Origin: an uncultured Phycisphaerales bacterium
Lineage (GTDB): Bacteria > Planctomycetota > Phycisphaerae > Tepidisphaerales > Tepidisphaeraceae
Length of the DNA stretch: 64,000 bases
Direction: 5' to 3'
Assembly: GCA_963844715.1 (NCBI GenBank)
Contig: CAWJPJ010000006.1
Span: 352,001 to 416,000, forward strand
How positions within the stretch are numbered: the stretch's first letter is position 1; every line of letters begins with the position of its first letter. The notes under the pieces are model-generated. The model saw nothing but the letters and a program-made list of their open reading frames with translations. It did not search any database and was not told where the DNA came from. Positions 1 through 64,000 of the stretch are shown here, piece after piece. The translations under genes were made by a program, and so were the position numbers.

Positions 1-26
1 CTCACAGCCGTTAATTTGTACCATTC

Positions 27-905
27 ATGAAATCTCGAGTTGGATTCATCGGCCTGGGGATAATGGGCGCGGGCATGGCGACCCGTCTGCTAAGTGATCG
101 CCCCCTCCTCGTCCACACCCGGACCAAGAGCAAAGCCAACAAACTGCTCCAGCGCGGGGCGATCTGGATGCCCACGCCCGCGAAACTTGCCGCCGAGTGC
201 GATGTGGTTTTCGTATGCGTGACCGATACGCCTGACGTCGAAGCGGTCATTGCCGGGGATGATGGGATACTTTCCACCGCGCATTCGGGCCTGATCGTGG
301 TCGATCATTCGACGATTTCTCCCGCCGTCACGCGACAGCTCGCCGACGACCTGCGCACGCGCGGGTCGTTCCTCCTCGATGCCCCGGTCAGCGGCGGACA
401 AAGCGGAGCCGAGAACGGCACCCTGTCCATCATGGTCGGCGGCGACATGGAAGCATTCGAAAAAGTTCAGCCGCTCTTGCGAGTCATGGGGCAGACCATC
501 ACCCACTGCGGACCCAGCGGCACCGGGCAGCTCACCAAGCTGGTGAATCAGATCCTGGTCTCAGTGACGAATTTGGCCGTCAGCGAGGCTCTCACATTTG
601 CCCGGAAGAACAATTTGGACATGGCCAAGTCGATCGCCGCTCTTGGCGGAGGCGCCGGATCGAGCTGGCAACTGTTGAACTTGGGTCCGAAGATGATCAA
701 TTCCGATTTCCGACCGGGGTTCACAATCAATCTTCAGCAAAAGGATTTGCGATTGGTCCTGGGAGCGGCGGAGGACTCGCGGACATCTCTGCCAGCCACG
801 AGTCTGGTGCATCAGCTTTTCACAGCTGCCCAGGCCGCCGGGCACAGCAAGGACGGCACCCAGGCCCTCTTCACCGTCGTCGAGAAATTAGCGTCGTTGC
901 ACTGA
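27..905 (+). CDS. NAD(P)-dependent beta-hydroxyacid dehydrogenase (3-hydroxyisobutyrate dehydrogenase / tartronate semialdehyde reductase family)
   Basis: GFIGLGIMG Rossmann motif, DAPVSGG, GTLSIMVGG, KLVNQ catalytic Lys, KDL motif. Confidence 0.92.
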   Translation: MKSRVGFIGLGIMGAGMATRLLSDRPLLVHTRTKSKANKLLQRGAIWMPTPAKLAAECDVVFVCVTDTPDVEAVIAGDDGILSTAHSGLIVVDHSTISPAVTRQLADDLRTRGSFLLDAPVSGGQSGAENGTLSIMVGGDMEAFEKVQPLLRVMGQTITHCGPSGTGQLTKLVNQILVSVTNLAVSEALTFARKNNLDMAKSIAALGGGAGSSWQLLNLGPKMINSDFRPGFTINLQQKDLRLVLGAAEDSRTSLPATSLVHQLFTAAQAAGHSKDGTQALFTVVEKLASLH

Positions 906-934
906 AGACATCGGCCACCCCGCTTCCGAAGTTT

Positions 935-4309
<3,375 letters not shown>

Positions 4310-4443
4310 CCGCGAGCTGTCATCTGAGGTGGGGCCAAGTCTATCCGCAAAATGCCTGAAGACGAAACTGGCGGCGATAATCCTCCCGGCCATTCCTCCT
4401 CCGCCATTCGGCGGCCATAACAATCTAAGGTAGAATCCGCCGC

Positions 4444-5220
4444 ATGCTTCGATCGCTTAGAATCATCGGGAGGGATTTTGGGGACTTTGCCGTGTATGCG
4501 GGCCGTGGGTGGCCGTTCGCTGGTTATGTTCGATCGCGGGGAACTTCGGCGCCTGCCGGGCCCGCGGAGATCTCCAGCCCGCCGACGCCGCCATGGGCGA
4601 CGGCCCGTTCTGTGTGCGCTTTGGTAAATATCAAGGCATGCTCGGGGGCCGGAGCTGCCTGACGGGCATCCGGGAAATCTGGGTGCGCGACCCGTATCTG
4701 GCGAATTATCTCACCATCGATCCGGATGCCGTCGTTCTCGACCTGGGCGCTAACATGGGCGTCTTCACGGCTCTGGCTCTGGCTCATGGCCCGCAGGTGC
4801 GTGTCTTTGCCGTTGAGGCTGATCCGGCCGAGTGCGACCGGCTGCGCCGCACCATCGGGGACAACCGGGCCCAGTCCCGGACCACCATCATCAACGCCTT
4901 CGTCGGCGGTTCCATGGATTTCCAGGACCACCTTAAGGCCACCGATCGCGCCGCCGCCGTCCAGACCATCAGCACGACCCAATTGCTGTCGCAAATCGGT
5001 CCGCGCCTGGATTTCATCAAATGCGATATTGAAGGGAGCGAATTCGCTCTTCTGGCTGACCCTCACCCTATCTTTGCGGCCGCCAAACAGATTTCGATGG
5101 AATTGCACCCCGATTTGGGTAATGCCCAAGACGCCATCAAGTCGCCTTGGCGATCTGGGATTTGAAGTGAATGTGCTCTCGCGCCCGCCGACGCTGATGG
5201 CCTTATGCCGCAGACGTTAA
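4444..5220 (+). CDS. FkbM family methyltransferase (frameshifted)
   Basis: [12 protein letters not shown] motif, [17 protein letters not shown]. Confidence 0.8.
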
Positions 5221-6198
5221 GTCGGCCTTGCGCCGCCGCCGCAGGAGCAGTGGTATTAGCGTCGCACCGAGGACTACTGCGCCCGTCGGCTCGGGAAGGA
5301 GCGCATCGATCTGGCTCGAATACGTCGCCACGTCGACCATATAAGACTGGTCGCCGAACAACGCCTCGGTCAGGTCCGGCTGGCCGGCGTACTCTCCCCC
5401 CGCGTCGTTGATTCCGAGCAGCACGTTCCCGCTCGTGATCGCCCCACCGCCGGAGTCGCCCGGCACGATCTGGTCCGACGTCGAGCTATTTACGAATTCG
5501 GATCCAAATACCGTTACATTCCCAAACCCCTCGTTGATCGTGAATGTATTGACGATCGGTCCGTCCTCGACAAGCTGAAATCCATAAACCTGGTTCTGCC
5601 CCCACGCGAATGTCTGCACGTACGAATTGATCTCATAGCCCTGATAAGTCGGGGTTCCGTTGGTTTCATTAAAGCTGGCGTCGTAGCCTTGCAGGCCGGA
5701 AGTCCGCTCCCCGCCGAAACCCATATTGTAATAGCCCGTCCCGATCGAGGGCGACACCGTCGGAATCGTCAGCGTCGGCAGCCCTACCGGAATCGTATTC
5801 AAATGAAACATCACCAAATCGGTCGGCGAATCGTCCGATGGATTAACCAGGCGAACGCTGTCCCCGTTGCCAGTATAGTTGTCCCCGTTGAGCTGGACTT
5901 GAATGGTCGGATCGATCCCGCCGGTGACGGCATCGTGCACGACGTGATATGCCGTCATCATCCAGCCATCGCCAAGATAAATTCCCCCCGCGTAGCCATC
6001 GGAAGTATTGTCTTCGTTGATTGCCAGGACGACAGCCTCGTTGCTCAGCCCCGTAGGCGTACCCGGTAACGTGGTGTTATTTTGAGGCGAAGAAGTATCC
6101 GCCCCGGTGATGACGGCTAACGAAAGTCCGGGTGAAAGCAAAAGACAGGGAACCGCCGCTAATAGCAGCCGAGCAATGCCTGATTTCACTGAAACCAT
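5203..6198 (-). CDS. Secreted trypsin-like serine protease with PEP-CTERM sorting signal
   Basis: Signal peptide; TAYH, DL and GDSGG catalytic triad motifs; C-terminal LPEP + TM + RRRRK. Confidence 0.8.
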   Translation of the reverse strand: MVSVKSGIARLLLAAVPCLLLSPGLSLAVITGADTSSPQNNTTLPGTPTGLSNEAVVLAINEDNTSDGYAGGIYLGDGWMMTAYHVVHDAVTGGIDPTIQVQLNGDNYTGNGDSVRLVNPSDDSPTDLVMFHLNTIPVGLPTLTIPTVSPSIGTGYYNMGFGGERTSGLQGYDASFNETNGTPTYQGYEINSYVQTFAWGQNQVYGFQLVEDGPIVNTFTINEGFGNVTVFGSEFVNSSTSDQIVPGDSGGGAITSGNVLLGINDAGGEYAGQPDLTEALFGDQSYMVDVATYSSQIDALLPEPTGAVVLGATLIPLLLRRRRKADLTSAA

Positions 6199-6371
6199 CC
6201 CTCCGCTCAGTCCACCTTGCCGACCGTTTTAATTTACCACATGCCCGGTCAATGCCAAGCGGAATTCCCGCCGCCAGTGGAAAATTAGGCAACTCTTAAC
6301 GGCCTTGCCGCCGAATCTGGTAAGCTCCGACCGGGGAGAGGATTACGCACTCTTTTGGCACTGGAGGAACC

Positions 6372-7888
6372 ATGGCGCAGGCGGAAATCAGTCGGCGGGA
6401 AGTCCTTAAATCGGCCGCGATTGCGGCGGCGGCGGTTGCGGGAGCGCAACTGGCGAATTTCGCGGGCGGGCAAACTACGGAACCTTCCGCGCAACTTCGC
6501 GGCGCCGACGACTCGGCCGGCGCCGATGATTGGGATTCAAACGGGAATTCCGCCGCTGGCTTCTGACAATATCGATTCGGTTCTTGAGGATATGCAAAAA
6601 CGCGGGGGCGTGAACACACTTTTTCCGTTTATTTACACCTACGCACACGTGACGGCGGCGATGAAAGCGAAGGGGTTTCGTGGGGGTAATTTCGCTATTC
6701 CGCACATGCAATATTACAAAAACACTTCCCTCACTTACGCGGATATGCGGGCGCCGGATTTTGGGGATTTGGATGTCTTCGACCGCACGATTACGGCGGC
6801 CAAAAAACGGGGGATGAAAACGTTCGCGTGGGTTTTGGAAGATCACGACAAATGCCCGTCCAAAGCATGGGAGCCGCTGTATGAAATCGACTTTCATGGG
6901 AATCGCGTGCTGAATCATCCGTCCGGGCCTTGTTACAACAATCCGGCTTATCTCGGCTTTGTGCTCGGACTCATTGAAGATTACACGCGCTCTTACGACA
7001 TCGACGGCGTGATGTGGTCATCGGAACGACAGGGTGGATTTCTCAACGCGATCGGGGCGTATGCGCACGGGTCATCTTCTGATCCCGGCAAAGCTACGTG
7101 CTTTTGTGAATATTGCCAGGCACGCGCTGAAGCGCAGGGGATCGATCCGCAGCGCGCGATCGAGGGGTTTACCGTGCTGGAACAATATGTTCGCGAGGGG
7201 CGCGCGGGGTCGCGGCCTCGGGATGGGTATTTTGTGGCGTTTTTCCGCATCCTGTTTGATTATCCGGAACTGCTGGCTTGGGAAACGCTTTGGCAGACGA
7301 GCCGGGAAGATTTGATGAAGGACATTTACAAACTCGTCAAGTCGATCAAGCCTGAGCTGCCTGTGGGGTGGCATATCTGGCATAACGTGACGTTCTCGCC
7401 GTTCCATCGGGCGGAGATGGATTACAAGCGGATGATCTCTTACTCCGACTATCTGAAACCCGTTGTCTACAACAACGCGGCTGGGGAGCGCATGCATGCG
7501 TTTACTACCGGCATTTGCCAGAATGTGCTGGGGGATCTGCCGCCGGATCAGGCGTTGCAACTGCTGTACAGCTTCCAGGACTTTAAAGAGGCGCCTTACG
7601 ATACGCTGGAACAGGTCGGGTTCTCGGCGGACTATGTGCGGCGGGAGACGGCGCGGTGCGTGGATGATGTGAAGGGATCGAATGTGCAGGTGTGGCCGGG
7701 GGTGGGGATCGATATTCCGGTCCCTGCGGGGGTGTGCGCCTTCCACGGCTGAGGCGGTGAAGCAGGCGGTGCTGGCCGCGTTCCAGGGGGGAGCGCCTGG
7801 GGTGCTGCTTTCGCGGAATTATCCGGAGATGGTGCCGGAGCATTTGTCGGGAGCGGGAGCGGCGCTGGATGAATTGGGGCTCAGATGA
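6372..7888 (+). CDS. Tat-exported glycoside-hydrolase-like TIM-barrel protein (GHL10-like; two frameshifts)
   Basis: SRREVLK twin-arginine signal at 6372. Body in ORF 6355-7752 (CYNNPAY...YDIDGVMW, CFCEYC). C-terminus in ORF 7682-7888. Confidence 0.6.
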
Positions 7889-7894
7889 CGGGCC

Positions 7895-8170
7895 CGTTCC
7901 GCGACGGAGCGGGAGTGTGAAGGTGTGAACGTGCGAAGGTGTGAACGTGATGGGAGCAGAGCCCTTGCAGTTCCCTCGGCGTGGTTCATTGGACCAAGGA
8001 TACAAAAGTAAGCGCTTTTGAAAATGGCCTCGCGCGCTTCTTTTGGGGTAAGGGGTTGGGGGATAAGGAGATGGGGTGGGTGGCGCGTGGGCGTCTATGG
8101 TAAGCGCGCTTACTTGGGTCGGTTCCGCGCGGGGGGGCGGGAGCGTGAAGGTGTGAAAGTGCGAAGGTGG
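7895..8170. repeat. Two copies (~7895-7945, ~8120-8170) of a ~45 bp direct repeat with 8-bp periodic units GTGAA(G/C)GT
   Basis: gcgggagtgtgaaggtgtgaacgtgcgaaggtg versus gcgggagcgtgaaggtgtgaaagtgcgaaggtg. Confidence 0.6.
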
Positions 8171-8618
8171 TGGGCAAGGCGTAGCCGTGGGTAGTATCAT
8201 CGGCGCTTTGATCGGGGGGTTGGGGGGAGTTTGGTTGTTGTTCAATTATCAAATTTTAGTGGCCATGGTGATTTGCGGATCAGTCGCTGTCCCCTTGCGG
8301 GGGGTTGAGCCGTGTTTGCCGCGAGTACCGACTGCGGACTGGCGATCGGCGGGAGATGTGGCGCGGTGGTCGTGGGGGCGCCATCACAATCCGCGACGCG
8401 GTAATCGGCGAGTTCCATGATGAGGATGGAATTTCTGTCCGAGAGCTCGCCTCCAAAATCATCGGGTCGTGAAAAGATCGGTTTGCCCCGGCGCTGGAGC
8501 ACACGCAACCGGAACCTTGGACGCTTCTCGACTCAAATTCCAGTCGAAATCCGATTCGGCACCGACTCGCATCCCTTGCACTCTAACGTGAGTCTGCTGC
8601 GCCCTGCTTTCACCGATC

Positions 8619-8690
8619 GTCGCAAATTCCTTGGCGGCAATCGCGTAAGCGGGTTTACGCCATCGTCCGTCCTCCCCGCCGACGCAGTGC
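8619..8690. repeat. Partial copy A of the ~400 bp dispersed non-coding repeat
   Basis: cgcaaattccttggcggcaatcgcgtaagcgggtttacgccatcgtccgtcc aligns without gaps to ~9684-9735 and ~11684-11735. Confidence 0.65.
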
Positions 8691-8692
8691 GC

Positions 8693-9202
8693 CTAAGGTT
8701 TTGGATTCTGCTTATTCTGAAGTTCTCGCGAAATCTGTTCGAATTGCTTCCGAGCGTCGGCGATGACTTCGGGGGTCCATCGAAATCGCGTGTGATGCAT
8801 GAGGGCCTGGATCGCCTTGGTAAAATCGAGGCGCTGTTGGGCGGCGGCGTAAGCGAGGACGCCCAGCGTTCCGGTAACCATTAAGCCGCGGGCCGAGGCG
8901 AGGTTGGCGGCCTTTCGTTCGTCGATCAGTACACGATCCGCATGGCGCTCGCTGGCGAGTGAAATCGCCGATGTCTCTCCCTCGTCGAGATCAAGGTCCA
9001 GCATTGTGGCTGGCGAATGAATCCCGAGCCAGGCGGGCGGATTTTGGGCCCAGCGCTTCACGAGCTCGGGGAAATGGTCCATTTTAAGTTCGCCGATCAC
9101 CAGTGGCGTGGTCATCACCGCGCCGTAGAGGGAGGGCAGAAGTTCAACGGCGCCCAGTTCGCACAATTAGCGAAGGGGACTGGTATCGCAGACGATCAGC
9201 AT
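8693..9202 (-). CDS. DUF3368-type PIN-domain protein (putative toxin; frameshift near start)
   Basis: MLIVCDTSPL start at 9202; LDEGETSAISLA, LIDERKA, VTGTLGVL motifs. Confidence 0.8.
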
Positions 9203-9205
9203 GGT

Positions 9206-9470
9206 TTATTTGGAGCCCAAGGGGAGGCCCAGGTCTTTACGGAGCAAATCGAAATCGCGTCGAACGTCGGCTGAGGTGTAATCGACCACGCCGTGGCGTC
9301 CGAGAACTTCCTCGGCCTGAGCCCGGTCGATCCCGAGGTATTTGGCGAACTGTCCGTGGGAGAGTTTGCATTCGCGGTAGAGGTGGACCGCGATCGTCTC
9401 GCGCTTCCTGATCGAGCCGGCGGACGGTCTCCGGGTCAAGGTTCTCGGGGATGGGGATGTTCAGGGTCAT
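9206..9470 (-). CDS. UPF0175 family protein (putative antitoxin; frameshifted)
   Basis: MTLNIPIPE...ETIAVHLYRECKLSHGQFAKYLGIDR; directly upstream of the DUF3368 gene. Confidence 0.75.
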
Positions 9471-9478
9471 GCTGTATT

Positions 9479-9505
9479 AGTTTAGCATGGCATTGGGGTT
9501 GTCAA
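9479..9505 (-). promoter_or_regulatory. Putative sigma70 promoter of the TA pair (near-leaderless)
   Basis: TTGACA-N15-TAAACT with extended -10 TG; ATG 8 nt downstream of the -10. Confidence 0.45.
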
Positions 9506-9619
9506 CGACCTACTTGGATTATCGGCAGAAACAGAGGGAAATGCTGACCGGGCGATGGGCGACCCGATTGTAACGACGTAATGTCACGTCCCCTTCTCAA
9601 CCCGCCTTCGGCTTAGTCG

Positions 9620-10028
9620 CGGATTCGGGATCGGCGTCCTCCAATTCAGCCGGGAGCAGAACCGCTTTCCGATTACCCCTGGTCGCCAGTTCCTTGGTGG
9701 CGATCGGGTAGGCGGGTTCACGCTATCGTCCGTCCGCCCTACCAGGGCGGTCCTATGGGGAGGCCCAACGGATGGCGCTTCGGCGGGTTCAGCACAGGCC
9801 CTTCGACATGTTCAGGGGGGCTATCCGTTGGCTTTCGCTTAGAGCAATTTGGGCGTGGGACATGCCGCTTTCGGGGGTTGGTCGGGGTCGATCGGTTGTT
9901 GCTTGAGCGTTTCGGGAAGCGGAATCTTTCGTTTCTGCCGGGGTGTTCTGGGTGTGGGGTTTGGGGTTTGCGGTGTGGGGAGAGGGAACGCGGTGCTGCG
10001 CACCGCCGCTAAATGGGGGAACGAACGG
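9620..10028. repeat. Copy B of the ~400 bp dispersed non-coding repeat
   Basis: Colinear with 11620-12078; internal IR ccaacggatggc...gctatccgttgg; terminal cgcggtgctgcgcaccgccgctaaatgggggaacgaacgg. Confidence 0.75.
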
Positions 10029-10161
10029 TGATCGAATTATTGGGTGGGTTTCCGCGATGGGAAGGGATTGGCCGGCGGGTCCCGGTCATTTGCTGGCGGA
10101 TTTGGCGGAACGATGGGGGATGATCCAGCGGGTTCGAATCGCGGTCGATTGAGTTTTTTTT

Positions 10162-10189
10162 TTGACAATGCCGGGTGGTTGCGTAAATT
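10162..10189 (+). promoter_or_regulatory. Putative sigma70 promoter
   Basis: TTGACA-N16-TAAATT preceded by a T-tract, about 70 bp upstream of ATG 10261. Confidence 0.4.
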
Positions 10190-10260
10190 AGTCGTGTGCG
10201 GTGAAGTTAGCGGCCGTTGACGGACGGTGCGGACTTTGGGGGGAAAGTGGGTAGAGGAAC

Positions 10261-11034
10261 ATGAGACGGGTTCACTTCTATGCTGGCGCGGGGTTGATTC
10301 TTTCGCTTTTGGTTTGCGGGAAGGGGTGGGCTACGACTTCGATCAATTTTGATCCGCCGGGCGGACTTCCTGCGGGGGATTTGCCTGCGGGGCTGAGCGC
10401 GATGAGTAATTCGCCGGGGTCTGCGGTGCCTACTAGCGCGGAGCTTTCGGATCAATATGATGGGGACGGCGTGCTCTTCAGTTCGACGTCCGCGTTTGTG
10501 GCGGTTGTGGATATCGGCAGTTCGTCGGCGAGCCCGCCGAATGGGATTGGGGGGGTGACTTCGGATGGGCTGCTCTCGTATGCCGATCCGGTTAAATTCA
10601 CGTTTGTGCAGCCGGGGACGATCTTGGCTGGGGTTACGAGTGACGTTTCGATCCAGGCGGACGATATCGGTATTCCGGGGCAGTATGCGACGCTGACGGC
10701 GTTTGATATCAATGGGAAGGTGCTGGACAGCGAGACGCTCAATGATGTGGGGGGAGAGATCTGGTCGATTGACTTGGCGGGGATTCACTCGGCGGAATTC
10801 AATTTTCCGACGACCATCGATGGCGATCCGACGACTGGATCGCCGTTTGGAAATGGGACGGGGATTGCCCTGGATGATTTGAATTTTGGTGCGGTTACCG
10901 CGGCGGGATCCGGGGGATCGGCGGCGGTTCCGTTGCCGACGGCGGCATGGAGCGGGCTGGGTCTATTGGGATTGCTTGGCGGCATTCGAGCGCTGCGATG
11001 GGGCGGGAAATGGAATCGGTGTGAAGCGCATTGA
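10261..11034 (+). CDS. Secreted protein with VPLP-CTERM (PEP-CTERM-like) sorting signal
   Basis: Signal peptide; C-terminal VPLPTAAWSGLGLLGLLGGIRALR. Confidence 0.8.
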   Translation: MRRVHFYAGAGLILSLLVCGKGWATTSINFDPPGGLPAGDLPAGLSAMSNSPGSAVPTSAELSDQYDGDGVLFSSTSAFVAVVDIGSSSASPPNGIGGVTSDGLLSYADPVKFTFVQPGTILAGVTSDVSIQADDIGIPGQYATLTAFDINGKVLDSETLNDVGGEIWSIDLAGIHSAEFNFPTTIDGDPTTGSPFGNGTGIALDDLNFGAVTAAGSGGSAAVPLPTAAWSGLGLLGLLGGIRALRWGGKWNRCEAH

Positions 11035-11122
11035 GGTAGAGCCATGACGGGGAGGGTTGCTGAAATGGCCGGCAATGCGAATCGGATTTCTTTGGCGCTC
11101 ACGGGGCCGATGCGGCTCGGTC

Positions 11123-11491
11123 TCATTGCGGAATTTGAACGTGTACGGTCGTTGGGTCTAGATCCCAGAATCCCGGGCAGAAAATGCCGATGACGGGGAT
11201 GATAAAGAAGAAGGTGCCGACGATGTCCAGGACGCCGGTGCCGGAAATTTTTCTGCCGATGACGGCGGTTCCGCGTCGTCCGGCGTATTCGGCGCTGATT
11301 GCGTAGGATTTATTTCGGTCCAACATCAATGTCACGGGACTGGTCCCCACCGGGTTGTTGTCGACATAAACCGTAGCCGGTTGCGTCGACGCGATGATCG
11401 TCACCGATTCCTGCTTGGGCTGAAACGCGGAGCATCCCTGGACCAACAGTAGCGCGATGAGACCGGCTGAGACCCACTTCCCCTTGTTCAT
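11123..11491 (-). CDS. PEGA-domain lipoprotein
   Basis: Lipobox-like VQGC; STQPATVYVDNNPVGTSP PEGA pattern; C-terminal hydrophobic segment. Confidence 0.75.
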   Translation of the reverse strand: MNKGKWVSAGLIALLLVQGCSAFQPKQESVTIIASTQPATVYVDNNPVGTSPVTLMLDRNKSYAISAEYAGRRGTAVIGRKISGTGVLDIVGTFFFIIPVIGIFCPGFWDLDPTTVHVQIPQ

Positions 11492-11619
11492 AAGCCTCGA
11501 TTCGTAGGCCCGGGATGCTAGCGATACATCGCCGGAACTGCAATAAAATGGCCGGGCATTCGGACGCACTGGGACTCAACAGGGACGTAGCTTGCCTTTT
11601 ACCTCCCTATGGTTCAAGC

Positions 11620-12078
11620 AGGGTTTGGGGATCGGGGTTTTCGAACTCACCTGTGGCGGGACCGGTTTCCGGTCCCTCTTGAACGCAGGTTCCTCGGCGG
11701 AAATTCCGTAAGAGGGTTGACTCCATCGGCCGTGCGCGCCGACGGGGCGGTCATATGGGGAGGCTCAACGGATGGCGCTTTGACGTGGCTCAGCACGGGC
11801 GCTTCGACGTGGCTCAGCACGGGCGCTTCGACGTGGCTCAGCATGGGCGCTTGGACATGCTCAGGGGGCCTATCCGTCGGCTTTCGCTTACGGGTGTTCA
11901 GCGGGGAGTTTGACCGTTTTAAGGAGCTGGTTACCCTCGATCGCGGGTTGGTAAAGCATTCCGCAGGGTAGAACCTCCCGTTTCGCATGGGTTGCTCTGG
12001 GTGTAGGGTTTGGGTTTTGCGGTGTCGGGAAAGCGGATCGCGGTGCTGCGCACCGCCGCTAAATGGGGGAACGAACGG
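11620..12078. repeat. Copy C of the ~400 bp dispersed repeat, containing a 24-bp tandem array (11774-11864)
   Basis: Colinear with copy B; unit ggcgcttcgacgtggctcagcacg x3 plus one degenerate unit. Confidence 0.75.
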
Positions 12079-12152
12079 GGCTATAGAATGGTGGCGCTGG
12101 GGATTTTTGTCCCGTATTGTCGATCGTGGAGATTGTTTGGGTGGAAGATCGA

Positions 12153-13730
12153 ATGGACGATGCTGAACTGCTGCGGGAATACGCGACGGGTCGATCCGAA
12201 AAGGCGTTTCGCGCTTTGGTGGATCGATATGTCAATCTGGTCTATTCCAGTTGCCGCCGGCAGTTGGGGGATCGGCATCTGGCGGAAGATGTGACGCAAG
12301 CGGTGTTTTTACTGCTGAGCGAAAAGATCGGGACGATCCGGCATTCGAGATTGGCCGGGTGGCTGCTGGTCACGGCGCGCTATACGTGCGCGAGAATACG
12401 AAAGATGCAATTGCAGCGGGTCCGCCGCGAAACGACGGTGGCCATGACGCGGACGCGGGATTCGGAATCGGAAACGGACGAATCGGGAAATGACGAATTG
12501 CTTGCGCTGCTCGACGACGGACTGTCTCGATTGAAGGCGGCGGACCGCGAGGCGATCGTGCTGCGGTATTTGCAGGGGCGGCCTCTTGCTCAAGTCGGAG
12601 AGTCGCTGGGAATTTCGGAAGGGGCGGCGCAGCCGCGTTGAACGCGGGGTCGACAAGTTCGCGGGTATTTCGAGCGGAAGGGAATTGCGACGCCTGCGGG
12701 GGCGCTGCCGGGGATTCTCGCGGGGCAGACGGGGGCGGCGGTTCTTTCGCACGACGTTCGGGTTTCGATCATGCATGGAATTTTCGGCGCGTGCCACGGC
12801 GGCAGCGGCGCGGCGCCTGTGGTTATTTCTCTTGCCAAGGGAACCAAGATCATGATGCAGATTGCTCGGCTTAAAATAGCGGCGGCGGCGGTCGTCATCA
12901 CGGCGGCGGTCTCGACCGCGGGTTGGTTTACGGTGAAACAGGTGATGGGGGATGGGGCGAGCGCGGCAGCGGTGAGTGCGGCGGCGCCATCCGGCAGCGG
13001 GCCTGCGGCGTCGGCGGCGCCGATCGCGCCGGCGGGTGTTGCATCGCCGGTGGCGGCCGCGGCGCCGCAGGTGGTTAAGGCGGTTCCGAACGATGGGGAC
13101 ACGAGTGTCGATCCGAGCGCGACGGAGTTGCGGGTCACGTTCGATCAGCCGATGGATACGCGAAGGTATTCGTTTGTGGGGGGCGGGCCGACGTTTCCCG
13201 GTACGGGAGCGCGGCCGCATTGGATCAATCAGACGACTATCACTTTGCCGATTGCATTAAAGCCCGGTCATTCTTATTGGCTGAGCATCAATTCGGATCA
13301 GTTTCAAAATTTTCGCAGCGCATCGGGCGCACCGGCGGTTCCGCATTCGATTTCGTTTACCACTTGGAGCGCGGCTGGTCCGGCGACGCTGGCGACGACG
13401 CCGCTGGTGGTTAAGGCGGTTCCTGACAACGGGGCGACCGACGTCGATCCCGGGCTTAAGGAGTTGCGTGTGACGTTTGATCAGCCGATGGACACGGGCG
13501 GGTATTCGTTTGTGGGGGACGGGGATCAATTTCCCGGCACGAACGCGCCGGCGCGTTGGGTCGATCAGACCACGTGCGTTTTGCCTATCGCGTTGAAGCC
13601 GGGGCATTCGTATTGGCTGAGCATTAATTCGGATCAATTTCAGAATTTTCGGAATCCGCAGGGGGAGCCGGCGACGCCTTATCCGATTTCGTTTACGACG
13701 GGGAATGCGGGGCCGGGGGGAAAGCCGTGA
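12153..13730 (+). CDS. ECF-type sigma-70 factor fused via a TM helix to two Ig-like (Big_5-type) domains (frameshifted)
   Basis: MDDAELLREYA...AEDVTQAVF region 2; DREAIVLRYLQG region 4; hydrophobic segment; two VVKAVP..LRVTFDQPMD..ISFTT repeats. Confidence 0.75.
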
Positions 13731-13901
13731 GGGAAGGGCTCGCTTTGGGGGTCGTTTGATATGCGGGCGGCACTGGACGGTCGAACAATACCCCCCACCC
13801 GTCCAGCGGAAACCAGCGGAGGACAGAGAGGGGGTTCGAGGCGGCGCGAGTTTCAAAGAGAAACCGGATGGAGGCGTACATAACGGATGAAGCTGCTCTA
13901 G

Positions 13902-15276
13902 CAGGACGCTGAAAAACCCTCTTGACGAATGTTCTCGGTGGCGCTGAACTGTGTGACACCCAGACACGGAGGTCATTCATGCGAGGCAAGGCCGATCCCC
14001 AATCCATTTTGTTCATCGCGGCCATCGATCTGGAACAACGCGTCCGTCCTGATCATCCGCTGCGGGCCGTGAAGCGCATGGTCGATGAAGACTTGAAGGC
14101 CATGAGTCGGCGTTTTGATGCCGCCTACGCGGCCGAAGGCCGGCCCAGCGTGCCGCCGGAGCGGCTGATCAAGGCGTTGCTTTTGCAATCGATCTATTCG
14201 ATTCGCTCCGAGGCGCAGCTCGTGGAACGGATTGATCACGACCTGCTGTTCCGTTGGTTTTTGGACCTGCGGATCGACGAAGAGGTATTCGACGCCACCG
14301 TCTTCTCGCACAATCGCGGGCGGCTGGAAGAGCACGGGCTGATCGGCGCGTTTTTCGACGGCACGGTGCGTCGGGCCATCGCCGCGGGACTGGTCAGCCC
14401 CGACCACTTCTCGGTGGATGGCTCGCTGATCGAGGCGTATGCGTCGATCAAGAGCTTCAAACCCAGGGATGAAAAGGACAAAAAAGACAATGATGCGGGA
14501 GATAACAACGGTTTTAAGGGCCGCAACGCCGAGGTGGACTTCCACGGCCAGAAGCGGTCCAACGACACCCACGAATCAACCACCGATTCCGACGCGAAGC
14601 TGGTCCGCAAGAGCGACGGCAAGCCGGCGTTGCTCAGCCATGCGCTGCACGCGATCGTGGAGAACCGCCACGGGCTGGTGCTGGCGGTGGAAGTCAACTC
14701 GCCGCTGGAGAACAGCGAGCCGGTCACCGCGTTGTCGCTGATCGATCGGGTCAAGAAACGTTTTGGGCTCAAACCCAAGACGGTTGGGGCCGACAAGGGG
14801 TACGACCAGGGTCCGCTGTTGCGTGGGCTGGAGCGAAGAAGAATCCGTCCGCACGTGGCGGTGAAGGAGGGCAAGATCGGCGGCGACACCGCCGCCTATC
14901 GCTGGAAGAACCGAGCCAACATCGCGGCCCGCCAGCGGATGCGTCGGCGCGCCAAGACCCTCGGTTACGCCATCAGCCAGCGTTGCCGCAAGAAGATCGA
15001 GGAATGGATCGGCTGGGCCAAGACGATCGGCGGCCTGTATCGCACCCGGTTGATCGGACATTCAAAAACCGGCCAGCAGGCCCACCTGGCCGGGGCGGCG
15101 TTCAATCTGATCCGGATGCGCAACCTGAGTACCGTGTGAAACTCAACCTGGGCATGCAATCCGCCAACGAACTCGAACGAACTGAAGCCCTTGGAACGAT
15201 CCGAGATGGAACCCGCCATTGAAAAGCGGCCAACAGACAGGAAAATGCGCCAACTCCCGAGTTTTTCAGCGTCCTG
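13902..15276 (+). mobile_element. IS5-family insertion sequence with CTAG target duplication
   Basis: Perfect 16-bp TIR caggacgctgaaaaac / gtttttcagcgtcctg; CTAG at 13898-13901 and 15277-15280. Confidence 0.92.
13979..15139 (+). CDS. IS5-family DDE transposase
   Basis: GRPSVPPERL, LLFRWF, SVDGSLI, ADKGYD, RKKIEE motifs. Confidence 0.92.
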   Translation: MRGKADPQSILFIAAIDLEQRVRPDHPLRAVKRMVDEDLKAMSRRFDAAYAAEGRPSVPPERLIKALLLQSIYSIRSEAQLVERIDHDLLFRWFLDLRIDEEVFDATVFSHNRGRLEEHGLIGAFFDGTVRRAIAAGLVSPDHFSVDGSLIEAYASIKSFKPRDEKDKKDNDAGDNNGFKGRNAEVDFHGQKRSNDTHESTTDSDAKLVRKSDGKPALLSHALHAIVENRHGLVLAVEVNSPLENSEPVTALSLIDRVKKRFGLKPKTVGADKGYDQGPLLRGLERRRIRPHVAVKEGKIGGDTAAYRWKNRANIAARQRMRRRAKTLGYAISQRCRKKIEEWIGWAKTIGGLYRTRLIGHSKTGQQAHLAGAAFNLIRMRNLSTV

Positions 15277-15612
15277 CTAGCTTGATGTGCCGGAGCGGAG
15301 GTCGAAAATCATCCGCCACAGTAGATCGACTTCGCCTTTGGCGATGAGATCGGCGGGTGCGTCGCCGTCGAAGGCGTCATTCGGCTCAGTCAGCCAATGC
15401 CCGATCGCATGTGGACGCACGATCTTGGTTAAGTTGCGTTGCAGGCGGTCCAGCTCCGTCACGCGGCGGCGAATCGCTTCGGACAACGGTCGTCCTCCCT
15501 CCAGATCGATAATTGTGCGCTCGGTCACGCCGAGGATGCGGGCCATTACCTTCTGCGTCACATGCAGTTTTTGCCGAAGAGCATCGATTCGATTGGCGGT
15601 TGCGACAGCTAT
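15277..15612 (-). CDS. Xre/MbcA/ParS-type antitoxin (HTH plus C-terminal toxin-binding domain)
   Basis: TQKVMARILGVTERTI HTH; WLTEPNDAFDGDAPADLI motif; in-frame ATA at 15612 after GAGG, alternative GTG at 15561. Confidence 0.75.
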   Translation of the reverse strand: MAVATANRIDALRQKLHVTQKVMARILGVTERTIIDLEGGRPLSEAIRRRVTELDRLQRNLTKIVRPHAIGHWLTEPNDAFDGDAPADLIAKGEVDLLWRMIFDLRSGTSS

Positions 15613-15632
15613 TGGATTACCTCGCTTTAAGT

Positions 15633-15661
15633 ATTCTCGGGCGGCGCGGAGGCAAAGTCAA
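15633..15661 (-). promoter_or_regulatory. Putative sigma70 promoter of the antitoxin gene
   Basis: TTGACT-N17-GAGAAT followed by SD GAGG. Confidence 0.45.
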
Positions 15662-15718
15662 ATTATTTCAGGAAATATTTCATGTTGGCTCTATGGCCCA
15701 TTGTCGGCTATTCCGGGG

Positions 15719-16302
15719 TCATCCGAGCTTATGAATATTGCGGATCGTCGCACTTGACGCGCCTCGCAGGTTGCCGGGAAACCAGGCGAGGTTTTTCCCG
15801 CCGTCGCGGGCCGGTGCGATCAAACCCTCCAGCCCGCCTTCATAGACGGCCCGCCCAATCGCCTGGGTAAGGGATTCCGCGCCCGACGATTCAGCGCCCG
15901 CCAATCGTCGCCGCGCATGCGCGTGGCGGAAACTGCCAGTGCTTTGCGGACCATGCCATCGGTGAGATCGAGGACCTTGGCGAGTTTGACATCCACGGCG
16001 ACAATCGTGCGCGGCCATGCGTCGGCCGGGTCCAGACCATAGTAAAGGTAATTTGCCTTGCTCTCCGCCAGGGCGGTGGCATCCGACAAGGCGGCGTACA
16101 CCGTCGCAAAGGAAGACGGGGGATTCCAGCGGCCGCCGTTTTTCCGACTGCCCTCGCCGGTCAACAAATCGTTCTCCGTTGCATAGGTCGGTTCGACACA
16201 TCTAAAAACTACCTGGCGCAGAGAGCCGGCCCGCGCGATGATCGTCGCCAGGCGACGGAGAAAATGCTGAAAATCGGGATGCGTGCTGAGTGCTCGGGCC
16301 AT
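15719..16302 (-). CDS. RES-domain toxin (NAD+ phosphorylase / ADP-ribosyltransferase family; frameshift at ~15880)
   Basis: VFRC, GGRWNPP, YAALSDATALAE, VLDLTD, then TQAIGRAVYEGGLEGLIAPA. Confidence 0.8.
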
Positions 16303-16304
16303 AG

Positions 16305-18315
16305 CTATTTCGCCGCGGGGGAGTGATTCCAGACGGCCACATCGGCGGGGCCGAGATTTCGGGAGCCGATGAGGAATTTCGCGGACTTGGGGGCGGGGAC
16401 TTGGACCGGTTTGTCCTGGTAGTTCAGGGCGATCGTGTAGGCCCCCCGCCGGAGGAGTTGTACGCGCGGGGGGAGGGGCGTGGTTTGCAGGCGGGGTTTT
16501 CCGATGAATTTGGCGAGGGTTGCTACGAACGCGTCGATCAGGGGCTGGTCGCTATAGACGCCGAAGTAGTGGACGGAGCCGTGCTTGGTTTTTCGGCGGG
16601 TGATGGCGGGTGCGCCGGCGTAGAACTGGTTGGCGTATTTGGCGAGGACCTGGGTGCCTTTGTGGGGTGTTACCTGGTCGGCCCAGACGTTCCAGGCGTA
16701 ATTCTTGGCGTTCATTTTGATTTGGCCGGTGACGTTTTCCGGAAGGCCGTCGTAGGAGGCGATGCTGGCGCCGATGAGGGGGACGATGGGGGCGGCTAAT
16801 TGGTCTTCCCAAAGTTGGCCAGTGCGATCCATCAGGGCTGTTCGGCAGGTTAGGACCAGGTGGCCGCCGACTTGGACGTAGGTGTGGAATTGGCCGATGA
16901 CGGTTTCATCGACCATTTGCAATCCCGGCGCGACGATCAGGGGGAGATCGGTTGGCCAGACTGCGCCGGGGCGGAGGATTTTGATTCTCACGCCCAGGCG
17001 CGAAAGAGCCGCGTACCACATTTGCAGCCAGCGGCCCTGGTGCCAGCGTTTGGCCTGGGGCATGGATTCGTAGTACCAGAGCTGGTCGAAATCGAAGACG
17101 AGGCCTACGGTGTGCTTGGGGTCATACGGCTCATCCGCCCAATCGGGGATTCTGGCGGGGTCAAGTTGTTTGATTTCGTCAATGACCTGTTGGAATTGTT
17201 TGCCGCCTTCGGAGGGGGTGATGCCGTCGGGGAGGACCAGGGCGTGGTGGAAGAGTTCGATGCCGAAGCGAGGTTGGCGGAAGCGATAGGTGGTGACGAA
17301 TTCTGCGCCGTGAGCGAAGGCGGTCCAGAGCCAGAGTCGGACGGCGCCGGGGTAGAGCCGGGCGGGGACGCCGGACCAGTTGGTTTGGCCTAGTTGGACT
17401 TCGAGCATGGCCCAGCGATTTTTGTAGGAGGCCATCTGGTCGTGCATGAGGCCCAGGACCGCGGGGTCGGCGATTCGGTAGGTTTGATCTTTTGCGCCTT
17501 TTTCCCAACCCGTGACGGGGTAGCTGTCCCAGGACATGAGGGTGAGATCGGGGGCCATGTCGCCGGGGTCGCAATCCAGATGCAGGGGCATGAAATTTGT
17601 GGTCAGGAATCGATCGCCGATTTTGGGTTTTAGGATATCGGCCTGCATTTTGTTAAACTGTGCGAAAGCCCAGGACCAGAATCTCGAGGCGTCGAGATGC
17701 TGGTGGGGGTTGGCGTATTGGGGATCGCGATTGGGGGGGAAGAGGATTTGGTCGAAATCGGTGTAGTAGGTGTTCCAGAACTGGTTGCCCCAGGCGCGGT
17801 TGAGCACGGTGATGTTGCCATATTTGTTGCGGAGCCAATCGCGGAAAGCTTTGTGGGTGGTTTCGGATTGGTCGAAGAATTGGCTGTATTCGTTGTCGAT
17901 TTGCCAGCCTATGACGGAGGGGTGGTGGCCGAAGTGATCGGCCATGGCGGTAACGATTTTCCAGGTGGCTTCCTGGAATGTTTGCGACAGGGGGTTGTAG
18001 TGTCGGCGGCCGCCGAAGCGGGAGCGCGTGCCGTTGGCGTGGATGGGAAGGGTGTCGGGGGAGGAGTCGCTGAGCCAGATGGGGGGCGCGGCGGTGGGCG
18101 TGCAGAGGATGACTTTCAGGTTTCGGCGGGCGGACATTTCGAGGCATTCGTCGAGCCAATCGAATTGAAATATCGCGGGGCTGGGTTCGAGGGCGAACCA
18201 GGCGAACTCGGCCATGTGAACTATTTGTAGGCCGAGGGCGGCGATGTGATCGAAATCGCGCGTCCCACTGCGGGCGGGGCCATTGCTCGGGATAGTAGTA
18301 GGTGCCGATGCGCAT
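16305..18315 (-). CDS. Beta-galactosidase, GH42 (frameshift near start)
   Basis: MRIGTYYYPEQW, MAEFAW, TPTAAPP.W, WQIDNE, WDSYP, C-terminal trimerisation-like domain. Confidence 0.88.
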
Positions 18316-20617
18316 CAGGCTTCCACGGGGATGGGTGTGGCGGCGAGCCAGGCTTTCCAGGCGATGCGGATCTGGGCTTCGATGTTCCAGGCGAGACGGC
18401 GGCCGTGCATGAGGGGGGATTCGGTCATCCACTCGCGGAAGGATTCGCGGATTTCGGCGAGGGCATCCAGGTCCTGGACGAGATCGGCGACGAGCTGGGC
18501 GTAATGCTCTTCCGATGTGGCAGCGAGTTCGGGCAATTTCAGATTCGTGAGCAGACTGAGTCCAATGCGGCTGGCGTGAATTTGACCGGCCAGTGTGATG
18601 ACAGGGACGCCCATCCACATGGCCTCGCAGCTCGTCGTCAATCCGTTATAAGGGAAGGTGTCGAGGGCGATGTCCATTTCTGCGTAGGCGCTGAGGTGCT
18701 CCTTAAGGGTTGCCGATTTGCCGCGAAGATCGATGCGGGAGGCGTCGATGCCGGCGGAGGTGAAGCGGCGCAGGAAGGCCGTGCGGGTCTCGGGGTCGGA
18801 GAGGCCGACGTTTTTGATGAGCAAGCGGCTGTTGGGGTGGGCCTGGAGAATCCGAGTCCATAAGTCGGTTACTTTTTCGTTTATTTTGGCCAGGCTGTTG
18901 AATGAACCGAAGGTGATAAAGCCGTTGGTTTTTGCGGGGAGCGCGGAAATATCCGGGGCGTCGGCCGGGGGGCGATAGCAGACGAAGCTTTTGGGGACTC
19001 GGAGGAGTTTTTCGCTGTAATAGTTCTCCGTCATGCCTGGGGGATCGGCGGTGATGTCCGTGAGGCAGTAGTCCATGGCGGAGAGGCCCGTGGTATCGGG
19101 ATAGCCGAGGTAGGTGATTTGAATGGGAGCGGGCTTTCGGGCGAAGACGAGAAGGCGATTGCCGGGGGTGTGGCCGGCGAGATCGACGAGGATGTCGATC
19201 TTGTCGGCGCGGATCATGTCGGAGAGTTTCTGATCGCTGATCCCGGAGGTGTTGCGCCACTGGTGGAAAAGCTTTTGCAATCGCGCGGTGGTCGCGTCGG
19301 TCCTTAGGAGATCAGCGTAGGCGATGGTTTCGACCTGGCTTGGATCGTGGCCGGCGAGGAGGCTTTCCATGAAGATGCCGACGGCGTGGTGTCGGAAGTT
19401 GGCTGAGACAAAGGCGACGCGCAGGCGGCGGTTGGGATCGCGGTCGAGATCGTGAGGGAGGATTTCGTAATTGAGGGGCTGGGCGTGCTTTTGATTCCAA
19501 TCGACGTGTTCGTGGAAGACGACGGCGGGACTGGTATCGTTGACGTAATGCAAGGCGTTGAGGCGGCAGCTATAGGGAAGCGGGTCGGTCGGGCGGGCGT
19601 CGATGGCTTCGTTGAATAAGGCGAGGGCATCCTGGACGCGGCCGAGCTTTAGCTGGAGATTTCCCAGCTCGCACATGACTTCGATGAAATCTTGCTGCAG
19701 CTTGATGGCGCGGGCATAGGCGACGGCGGCATCCGCGAGGTCGCCGCGGGCTTCGTGGGTTTGAGCCAGGCCGCGGAAGACCCAGGCGGTGCCGGGGCGG
19801 CGGGCGAGATTGCGCTGGTAGACGCCGATGGATTCGTCCAGTTCGCCGGCGCCGCGGAGGGCGCTGGCGAGCAAGACCTCGAGGTCCATGTCCTGATTGT
19901 GGAGATAGAGGGCGCGGCGGAACATGGCGATGGACTCGGTCCATTGGCCGCGTTCGCTGAGAAAGATGGCGAGATTTCGGCAGGCGTCGCGATAGGCGGG
20001 TTCCATGGCGACGGCGCGGCGGAGCCAGGCGATGGCGTCGTCGATCTGGCCGAGTTTTCTGAGGGTGTTGCCGAGATTTGCGGCGGCGGGCGCGAAATCA
20101 GGACGGACGGCCAAAGACTGATGATAAGTCGCGACGGCTTCTTCGAGTTTGCCTTCGATCATGAGGACGTTGGCGAGGTTGTTGAGAGCCTCGTAATAGT
20201 TGGGGCGGATGGAGATGGCCCTGCGATAGGCCTCGATGGCTTCGGGGATTTTCGCCGGCCGCATTGAGCGGCGCCGAGGTTATATAAGGCCTCGGGAAAA
20301 TCGGGTTTGAGGGCAAGGGCTTTATCGAGGGATTCCATCGCCTCCTGATACCGCATGAGATGGATCTGTACGGAGGCGAGATTGGAATAGTATTCGGGTT
20401 TGTCGGGCTGGAGAGCGATGGCTCGGCGGATGAGTTCCATGCCGGCTTCGTGCTTGCCGGTTTCGTGGATCATGTAGCCGAGGAGATGGGCGGCTTCTGC
20501 GCTGCCGGGCCGCATGGCAAGGTAGCGGCGATAGAGGGGCTCTGCCTCGGCGTATCGTGCGGCCCTGTGGTGTTCTTTGGCCGTTTCCAGCAACTGATCG
20601 ATCGACGACTCTGCCAT
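18315..20617 (-). CDS. TPR-containing O-GlcNAc transferase-like protein, GT41/SPINDLY family (frameshift at ~20265)
   Basis: TPRs; RLRVAFVSANFRHHAV, IDILVDLAGHT, YLGYPDTTG, TFGSFN, DTFPYNGLTT, MGVPVITL. Confidence 0.88.
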
Positions 20618-20781
20618 GAACCAGCAAATCCCTTCTAAAAGTCCCGTTCTGGGACCCGATTATTCCCATTAGTCGGCAAGAACGCTATAGCCGCTGCAAA
20701 AGCTGTTGGGCAACGGACATAAGGGCCTGGAAGAGATTAAGTCACCACCCTCGCGGGTCGAAGTGCGGGGTGGAGGACCGT

Positions 20782-21147
20782 ATGTCGTCTCTTTCAAGCG
20801 CGATGGGCATTGCTGCAAGCGGGATGAACGCGGCACAGACGATGCTGGGGATCGCGAGCAATAATATTGCCAACGCGAATACCCCGGACTTTATGGCGGA
20901 GGCGGCCGATTTGCAGCCGCTGCCCAGCGGCGGCGTGGGCGTGGTCGATGATCTTTCGTTTAGCGACGTGGCGGGGACGGATGGGGAATCGAACTTGGTG
21001 CTTTCGAATGAATACAAAGCGCTGGCCAATTCCCGGACGCTGTACGACGCCAACGCGGCGGTGATCAGCATTACCGATCAGATGTATGGGAATTTGCTGG
21101 ATGTGGTGAGTAATGCGACGAGTGATTCGGATGAGGATAATTCGTAG
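20782..21147 (+). CDS. Short flagellar basal-body rod protein-like (FlgB/FlgC-type N- and C-terminal motifs)
   Basis: IAASGM...SNNIANANTPDF; YDANAAVI..DQMYGNLLDV; GGAGG SD. Confidence 0.7.
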   Translation: MSSLSSAMGIAASGMNAAQTMLGIASNNIANANTPDFMAEAADLQPLPSGGVGVVDDLSFSDVAGTDGESNLVLSNEYKALANSRTLYDANAAVISITDQMYGNLLDVVSNATSDSDEDNS

Positions 21148-21149
21148 GA

Positions 21150-21395
21150 AATAGTTGCGAGTTGCCAGTTGCGGGTTGCCAGTAAGAGGTTAAACCGCCA
21201 AGACGCGGAGGACGCCAAGAAAACTGGTTGACCGCGGATTTCGCGGATGCGCGGATAAGAATTCAATTCTAGTTGAGACAAAGATACCAAGAGACTTAAA
21301 GACGCAGAGAGTCCGAAGCAGTGGTCTTCTCTGCATCCGTGTGCATCCGCGAAATCCGCGGTTTAAATCATGGGTTGCCAGTTGCGAGTTGGGAG
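21150..21395. repeat. Intergenic REP-like inverted repeat flanked by 7-bp AGTTGC(C/G) tandem units
   Basis: accgcggatttcgcggatgc (from 21231) pairs with gcatccgcgaaatccgcggt (to 21362); located between convergent genes. Confidence 0.65.
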
Positions 21396-21437
21396 TGGGA
21401 TGTTCGATGCCTGAGGGTTTTGTCGACTAAGATTCGG

Positions 21438-22088
21438 TCAGTTCGGGGATGAGTTGTTGCGCAGGTCTTCGAACATGGTTCGTAATTTTTCGTCAATGGT
21501 TGCGATGATCTCGTGGGAGTCCATTTCTGAGAGGTTCATTGGGGGGCCGAATTTTACTCTTACGGGTCGGCGGCGGGGCCAGCGGCGGTGAATGGGCCAG
21601 GCTTCGAATGAGCCTACGATGACGGCGGGGACGACGGGGACGTTGGTGCGGTGAACGATCAGGGCGACGCCTTTTTGCAGGGGTGCGATTCGGCCGTCCT
21701 CGGTGCGCGAACCTTCGGGAAACATGTTGAGAAGATGGCCTTGCTGGAGGCGATGGATGGTCTCCTTGACGGCCCCGATGTCGCCGGCGCCCTGGCGGAC
21801 TGGAAAAGCGTTGAGTAAATGAAGCAGCCAGGACGACCAGGGGCCCTGGAAGAGTTCTGACTTGGCAATGTAACTGATGGGGCGATCGAGCCAGACGGCA
21901 ATCACGACGGGGTCGAGATTGCCCTGGTGATTGGAGACGATGAGGACGCCGCCGTGGGCGGGGATGTTTCGGCGTCCAAAGACTTTCAGATCGAAGAGAA
22001 TCGTGGTCAGAATTCGGGCGATGATCTGGAGGAATTTCCAGGTGAACGATCGTTCTTTGGAATTGTTGTTCACTGAGTGATTATTCAC
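21438..22088 (-). CDS. Lysophospholipid acyltransferase (PlsC family)
   Basis: SNHQGNLD (HX4D), AKSELF, FPEGSRT, VVPA. Confidence 0.9.
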   Translation of the reverse strand: MNNHSVNNNSKERSFTWKFLQIIARILTTILFDLKVFGRRNIPAHGGVLIVSNHQGNLDPVVIAVWLDRPISYIAKSELFQGPWSSWLLHLLNAFPVRQGAGDIGAVKETIHRLQQGHLLNMFPEGSRTEDGRIAPLQKGVALIVHRTNVPVVPAVIVGSFEAWPIHRRWPRRRPVRVKFGPPMNLSEMDSHEIIATIDEKLRTMFEDLRNNSSPN

Positions 22089-23829
22089 GGGGCGATCATC
22101 CGCCTTGCCACGAAATCCCAGTCGGTGGCGGAGGTCTGTGGGACGATGCTTGTCCGCCGCACGAAAAGCTGGACTGCGGGGCCATCGAACTGGCCGGTCG
22201 AGGCGAGGGCCATTGCGGTGCAGGTCAGGTCATTGATGAGCAGATGAAAGATCGTCGAGACCAGTTGCGCCGGGACGGCAAAGTATGCCGCGTTTTCGGC
22301 GATCAGTTGAGCATAAGCGATCGTGGCCAGGCATTTTCCCAGGGCGAGATTAGCTTGAATGTTTTTCTCAGCGCCACACTCGGGCAGACTTGAGAGGAGT
22401 AGTTGAAAAGCCTTTGCCTGTTTGGCGAAGAGTCGGACGTTGGGGATGGCGGTCAGAGGCTTGTATGAAATCAGGTAGTGCGAGAATGGGATGGTATTCA
22501 GGCCGCCGGTGCGGGCTTCAAAAGAGGTATGGATTTCCCGGCGGCGTCTCTGGGGAGGCGGCGAGCGAACTTGGAATTGGCAACTCGGCGGCAGCGCGAT
22601 CGAAATATTGTGGGATGAATTGGGCCGTCAGGGTGAGGTTGATGTGAGTGCTGCCTTCGAGGCCCGGGAAAAGCTGCACATCCCGCAGGGCCATTTCGAA
22701 ATAAGTGTCGGCCTCGAAACCCTTGGCGCCGATGCATTCTGACAGCTGGGAGACGACCTTGACGCCTTCGGTGCTGACTTTGGCCTTCTGGACGGCGCAA
22801 TAAAGAAGATAGCGGCGGTCCGCGGCGCGGGCAGCTTGCAGGTAGTCGAGGGCGCGGTAGGCATAGAGCTTCATTGCCGTCAAGCGGGCGTAGGCTTGGG
22901 CCATCGCGAATTGGAGATGAGGCATGGTGATGGCCGGCTTGCCGTACAAAATCCGGTGATTCAGGTGTGTGCCAGCTTCGGCGAGGGCGTGCTCACAGAT
23001 TCCGAGCGAGCCGAAGGGGAGAAAGAACTTGCCGAGGGTGATGGCGCCGAAGATTGCGTCCCAGGCATCGCGTCCAGCGGCGATCACGTCGCTTTGGGGG
23101 AATTCATGTTCTTTGACCTCGAACTCGCCGACGAAAGCGCTGCGCACGCCCAGGGTGCGGATTTTCTGGCGGCGCGGAATCCTTTGGATTCCTTGGGGCG
23201 CAGGGCGAACAGGATGGGAATGCGCGGCGAGAAGAAGCACCCGTTGAACGCTTATCCTGTTTGCTGGCGAGGATTGTGATGAACGATGCGGCGTTGGCGT
23301 TGCCGATGTAGTACTTGCTGCCTTGCCCTACCAATCGGCCCGAGGCCAACTCGCGCACGGTGAATCCGTTGGCGAGGAGATCGGAGCCGTGGTCTTTCTC
23401 GGAGACTGCAAATGCCAACAGGCCGCCCTTCTCGAGGACGGCCAACGCTTCTTGTTTCAGTGCGGGGTTGTTGCCGAGGAGGACGGCGAAGAGGCCCAGC
23501 GATGTGACTTGAAGGCTGTAGCCGTGGGCGGGACTGAAATAGCCGAAGACTTCGAGGAAGCGGGAATAGGTTAGGACATCCAATGCGAAGCCGCGGTCTG
23601 GGGATTGCGCCGGCGCGAGGACTGAGGAATAGAGCCGGTGTGATGCCTGGAACTCGAGCCAATCTCCATACCATTGCTGGCGTTCATCCTCCGTCTTTAG
23701 GGGTTCAACGCCTTTTGCTTCAAAAAAATCCGCGAGCTTCTGAGTGGACGGATTATCGAGATAGACCCGCGATTCAGCGGACTGAGGCGCCGTCGAAAAT
23801 GTTTGGGGGTAGATCCAATCAGATGGCAT
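22085..23829 (-). CDS. Acyl-CoA dehydrogenase family protein (several frameshifts)
   Basis: FAVSEKDHGSDL, GSKYYIGNA, RILYGKP, CIGAKGFEADTYFE..RD, EGSTHINL; stop overlaps the PlsC start (GTGA). Confidence 0.78.
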
Positions 23830-23946
23830 ACGGCGGCCCCAATTGGCGACCTTTGAGCCGGGTTCCAGAGCAGCTTCATCTGTTCAACTTGACCGGCTGG
23901 CCCAGCCGCCGTAGCCAGCGAATATTCAACATACGAGTTATTTGGA

Positions 23947-24237
23947 TTAGTAGGAACGGCGAATCGTGGGCCGTTCGTGCGGGGCACGTGCGCGGACGAG
24001 GTGCCATATCGTCGTCGCGGCCAGGGCAGCGAGGACGGCGAAGAGAAGACTCCACAGATTGAAATGCGTCACGGGCGAACCGCTGACGAGGCTATAGAGC
24101 CAGCCGCCGATGAAGCCGCCGGTGCCGCCTACAGCGATGCTAAGGCGCGGGTCGTCGCCGTGAAGGTTGACGATCCTGGTGGCGATGAAAGCGAGAACGA
24201 TGCCGCAGATAATCCAACCGAAGACGCCGATCAACAT
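23947..24237 (-). CDS. GlsB/YeaQ/YmgE family membrane protein
   Basis: Small 3-TM protein: WIICGIVLAFIA...IAVG..GGFIGG...SLLFAVLAA. Confidence 0.75.
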   Translation of the reverse strand: MLIGVFGWIICGIVLAFIATRIVNLHGDDPRLSIAVGGTGGFIGGWLYSLVSGSPVTHFNLWSLLFAVLAALAATTIWHLVRARAPHERPTIRRSY

Positions 24238-24506
24238 AAGTCTCCTGTGAAAAGGTGGTCGAGTTGCCGGAAGGCGCGTACGGCTCGTGGCGCTTTGGTA
24301 GCCGGGAGCAGCAGCGCATTTCGTATATTGGCGATCGCCAGCAGCCTCTGGCACGCAGGTGGGAGAAAGGCGAGGGAGGCGGGAGCGGTTACGGGTGGCA
24401 ACCCTGGGCCGTGGCTCGGTCGTCGTCAGCCGGGTGAATCGTAGAGTGTTTGGGGGGAATAGATAGCTAAAAATGGGCGGTGGATGGGTTCTGTGGCTGA
24501 CGGACG

Positions 24507-24548
24507 GGGAAAGTGGATCGCGGTGCTGCGCACCGCCGCTAAATGGGG
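24507..24548. repeat. Solo copy of the terminal hairpin motif of the ~400 bp repeat
   Basis: gggaaagtggatcgcggtgctgcgcaccgccgctaaatgggg, nearly identical to ~12027-12068. Confidence 0.7.
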
Positions 24549-24584
24549 AGACAATCGAAATTCAGCCTCTAATCGATATTGAGA

Positions 24585-25143
24585 TCAGGAATTCACGCGG
24601 GCATAAACGCAGGTATCGCGAACGGATTTGTCGGGGGCGAGGCACTGGTTCCGCAAAATTCCCTCCAACTGAAATCCGAGCCGTTCGGGGACGGCGCGGC
24701 TCTTTTGGTTTCTGGATTCCATGCGGATTTCGACACGCTTCACCGGGACGATTTGTTTCATTGCGTCCATTAGGGCCCCTACCGCTTCGGTCATGAAGCC
24801 TTGGCCATGGTGGCTGGTGCGCAGCCAATAGCCGATTTCGTATTTGGCGATTTCCCAGTTGAATTTGAAGGCGCTGACGTTGCCTAAGTATTGGGATTCG
24901 TCTTTTAGGAAGATGAGATAGACGAGTTCCTCGCGATTGATGAATTTTACGGCGGCCTTGCGATACCACTCCTCGGCGTTGTCTGGGCTGTAATCGTCGG
25001 TTGCCCAGAGCATCCAGGGTTGTAAGCCCTTCAATGATTCGCGGACTACGGGATGTGCGATTGCGCCATCGCCTTGTGCGGGGGCGCATGAACAAACGGG
25101 GTGTGGATAGGCTTTCGGGGATGTTCAGTAAGATTGGGTTCAT
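24585..25143 (-). CDS. RimJ/RimL-type GNAT acetyltransferase (frameshifted)
   Basis: STPRLFMRP, EIGYWL...GQGFMTEAV, N.KSRAVPERLGF. Confidence 0.82.
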
Positions 25144-25299
25144 GGGTGCCTCCGGGGTCGTGCTGATCGGGATGTTCTTGTTGCGGCTCACGTTTTGTGC
25201 GCCTGAAATTCGAAGGCGAATGCAATGGGGGAGGGTGGGGACCAACCATATACGGTCCGGTGCAGCAAGCTACACGGGCTTCGCGGGGAAATGCAACTG

Positions 25300-26257
25300 T
25301 TAGGATTGCGGGGCGGGGGGACTGGGCGCGGAGGGGATGGGGCATGGGTCGGGGTTTTTCTTGGGGCGGAAATCATTGGAGCCTCGCGGGACTTTTAATA
25401 GTTCGATATCAATCTCGCTGTTGATCTCGCCGCCGATTAGTAGAACCAACGCTATCACATAGAAGAACAGGAGCAGGATGGCTGCGCCGCCTACGGTGCC
25501 GTAGGTCTGGTCGTAGCGGGCATATTTGTCGACGTAGACTCTAAAGAGGACGTCGAGAATGATCCAGACCAGGACGCTGAAGAGGGCGCCGGGGGTGATG
25601 ATTTTCATGGGGTGGCGGATGGCGGGGCCGAAATGGTAGATCATGGCGACGATGCCGATCATGAGGAAGACGGCGACGGCATATCTGAAAATATCGAAGG
25701 CCCACAAGACCGGAGTGGTGACGAAATTCCAGCGGATCAGGAGATGCTGGACGCCGCTGCTCACGGGAAGAAGGAGGAACACGAGGATAACCAGGACGGT
25801 CGCGAATAAAGTGAGCAGCATGGCCAGAGGGCGCTGTTTGTAAAACGGGCGGAATTGTTTCAGGTCGTAGCATTGGTCCAGGGCGGACATGGTCATGGAC
25901 ATGCCGCCGCTGGCAACCCAAAGACAAAGGATGAGACTGATTCCAAGCCAGCCGCGGTGCCGCTCCTGAAGGATGTTGGCGACGTTGTCGTTGATGGTCG
26001 GGGCGGCTTTGCCGAGAGTGTCGGAGATGAAATGGGTGACGGTTTGTTGGCGCCGAGTCGCGGGCATGTTTGGGGAGATACGGGACGAGGCTGAGGAGAA
26101 GAATCAGGAAAGGAAAGATCGCAAAGAGCCATGAATAGGCCAGGGCGCAGGCCCAGACGAGGACATTGTCTTCATTCATCTGCTGGAAGACGCGCTTGAT
26201 GAACGTCCAGACGCCGATGGAGCGCAGGACGGGGCCGACGTCTTTCAGGGATGCCAT
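25300..26257 (-). CDS. YihY/virulence factor BrkB family membrane protein (frameshifted)
   Basis: ALAYSWLFAIFPFL, YDQTYGTVGG..ILLLFFY, LIGGEIN. Confidence 0.85.
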
Positions 26258-26907
26258 ATGGGGAGATTGTTGGAAATCGAAGTACTAAAAGCAACCGTTG
26301 AAAAGTGCGGACAGAGTTATGAGCTATTGCGCGCGGTCCGAGGAGGGAAGGCACGATCATCGGCACCTCGCGTTTGAAAGTCGTGTATTCTTCGCCGAAT
26401 TCGGTGGTGAGGAGTTCCTCTTCCCAACGGACTTTGAGGAAGCAAGAGGCGATGAACATGGCGAGGCCCAGAAGTGCGTCGCCGGTTTCGGCGGCGATGG
26501 CGCCGCCGAGGGCGCCGGCGATGAGGCCGGTGTAGATCGGGTGGCGAACCAGGCGGTATGGGCCGGTGCGGATGAGTTTGTGGCCGACTTTGAGGGTGAT
26601 TTTGCCGCTCCAGTATTTGCCGAGATGGGCGCGGGCCCAGATGGAAAAGAGGAGCCCCCCCGCCGTCAGGAGATCGCCTAGCCAGCGGACGACGGGCAAG
26701 CGGAAAAGTTTTCCGTAAAAGATGGGATGGTCGCCGCCATGGAGGATGAGGAATACGCCAATGTACATGAGCATGCCGTGGACGAAACTTCGTTCACGGG
26801 TTTCGACATGCTTAGATCGATGGGCGAGATTGCGCGGCGGCAACCCAGATGGCGAGCCAGGCGAGCCACATCCATCCGTTGAGTTGAAGGGGTGATGGCC
26901 AGTTCAA
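26172..26907 (-). CDS. Isoprenylcysteine carboxylmethyltransferase family protein (frameshifted; true end probably near 26320)
   Basis: LGKYWS, HKLIRTGPYRLVRHPIYTG, EEELL..FGEEY..F. Confidence 0.78.
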
Positions 26908-27648
26908 ATTCTGAAATTCCCGCTCCCCAGAAAATGGTTTGCCAGAGAGGCGATGCCGTTCATGAGATGGACGCCATCATCGGCGTTAAACGATGAGTGG
27001 AAGGAACTGCCGAGAGGTGCGGCGCCGGGTGCATCGAAATCGACGAGCCCCGAGGTGCGGCGGGCTTCTCTGAGATCTTGCATTTCCACTTCGCGAGCGT
27101 GCTCGAGGCCGCCGGAGGAAATGAACTGGATGATCTGCTGAATTTCATCGCGATCGAGCCATACGCCGTGGGGCTGGCAGACGTTGATGACGATGCCGGA
27201 GTGCTCGGCGTAGTTCATGCGGTTCATGATGTTGGCGCACTGGGGACATTTGAGATATCTGACCGTTGGGTTGAATTCAACGGGGGCGGGAAGTTTCAAA
27301 CCCGTGGCGGTCTCGCGGGCCTGGGCATCGGAGCAAATGTGCTCGAAAGTTGGAGACGTCGATCCAGAGGCCGCCACACTGCGTGCATTCCTCAAGGGGC
27401 GTTTTCGCGATGTGAATGGCATGGAGATTGATGGTGCAGCGCGGGCATTTGCGCGAAGTTTCAGCGCCTTCCTGGATGTCCTCTGCACAGGCGCCGCAAT
27501 GGGGGCAGAATTTTGTCCCGGCGAACATCATCCCCATGCACTTTGGGCAGGCCACGGTCTGCAAGAAGGCATGGCAATACTGGCACTGGGTCGCATTGGA
27601 ATCGACCGCCGCGCCGCAGGATGGACAGTTGAGCGTCCCAGCCTCCAT
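26904..27648 (-). CDS. Multi zinc-ribbon (zf-TFIIB-like) protein (frameshifted)
   Basis: Repeated CxxC pairs; ECTQCGGLWID, CQPHGVWLDRDEI. Confidence 0.75.
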
Positions 27649-27757
27649 CAGGAGAAGATTATACACGAAAACCGGCGGCGGAATTCCATTTGGTCAAATG
27701 TAAACGATCGGTAAGCATTCCCGCCAACCGCGCACCCCAATTAAGGGGCAGTGATCC

Positions 27758-29170
27758 TTGCGCGGCCACTACCGACACACCAAAATTATTGCAACGATAG
27801 GCCCGGCGACGGAGAGCCCGGAAACACTCTCGAAACTCATTCTTTCCGGGGTGGACGTTATTCGCCTGAACATGGCACACGGAACTGGGGATTGGGTTCG
27901 CGATCTCGTCAAGCGCATTCGGGAGGTTTCAAAGGAAGTCCAGCGGCATGTGGCGGTGATGATGGACGTGAAGGGTCCGGAAATTCGGACGGCGGCGATT
28001 CCGGAGCCGATTGATTTGAGGATTGGGGAGCTATTTGAGTTTCACACGTCAGCGGCAAGCGAGGGGATTCGGAGCGTGGGGGTGAATTATCCGGGGCTGC
28101 CTAACGATGTGCGTGTGGGGGCGACGGTGCTGGTGGATAGCGGGCTGATTCGGATGGAAATTCTGGAAAAAGATGAGACGCATGTGAAGTGCCGGGTGCT
28201 GACGCCGGGGAAATTGGGGTCGCGGCGGCACATCAATCTGCCGGGAGTGGAGGTGAATCTGCCGGCACTGACGGAGAAGGATCAGAAAGATATCCGGGTT
28301 GGCGTCGAGGCGGGGATGGATTTCGTGGCGATGAGCTTTGTGCGGCGGGCGGATGATGTGAAGGCGCTCCAGAAACTGCTGGAGAGTTTGGGGTCGAAGG
28401 CTCGGATCATCGCCAAGATCGAGGATCAGTGCGGGCTGCGGAATCTGGAAGAGATCGTGAAGGTTTCGGACGCGGTGATGGTGGCGCGCGGGGACTTGGG
28501 GATTGAGATCGACTATCACACTTTGCCGATCGTCCAGACGCGGATTGTGGACCTTTGTTTGACGGAGGGGAAGCCGGTCATTATCGCGACGCATTTGCTG
28601 GAGTCGATGATCAGCGCGCCGATGCCGACGCGGGCGGAGATTTCGGACGTTTGCAACGCGGCGCGGGAGCGGGCGGACGCGGTGATGCTTTCGGGGGAGA
28701 CGACGACGGGGGCGTATCCGCTGGAATGCGTGGAGGTGATGAAGAATATCGTGACGACGGTGGAGCCGACGGAGAAGCGGAAGATCAATGAGTTGATCAA
28801 GCTAACGGACGCGAAATCGTTCATGCTTCGATCGGCCGCGCGACTGGCGCAGGAAATCGGGCACTCGGGGATTGTCGTTTTCACGCGCAGCGGGTCGCTG
28901 GCGTATACGCTGGCGGCGCTGCGGACGGTGGGTGTGCCGATTTATGCTTTTACGGATAATGAGGCGCTGTTTCGGCAGTTGCTTTTGCCGTGGGGCGTGG
29001 AGCCGTTTTTGATGCCGTTCAGCGAGGACCCGGAGGAAACGATTTTGAACGCGCTGGCGTATCTGAAGCGGCGTGAATGGTGCGACCCGGGGACGTGGCT
29101 GGTGGTGATCACGAACGTATTGGCGCACGCCAAGACGATCGACGCGATTCAGCTTCGGCAAGTGGAGTAG
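27758..29170 (+). CDS. pyk: Pyruvate kinase
   Basis: TKIIATIGPA, DVKGPEIRT, IIAKIE, MVARGDLG, PTRAE, DAVMLSGET. Confidence 0.96.
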   Translation: MRGHYRHTKIIATIGPATESPETLSKLILSGVDVIRLNMAHGTGDWVRDLVKRIREVSKEVQRHVAVMMDVKGPEIRTAAIPEPIDLRIGELFEFHTSAASEGIRSVGVNYPGLPNDVRVGATVLVDSGLIRMEILEKDETHVKCRVLTPGKLGSRRHINLPGVEVNLPALTEKDQKDIRVGVEAGMDFVAMSFVRRADDVKALQKLLESLGSKARIIAKIEDQCGLRNLEEIVKVSDAVMVARGDLGIEIDYHTLPIVQTRIVDLCLTEGKPVIIATHLLESMISAPMPTRAEISDVCNAARERADAVMLSGETTTGAYPLECVEVMKNIVTTVEPTEKRKINELIKLTDAKSFMLRSAARLAQEIGHSGIVVFTRSGSLAYTLAALRTVGVPIYAFTDNEALFRQLLLPWGVEPFLMPFSEDPEETILNALAYLKRREWCDPGTWLVVITNVLAHAKTIDAIQLRQVE

Positions 29171-29217
29171 GGCCAAGCGGTTTACGGGCGGCGAGAAGAG
29201 TGTTATATCGGCGAGGT

Positions 29218-30000
29218 ATGTTCGAGGAACCGGGCGAAGAAAAGCACGAGCCGTCGATGAGTCCCATCGATCGGGCGCGGAAGAAGTCGGATGAGTTCCG
29301 CATGCATGCGGAGTTGGCGGCGGTGTTTGAGGAGATTCGCAAAACGGGGGCCGAGCTTCGGGCGAATCTGAGCGCGGATTTGGCGCGGGAGATTCAGCGC
29401 ACGATGGGGAAATTGGAGAAGTCGAAATCGCCGCAACATCCGGTGCTGCCGGAGGGGTCGGGGGCGGATGCGGCTCACTTGCTGAATCTGTATCAAATCA
29501 AAGAACTATCCACCAACGATTACCATGTGCATCGGCGGCCGGGGGAAATGATGATTGTGCGGTGGTTGCAGGGAGACGAAGTCGAGGCTTTTTACGAGCG
29601 GCTCCAAGCTCATTTCGATGCGGCGCTCGAGGGGCACAAGGAGGATGAACGGCAAGCGCATGAATGGAAACAGTCGGCTGACGCCAAGGCGTATTCGGCG
29701 GCGTTGGAGAAACTGGATGTGAAGATGGCCGAGCGCGATCTGCGGAAGGAAATCCGGGAGCACAGGATTTATGTTTTGTCGACGCAGTCGGCGGATGAGA
29801 TGAATATCGCGTATTTGAGCGATTACATCATGAATATTTCGCCGGCGGAATTGGTTGGGGAGGCGTCGGCGCCGCCGCACGATCCGTCGGAAACGGATTT
29901 GGCCTGGTTTTTTAAACTGTTTTCGCTGCGGGGCATCCGTGAGGGGGTGGAACAGATGTGTTTCTTCGCGTTTTTGCAGAAGTCGGATGATTCGTTTTGA
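29218..30000 (+). CDS. Hypothetical protein
   Basis: Long ORF with protein-like composition; GAGG SD before ATG 29218. Confidence 0.6.
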   Translation: MFEEPGEEKHEPSMSPIDRARKKSDEFRMHAELAAVFEEIRKTGAELRANLSADLAREIQRTMGKLEKSKSPQHPVLPEGSGADAAHLLNLYQIKELSTNDYHVHRRPGEMMIVRWLQGDEVEAFYERLQAHFDAALEGHKEDERQAHEWKQSADAKAYSAALEKLDVKMAERDLRKEIREHRIYVLSTQSADEMNIAYLSDYIMNISPAELVGEASAPPHDPSETDLAWFFKLFSLRGIREGVEQMCFFAFLQKSDDSF

Positions 30001-30019
30001 AGCTGATCGAATGCTCTCT

Positions 30020-30397
30020 CTAAGGCGTAAATTGCATTTCCGCCGAGGCCTGGTCGCCGTTGCAGGTGACCACGACGGTTGCCGTTCCGGTTTTGGCGGC
30101 TTGGCCTACGGTCCAGGTCCAGGAGACTTTTCCGCCGGCGTCGGCGGCTTTGTCGCCCAGGCCTTTGGCGGTGCTGATTTTTCCCGAGGGGGTGACGCAG
30201 ATGATGGAGCATTCGGCGCCGGGGGCAACCTGAACGGTGACGGCGGCGTCGTGGCCGTGCGCGGCACCGACGACGGAGAGAAAGACGATCTTCGGGGGCT
30301 GGCCCTCGTCAGGAGCGGTCGTGGATGGACTGGTTTGGGAGATAGCCGCGCCAGCGATAGCCAAAATCCCCAGCAGGAATGCGGTGAACCTATGCAT
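30020..30397 (-). CDS. Small secreted hypothetical protein (Ig-like beta fold probable)
   Basis: Signal peptide; SAKGL..K.ADAGGKVSWTW.VG pattern; GAGGAAGG SD. Confidence 0.6.
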   Translation of the reverse strand: MHRFTAFLLGILAIAGAAISQTSPSTTAPDEGQPPKIVFLSVVGAAHGHDAAVTVQVAPGAECSIICVTPSGKISTAKGLGDKAADAGGKVSWTWTVGQAAKTGTATVVVTCNGDQASAEMQFTP

Positions 30398-30663
30398 GGG
30401 TCTAAATCCTTCCTCGGTTCATGCATTCTAACGTAATCCTCGGGGCGATAGAAAACGTTGCGGAAGTGGGTTTAGGGTGCTGCCGGTGTTCATTCCACTG
30501 GTGGGAATCGCCGGGATGATGGGCGCTGTTTACATCGTAGCGCCTTTCTAGGAAGCGTTCCTATTCTATGTCTACATCAGGCCTTCCAGCAATTCATCGG
30601 CGTTGCGCTAAAGTAATTCACATGGGGGATGACGATATGAAACTTTAATGTTGAGTAGTTTTC

Positions 30664-31947
30664 ATGAAAGCTATTTGGGGGATGGGACTTGGGAGCTTAC
30701 GGAGAGCGCGCTCAGTTTGCGGCCGATCCGCTGGTCTCGGCTGGAACGACGCCGGCCACGCTGGCGGCGGAGGTGCCCGTCAGCGGGCATTTTATGGCGA
30801 GGAACTGATCCGCTGGTTCGGTCCAGACGCCTCCGCGTGAAAGGCGATCTGGTTCTACGCGGCGCTGTGGGCAATCGGCGGCGTGAAGCCTGACGGATAT
30901 GGAGGGCGATCCAGCCCGTGCGGAGGCGTTATTTGGGGAGGCCGATGGATGGCTGCGCTGTGCGGAGGATGACTCATCGCATCGGAGGATCTGATGCTTG
31001 CGTGTCTCGAATCTTGCATTCAACCTGCGGAATTAACTGGCACGGCGGAGCTCCGGCGCGAGAACGGCGCCATCGACAGTCATGGGGAGTGCATAAACCG
31101 GTGGCAGGGGAGCCGCGTTTGGACCTTGTGAGCGGCTTCCGGAAAATCGATTTCATCTCTGGGCCGCGAACGATCGGCTCGTGGCGAAAATCTATAAGCC
31201 ATGCGAAGAAGAAATCGACGGGGCCCGGCTGGTCGATCATGCGCGTGCGAAATTTGTACGCGCGACGATGTTCGCTCCATCGATCCATCTGCGTTGGGAA
31301 TCGATTCCGTGCGGCGTTCATCACGGCAAGGCGTGCAGCGCGGCGATCATTATGCCGGCTTCCCTGGGCAAGCCGGTTGGATCGCGCGATCGTGCGCGCG
31401 GACGAAAGCGGGCTGTCGCGTTTGGTTGAGCTGCTTTTCCAAAGCCAGCGGCAGGCAGAGGGATCGCTGGTGCCCGCCTCGTCGACGATGGAGTTGTCGT
31501 TAAAGAGCGGCGACGCGCGGATTATGAAGCTGGTCGGCGCGGCTGGAAGCCGGTGGCCGGAGCCTTCTGGGGCTGTGGCAGGAGTTGCAAGCCTGGCGGG
31601 TGCCCCTGATGGACGAGATTCGTTTGCGCGATTGGGCCGGAACGTGCATGCAGACGCACGGGGACTTGGCGGCCGACAATATATATATCGAGGGCGAAGA
31701 GGTGCACCGACTGGATCCGTGCGCCACATATGCGGACCAATTTGAATTGGACAGGGCGGTCGATTGGGCGGATCTGGTGGTCACGCTGGGAAGCATTCAG
31801 GGCCAATACAAGCCCGGAGAGTTGATCGAGCGCGCCGCGGCGGAGGCAGGCACCTCGCGAGAGTTGATGGTGCACTACGTCGCCCGAACCGCGCTGATTC
31901 GGGTGACCATGCGGGCGTTGGGGCGAGAAATGGCCGGAATCATTTAG
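30664..31947 (+). CDS. Aminoglycoside-phosphotransferase-like kinase, heavily frameshifted (5' boundary uncertain)
   Basis: LVAKIY in ORF 31181-31429; HGDLAADNIYI...LD...D...DWADL in ORF 31585-31947. Confidence 0.45.
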
Positions 31948-32840
31948 AGCCTCTAACAAAAATGCACTTCCCCATGTTTATGGTTGATCGGACAATACGG
32001 CTTGGTCTTAGCCATGGAGGGCTTTATGACCAAGCCGTTGGTGACCGACGAGCTTTGGGAGTTGATCCGACCCCTGCTTCCCAAGCACCGCAGTGGTCCA
32101 GGAAAGCGCGGCCGGCCGCCGCTGGACGATCGCGCGGCGTTGTCGGGTATTCTGTTCGTGCTCAAAACCGGCATTCCGTGGGAATACCTTCCCCAGGAGA
32201 TGGGATGCGGCAGCGGCATGAGTTGCTGGCGTCGACTGCGCGATTGGAACCATCGTGGGGTTTGGACGAAGCTGCACGGACTATTGCTGAATCGATTGCG
32301 GCGGTCGAATGCCATCGACTGGTCGCGGGCCTTGGTGGATTCTGCTTCCGTGCGGGCCGTGCACGGGGGAAAAAAACGGGTCCGAGCCCGGTAGATCGCA
32401 GGAAAAACGGTTCCAAGCACCATGTATTGACCGATGGCAACGGCACGCCGATGGTTGCCCTCCTGACGGCGGCCAACCGCCACGACATCACGCAACTGCT
32501 GCCGCTGATCGATGCGATTCCAAAGGTCTCGGGCAAACCGGGCCGGCCGCGCTGGCGGTTCGAGGTGGTGCAGGGAGACCGGGCGTATCACTCCGAACCG
32601 CACCGAAAGGCGTTGCGTCAGCGTGGCAGCCGCCCGTTGCTGGCCCGACGCAACCGCCCGCACGGAAGTGGTCTTGGCAAAACCCGCTGGCCGGTGGAGC
32701 GTACGCTGAGTTGGTTGCATCAGAATCGCCGACTGCGAGTCCGTTACGAAAAACGGCCCGACATCCACGCCGCGTTCATGACCGTGGGTGAGGCAATGAT
32801 CTGTTGGAACAGGCTTCATTCGCATTTTTGTTAGAGGCTC
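31947..32840 (+). mobile_element. IS5-family insertion sequence (two-ORF, IS427/IS1031-like) with TTA target duplication
   Basis: Perfect 19-bp TIR gagcctctaacaaaaatgc / gcatttttgttagaggctc; TTA on both flanks. Confidence 0.92.
32026..32834 (+). CDS. IS5-family transposase (likely programmed frameshift at GGGGGAAAAAAA, ~32365-32376)
   Basis: TDELW..I.PLLP, TGIPWEYLP, VDSASV, GDRAY, RWPVERT, R.RYEK. Confidence 0.88.
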
Positions 32841-33030
32841 TTAAGTTCATTGGCGGGATCTAGAGATTTGCGAACTCGCATCGGCCGGGGTTGATCGGTC
32901 CATTGCGCAGGTAAACGCCAGGTAATCTTGCGCGCCGAATAGCGCAGCAAGAAACGGGCCATGGGGCGATTGGTTGTTTCCAATCGCCCCAGACCCAAAA
33001 TGTCACCCAAACTCTCCGCTCTGATCGAAT

Positions 33031-33744
33031 TTATGCCGTCTTACGACGCCGGGTCAGCAGACCCAGAGCGCCGATTCCGAGCACGGCCAAGGAAGTCGGT
33101 TCCGGAACCGGAGCCACGACAATCGAGAACGTTTCCGGATTAGCGATCGCGCCGGTATACGCCGGGGACGTGGAATTCGGGTCCAGGTCGTACAGGCTGT
33201 TGAACGTCGTGGTGAGATCCGCGCTCTTGGTGGCCGGATAGTTTTCAGCGCCCAGCACGAAGATATTGCTCACGTTCGTCGTGATCGTGATGCTGCCAAT
33301 CTGGATATCGCCGCTGGCGTTGGGAAGCGGCCCACTTGAGGCGGCTTCGCCCACGGCGTTGGCGATGCCCTGAAACGTCGAACTGTCCTTGCCCGACGGA
33401 TTGGCGAAACCGCCGCCGGCGGCGAAGTTATCGCCGTTGCTGGTGATACTTCCGGCACTGCCGGTGAGCGTTCCGGCGGCAGTGTTGCTCGTCTGGGTCA
33501 CGGAGAAGGCGGCCGTAAACATGCCGTCGTCCGACGTGATCAGCGAACTGCTGCCGTTGCTGAGCTGCTCATACAGATAAATGGGGATGGTGATCGGCAC
33601 CCCGGCCGTGGCGTTGTACGACGTGACGGCGGTACCGCCGGTATACGTCGTATATTTGTAGGTGATGGCCGCTTTAGCGCTTCCCGCGGCCGCCAAAGCC
33701 GCGGCCGCCGCTGCGGTCATCATTGCTGAACGTAACTTATGCAT
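33031..33744 (-). CDS. PEP-CTERM sorting domain protein
   Basis: Signal peptide; C-terminal VPEPTSLAVLGIGALGLLTRRRKTA. Confidence 0.88.
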   Translation of the reverse strand: MHKLRSAMMTAAAAAALAAAGSAKAAITYKYTTYTGGTAVTSYNATAGVPITIPIYLYEQLSNGSSSLITSDDGMFTAAFSVTQTSNTAAGTLTGSAGSITSNGDNFAAGGGFANPSGKDSSTFQGIANAVGEAASSGPLPNASGDIQIGSITITTNVSNIFVLGAENYPATKSADLTTTFNSLYDLDPNSTSPAYTGAIANPETFSIVVAPVPEPTSLAVLGIGALGLLTRRRKTA

Positions 33745-33809
33745 CTGACCTCCTAGGTCTTGGGTGAAAAGAGGCCTCGCCCCCAACCGGAGGCGAGGCC
33801 ATGAATCCT

Positions 33810-36800
33810 TTAGTAGACGTAACTGACGGCGTAATCCTTGTTGAAATCGCGCAGCGAGATGGCGTTGATTGTGCCAGTCCCGTTGTAGTCGAGGGCGGCG
33901 TTATAGTTCGAGTCGCCGACCGAGGACGCATAATCCCTGTCGAAGCTACGCAAATCGCTCGCGTTTACCGTGCCGCTGCCGCTCAGATCACCGAACAGCA
34001 CGTGGAAGTACTGCGAATTACCAGAATCGGTTTCGTTCGAAGCAAACGTCACGGGGGTGACATTTCCGTTATCGAACTCGGCTGTGCCGGTCGCGGTATC
34101 GGTGATGGACGGGCCGTTCAATACCAACTGGTAGATACCGTTGACGAAGAACCCGTTATCGTTGCCGCCAGTGCGGTCGAGGGTGCCGCCCGGAGTTACG
34201 GCCAGTGTCAGGGTCGTGCCACCATCGGTTAGGGACGCGGTCACGTCGCCAGTGACATTCACGGGCGCCGCGCCGGTATCGATCGAGCCATCGGCGTTGA
34301 GAACTTCCTGATAGAGCGTGAAGGAGTTGCTGCCGAGGGTCACCGGCGTGTTAAATGTGACGCTGATCGAACCGACAGTGGACCGCTGAGCGGTGCCGTC
34401 GCCGACCTGGGAGCTTACGACGACCGGTTCGACCCCGTCGGTCCCGTGGAAGACAATGTTGTCCAGACGCCAGTTGCCCTTGCTGCCGTTGTAAGCGACG
34501 ACGCTGAACGGATTGCCAAGGGTGTTCAGCTGGGCGTTAGCGTACTGATCTTCCTGGGTGACCGTATCGCTGCCGCCGGTATCGGTGATGGTCATGGCGG
34601 TTTGGATCGAGGTGCCAAGAGTTCCCTGGAACTGCACGACATAGGCGGGATTGTTGCCCGTTGTGGGGTCCGCCGAGTTATAGGTGACCGATACATTGCT
34701 CGCACCGACGTTGCTAAGCGCCGCCAGCGCGGCCTGGATGTTGTTGGCCATCGTCGTGTTGTTCGCACTGTAGAGGATCGTGCTGGTGGTATGCCCGTTG
34801 AACGTCAGCGTAAAATTATGGTTGTCATTCAGCGTGATGGCCTGCTGATTGGACAAGATCGTGTTGTAGGCGTTGACCAACCGAATCCCAAAGTTCGCAT
34901 CGTTGTTCGCGCGAGAGACGCCGGTGAGATCGAAGACAACGGGGACAACGCCACCGACGGCGCTGTCGCCGTAGAAGTCATCGTTACCTGGGGCAAAGAG
35001 GGAGAGCTCGCTGCCGAGGTTGATCCAAGTCGAGCCGTTGAGCGTGTACTGCTCCTGGGCATTCTGCTCGCCGGAGTGAGTGGAGAACCAGTCCAGCGTT
35101 ATATAAATGCTGCTGTATCCGGTGGTGGGAACCATGAACTGGCCGCCCTGGGTGTACTGGGCGACGAAGTTGCTCCAGCCGTTTGCGGGGGCCCCACCGG
35201 AAGTGGCGTTGATACCGGAACGGAGGCGCAAGTATTTTCGCTGAAGCTGGTGTCGACAACGTCGGGGCCGGAGGTGGCGACGTCGTCGGCATTGACGGCG
35301 CCGGGTGAACCGGTCCCGGTCGCGGGGTCGTTGGGGTTGTAAGCCAGGTTGAAGCCGATGGCGGTGGCGGTGCCGCCGACATCGAGGGAGCTGTCAACGC
35401 CGGCTGCGACAGGAGCGGGACTGTTGACATAGAGATCGGCCGAGGAACCGCTGGAGTTGACGTTCTGGTAAAGCTCGTTGAAGTCCCAATCGGTGAGGAT
35501 GCCGTCGGTGGGAAGAACCGTGAGAGTGACGGCATTGGTGTTGGTGACACCAGCGGAACTGGTGAACTGGGCTCGATACATATAGCCGTTCTGAGTCGTG
35601 TTATCCGCGGTAACGATGTTGAGGGTATCGGTGGCCGAACCGGCCACGGTCACATCGTCGTCGGCCAGATTGGTCCAGGTGCTGCCGCCGTTGGTGCTAA
35701 TCTGCCACTGAACGGTCGGCGTGGGAGTGCCGATGGCATAGGTCGTGAACATCGTACCTTCGCCCTGCTGAACCGATTCATTGGTCGGCTGAATGAGGAT
35801 ATACGGGGCGACGGGAGCTTCCACCGTGAGAGTTGCCCCAACGGTGTCGGTGCTGCCGGCCCCATTGGAGAAGACCGCGCGGTATTGCAAGCCGTTCTGG
35901 TCGAGATCCGTGTCGGTCGTGAAGGTGTAAGTGGAGGTGTATTGATTGCCTGCTTGGGCGGTGAAGGTGCCGCCAGTTGGCGTGACCGTGCCGCCCGAAA
36001 CCGCCGACCAGCTCGTGCCATTGCTGCTGACCTGCCATGCAACCGTGGGGAGGGTTTCGGAATAAGCGGTGGCCGTGAATGTGACGGGCTGGCCGGCGGC
36101 GATGGTTTGAGAAACGGGGGTGGTCTCGATGCCGGGGGTGCCGGTGAGGGTATCGCCGTTGAAGGAGATGTCGCCGAATTCCCAGTTTCCGCCGCCGTCA
36201 ACGAAGCCGGTGGCACCGAACTGCTGAACGGTGGTGCCGCTGATGATGGCTCCGGACTGGACCGGCGTGACGGTGATGGTGCCGGACCCTATGTGCGTGA
36301 TCAATCCGTCGAGGGTGCCTAGCAGGATGGGGCTTCCGGAGGTGAAGCCGGTGGTGGACGCCACATCGATAACCACGGACTGGTTGGCCGTGATGGAGTA
36401 TGGGGCCGTCGTGGTGGTGGTGATGGTATTGGGCGTGGCATTCTGCCAAGTGGCGACGCTGTCGCCGGACGAAGAGATCGTCATCTGGGGCTCGACGGTA
36501 TTTTTCAAGGCGCCCTGGAAGATGACGGAGTAGCCGTTGTAAGCCGTAATGGGGCCCGGCGGCGTGTAGGTGTTGGTCGCGATTGTGGAGGAGACCAGGA
36601 CGTTGCCGGCGCCAATGTTGGAAAGAGCGGACAGGGCGGTTTGGATATTCGCCGCCATGGTGGTGGCGTTGCCGCTATAGACGATGGTTCCGGTGGTGTG
36701 GCCATTGAAGGTGAGCGTGAAGTTGCTGGTATCCGGGTTATCCGTCGTGCCGCCGGAGGCGACATAACTGTCGAGATCGATGACCTGGATATCGCTGGCC

Positions 36801-39148
36801 AAACCGAAACCGCTGGCGTATTGACCATGCGAACCGACGCCGCCATTAACGAACGGGTTACCGTCGATAATGTTGGGCAGAGCCGGGTCGTAAACGGAAA
36901 CGAGGCGAACTTGCAAATCGGGATTATTGTTGGCGAAAGAGACTCCCTGCAGGTTGACTTCGACACCGGAGGGGTCGGGGTTTTGGATGACGGTGGCGTC
37001 GGCGGAGACTGATCCGGAGGCGGTGGGGACAATGCTCAACTGGCCGGTGGTAGATCCAACCACGATAGCACCAACCCCACCTACAGTGATCGCCTCATCA
37101 TAGAAGAACCCGCTGCTGCTGGCGACGTTGATGTTAGTGCTGGTGTCCGCGGTGAGAGAATAGCCCTGGGAAGTGGTGGTCGGGGCCGTGGCGCCGTAGT
37201 AGTCGCCACTGAGAGCCTGGATGGGCGTTCCGACGTTGACCCAAGTTCCGTCATCGTTGTACTGAGCCTGCATGTCGCCGATGGCGCCCTGAGTCCAATT
37301 GAAGTTCAAGGTAACGTTGCTGTAACCCTGGGTATCCACGGTGAATTCGACGCCTTGGGTATCCTGCGGAGCGTTCTGGCTCCAGCCGTCCGGATTTCCG
37401 GGGGACCCTGTGGGGCCTTCGCCCGAACCGCCGCGAACGCGCCAGACATATTCGGAGAAGCCGGGGTCGTTGTTGCTGGCGATGGGGATGATGTCTGCTT
37501 CGGGGCCGGACGGATTGCCGTCGTAGGAGTTGGTCATTCCGAGGACTTCAGCGGAGTTATCGCTCAGGGTGCCGTTGTAAGTCGTGGGATCGGGCGAATT
37601 ACCGGTTCCCTGGGAGGTGTCGCCGCCGGGCGAGGCGCCCTCACCAGTGGAGAAGTTCCACTGGGTGATGGGAGTTCCCTGGACGGTGACGGTCGCGGCC
37701 GTGGTCGTTGCCATACCGTCGCCGTTCATGTAGGTCGCTTCGTATTCGGTGCCGGTGATGGACTCGTTGGCGGTGAGAGTGAGGATGGGCGTGGTTGCCC
37801 CGGAGACGCCGGTGCCGTTATTCAATTGATTCCAGCTCGACCCGCCGTTGGTGCTGTAATACCACTGGTCGCTCAGGGTCGGAACGCCAATGGCGGAGGA
37901 AACGAGCGTGACGGTGGAACCGGCGGCAACTTCCTGACTAGCGGGATCACCGTTGATGACCGGGGAGGTGGCAACCGTGAGGGTTGCAGCGTTGGACGTC
38001 GCCGAGCCCGCTGCGCTGCTGAATATCGCTTCGTATTGATAGCCGTTTTCGGTGCCCGTGGTGCTGCTAATGGTGAGCGTATCGGTTGTATTGTCGGAAT
38101 CCGTCGTATCCATCGCGAAGCCGGAGCCGTTGTTGACCCACCACTGGACGGTCGGGGTGGGGTTGCCAGACGCGGTGGCTGTGAACGAAACCGAATTTCC
38201 GGCCGCGACAACCTGACTGATCGGCTGGGTGGTGACCGCGGGGGCGGCACCGCCCGCAGTGATCTTGATGTCATCGATGCGCCAGTTACCGGCTGGACTC
38301 GTGGCGCCGCCCTGTTGGAGGTCGGCGCTGCCGGTGGCGGCGTTGACAATGCGTACGCCGAAGTTCGCATCGTTATTCACGCCGGAAATGCCGGTTAGAC
38401 TGACTTGGATTCCGTTTTGCCAATAGAGGCCGTCGCCGTTGGCGGGGTTGGCGAATTCGAAATAGGATCCATTGACGATATTAGGATTGGTGGTGTTGGT
38501 GGCGATGGTCATACCATCGCTAGCGCCGGCATTGGTGCCTCCGCCGACGGTTCCGATGGTCAGATCAGCCGCCGGGGCATTGATCCAAGTTGTGCCATCG
38601 GTGGTGTACTCGACCTGGAAAGCGTCCGTGGCGGAACCCGAGGAGGGGTCGAGATCGAAAGTGAGGACGATCGAGGAATAGCCGACGGTGCTGGTGGAGA
38701 ACTGAGCGCCCTGGGTTCCGATTCCGGCGGTGCTGCTCCAGCCATCGTTGCAACCGCGTAGGCGCGAAGCGTTAGCGCCGACGCCCTCGCTGCTCTGATC
38801 GGTTTGGCCGCCGTTGGCGGGGTTGTTGCCAGAGCCGACGAGAATAGCCGAGATATCGCCTGGCGGGGTTGTTGCTACGGCACCGGGGGTTGGGTAGGCG
38901 TAAACGCCGCCCGGTGAATTGGTGTTGGTCCCTGAAGTCTGGAACCCGATGGAAAGAGCGGTGCCGGTACCGGTGCTGGGGGCGGGGGAAAGGTTTGTGG
39001 CAACGGACAAGTTAGTAAATGTCCAGGCCGCGACGGTGGTACTCAGCATGACGCGATCTTCCATTTGCTCCATGGCGAAGACGGCGGCGCTGGCAATTGC
39101 CTTCTTGGCGGACCGGTAGTTTTTTCGCTCTTTGTGGTTTACGCGCAT
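33810..39148 (-). CDS. Large (~1780 aa) planctomycete surface protein: LEPR-like N-terminus, Ig-like repeats, C-terminal dockerin-like domain (frameshift at ~35230)
   Basis: EQMEDRVMLS; repeated QP.SQ.V.AG..VTF..A.G.PTPTVQW...Y.A.F Ig units; GTAQRSTV; GDLSGSGTVNASD...LDYNGTGTINA. Confidence 0.8.
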
Positions 39149-39739
39149 CGGTTCCTCCTCTAGTTAGTTGAACCCCAAACGACCCCAACGACGGGACGGT
39201 GGTGAGATACCTGTCGATGGTGTCAAGTCTTGATCGGACACTCCAACCCTTGTGTCGCTCGCGCGACACGACTGCGATGAATGAACATCGCGGTACAGAT
39301 TGCTGAGCGGATTAAAGAGGGAGAATCCGTCTCCTTCCCTCGCCCAGCGCCTCAGATATGTCTGCCGGAGAATCTTCTATAAGGAAGCGTCTTCTCCAGT
39401 GACCTCCTGACGGGCGGGAAAATACGGGTCGAACATGTGGCCGCTGCTATGGGTGCCTAAAGATTTGGTTAATGTTCCCGAAAAAAGCGCAATCCGTTTG
39501 GCAGGAGACGGCGCGCGGGAATTGTTTGGATCGGGTTAATATTCTGCTAACCGCTTAAAATTCGCCGTGCTCCCGTTACGCTAACGAAACGTTAATTGCA
39601 TTCGCTTATTTTCCTGCGGCGGCGCGGGCCATGTCTTGCGCTTCGAAAATGGAGTAGGGCGCTCTTTTCAAGATCCTGCATACATTTGAAAAAGATATTT
39701 GGCCTCGGTAAACGGAGTGCATCTGGAAGGAGAAACTTC

Positions 39740-40777
39740 ATGAGCGGGAATTCAAAGCGGGGAGGATTCACTCTAGTTGAGTTGCTGGTGGTCATCGGAA
39801 TCATTGCGATTCTGGTGGGAATTCTGCTGCCGTCGCTAACCAAGGCTCGCCAGCAGGCGCAATTGGTGGAATGCCAGAGCAATTTGCGGCAATGGGGGAT
39901 TGGTATCGAGGATTACTGCGATATCAGCTTCGGCATGTTGCCTTCCAAAGGGGTCGATGCGAGTACGATGCCCGGATACGCGCCCGCTAATGGTTTTGTG
40001 GGGTTTGACGACAAAAGCCTTTGGTTCAACGCGATTCCGCCCTTCGTTAATACGCAAAGCTACTATCAAATGCTGGTGGCGAATTACCAGGATCCGAAAG
40101 ACAATCCGCTACCCCAATATCAGTTTGGACAGAACGACATTTTTGTCTGTGCCTCCGCAGCGCCGGCCGGCCCTCGTCCCGGCCAGGACCCGCCGCTGGA
40201 TCCGCTTAACCAGAATATGTTCACGCAGTATGGTATCGACAGCAACAGCGTGATCCGGGTGGGCCTGCATCCCACGAAGTATTTCGATTTCGACTTCAGC
40301 TACTGCTTTAATTCACAGCTCACCGATCCGCAGAACCAGCCGGCGGGCTTCCAAGCATCCACTTATCCGCTGAGGATTTCCAAATGCAGTCCTGCCAGTA
40401 CGGTTGCGCTGATGTTCGAGAAAATATCGAACTATCGGGAGTACGCGTACGACAAGGGAGTGCAGGATTGGCTTAATTCGCCGGTTACCAAGGATGAATT
40501 TTCGGCTGCCTCGCCAGAATATACGAGCGGTCCGGAGATCGATTCCAGCGGTTTTTGCAAGAACGTATGCCAGCAGGACACCGACTGGACGCGTTTTGCG
40601 GTTTGCCACAACGGCGGCGGAAATGTGCTGTTTGCGGATGGACACGTAGCCTGGTTCAAATGGTCCGATGTCCAGCTTGGTCTATCTCAATTTCCGCTGC
40701 CTCAGAACACGCTGCCAAACCACAATGTGAACAATGCCGGGATTATTTGGTGTCCGCTTGGACCGCCAGACAAATAA
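39740..40777 (+). CDS. Prepilin-type N-terminal cleavage / H-X9-DG (DUF1559-like) protein
   Basis: GFTLVELLVVIGIIAIL..ILLPSL.KAR..A....CQSNLRQ; HNGGGNVLFADGHV. Confidence 0.9.
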   Translation: MSGNSKRGGFTLVELLVVIGIIAILVGILLPSLTKARQQAQLVECQSNLRQWGIGIEDYCDISFGMLPSKGVDASTMPGYAPANGFVGFDDKSLWFNAIPPFVNTQSYYQMLVANYQDPKDNPLPQYQFGQNDIFVCASAAPAGPRPGQDPPLDPLNQNMFTQYGIDSNSVIRVGLHPTKYFDFDFSYCFNSQLTDPQNQPAGFQASTYPLRISKCSPASTVALMFEKISNYREYAYDKGVQDWLNSPVTKDEFSAASPEYTSGPEIDSSGFCKNVCQQDTDWTRFAVCHNGGGNVLFADGHVAWFKWSDVQLGLSQFPLPQNTLPNHNVNNAGIIWCPLGPPDK

Positions 40778-40935
40778 CCGGCAAGATTCGTCTGGACCGA
40801 CGTTCAATCCTCCGCGGGGCCGGGGCTAATCGGCGCGCGGAGAGCGCGGGTGCGGGTGACGGCAGAGACTCGCGATCGCTCCCAAGTCGAACAAACCTAA
40901 GGCGGCGGCAGTCGCTGTGACATCGATTCTGAATT

Positions 40936-43214
40936 ATGAGCGCAGGCGTCGGACAAACCCGGATTCAGGATGCGCTGCGGCTTCATCAGTCCGGGAAACT
41001 GGCGGAGGCGGAGGAAATCTATCGGCAGATATTGGAAACGCAGCCGCGAAGTCCGGAGGTGCTGCATCTTTTGGGGGTGTTGCGAGGACAATCGGGCGAT
41101 CCGGCAGGGTCGATTGAGCTTTTGAAGCGAGCCGTTGAGATCACTGCGAGTGATCCGGTTCTTTGGAACAACCTGGGAGAGGCTTATCGACAGGGAGCGA
41201 GACTGCCCGAAGCCATCGCGGCTTATCGGCGCGGGCTGGAGATCAATCCAAAATCGAGCGAGTCGCTGCGCAACCTGAGCATTGCGCTCGAGACTGTCCG
41301 GGCAAATGGACGAAGCGATGGCCGCGTGCCGTAGGGCGATTGCGCTGAGGCCGGATTATGCGGAGGCGCTCAACGATCTTGGAAATATGGTCGCCGACAG
41401 GAAACGGTACGCGGAGGCGATCACTGCGTACCGGCAGGCGATTGCGCATAGCCCGCGGTTCGCCAAGGCGTATTACAACCTGGGGATCGCGATGGCGAAC
41501 AACGGACAGCGGGCGGAGGCGGCCGAGGCGTATCGCGGCGCGGTCGCCGTCGATGGGAACTACGCGGAGGCGTGGAATAATCTCGGCTATGTGCTTCGTG
41601 AATTGGGGAAAATGGAGGAAGCGATCGCGGCGTTCGGCCGGGCAATGCAATCGCGTCCGGACATGGCGGAGATTCATCGCAATCTCGGGCTGGTGTTTTT
41701 CGAAATGGGCCGATACGAGCAGGCGATTGGCGCCTATCGGCGGGCGCTGGCGCTGAACCCGAATTATCCCGAAGGCCTGGTGAGTCTTGGGAACGCGATC
41801 AAGTCAACGGGACGGCTGGGTGAGGCCGTCGATCTATATCGACGGGCAATCGCGCTGAGCGGGGATTACGCGGATGCTTACACCGACCTGGGCAGCGCCC
41901 TCAAAGACCAGGGGGAACTGGACGAAGCAATCGCGGCGTATCGGCGCACGATGGAACTGAAGCCGGACGAGCCGCCGGCGCACAGCAATCTGATTTTCGG
42001 GCTGCACTACCATCCGGACGCGGATGCGCGGACGATCGCAGAGGAACACGCGAGATGGAACGCGAAGTTTGGGCGGCCAGGGCGCGGGGGATTGCGCGCG
42101 CATACGAATGATCGGAATCCGCAACGGCGGCTGCGGGTCGCGTATATTTCGCCGGATTTTCGAGATCACCCGGTGGCGCGATTTCTGCTGCCGGTGTTGA
42201 AGAATCATGATCATGCGGCATTTGATATCGTGGCGTATTCGCTTTCGCCAATGACGGACAGCACGACGGAAAGAATCCGCCCGCACATGGACCAGTGGCG
42301 GCAGATGGAGAGTCTGTCAGATCAGCAGGCGGCGGAGCAAATCCGAGCCGACGAAATCGATATTCTCGTGGACCTGGCCATGCACACGGGGGGAAATGCG
42401 CCTGCGCGCTATGGCGCTGAAGCCGGCGCCGGTGCAGTTCACGTATCTCGCCTATTGTTCGAGCACGGGATTGGAGACGGTGGATTATCGATTGAGCGAT
42501 CCTTATCTGGATCCGCCGGGGGAAGATGAGTCGGGCTATACGGAGCGGACGATTCGGCTGCCGAATACCTGGTGGGTCTATGAGCCGAGCGAGTTGGCTG
42601 GGGAAATTTCCACTGCGGTGATGGCCCCGCGTGGGGAGATTACTTTCGGCTGTCTGAATTCTTTTCGGAAAGTCAGCCGGCCTGCTATCGCCGCCTGGGC
42701 GAGAATTTTGCGAGAGGTCCCCGGGTCGCGTCTCTTGCTGCACTCGGCGGAGGGAAGTCATCGCGATCGATTACTGGGGCGGTTTGAAGAACACGGGGTT
42801 GGGCGCGAGCGAATTGAGTTCGTGGGATTTGTACCAATGGGAAAGTATTTTCAGCTCTATGACCGGATCGACGTGGCCCTGGACCCATTTCCTTATTGCG
42901 GCGGGACGACGACGTGCGATGCACTTTGGATGGGGGCGCCGGTGGTGACGCTTTCAGGACGGACGGCGGTTGGGCGCGCGGGGCGGAGTATTTTGTCCAA
43001 TGTGGGGCTGGAGAAGTTTGTGGCTCAATCCGAGGATCAATATGTGAAGATCGCGGTGGACCTGGCCGGGAATGTCGCGGAGCGACTGGAGCTTCGGCGG
43101 ACCATGCGCGACCGGATGCGGAATTCGCCGCTGATGGACGGGGCGAGTTTGGCACGGAATATCGAGGCGGCATATCGGGATGCGTGGCGGGAATGGACGA
43201 AATCGAGCGGCTAG
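40936..43214 (+). CDS. Second TPR O-GlcNAc transferase-like protein, GT41/SPINDLY family (two frameshifts)
   Basis: TPRs; RLRVAYISPDFRDHPV, IDILVDLAMHT, TFGCLN, DPFPYCGGTT, WMGAPVVTL. Confidence 0.88.
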
Positions 43215-43357
43215 CCGAGGTCGTTGCTCTCGGCAACATTATCCATACCATGGTTTTTTGCGATCACTGACACGCTTTATCGATTCCAAGGGAGTTCGCA
43301 TGATGATTCACCTTCAGACTGAGCATCGGACGCACGAACGGGATTAGGACCCACCCC

Positions 43358-45116
43358 ATGCGCGTTTTCCGGCGTCGTTTGGCCTTCCTATCGCTCGCTG
43401 CAACACCCGCCCTGCTACCGCTTATTCTTATTCTGCATTATGGAGTCAACTTTCATTTTTTGGATGAATGGTCGCCCGATATCGCCGGGATCTTCGTAAA
43501 GGCACATCTTCATCAACTCACTCTTCAGGATATTCTTGCCCAGCATAACGAACATCGCCTGGCGATCCCGCGGCTGATTCTCCTGGCGATTAATCCCATT
43601 ACGCACTGGAATAATGTGGCCAATGCCGTAGTTGCGTGGATCATCGTTTGTCGCCACGTCACTTCTGCTTTGGATGATCGTCCGTGCGACACAACCGCCA
43701 GGTCGGCGCATTTTCCTGTGGTTTCTCTGCAACTTATTACTCTTCACACCCGCCCAAAGCGAAAACTGGCTTTGGGGAATGGGTTTGGCAAACTTCACCC
43801 CGACCATCCTGGTGTTGGCCACTCTTGTCGTTGCGCTGAGTGCGATGCCAGTCTGGAGTCGGCTAATGATTTGCATTTTGCTGGCCTCCGCAGCGACGGT
43901 TTCCAGCGGCAACGGCGTGCTCGCATGGCCGCTGGCCTGCCCGCTCCTCGTATGGAGTGAGGTGCAAAATAAAGCGGCGCGGGGAAGATGGATTTTTACG
44001 ATCTGGCTTATCGCTTGCGCAACTGACCTTCTGCTTTATAGGTGGGGCTATGTTGAACCGAAGCATAGCGGAAGCCCTTATCCGAGAAGTCCCACGGCTA
44101 TTTTGGTCTATACGCTCGCATTCCTTGGCAATCCCTTTGCCCGGTGGGAACATTGGGATCTCCGGATCGCCAGCATTGTGATTGGCAGTTTAATGCTGCT
44201 GCTCCTTCTGGCGGCTGGGGTGTACGTGGCCCGCGCGTGGAAAACCAGTCGGCGTGAACTCGTCAGCCGATCACTACCCTGGTTAATGGTTGCTGGATAT
44301 GGAGTCTTCAGCGGTTTGCTCGCGTCGCTCTACCGCGGTCAATTTGGTCCACTTCAAGCCTTAAGTTCCCGTTACGTCAGCTATTCGATATTTCTTCCGA
44401 TCGCGCTAGTCAATTTAGTCCCCCTCATCTGCGGTGATATTTTTGCCAAACCAAAGGACTTTCGCGGCGTTTGGAAGTATTTGCCGCCCTCTTTGGCATC
44501 CGCCTTAATTGTGCTCCAGGTTTGCTCGCTCCCGGCAGCAATTCAAGACTGCCAGTATAGGCGTATTTGGTTTCGCCTGGGCAAGGGCGCACTGTTACTC
44601 CTAAATTTTGTCCCGGATAACCCGGAAATACCGCATATCGGAGTTCCAATGCCAGACCGATTGGTCGAAACAGCAAATGCATTAAATGAAATGGGATACT
44701 TACGCCCGCCGCTGATCGCATCGAACAATGCGCAGGAGATTCTGCGGCCAAGTGCCGGCGATGACAGAACCATCGGAGCGTTGGACGGGTTCCGAAGGAT
44801 GCCTTCCGGTCAGTGGCACGCTCGCGGATGGGCCGCCAACCTTGCGACTGGACAACCAGCCGACAGTATATTTCTGACGTTTAGCGACGCGCATCAGCAG
44901 CCAATCATCTTCGCGGCGGCATTTTTGGATATTCGTCGTGACGACGTGGTGAAAACAATGAACGACCCTGTTTCCCCGTGGTGTGGCTGGGAAGCACAAT
45001 TGGATATGAGTCGGATTCCACCGAATATTGGGCCAACTCAAATCACCGCTTGGGTTTTGGATATCGATACGGATACAGCAAGTCCGCTGGCGGGGTATGT
45101 GATATTCCGACGGTAA
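43358..45116 (+). CDS. Polytopic membrane protein, GT-C-like glycosyltransferase candidate (frameshift at ~43650)
   Basis: FLDEW loop, QHNEHR, QSENWLWG, SSRY; many TMs plus soluble C-terminal domain. Confidence 0.6.
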
Positions 45117-45218
45117 TGCGAACAGATCTGAGTTGCAGGGGAGCGCCCCTCCCTTGCCCTCCCCCGGACTACCGGGACGGAAAATCAAAACAGCGACGCG
45201 GGCTTGAACGTGTTACGA

Positions 45219-45347
45219 CTATTTGGGGGTAGGAACCCTGGAGAAAAGGACGCCAAGTCCCTCTGCCATTGTGGGGTGAGCGAAGATCGTGTTTTGTAGA
45301 GTGGTGAAGGGGAGGCCGGCGATCATCGCCATCTGGATGACGGCGAG
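45219..45347 (-). pseudogene. C-terminal 42 aa of the interrupted pyridine nucleotide-disulfide oxidoreductase
   Basis: Reads LAVIQMAMIAGLPFTTLQNTIFAHPTMAEGLGVLFSRVPTPK*, containing the family HPTxxE motif; not in the ORF track. Confidence 0.88.
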
Positions 45348-45382
45348 TCGTTGTATTCACATTGCGCTCCTTGTCACAGGTG

Positions 45383-46174
45383 TCACCTGCGACGCCGTGA
45401 CCAGCGACCCAGTTTCGCCAATTCAAGATTCACCACATCGACATCAAACTCATTGGGATCGAATGATCCGCCGCACCACTGCATCGAGGATTCGTGTTCC
45501 TCATGACTGGGATCGGCGATCGCTTGCAAAAACTCCTGGTAGCCCCACGGCCCGCCCACGTCCTCCGGCGGACACCGCCGCTGGCCCCCGAGGCAAGTCA
45601 CGGTGGCCTTGCGATCATCTGCGATCGGTTCCACGGATTGGACCGTGATTGTGTGCATCCAACCGTCGCCAAAATCGTACAGGTACGTGAACTTCGTTCG
45701 CGCCTTTTGAATCAGCATCCCCAACACGACGCCACTTTCTTCCACGCCTTGATCCGGTTCCTCGGGGTCTTCGGTGAACTCTTGCCCGGCGATGGTAAAG
45801 CTGTGCAGATGGGAATCCGTCCAGCCCATGACGACTTGCAGGCTGTCGTGCAGCCGATCCAACGTGATCGAAGCGGGCACCATCAACTGCCGCCAGATCT
45901 TCGGCTGGACATCGTCAAGCACGATGCGGAGTTTGAAGCAATAGCCTTGAATAAAATCGCGGTCCCGCTTGCCGCCGCGGTGGACCAGGTCGGCGGCCAT
46001 GGCTGTCGCCTGCGGAGCCAGTCCCATCAGTTCGAACATCTCTTTCATGGATGCCGCAATATGCTTGTCGCTCAGGTCCGGCCGCTGGGCGCGAATCTGT
46101 TCGAGGGACTTGCCGGCGTTCATTTGGGTAGCGATGTCCAACGCCAGTGCGCTAATCTTAATGCTCTTTGCCAT
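45383..46174 (-). CDS. pRiA4b ORF-3 family protein with DUF433-like N-terminal extension
   Basis: PKIWRQL.VP, LHD.LQ..MGWTDSHLHSF, YLYDFGDGW.H, CPPEDVGGPWGY. Confidence 0.85.
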   Translation of the reverse strand: MAKSIKISALALDIATQMNAGKSLEQIRAQRPDLSDKHIAASMKEMFELMGLAPQATAMAADLVHRGGKRDRDFIQGYCFKLRIVLDDVQPKIWRQLMVPASITLDRLHDSLQVVMGWTDSHLHSFTIAGQEFTEDPEEPDQGVEESGVVLGMLIQKARTKFTYLYDFGDGWMHTITVQSVEPIADDRKATVTCLGGQRRCPPEDVGGPWGYQEFLQAIADPSHEEHESSMQWCGGSFDPNEFDVDVVNLELAKLGRWSRRRR

Positions 46175-48310
46175 GCAATTCCTTGTCACCATTTTGACTA
46201 CCCCTGTTAACTTCATCCTGGCGTGCCGGACCAAGCACGGCAGTTCTCAACTGTGTCGTGTTCTTGAACCTCTCCGCCAGATATTTCAATTGTGATTCAT
46301 CGGCACGCACGATCAAACGGCGAATCGGCTCGTCGCTATACCGTGCCTGCAACTGACCTCTATGGACCCAACTGCGAACCGTTCTTTCGCTGGCGCCTAT
46401 GTGACGCGCCAGGTCGGCGGTAGTCCACTCGTGTTCGTTCAACGGCGGCGATGGACGATGTTCCGGGGCCGGGCGATATCGCGAAAGCCATTTGCGGACG
46501 GTGCTGGCGTTAAATGGCAAGCCGCGTGGCGAGCGGTGCCCGGCAGTGTTGAGCTTGTTGGCAATTCCTGCCGATTTCACGCCTTGCTGATGCAGCGCGA
46601 TGATCATTTCATCAATGACGCCGTAATTGGCAAGTTGTTCGTGCCGTAACACGGGCCGCCGCAGGCGCACATAGCTGCGATGGCCGCCAACCCAGTGAAT
46701 CCACGCCTCGACCCATTCGCTGTGGCCTTCAACCTGCACCACAACCCGTTCGATAATCAGGCGCAGAATCGCCTTGCGGTCCTCATCCCGGGTGGACGGC
46801 GCGTGCCAGAGCGTGGGCAAATCGGACGCCAAACGTTGAATCTCCTCCTGTTCCCCCTCGCTCAAGAGCCGTGGACATTCCCGACGCCATCGTTCATGTT
46901 CCTCCATCAATTGCCGCTGTTGGCGTAGCGCCGTCTCCCAATTCGTCTCCAGCGTCCGCGCCACCAAGCGATTCTCAGGCTCTACCGCTTCATACTGACG
47001 ATGCGCGCGATCCGCCTCGTAGGCGACGCGCTCCAGTCGCTGACGCCACAACGCTTGGTCTTTTTCGCGTTGATTCTTCAAATCAGCCGCAACCTGGAGG
47101 CTGACTTCCAGCGCCGCCGGTTCCATGGCCAGCAATATCTGCCGCACAACTTCCTGATCCAGTGCCGATGCCGAGAGGCTTTGGCATGAAGGATCGGCAT
47201 AAGCGGTCTTCTTTCCTTCACAGCTATAGACGCCCTGGCTGGCCTTGCCGTAGCGGGTGAGCATGCGGTATCCGCAGCGGCGACAAACCACCAGCCCCGT
47301 TAATCGCGCCCGTCCATGTCGAATGGCGCCGCGGGATTCAATCTTCGATCGATTTTCGCGCATCTGATGCTGATTGGCTTCATACTGGGCCCAACTGATA
47401 TAAGCGGGGAACCGGTCACGGATCAATACCCGCCACTGGTCCCTGGGCAATCGCCGCCACCAGCAGTGCCCGTCGGGCCGTCTCTGTCGCCCATAGCGTC
47501 CATAAGTATAAGCACCGGCGTACATCGGATTGCACAACATGGCGCGAATCGTCGATAGATTGGGACGCCGCCATTGCAAAGTGCCATGATCGGGTCCGCC
47601 CTCAAGGCGAATCCCTATTCGCACGTTCTCATTCCGCAGTTGCCGTAATGTGCCGGTGGCCGTGCCAACCCGTTCAAACGCATCGAATACCCGCATCGCA
47701 ATGGCGCGTACCTGCTCATCGGGATCCTGGACAATGCGGCCGGCGGCGTCGCGAACATAACCAATCGGCAACCGGCTGAACAATTCGCCACGCTGCGCCT
47801 TCTGTCTGGCGCCTTGGAGCATCCGCTGTTTGAGAATGTGCAGTTCGGCCTCGGACATTGTCCCTTTGAGGCCCAGGAGCAGTCGATCGTTGTAGGCGGA
47901 TGGATCATAAAGCCCATCAAGGTCATAGATCAGCGTGCCAAACAGCGCGCACAACTCCAGCAGTTGATACCAATCTTTGCATAATCGGGCGAGCCGGGAC
48001 ATCTCCACGCCCAAGATCAAACCCACACGCCCCAACGCCACCTCCGCTAATAAGCGCTGGAAGCCCGAGCGGCCTTCGGCTGACGCGCCGGACCTGCCCA
48101 AATCTTCGTCATAAACCTGAACCAGCGCGCAGACCATCCGAGGCTAATCGCGTGATCAACCAACCCGTATTGCAACTGCGTCGATTCCCGATGCCGCTGC
48201 ACCTGATGAATGCTGGATTGGCGCACATAAACCACTGCCAGGCGTTCACGATGTTGCGAAGTGCATTTATGCTGGCCCACCGGCAGCGCCTCAATCGTGG
48301 TGCTGTTCAT
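46158..48310 (-). CDS. Large serine recombinase (resolvase + recombinase + Zn-ribbon + coiled coil + C-terminal HTH; frameshift at ~48135)
   Basis: YVRQSS catalytic motif, DEDLGRSG, SRLAR, NPMYAG, CRRCG..YSC, WTTADLARHIGASERTVRSW. Confidence 0.9.
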
Positions 48311-48487
48311 GAAGTGGTCTCCGAGTTAGATAGTTTTGCAGGATGCGGCTCATCACCGCTATAAGCTGTCGGCGCGGCCGATCCGGCAGGTGCTGCCACA
48401 GATCGTTGTGTGTTTGCGATCCGCTCAGCGGCCGCGGCGAGTCCCGCAGCTTTGGGAGCGGATCGGTCGTCGGAAAGGGTCAGACAT
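48291..48487 (-). CDS. Small hypothetical protein upstream of the recombinase (frameshifted)
   Basis: GGAGG SD plus ATG at 48487; C-terminal frame DLWQHLPDRPRRQLIAVMSRILQNYLTRRPLHEQHHD* overlapping the recombinase start. Confidence 0.45.
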
Positions 48488-48808
48488 GACGATCCTCCGT
48501 GATCGGATGAATGGAGCCGGCCCTTAATCCACTGGGCCAGCCGCAACAGTGCGTCGGCTCCAATTGTCGGTCGCCCGCCCGCCGAATTCAATGGTGTGAC
48601 AACAGCAGCATTCTGATCATAAGGGTGAGGACTTCGCCGGCTTCGGGGCCGATCATGGTGAAGCCTCGGATTTTCTGGCTGTTGGGGTCGATCAGGACTT
48701 TCATAAAGCCCTGGTTCTCGTCGATCGTAGCGGTTCGCAGGATCATGCTGGTCGGGACTTTGACTACCTGGACGGGTATCCCGCGGGTTTTGGCTTCGGT
48801 TTCGGTTA

Positions 48809-49834
48809 GAGCATTTCCCATTTTAAACTAGCGCCATCGATGCTGTTTTGCTAATCTCCGATTCAACAAGGAGGTTGCCATGGCATCGCAAACCGCTCTG
48901 ACCCGTCGATGGATCATGTCGGCGTATCGTGCCGGCAAAGGCACGAAGGAGATTTCCGCGATCTTCGGCCGATGCGAGTCGGCCGTCCGCCGCGTGCGAC
49001 AGGATGAACGTGAACGGGGGACGGCCGAACCGCTGCTTCATCTTCGTGGCCGCAAGGGGAAGTTGACCGGCGAGTTGAAGACTCGTTTGAGTCGGTTCGT
49101 GGCCGCCCGGCCGGATGCCACGCTCAACGAGATCAAAGAGAAGTTGGCGCTGGACGTGTCGCTGTCGACGGTCGACCGTTGGCTCAGGAAGCTGGGCCTC
49201 TCCTTTAAAAAAAGTCTCTCCACGCGTCCGAGCAGGATCGGCCCGACGTCGCCGCCGCGCGGACGCAGTGGCGTCGGCGGCTGAAGGACGTCGATCCCGA
49301 GCGTCTTGTTTTTGTGGATGAATCCGGGGCCAAGACGAACTTCACCCGATTGCGTGGCCGGTGCGGCCGCGGCGAACGGTTGTTGTGCAAGACCCCGGCC
49401 GGACACTGGAGCACGACCACCATGATCGCCGCGGTTCGGCTCGACGGCGCGACCGCCGGCGCGATTGTTCAAGGGGCGATGGACAGCGATGTTTTTGTCG
49501 CCTGGGTGCGTGAAGCGCTCGTGCCCAGCCTGCGAAGCGGGGACATCGTGGTGATGGACAATTTGCAGCCGCACAAACATTCAGAAGTGCGACGCCTGAT
49601 CGAAGCCGCCGGCTGCGAACTGTGGTTGCTGCCACCCTACTCGCCGGATTTGAATCCGATCGAGATGATGTGGAGCAAAGCGAAGCAACTGATCCGCTCG
49701 GCGGAGCCCAGAACGTTCGACACCTTGGTCCGGGCTGTGTTCGCGGCAATGGACGCCGTTACGACCGAAGATGCCGCGGGATTTTTCCGCCATTGCGGTT
49801 ACCGCCAGCCGCTAGTTTAATTTGGGAAATGCTC
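48809..49834 (+). mobile_element. IS630-family insertion sequence with TA target duplication
   Basis: TIR gagcatttcccattttaaactagc versus gagcatttcccaaattaaactagc; TA at 48807-48808 and 49835-49836. Confidence 0.92.
48880..49820 (+). CDS. IS630 transposase (orfA/orfB, slippery TTTAAAAAAAG at ~49204-49214)
   Basis: PDATL.E HTH region; FVDESG, VMDN...HK, LPPYSPDLNPIE. Confidence 0.9.
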
Positions 49835-51127
49835 TAATCCGATTTGTGCGACCTGCGGATCGGTGAAAAGAACGGACGGGATGAGGCGGTCGCGCGTTGA
49901 ATGGGATTTGCCGGCGAGGTTGTCGCGGACGACGCGGAAATCATCATACGATACATGCGTGAATTGGGGGCTGCCGGCGCACTCGCCCATGGCCCAGATG
50001 TCGGCGGCGGTGGTTTCGAGACGGTCGTCGACTTTGATAAAGCCGCGTTCGTCGAGTTCGACGCCGGCGAATCCGAGGCCGATTCCGGCGGTGTTGGGGA
50101 CACGGCCAACGGCGGCAAGGATGTCGGTGGCGCGGAGGGTTTGGTTGCCGCTGCGGGTACGCACGTCCAAAGTCACGTTGACGCCAGAGCGGCCTTGCAC
50201 GCTGACCACGTCTGTTGAGAGAAGAATTTCGATGCCGTCGGCGGACAAGATGCGCTGGATTTCGGCGGCGACGTCGGGGTCTTGGTTGGGGAGAAGCTGC
50301 TGGCCGTGCTGAATAATCGTCACGCGGCTGCCGAAACGCTGGTAAGCCTGGGCAAATTCTAGGCCGACGTAACCGCCGCCGAGAACAACGAGATGCTCGG
50401 GGAGGCGATCGAGTTCGAGGATGTCGATGTGGGTCATGGGGCGGCTGTCCGCCAGGCCCGGAGTTGGGGGGATCAGGGCGTGCGTGCCGAGGTTCAGGAA
50501 GACGCGCTCGCCTTTAAGGATGCGGGTTCCGCCATCGTTCAGTTTTACTTCGACGGTTTTGGGTTCGATGAACGTGGCTTCGCCGAGGATAAGATCGGTG
50601 CCGGCGGCCTTATAAAGGTCGAGGTGCGCCGCGATCTCGGACTCGACCATTTTGCGCTTTCTCTGACGAACGGCGGCCATGTCGATTGACGTTGGACCGG
50701 TACGGGACCCAAAATGAGCCGCGTGATGAACCAGATCGGCGACTTTGTGCGCTCCAGATAACGTTCTTGCTGGGAAGGCAATTGATATTCGGGCACGATC
50801 CGCCGATCCATCGCCGTTCGACGACGACGTTCTGCTCCTTGGTTTTGCCAAAATGCCAGGCCAGGCACTTGCCGGCCTCGCCGCTTCCGATGATGAGATT
50901 TTTGACGGTCTCCGTGCCCATGTTCAGGTTCCTTCCGATGACTCCAGTTGGTGAAAATGTTAGGCAGGCGAAACGGTATTGTAAGCGGTGAAAATTGCAA
51001 TAAATTTCAGTTCCGGCGAATTTTTTCCCTTGGCTAAAGCTTTGGGCGTGGGTTAGCTTGGCAGCGGCTGAAATCGCGCTTCTGGAAGTTATCCACAACT
51101 TGATCCGACTCGGCGAGGAGCGTTTCC

Positions 51128-52854
51128 ATGTCGCAAAAACGCATCGCGGACGTTTTGGTTGATACGCTGATCGCCGCGGGGGTGAAGAGAGTTTACGGCG
51201 TCGTTGGGGATTCGCTGAATGCAATTCTTGAAGCGATCGGGAAACGCAAGGAAATCGAATGGATTCACGTTCGGCACGAGGAAGCCGGCGCGTTTGCCGC
51301 AGGGCGCAAGCACATCTGACGGGGGAACTGGCGGTTTGCGCGGGGAGCTGCGGGCCGGGGAACGTGCATCTGGTGAATGGGTTGTTCGATTGCCACCGGA
51401 GCCGGGTCCCGGTTTTGGCTATCGCGGCGCAAATCCCCAGCAACGAGATCGGGAGTGCGTATTTTCAGGAAACGCATCCGGATCAGTTCTTTAAGGATTG
51501 CAGTCATTACGCCGAACTGGTTTCGCAGGCGTCGCAGATGCCGCGGGTTTTGGAAATCGCGATTCAGACGGCGCTGACGATGCAGGGGGTTTCCGTGGTG
51601 GTCATTCCCGGAGATGTGGCGACCCGGGAGATACCGGAGCGCAAGCCGAGCGCGAGCGTGCGGCGGGCGACGCCAGTGATCAGACCATCGGACAAGGAAA
51701 TCGACGACTTTGCGAAGGTCTTGAATCAGGCCAAGACCGTGACGATTCTCGCCGGGGCGGGGTGCGCGGGAGCGCATGCGGAACTGATGCAGTTTGCGGG
51801 GAAACTGAAGTCGCCGATCGTGACGACGCTGCGCGGGCGGGAGCATGTGGAATATGACAGCCCCTACGATGTGGGAATGACGGGGTTGATCGGATTTGCA
51901 TCCGGGTATCACGCCATCATGCAGTGCGAGACGCTGGTAATGCTGGGGACGGATTTCCCATACACGCAGTTTTATCCGGAGAAGGCGAAAGTGGTTCAGG
52001 TAGACGTGCGCGGGGAAAACCTCGGCCGGCGCACCCGGCTGGATCTCGGATTGATCGGGGACGTGAAGGAGACAATTAAAGCCGTCCTCGGCAAGATCAC
52101 GCCCAAAACTGACGATGCCCATCTCGTCAGATTCTTAAATCATTACAAAGATGTTCGGAAAGGTTTGGACGAACTGGCGGTGGGAAAGCCGGGGAAGAAG
52201 CCGATGCATCCGCAGTTTGTGGCGCGGGTGATCGACGAGACGGCTTCGGATGATGCGATTTTTACGTGCGACGTCGGCACGCCGACGATCTGGGCCGCGC
52301 GGTATCTGAAGATGAACGGGAAACGGCGGCTGATGGGGTCGTTCAATCATGGATCAATGGCAAATGCCATGCCTCAGGCGATTGGCGCGCAATTGGAATT
52401 CCCCGGCAGGCAGGTGGTGACGTTCTCGGGTGACGGCGGGATCGCGATGCTTTTGGGGGATCTGCTTTCGATGCGGCAGCTCAAGATCCCTGTAAAGATG
52501 GTGGTCTTCAACAACGGGGCGCTGAGTTTCGTGGAACTGGAGATGAAAGCCGCGGGATTTTTGGAGAACGGAACGGATCTGGTCAATCCGAATTTCGCGG
52601 ACTTGGCCAAGAGCGTGGGCATCCGCGGGTTCCGGGTCGAAGACCCGGCGGATTTGAAGGGGGCGATCAGCGAGGCGTTTGAGCACGATGGACCAGCGCT
52701 GGTGGATGCCGTGGTCAATCGCATGGAGCTTTCCATGCCCCCCACCATTACGCTGGACCAAGCCAAGGGATTTAGTTTGTGGGCGATCAAGGCGGTGCTG
52801 AGCGGTCGGGCGAGTGAACTGGTGGATTTGGCGGCGACCAACCTATTGCGCTAA
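51128..52854 (+). CDS. poxB: Pyruvate:quinone oxidoreductase (frameshift at ~51300)
   Basis: [52 protein letters not shown]. Confidence 0.92.
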
Positions 52855-52883
52855 TCGATGGTTTCCTTAACGGAGACACAGCC

Positions 52884-54390
52884 GTGAGCCCTTCCGATCC
52901 CAAAACGGCTTCGCAATTCGATGTGGTTCTCGTCGGTGCGGGGATTATGAGCGCGACGCTGGCCGTGTTCCTAAAAGAACTTCAGCCGGACTTGAAGATC
53001 GCGATTTTTGAGAAGCTGGACGGAGCGGCGGAGGAGAGTTCAAACGCCTGGAATAACGCGGGGACGGGGCACGCGGCGCTGTGCGAATTGAACTACACGC
53101 CGGAGGACGCCAATGGGACGATCGATATTTCAAAGGCGCTGGGCGTGAACACGGAGTTCGATCTGTCCCGGCAATTTTGGGCTTATCTGGCGAAAAAGGG
53201 ATCGATCAAAGACCCGCAAGCGTTCATTCATTCCGTGCCCCACTGTTCCTTTGTGCGCAGGACCGGAAAATGCGGCGTTTCTCAAAAAACGATTCGACGC
53301 CCTGACGGCGCATCACTGCTATCGAGGGATGGAGTTCGCGGATGACAAAAAGGTGATGGCGGATTGGTTCCCCCTGGTCATGGAAGGGCGCGACCCGGCC
53401 GAAAAACTGGCGGCGACACGCATGCGCACAGGGACGGACGTGGATTACGGGGCGCTGACGAATATTCTGCTGGGGTCTCTAAGCGGCAAGGAGGGTTGCA
53501 CGATCGAGTATTTTGCCCGCGTGCAGGACCCCCGGCGGGACGGAAACCTCTGGTGCGTTCGCGTGCGCAACGAACAGACCGGCCTGCATCGAGACGTGCG
53601 GGCGAAATGCATCTTCATCGGGGCCGGCGGCGGATCGCTGCCGCTGCTGCAAAAGTCAGGCATACCCGAATCGCGCGGCTACGCGGGTTTCCCTGTCAGC
53701 GGAATCTGGTTGCGGTGCGACAACCCGGAGATCGCATCGCGGCACCACGCGAAGGTATATGGCAAGGCGTCGGTAGGCTCGCCGCCGATGTCCGTGCCGC
53801 ATCTGGATACGCGGCATATTGAGGGAAAGCTCTCGCTATTGTTTGGGCCGTACGCGGGGTTTTCAACCAAGTTCCTCAAACACGAATCGTATCTCGACCT
53901 CTTTGGGTCGATCGATCCGGAGAATTTGCTGCCGATGCTGGCCGTTGGTCGAGATAACGTGGCGCTGACGGAATACCTGATCGGTCAGGTGCTGGAGACC
54001 GAGAACCAGCGCCTGGCTGCCCTGCGGCAATATTTTCCCAACGCGCAGAAAAGCGACTGGCGCGAGGAAGTGGCCGGGCAGCGGGTGCAGATCATTAAGA
54101 AAGACCCGGTGCACGGCGGAATCCTGCAATTCGGCACGGAACTGGTCTTCGCGGCCGATCGATCGATCGTCGCCATGCTGGGAGCTTCGCCGGGGGCTTC
54201 GACGGCGGTGTGGATCATGGTCAAGGTCCTCGAGCAGTGCTTTGCCAAGCAACTCAAGGATAGCTGGATGGGGAAGATGAAAGAGATCATCCCGTCGTAC
54301 GGGCATTCCCTCATCGACGAGGCGGATTTGTGCCGGAAAGTTCGAGCCGATACGGCGGCGGTTTTAAATCTGGAGAACGTGAACGCATGA
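52884..54390 (+). CDS. mqo: Malate:quinone oxidoreductase (frameshift at ~53258)
   Basis: [61 protein letters not shown]. Confidence 0.93.
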
Positions 54391-54752
54391 TCAGAGCTTA
54401 TCGACTGGTTACCGGCGAGGATGGCCATTCCCACGTGACGCGCGGGAGCGTCATGGACAACGAAACGCTGCCGGCGGCCTCGATTTTGTTTGAAGAAACG
54501 CCGCCGCATTCATCCCTGGATTGGCACAACGCGCCGACGACGCAATATGTGATCACGCTGACGGGAGTTCTGGAATTCACAACGCGCGGCGGCGAGAAAT
54601 TTGTCGTCAATCCGGGAGAAATACTCGTGGCACTGGATACGATGGGGAGCGGCCATAAGTGGCGGCTGATTAACGATCAACCTTGGACGCGGTTGTATGT
54701 GGCGATCAAGGATGGAATGAAGGTTAATTTTCGGGCGGATGACGGGAAATAG
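54387..54752 (+). CDS. Cupin-like protein
   Basis: [36 protein letters not shown] overlap with mqo. Confidence 0.7.
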
Positions 54753-54785
54753 TTTATTCGCAATACTCATCGCTTGTTAAAAGCA

Positions 54786-54901
54786 TTGGCACAGAGGACG
54801 CAGAGACCACAGAGGGCACAGAGAAATACTTTTTATTTTCTCGTCCGTGCCTTTACCGCACTCCTCTGTGCCCTCTGTGATCTCTGTGTCCTCTGTGCTA
54901 A
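54786..54901. repeat. Long inverted repeat of CACAGAG units between convergent genes (REP-like; possible bidirectional terminator)
   Basis: ggcacagaggacgcagagaccacagagggcacagag ... ctctgtgccctctgtgatctctgtgtcctctgtgct. Confidence 0.75.
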
Positions 54902-54932
54902 TGATTTTGTGCATACCGCAGGGCAGATCGGA

Positions 54933-55974
54933 TTAATCCTCGTCACCGAGCGAAAACTTGGCCGGCATTTTTGAATAAATGAATAGGAAGTAGCACCCGG
55001 CGAGAATCACGCCGGGGATCCACCACATGAGGGCTAATCTAAGGCTGTCGGTGGGGGCGGCTGCGCTGGCGACGGTGAGGCCGTTTGCGGCGATTCGGGC
55101 GGGTAATACGTAGGGGTAAATTCCGAACGCCGCGCTACCCAATACCGCATAAAGAGCGCCTGAGGAGGCCAGATACGCCCGGCCGGCGTGGCCTTGTTGG
55201 CGACATGGCTCTGGTGCGGATGATCGCCCCGACAGCCAAAAGCGGCAGGACGATGCCCCACCAATGGGCGCGGATATTTATGCGCACCTGCGGCTGGAGG
55301 ATGGTGCTGGTCACGACGCAAACGATCAGGGCGATCACCATGGCCAGCCACAGATCATCGGCGACTTTTGTCGCGCGCTCCTGGACCGGGCCATCGGTAT
55401 ATCGAACGAGCCAGAGGGCGCCGTGATGGGCCAGGGCGATGAGGGCGGTCACGCCGACGAGGATGGTGAACCAGTCGAGGATTCCTGTTTGATCGCTGAC
55501 TCGGAAGTTGGTCCAGAGGGCTTCGAAGAAGGTGCCGCCCGTTTCATCGAAGGGGACGCCGCGGACGAAATTGCCCAGGGCGGCTCCGAGGCAGACCGCG
55601 AGCAGGATGCTGGAGATGAAAAACACCACATCCCAGAACCGGGTCCAAAGGGGGTCGGCGATTCGATCGCGCAATTCGATCGCGATTCCACGGCCCATGA
55701 GCAGCCAGAGCACCAGCATGATGGCGAGGTAGAACCCGCTGAGCGATTCGGCCAGCAGTCGCGGGAAGGCGAGGACCATCGTGCCGCCGATGACGACGAG
55801 CCAGACTTCGTTGGGTTTCCAGACCTGGTGAATGGATTGAAGGACCTGGCGGCGCTGGTTTTCATCGCGGCCGACGAAAAAGTAGAGAATTCCCACCCCG
55901 ATGTCGGTACCGCCGAAAGCGACGAAAGTCGCCAGGGTGATCCAGAAGAGGCAGAACCAGAGGGTTGCCATCAT
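54933..55974 (-). CDS. cydB: Cytochrome bd ubiquinol oxidase subunit II (frameshifted near 3' end)
   Basis: G.DIGVG, W..NEVWL, GFY, RGIAIELR, GNFVRGVP, LTVASAAA. Confidence 0.85.
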
Positions 55975-57328
55975 GCACCCCCCGTTTGAAGCGCCGGTTC
56001 GGGGGCGCGGGCAGATTCAGGGCCGGCGTGGATGATGAGCGTCATCACGAAGAAATAGACAAAGGTGAGAAAGAGATAGAGGCCCATGAAGCCGAGCAGG
56101 GAGAACCAGACGTTTCCGGTCGAGACGTTTTGGGAGTAGCCGTCGGTGGTGCGCATAATCTGATAGATGATCCAAGGTTGGCGGCCGAGTTCGGCGGTGC
56201 ACCAGCCGGCCGTGTTGGCGATGAATGGAAACGGCAATGCGAGCATCAAAATCCACAGGACCCAGCGGGTATAGTAAAGCCTTCTGAGCAGCAGTAGCAG
56301 GAAGCTCAGCGACATGATCGCCATGAACATCGTTCCCAGGCCGACCATGATGTGATAGGCGAAGTAGAGCGGCGGGACGAAATCCGGCCACTGGTCGCGG
56401 GGAAAATCTTCGAGGCCGACGACCTTGCCCGTCCAGCGCTTATGGGTAAGAAATGAAAGGACGTGCGGCAGGATGATCGGATTGTCGATGGTCATCGTCT
56501 GCATGTTGGGCTGCCCGATCATGACGAGGGAGGCGCTCTCCTGCGTGTGGAAATGACCCTCCATCGCGGCGAATCCGACCGGCTGATACTTATAAACCTG
56601 CTTGGCGACCAGATCGCCCGTGGGCACGGCGGCCATGATGCTCGCGATGAATCCGACGAAAACGGACAGACCCAGGCATTTCGCGCAAAATCGAGATGGT
56701 GCCCGCGGAGAAGGTAGTAGCCGGCGAGGCTGGCCATCAAGAAGCAGCCGGTGATGACGGTGCCGACGACGACGTGAAAGTATTCGACGATCGCCCAGGG
56801 ATTGTTCAGCAGTCCCCAGATGGAGGTGAGGGCGATGCGATGATCGGGGAGAATTTCAAAAGCGACGGGGTGCTGCATCCAGGCGTTGGTGCAGACAATG
56901 AAATACGCGCTGAGCCACGCCCCGACGAAGACCAGGAAAGCGGCGACCCAATGCCCGAATTGGCCGAGGCGTTTTTCGCCGTAGAGAAGGGAATAGAGAA
57001 AGGCGGATTCGAGGAAGAAGGCGAAGACGCCTTCCATGCCGAGGGTTTGGCCGATGACTCCCCCCGCCGTGGCGGAGAATCGCGCCCAGTTGGTGCCGAA
57101 TTGGAATTCCATGGGGATGCCGGTGACGACGCCCATGATGAAGCTGACGCCGAGCACTTTGGTCCAGAAGCGGACGGCTCGATTCGCGGTTTCGTCGCCC
57201 GTTAATAGAGACTTCGATTTCAGAAGGAAGATCAATAGGCCCAGACCCATTGTGATCTGGGGGAAGATGTAGTGGTAGATGATGGTGAAAGCGAATTGCT
57301 GACGATGAGCCAGGGCTTGAAAATCCAT
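55971..57328 (-). CDS. cydA: Cytochrome bd ubiquinol oxidase subunit I (frameshift at ~56680)
   Basis: R.QFAFT..YHYIFP, GVVTGIPMEFQFGTNW, EGVFAFFLES, NAWMQHP, ELGRQPW. Confidence 0.92.
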
Positions 57329-57431
57329 GGCGAATTGTCCTTGCTGGTCCGACGTCGAAACAGCGTATGTCTTCGGCCTTCGCCAAACAAGTTTCATAGC
57401 GCGCGGTGCGACAGGGGAGCGGTCTCCTCTG

Positions 57432-57536
57432 CCCCCTCTCCCTGTACTCGGGGAGAGGGCAGGGGTGAGGGGCGATTGGCGCAGTTCGAGCGCACGCCCC
57501 TCACCCTATCCCTCTCCCCGAGTACAGGGAGAGGGG
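57432..57536. repeat. REP doublet (CCCTCTCCC..GGGAGAGGG type)
   Basis: cccctctccctgtactcggggagaggg.aggg.tgaggggcg and its inverted copy. Confidence 0.8.
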
Positions 57537-58817
57537 ACAAAGGGGCGGCGCAAGACGGAGCGAAAGTGGAATCGCCAGGCCGATGGCGATCGCGGCGGTT
57601 AACAGAATTGTGTAGACGATCAGGGAGATCATCTGTGCGATCAATGCCGGCGAGCTGACGCCGCCCGAATGCATAATTTGCAAACTAGCGGCGACGGCTT
57701 TGAAGGCGTAGGAGCCGGGGACCATGGCGACGACGCCGGGGAAGGCAAACGTGGCGGGCGGGGCGGCGAACTTAGTTGCGAAAATGTGGGCGAGAATTCC
57801 GGCGGCGAGGGAGCCGATTATGGTTCCCACGACGATGTCGACGCCGAGATGCCCCAGAAGTGTGCGCAGAGTGTGGCTGCACAGGCCGCAGACGACGCAC
57901 GCCCAGGCGATTTTTTTGGTGACGTTGAAGAGAAGGACGTAGCCGACGGTTGCCAGGGCGGAAAAGAGGGCGTCCTGGGCGATGGGAAGGAGCGGCGTCG
58001 CGCCGGAGGTGGGAAACTCGATTCCGGTGGCGACCGTGGCGATCATGAGGCCGAATGCGATCGCCGCGACGACGAGGAGCGCCGAGGCGAGGCGCGCGAG
58101 GCTGAGACTCATGCTGTTATGAATGGCGTCGCGGATGCTGTTGATGAGGGGCACGCCGGGGACGAGGATCATGCCGGGGGCGATGAGGCAGAGTGCGGCT
58201 GCGGGGACCGGATGCACGCGCATGGCGATCCCCCCTACCGCTCCGCCCGAAAGAGCGGCGAAGAACGTGACGGCCAGGGGATGAATATGCCGGCGGCGGA
58301 GTTGGTGCTGGAGGAGAATGGCCACGGTTCCCGCCAGAAAAGACGCGGCGAAGATGACTTTGCCCCCGCCGAAAAGCCAGGAGAGAGAGGCGGCGGTGAG
58401 ACCCAGAGCGAGTGCGACGAGCCAGCCGGGATAGAGAGGGCGTTTTTGTTCGACGGCATCGAGGCGGGCTCGCGCTTGCTCGACATCGAGCGCGCCCCGG
58501 GCCGCGTCATCGGAAATCTGGTTTAATGCTTGTACCGCCGCCATGTCGACGATCATTCCTTCGATGTGCGAGCCGACTTTGGTGCGGAATTCGCCGCCGG
58601 AGATGACCGTGAGCAAAAGCGCTTCGTAGGTGACGAGCAGATGGGTCTCGAATCCCAAGCCCCGCGCGAACTGCTCGACGGCGGCCTGCACGCGGGCGGT
58701 ATCGGCGCCATTCACCAGCAGATTTCGGCCGAGGACCAGGGCCAGATGCGCCACGTCTTCCGCGCCGGCGGCCTTGGGCGGAACTTCCTGCATGGAAATG
58801 TCGTTAGCGATTTTCAC
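57501..58817 (-). CDS. Threonine/serine exporter ThrE family protein
   Basis: [31 protein letters not shown]; about 10 TMs; GTG overlaps the fumC stop. Confidence 0.85.
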
Positions 58818-60220
58818 TTTTCGACGGCGACGTAGGGGTGCACCATTTTTGCTGGATCGACGACGCGATCGAACTCGGCTTCGCTGACATAGCCGAGTTT
58901 CAGGGCGGCCGCTTTGAGCGTCAGATCGTGATCTACGGCGTAATGGGCGATCTTGGACGCCTTGTCGTAGCCAATGACCGGCGCCAGAGCCGTGACGAGC
59001 ATGAGGGAGCGCTCGACGTATTCGGCGATTTTCTTCAGATTCGGCTGGGTGCCCTCGATGAGGAACTTGCGGAAGTTGGTGCACCCGTCGGTTAAAAGAG
59101 TAATCGACTCGGCAATGTTGGCGATCATGAGGGGCTTATAAACGTTCATTTCCAGATAGCCGCCTGCGCCCCCGAAGCCGACGGCGACATCGGTGGCCAT
59201 GACCTGGACGGCGAGCATCGTCAGGGCTTCGGCCTGAGTGGGGTTGACCTTGCCGGGCATGATAGACGAGCCGGGCTCATTCTCGGGGATGTGCAACTCG
59301 GCGAAGCCGGCGCGCGGGCCGCAGGACATCAGGCGGATGTCGTTGCCGATTTTATACAACGAGGCGGCAAGCGTGCGAAGCGTGCCTGAGAGATGGACCA
59401 GGGCATCGTGCGAACCCTGGACGGCGAACTTGTTGGGGGCGCTGATAAACGGGAGGCGCGTGAATTTTGCGATTTCGGTGCAGGCCGCCTCGGCGAATCC
59501 CGGCGCGGCGTTGATCCCGGTTCCAACAGCGGTTCCGCCAAGCGCGAGTTTGTATACGCCGGGAAGGGCCGCGGCGAGGCGTTCCAGATCGTCGGAAAGC
59601 ATTCCGACATACCCGGACCACTCCTGGCCGAGAGTGATCGGCGTGGCGTCCTGCATATGGGTGCGGCCGATCTTGACGATGTTCTCCCAATCCCGCGCCT
59701 TGGCGGAGATTGCATCTCGCAACGCAGTCACGGCGGGAATCAATCGCTGGTTTACATTCAAAGCACCGCCATATACATCGCCGACGGGAACGTGTCGTTC
59801 GACGATTGCGACATGTTCACGTGATCGTTGGGATGGACCGGGCGACTTGCTGCCCAGCGGCGTGTCGGCTAGCTGGCAACATCGGTTGGAAATCACTTCA
59901 TTGACATTCATGTTGAACTGCGTGCCGCTGCCGGTCATCCAGACGTGGAGGGGAAACATGTCATGGTGCTGGCCGGCGAGAATTTCGTCGCAGACGCCGA
60001 CGATGAGGTTGACGGCGGTGTCGTTCAACCGGCCGCCGGCGTGATTGGCCACGGCGGCGGAGCGTTTGAGGATCGCATAGGCGGTGATCATCTCCCGGGG
60101 GATAAGGTCTTGGCCGATGCTGAAATGCTCTAAAGAGCGCTGGGTTTGAGCGCCCCAAAGTTTGTCGGCGGGGACTTGAACATCTCCCAGGCTGTCGGTT
60201 TCGGTTCGAAAGTCTGCCAT
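58814..60220 (-). CDS. fumC: Class II fumarate hydratase
   Basis: [45 protein letters not shown]. Confidence 0.95.
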
Positions 60221-60527
60221 GGGCCGCTCCCATCGGAACTTACGATTGGAATTGGGTACAGAATTGTTTTAACGGTTGCGCCGGCGGATATCCTAACAAA
60301 GGGGGAAGTGGCCGCGAACGCTTTTTTTGCTTGGACGGGAAATTTCGCAAACCGAGCAAGAGCGGGATTTGTTGGTATTTATTCGATTGACAGTCAAACG
60401 CCTAAGAAATTACTTTGCGGGTCGGACTTGATCGAGCTGCGCTTTTGTTGACTTGGAATTGAGATAAGTTGCCGATCGGAATTGTCGGGCGTTCTCTGCA
60501 TTTGGGTCTGGCGTAACGGAGAGAGCG

Positions 60528-61637
60528 ATGGGTAGCGAGCTAGAGCCGAAGGCCGCCGCGCCACGTGCCTCATCGATCCATGCGAACCCGTTGGGGCGTC
60601 TGGCGCTCGTCGGCGTCATCATCGCCGCAGTGGCGGGCGTCTTTTTGTATTTGGGGGGATGGCTGTCGCCAAACGATTTGACGCCAACAAAATTCGCCGA
60701 CGCGTTTCAGGCGGCAGATGGGGTTCATCCGGGATTCCGTCGCAATCACGCCAAGGGCGTTTGCGTTTCGGGTTACTTCGAGAGCAATGGAAATGGCGTC
60801 GAGATTTCCAGGGCGAGCGTGTTCCGTGCCGGCCGGTCTGAGGTTGTCGGTCGATTTTCGCTATCGGGCGGAATGCCCGCTCAGGCGGACACCAACGGAC
60901 AAGTTCGCGGACTCGGATTGCAATTGACGTCCGCGGATGGCGAGATTTGGCGGACGGCGATGGTGAATCTTCCAGTTTTCCCGTTTGGCACGCCGAAGGC
61001 GTTTTACGACCATCTCGTGGCCACCATTCCGGACCCGGCAACGGGGAAACCCGACCCGGAAAAGTTGAAAGCATTTCTGGCCTCGAACCCGGAGACCATG
61101 GCCGCGTTTGGGATCATCGAGAGTCATCCGCCCTCGGCCGGATTCGCGGACAGCACGTTCTATGGGTTGAACGCGTTTATCTTCACCAACGCCGGGGGCC
61201 AGTCGGTGCCCGTGCGCTGGGTTTTTTCGCCGGCGGAACCATTTCCCGGTGGACAGTCGAGCGATCCGAATTATCTCTTCGACGCGCTGATCGCGCGGAT
61301 TTACCGAGCCCCTTTGCAATGGCATCTCATGCTGATCGTTGGCCAGCCCGGCGATCCGACCGATGACGCCACCCTGCCTTGGCCCGATTCCCGGCGGCAG
61401 ATCGATGCCGGAACGCTGACTATCGACGGCATACAAAGCGAAGACGCCAGCCCGACTGCGCTGCTTAATTTCGATCCGCTGGTCTTGCCGGACGGGATTG
61501 CACCGTCGGACGATCCGCTGCTGAGCGCGCGGTCGGCGGTCTATTCCGAATCATTCACTCGGCGCTCGGGCGAGCAAAAAACGCCCAGCGCCGTGACGCC
61601 GGCGGAAGTCGCGGCACCCGGGGCTGCACCGCATTAG
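60528..61637 (+). CDS. Catalase-related peroxidase (SrpA-like)
   Basis: GFRRNHAKG, RFSLSGG, NFDPLVLPDGI.PSDDPLL.ARSAVY..SF.RR; N-terminal TM. Confidence 0.9.
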   Translation: MGSELEPKAAAPRASSIHANPLGRLALVGVIIAAVAGVFLYLGGWLSPNDLTPTKFADAFQAADGVHPGFRRNHAKGVCVSGYFESNGNGVEISRASVFRAGRSEVVGRFSLSGGMPAQADTNGQVRGLGLQLTSADGEIWRTAMVNLPVFPFGTPKAFYDHLVATIPDPATGKPDPEKLKAFLASNPETMAAFGIIESHPPSAGFADSTFYGLNAFIFTNAGGQSVPVRWVFSPAEPFPGGQSSDPNYLFDALIARIYRAPLQWHLMLIVGQPGDPTDDATLPWPDSRRQIDAGTLTIDGIQSEDASPTALLNFDPLVLPDGIAPSDDPLLSARSAVYSESFTRRSGEQKTPSAVTPAEVAAPGAAPH

Positions 61638-61649
61638 GGAGATTGCGCA

Positions 61650-62234
61650 ATGGCTGAATCGCGAGTCCAATTTACGATGCCGATGCGAATTCTGCATTGG
61701 GTCATTGCCGCGATGGTCCTCGCCATGCTGGGAATCGGCGTCGCCATGGTGACTTCACTGGGCAGTTACCATGTCTTGATCTCCATTCATCGCCCGCTGG
61801 GCATCGGGATTCTCATTCTCGCATGCGTGAGACTGGTCACGCGGCTTTTGAGCCCCCTGCCGCCCTTCCCCTCTACCGTCCCCCCGCGGGAGCGCGTCGT
61901 GGCGGAGGCATCCGAATACATCATGTACGCCCTGCTTTTTGCCATGCCGCTGATTGGTTGGGGAATGCTCTCGGCGGCGCGATACCCGATCATCATGTTC
62001 GGCTCCGTGCGCCTGCCTTATATCCTGCCGCATAGCCCGATGCTTTACTGGTGGCTCCGCAAGGCACATACCGTGTTGGCGTATCTTTTTTTTGTCGTTT
62101 TCATGGGCCATTTCAGCGCGGTACTATTTCATACGCTGGTGATCCGTGACGGCTTGCTGCTGCGGATGGTTCCGTGGTCCGCGCGGCCGCCTTCCGCTGC
62201 AGCATCCACGGCGACGAATTCCGCAGAGAGATGA
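61650..62234 (+). CDS. Cytochrome b561 family protein
   Basis: LHW, IHRPLG, AHTVL, GH..A...H; typical partner of catalase-related peroxidases. Confidence 0.85.
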   Translation: MAESRVQFTMPMRILHWVIAAMVLAMLGIGVAMVTSLGSYHVLISIHRPLGIGILILACVRLVTRLLSPLPPFPSTVPPRERVVAEASEYIMYALLFAMPLIGWGMLSAARYPIIMFGSVRLPYILPHSPMLYWWLRKAHTVLAYLFFVVFMGHFSAVLFHTLVIRDGLLLRMVPWSARPPSAAASTATNSAER

Positions 62235-62314
62235 AACTGTACAAATCAGTGGCCGTCGCGACGATGACAGGCCTAGGATAAAGCCGCAGCATTTCATTTA
62301 CAGGAGAAAGAGTC

Positions 62315-62835
62315 ATGCCTAAGACTGCATCGAATCATCGGAACCGGACGCATGCCATGGACGAGATCCCGACGGATCTCGATCACAAGGGGGTTGGAGA
62401 GATCACGGCTGATCTGAAGCGATTGCTCGCCGATACGTTTGCGCTGTATATGAAGACCAAGAATTTTCATTGGCACATGACCGGCGCGCATTTCAGGGAC
62501 TACCACCTGCTGCTGGATGAGCACGCCGACCAGATTTATGCGATGACGGATGATCTCGCGGAGCGCGCCGCAAGATTGGCGGGACTACGCTGCGCTCCAT
62601 CGGCGACATCGCCCGCCATCAGCGCATCGGCGACAGCGACAGCCCGAATTTGTCCGCCAAAGAGATGCTCGAGGAACTCAGCACGGACAATCAGGCGCTG
62701 ACGCGCTATTTCCGCGCGACCCACGCAATCTGCGACAAGTACAACGACGTCGCGACGGCGAGCATGATCGAAGTCTGGATCGACCAGACCGAGCGGCGAA
62801 CCTGGTTCCTATCGGAAATCGTGGAAGGGTTGTAA
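62315..62835 (+). CDS. dps: DNA starvation/stationary-phase protection protein Dps (frameshift at ~62580)
   Basis: LYMKTKNFHWH..G.HFRDYHLLLDE, D.LAER, DVATAS.IE.WID.TERR.WFL. Confidence 0.9.
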
Positions 62836-62898
62836 GACCCACGACGACTGACGCGCTATCCGCGGAACGAAGTCGGTGCGCGGCGCCGGCGATAGGAG

Positions 62899-63230
62899 AT
62901 GCACGTGAAAACTTCGGGTAACACGATATTGATAACCGGAGGCGCGTCCGGAATTGGGCGCGGGCTTGCCGAGGCGTTTTCCGCGAAGGGGAACAAGGTG
63001 ATCATCGCGGGCGCCGTGAAAGTTTGCTGAAGGAAGTGGCGGCGGCGAATCCGGGGATGGCGTATGAAACGCTTGATACCACCGACCCGGATTCGATCCA
63101 TAATATTTTCCGAAAAGGTTACATCGCGATAACCGTCACTAAATGCGGTGATTTACAGCGCGGGGGTGATGAATGCCGAGAAGATCGGCCAGGCGGATGT
63201 TCCGACGAGCGAGGAGATCTTCAACGTTTG
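62899..63230 (+). pseudogene. Truncated short-chain dehydrogenase (DltE-like)
   Basis: [19 protein letters not shown]...GNKVII.G; similarity ends at about residue 110, before any YxxxK motif. Confidence 0.65.
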
Positions 63231-63729
63231 CGGATGCGAAATGGGGGGGCTCATATCTGAGGGCCATTCAAGTGAATTCCGGCGGGTTACGATCGGGGCA
63301 GCGCGCGGGCGGATGGGGTGCGACCCGAATCGTTACACTTTTAACAAATCGACTTGAACAAACTGTCCGCGATGGAATTTTAATTAGGTGGCCCACGATC
63401 TGAGTGAGGCGGTAGTGGGATGTAGAAGCATGGCTACCCACGCGGTCGCGAGGTACGCAGTTCCCTACAAGGTCGTACGTAAAGGAACTATTGAAATTCA
63501 TATCGTCCTTCGCCGATGGAAGATATTTTTCTGCGAGCGAATGCAAGCATTATTATTTTCTTTACCTGACCCAAGCCCGTTACTAAACTTCCCCAGCTAC
63601 AGAAGATTGGTCTAGGGCAGGATTTTTAAGGCGCGGTCGCAGGCGTTCGGCGTAAATTCATCTCACATATTATTTTCGCGGAGAGGCGATATTGCCGACA
63701 CGGTGCCGTGTTCCCCGGGGAGGGGTGCT

Positions 63730-64000
63730 ATGAAAAAGCTGATCTTGGGTTTAGGCGTCCTGACTTGCATCATTGGCCTAGGCTTTGACGGGGCGCGGGC
63801 ATCGGTGCTTCCGAACTACAACCTGGTCGTCTTCGGAAATCTGATGGACACGTCCGATGTGGAAGGGACGGCCATTATCGGTGGAAACTTCACGGGCACC
63901 GCGGCAAATTTCGGGACTTCGCTTAATCAGGCAACCACCGCAGGGACCGATGTGCTGACGATCGGAGGGAATCTCAACAGCGGCGCAACCGTGAACATCG
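63730..64000 (+). CDS. Secreted choice-of-anchor A-like protein, truncated by the window end
   Basis: MKKLILGLGV signal; YNLVVFGNL...SDVEG..IIGGN motif; open to the end of the window. Confidence 0.6.
   Translation, partial: MKKLILGLGVLTCIIGLGFDGARASVLPNYNLVVFGNLMDTSDVEGTAIIGGNFTGTAANFGTSLNQATTAGTDVLTIGGNLNSGATVNI

Follow-up and report, generated by a model that had tools for sequence, protein, structure and literature searches.

We describe, in a 64,000-nucleotide stretch of a contig from an uncultured Phycisphaerales bacterium (the window), an element of 3,282 bp plus one copy of its core dinucleotide, which interrupts an oxidoreductase gene. As a whole, it is best explained (probability about 0.75) as an insertion-sequence-sized transposon that excises and reintegrates under the drive of one large serine recombinase. 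The element itself, its att sites and its use of multiple targets are highly probable. The features of the locus, in the order in which the minus strand is read, are:

49835..50921, minus strand: 5' part of the host gene, a class I pyridine nucleotide-disulphide oxidoreductase with the redox motif CPNINC (start approximate)
48807..49836, plus strand: IS630-family element with a TA duplication and 28-bp inverted repeats
48629..48806, minus strand: middle part of the host gene; its end is the left arm of attB
48627..48628, minus strand: attL core dinucleotide TC
48595..48626, minus strand: left 32-bp arm with the end TGTCACA, carrying the −10 hexamer TATGAT (48621–48616) of a putative junction promoter
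48307..48627, minus strand: body of orfA, 106 codons with a conserved ALLRLAQWI helix, headless when integrated
48291..48498, minus strand: orfB, with ribosome-binding site GGAGGA (48498–48493), ATG at 48487 and stop at 48293–48291, about 65 aa after the putative shift
48479..48473 and 48465..48417, minus strand: predicted recoding signals of orfB, the −1 slippery heptamer CCCTTTC and a hairpin, respectively
46158..48310, minus strand: large serine recombinase, 717 aa (the window is short of one base near 48130)
46180..46190, minus strand: relic right-end word GGTGACAAGGA, matching the true right end in 10 of 11 bases
45383..46174, minus strand: pRiA4b ORF-3-like cargo gene, 263 aa (PF07929, E 2.8e-63)
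45347..45378, minus strand: right 32-bp arm starting with TGTGACAA, with the orfA ribosome-binding site AAGGAG (45372–45367), its GTG (45360–45358) and the putative −35 hexamer ATGTGA (45362–45357)
45345..45346, minus strand: attR core dinucleotide TC
45219..45344, minus strand: tail of the host gene, with the end of the dimerisation domain and the HPT motif

The minus-strand oxidoreductase breaks off at GEV-CTC (48629–48627) and resumes after CTC at 45347–45345. The first-pass annotation had placed the missing tail 3.28 kb away, and this split is confirmed by the reading frame, by the division of the Pfam domain Pyr_redox_dim (positions 16–77 to the left of the element, 78–106 to the right) and by an ungapped alignment. 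When the element and IS630 are removed in silico, the frame from 50851 yields 440 aa with a single terminal stop, and the rebuilt protein aligns over 410 aa, at 51% identity and with no gap at either junction, to an unbroken homologue from the same genus. A one-base assembly break near 50748, in the 5' part of the gene, is corrected in the runs. IS630, which has 14 near-identical full-length copies in the genome, entered the host gene independently, as a second insertion, and does not belong to the recombinase element. At the element junction, excision would restore the frame, as expected earlier. It would not by itself restore the gene, because IS630 (48807–49836) also splits the oxidoreductase and would remain in place. 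A start codon in the right end was rejected as a means of rescuing the host tail, being out of frame.

Joining of the element ends rebuilds a 66-bp attP that is symmetric around TC, with 19 of 32 arm bases complementary (shuffle p = 6e-5); TC is the best among the 20 core positions tried, the runner-up giving 13 complementary bases versus 19. The arms, measured from their TGTGACA ends to the core, are 32 bp long; the length of 28 bp first proposed had omitted the inner 4. The target covers 26 bp resembling GGCGAA-nn-CC-TC-nnCn-TCATCCA, of which the core alone is duplicated in the sequence. Relatives keep the TC core and the 32-bp TGTGACA arms, and this common geometry, together with the arm symmetry and the ungapped host rejoining, bears out the identification of a serine-recombinase element with recoverable attP and attB. 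Neither a circle junction nor an empty oxidoreductase site was found in the contigs of the four runs, which drop rare forms and cannot show absence; true joins of right end, TC and left end are present in two relatives (L075 and L076), as a circle or a tandem. The description of the element as transposon-sized and free of phage genes also holds, with just two related loci among viral contigs. The right-end 16-mer matched ten loci in viral contigs; none of them has the recombinase, so these matches are put down to chance.

Between the ends lie orfA, orfB, the recombinase and pRiA4b ORF-3, and nothing else: of the content listed before, the recombinase and pRiA4b gene stand, and the single small ORF proves to be two genes. 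Judged by its placement between the relic and the true right end, pRiA4b ORF-3 is cargo; it is absent from all other loci compared, the relic lies where relatives have their right end, and the AAGGA inside the relic word is likely the ribosome-binding site of the cargo gene.

The recombinase has a catalytic domain, a recombinase domain, a zinc ribbon and a coiled coil, followed by two extra C-terminal helix-turn-helix-like domains. The catalytic domain (PF00239, E 2e-19) carries a YxRxS motif whose Y28, R30 and S32 are invariant in 32 sequences; PF07508 and PF13408 are matched as well, and C343, C346, C364 and C376, a four-cysteine zinc ribbon, are likewise invariant. The coiled-coil helices span residues 398–442 and 448–478, and the best fold matches are serine integrases; among 14 Pfam families, at E values up to 1, there was no match to DUF4368. 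The recombinase had been read as frameshifted. The break is present in the window, but contigs of three of the four runs carry the extra base near 48130 and a record of the 717-aa protein in intact form exists (P0001), so that the frameshift is most likely an assembly error and the recombinase intact. The broken frame and the single copy in the genome would also suit a dead relic immobilised by the frameshift; this is improbable given these runs, which correct other single-base breaks of the window too (50748), the intact protein on record, and the intact element ends and frames.

The target is not unique, as comparison of the flanks shows: a parB-like gene of another mobile region is also used, at a similar 26-bp site. 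Contigs of two of the four runs depart from the window at 48638 into DNA encoding KLAREEAKGV, the residues found after the EAEAF motif in a ParB_N protein of the same genome; this assignment depends on 18–30 loose letters. The closest relative (L059, 77%) occupies the same parB site as a 2,651-bp element without cargo. The two occupied targets agree at 18 of their 26 positions. The genome has 75 TC-cored sites that reach this score, and the three best include two empty parB sites. On the question of one versus many targets, relatives point the same way. Compared with two targets for this enzyme, a 2.6-kb relative (34%) has seven copies with six flank pairs in one genome, and a single plasmid record holds relatives at up to 15 places. 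Relatives are found in transposase genes, the transposase target of L096 and L090 being assigned by Pfam matches that both fall slightly below the cut-off; Pfam gave no match on the short flanks of L093, L059 and L100, so their targets are assigned by translation and by tblastx against ParB genes of the genome. No second copy was found in the element's own genome (85% complete) by blastn or protein search, a single-protein scan of genome contigs gave one partial locus, and the left-end DNA pattern, across 401 genomes, matched only its own.

The flanks could also come from one rearranged copy in the population, with its left end in parB and its right end in the oxidoreductase tail, the window being one haplotype. 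Among the contigs listed, none bridges the oxidoreductase left junction, whereas the right (attR) junction is bridged in three of the four runs, and flanks are swapped in relatives (the left flank of L157 is that of L156, the right that of L165). We nevertheless consider a single rearranged copy unlikely: assembly readily loses the 178-bp piece that lies between two repeats, depth in run X1 is 8–9 on the element versus 5–6 on the flanks, although depth here is no copy number, and two targets are used in either case. The clean in-frame split, and the fact that the best NCBIfam match of the recombinase is XisF, although far under the cut-off (119 versus 375 bits), might instead evoke a regulated interruption of the XisF or skin type, excised to switch the oxidoreductase on. 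Such a reading is very improbable and largely refuted, and membership of this developmentally excised class was ruled out: IS630 splits the same gene, the same left end lies in a parB-like gene in two runs, and the same-genus genome with an unbroken oxidoreductase has no match to the recombinase.

Returning to the transposon, orfA is very likely whole only on the joined form, to judge from its sequence. The right end supplies its ribosome-binding site and start codon, and the left end carries the body of the gene, whose stop codon shares bases with the start of the recombinase (ATGA). Over 80 codons, no stop interrupts the orfA frame in 64 of 70 loci; the other two frames are open in 1 and 6. 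orfA matches no Pfam or NCBIfam family. Of the 16 rebuilt junctions, 14 carry an ATG or GTG at −14, and none of the 14 other in-frame positions has one; these junctions are not independent, being hand-picked from loci having both ends and drawn from about eight lineages. The two without the −14 start (L093 and L079) each have an in-frame ATG further up. The same joining would bring a −35 in the right end to 17 bp from a −10 in the left end. This predicted promoter scores 8/12 in the window and at least 10 in 5 of the 16 junctions; it may be strong in some relatives and weak in the window element. On the coding strand of the integrated element, the search found neither a promoter nor a terminator. 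For Tn4451, a promoter formed at the circle junction is known.

Production of orfB probably involves recoding by a −1 shift. Its slippery run is conserved in 58 of 66 loci; a ribosome-binding site and start that require the shift are present in 56, and in-frame ones in 4. In the scored runs, 47 of 49 are C7 or C8 ending in one phase, against a background of 1 in 219,943 nt; this scoring left out nine loci in which the slice did not reach the orfB stop, whereas the 66-locus count took all. In the passages of PMC4066793, both types of slippery motif are listed as efficient in Escherichia coli. The hairpin 3' of the slippery site reaches −32 kcal/mol in the window and is strong in L059 too; over 49 loci, no family-wide stimulatory hairpin was found (mean z −0.6).

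OrfB, modelled as just two helices, matches no Pfam or NCBIfam family, and an atlas match at 0.87 is a lead only. Modelled with the recombinase, it sits at the base of the coiled coil with a score of 0.70, the best of three controls scoring 0.00; the mark applied is reached by 116 of 157 solved pairs and 2 of 215 mismatched pairs. At least 80% of contacts are shared between runs, with a partner pLDDT of at least 67. As integrase–RDF complexes are already solved (17–18% identity), this pass may rest partly on likeness. The modelled seat makes a directionality factor the likeliest role of OrfB, at a little short of an even chance. A different accessory logic for the same element is possible but somewhat doubtful, in which OrfB would be an obligate recombinase subunit or chaperone, and/or would arise by transcriptional slippage or by a +1 shift out of the orfA frame, the latter giving an OrfA–OrfB fusion on the circle only. 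The geometry of the C7 run also permits such a +1 shift or a C inserted in the RNA, the presence of orfB, by motif, in 71 of 92 loci fits a needed part, and slippage at runs containing C has been described for an IS element, according to passages of PMC5009743. Against this, the window and L059 carry a tandem −1 heptamer with a hairpin 7–8 nt downstream and no C run, and the distant members L157, L102 and L180 have the equivalent ribosome-binding site and ATG in frame, which indicates the orfB ATG as the start.

In the mechanism that we propose with OrfB as a directionality factor, the element would move through a circle, and the joining of its ends would be the switch. Since the junction would supply both a promoter and an orfA head coupled to the recombinase start, the circle should produce much recombinase and re-integrate. 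In the integrated state, expression would depend on host read-through, orfA would be headless and OrfB, rationed by the −1 frameshift, would permit rare excision. The element is one of a large family of recombinase elements of IS size. Tentatively, with the odds somewhat against the full scheme, these serine-recombinase transposons may form a very large family that lives mainly off conserved motifs in other mobile elements. Three layers built into their ends would set the direction: a junction promoter, an attP-assembled helper tied to the start of the recombinase gene, and a directionality factor, itself of a new family, rationed by a conserved programmed −1 frameshift. No description of such a family was found in the openly accessible literature searched.

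The plasmid pNGR234a of Sinorhizobium fredii (NC_000914) has a repeated 3.3-kb element of DUF5372 plus recombinase, with three copies in transposase genes. Its recombinase is 40% identical to ours over 655 aa, and in all three copies the DUF5372 gene is in frame with a right-end GTG 14 bases before the core, the position of the orfA start in the window as well. It differs from the window element in having two more ORFs between DUF5372 and recombinase, a TT core and no pRiA4b cargo; it is probably the element named NGRIS-4. It has a full DUF5372, whereas the window orfA keeps only a C-terminal helix that is similar by eye, with no Pfam match; the longer orfA of L156 resembles DUF5372 clusters at 0.93. 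The phage serine integrases (SPbeta SprA/SprB, phiC31, Bxb1) share the domain order and fold and the attP x attB reaction at a 2-bp core. Known directionality factors of phage integrases bind near the coiled-coil base, where the small partner is modelled here as well. Unlike these phage systems, the window element has no phage genes and several targets, and OrfB has no match in Pfam or NCBIfam. Genes cut by their own att site are known from SSV1-type integrases, Mx8 int and integration-dependent phage repressors. Here too integration cuts a gene of the element, but this gene is an accessory ORF that loses only its ribosome-binding site and first five codons and whose stop overlaps the recombinase start. 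The IS607 family was ruled out: in contrast to the small serine transposase with an N-terminal DNA-binding domain and the TnpB that published abstracts describe, the window recombinase has 717 aa with the catalytic domain first, and no TnpB.

In the clostridial Tn4451/Tn4453 (TnpX) and Tn5397 (TndX), passages of PMC5704250 describe one large serine recombinase, an identical 2-bp crossover, low target specificity and a circular form, with TnpX requiring no directionality factor. The window element resembles them in its single large serine recombinase and 2-bp crossover core. Unlike Tn4451 and Tn5397, it lacks mobilisation, conjugation and resistance genes, is half their size or less, and encodes a recombinase with two C-terminal domains that their enzymes lack; in contrast to TnpX as there described, the element has two accessory ORFs that are conserved; attP splits one of them, and the other is frameshifted and modelled on the recombinase. 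Among the multi-targeting large serine recombinases of Durrant et al. (PMC10083194), related enzymes integrate into target genes that are unrelated to each other, with a fixed core and a loose motif, which the two targets of our enzyme and the six flank pairs of the 34% relative may parallel. DUF4368, which marks 63% of that clade, gave no match in the window recombinase, which also differs in its GC-rich motif and TC core; the passages of that source are silent on anatomy and accessory genes, and its supplements may list family members.

In serine-recombinase transposons that lack phage regulators, little is understood of the choice between excision and integration, and the number of known directionality factors is small. 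Our analysis suggests a split helper gene and a predicted recombinase-binding helper made only by ribosomal frameshift; gene callers would miss both, because orfA lacks its head and orfB lies out of frame. Within 2.5 kb, the family offers a complete circuit open to direct testing, with attP, two natural attB, an intact enzyme, a 65-aa candidate directionality factor whose interface is predicted, and a conserved frameshift. It is also abundant (all 8,000 of the 8,000 candidates scored were matches, and 439 plasmid records were found), and would thus be a source of compact, semi-specific integrases.

The element is real and richer than the first-pass annotation had it. It lies in an oxidoreductase gene that carries a second insertion, with the following features:

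48629–48627, minus strand: end of the left part of the oxidoreductase gene, GEV-CTC
45347–45345, minus strand: resumption of the oxidoreductase gene after CTC
48807–49836: IS630, which cuts the oxidoreductase gene a second time, upstream of the element; the genome has 14 near-identical copies of it
46190–46180: relic of a right end, at the position where relatives have theirs

The split gene has the anatomy initially described: its dimerisation domain is interrupted between profile positions 77 and 78 (profile match) and, when the 3,282-bp element and the IS630 are deleted in silico, the frame extends over 440 aa with a single terminal stop. The proposed end-to-end comparison with a homologue, now run on an unbroken gene of the same genus, gives 51% identity over 410 aa and is gapless at both junctions. 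The two ORFs of the IS630 join at an A run (49206–49212), where transposases of this type usually shift frame.

Joining the element ends rebuilds an attP whose inverted arms are, as claimed, symmetric around TC: of 20 positions this one gives the most pairing, at 19 of 32 arm bases (p = 6e-5 versus shuffles). The suggested search for circular junctions found assembled right-end/TC/left-end joins, either circle or tandem, in relatives L075 and L076; the contigs of four sequencing runs contain none for the window copy. In relatives, the right end is found at the recombinase stop or just beyond, while the true right end of the window element follows the stop of the pRiA4b ORF-3 gene, whose ATG is preceded by the AAGGA of the relic. 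This gene is inside the ends, as first annotated, but judged by its sequence context it is cargo, with no homologue found in the other family loci compared, many of them short. A 7-base direct repeat, GGTGACA, flanks it (46184–46190 and 45381–45387), possibly a trace of capture.

The recombinase, originally described as frameshifted, is most likely intact, since the contigs of three of the four runs have one extra base at 48130 and a recorded 717-aa protein matches the window sequence except at the break and at residue 336. All four runs also disagree with the window at position 47305. The protein comprises a catalytic domain with the YxRxS motif, a recombinase domain, a four-cysteine zinc ribbon, a coiled coil and, over about 130 further residues, two helix-turn-helix-like domains; its top structural matches are the SPbeta, phiC31 and Bxb1 integrases (14–18% identity). 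Frame changes also break several genes in 40936–43214 and 51128–54390 (TPR/glycosyltransferase-like, pyruvate oxidase-like and malate:quinone oxidoreductase-like), so the assembly probably contains many single-base errors; two such breaks, 48130 and 50748, are corrected by the runs. A prepilin-type protein at 39596–40777 bears an H-X9-DG motif, which we take to suggest a planctomycete-like host.

The recombinase family is large, as all 8,000 scored candidates are matches, and it occurs in 439 plasmid records and only two viral loci. Related genomes carry close matches only sporadically, at 12 of 401 for the phylum and 13 of 401 for the class, the own genome being counted in both. The class tally takes in the unpublished genome G004, on which none of the other conclusions depends.

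On the question of one or many targets, the runs and relatives point to several. The element is single-copy in its own, 85%-complete genome. Contigs of two runs, X1 and X4, diverge from the window sequence at 48638, beyond the left end, into different DNA encoding KLAREEAKGV; in a ParB_N protein of the own genome this sequence comes directly after EAEAF. Two such parB-like genes exist there, both with the target site unoccupied, and the same motif is occupied in L059, the closest relative with DNA (77%), which has nearly identical ends and no cargo. The parB-like and oxidoreductase targets have 18 of 26 bases in common; only 75 TC-cored genome sites match the L059 target to that degree, and both empty parB sites rank among the top three. 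On these grounds the recombinase appears semi-specific, with the oxidoreductase as a probable near-cognate site. The two parB-like genes lie in regions with ssb (L039 1345–1905 and L041 1055–1612), and both end early, a short way past the empty site and beside genes for tyrosine recombinases.

More distant relatives target transposase genes. L096, L090 and L128 occupy a VV|ERT motif, entered in opposite orientations (L096 and L090 versus L128; core GA versus TC), and three copies on pNGR234a are inserted at K|AKVE-like motifs. One genome carries seven copies of 2.6 kb with six flank pairs. In one sub-clade (L062, L065, L071, L074, L067 and L194), the right half of the target nearly repeats the innermost 12 bases of the left arm of the element. 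Copies in one genome (L156, L157 and L165) have one flank in common with one copy and the second flank with another, suggesting inter-copy rearrangement, and six copies of a 37% relative (L158–L168) adjoin short tandem repeats, with flanks common beyond the element.

attP cuts an accessory frame, orfA. In junctions rebuilt for 16 hand-picked loci having both ends (about eight lineages), ATG or GTG stands exactly 14 bases upstream of the core in 14, whereas the 14 other in-frame positions have no such codon. Ahead of this start, the window and most TC-core relatives carry an RBS-like word. The frame stays open for 97–124 codons beyond the core in all 16 junctions (other frames, 1–57), and 64 of 70 loci lack a stop over 80 codons (other frames, 1 and 6). 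On the joined ends, the window OrfA has 111 aa and its stop overlaps the recombinase ATG, the recombinase start reading ATGA in 58 of 70 loci. The DUF5372 gene of the pNGR234a copies has the same −14 start (3/3), and DUF5372 clusters are similar to the orfA of L156, which is longer. In the integrated element, orfA is headless. End joining also brings together −35 and −10 boxes spaced by 17 bp; these match the consensus perfectly or nearly so in 5 of 16 junctions but at only 8 of 12 bases in the window. This putative promoter is downstream of the orfA start, and orfA would therefore need transcripts that go all the way around the circle; a search of the element's coding strand gave no terminator.

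A second accessory frame, orfB, lies upstream of the recombinase gene and encodes a conserved helical peptide (LWxxLPxxxRxxL), present in 71 of 92 loci. A slippery run precedes it in 58 of 66 distinct loci, 56 of which have an RBS-start requiring a −1 shift, and an in-frame RBS-start occurs in only four of the 66. Of the 49 runs that were scored, 47 consist of C7 or C8 and share a single end phase (background, 1 in 219,943 bases). In the window and L059 the site is C-CCT-TTC, followed 7–8 bases downstream by a hairpin, which is not family-wide (mean z −0.6). The available text of Sharma et al. counts H_HH.U_UU.Y and C_CCC_CCC among efficient E. coli motifs (PMC4066793). orfB is out of frame and seems to be reached by a −1 shift; RNA slippage, with a precedent in the accessible part of PMC5009743, or a +1 shift from the orfA frame would also fit the C runs.

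The predicted complex places OrfB on recombinase residues 394–414 and 478–519, at the coiled-coil base, with a score of 0.70 (best of three controls, 0.00), passing a mark that 116 of 157 solved pairs and 2 of 215 mismatched pairs attain. Runs share at least 80% of contacts, with a partner pLDDT of at least 67. The model supports binding at this base, although complexes of integrases with directionality factors have been solved, and likeness to them may contribute to the pass.

Mini-elements of serine recombinases inserted in genes are already known; what is added here is the parB target and a partner that a frameshift would ration, together with the interface predicted for it. The nearest named relatives, with a recombinase at 40%, are the repeated 3.3-kb elements of pNGR234a, which we take to be NGRIS-4. 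The element resembles Tn4451/TnpX in its 2-bp crossover and low specificity, as given in the accessible part of PMC5704250, but it has accessory ORFs and no mobilisation genes and is therefore not a member of that group. It behaves like the multi-targeting recombinases in the available text of PMC10083194 but lacks DUF4368. Such enzymes are used as tools in PMC13137831, whose accessible text does not contain this layout, and the available part of PMC10970691 does not name the element. A search of mostly open main texts found no paper on this family, its split helper gene or its frameshift; supplements may list members.

The ends, core, two targets, probably intact enzyme, headless orfA and out-of-frame orfB can be read from the DNA and suggest the following cycle. 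Excision would be rare, taking place when read-through from the host, with frameshifting, provides recombinase and OrfB. We give OrfB a probability of roughly 45% of being the directionality factor, the main rival being an obligate subunit. Once the circle has formed, its junction promoter and the coupling to OrfA would raise recombinase, which may favour re-integration at parB-like or look-alike sites.
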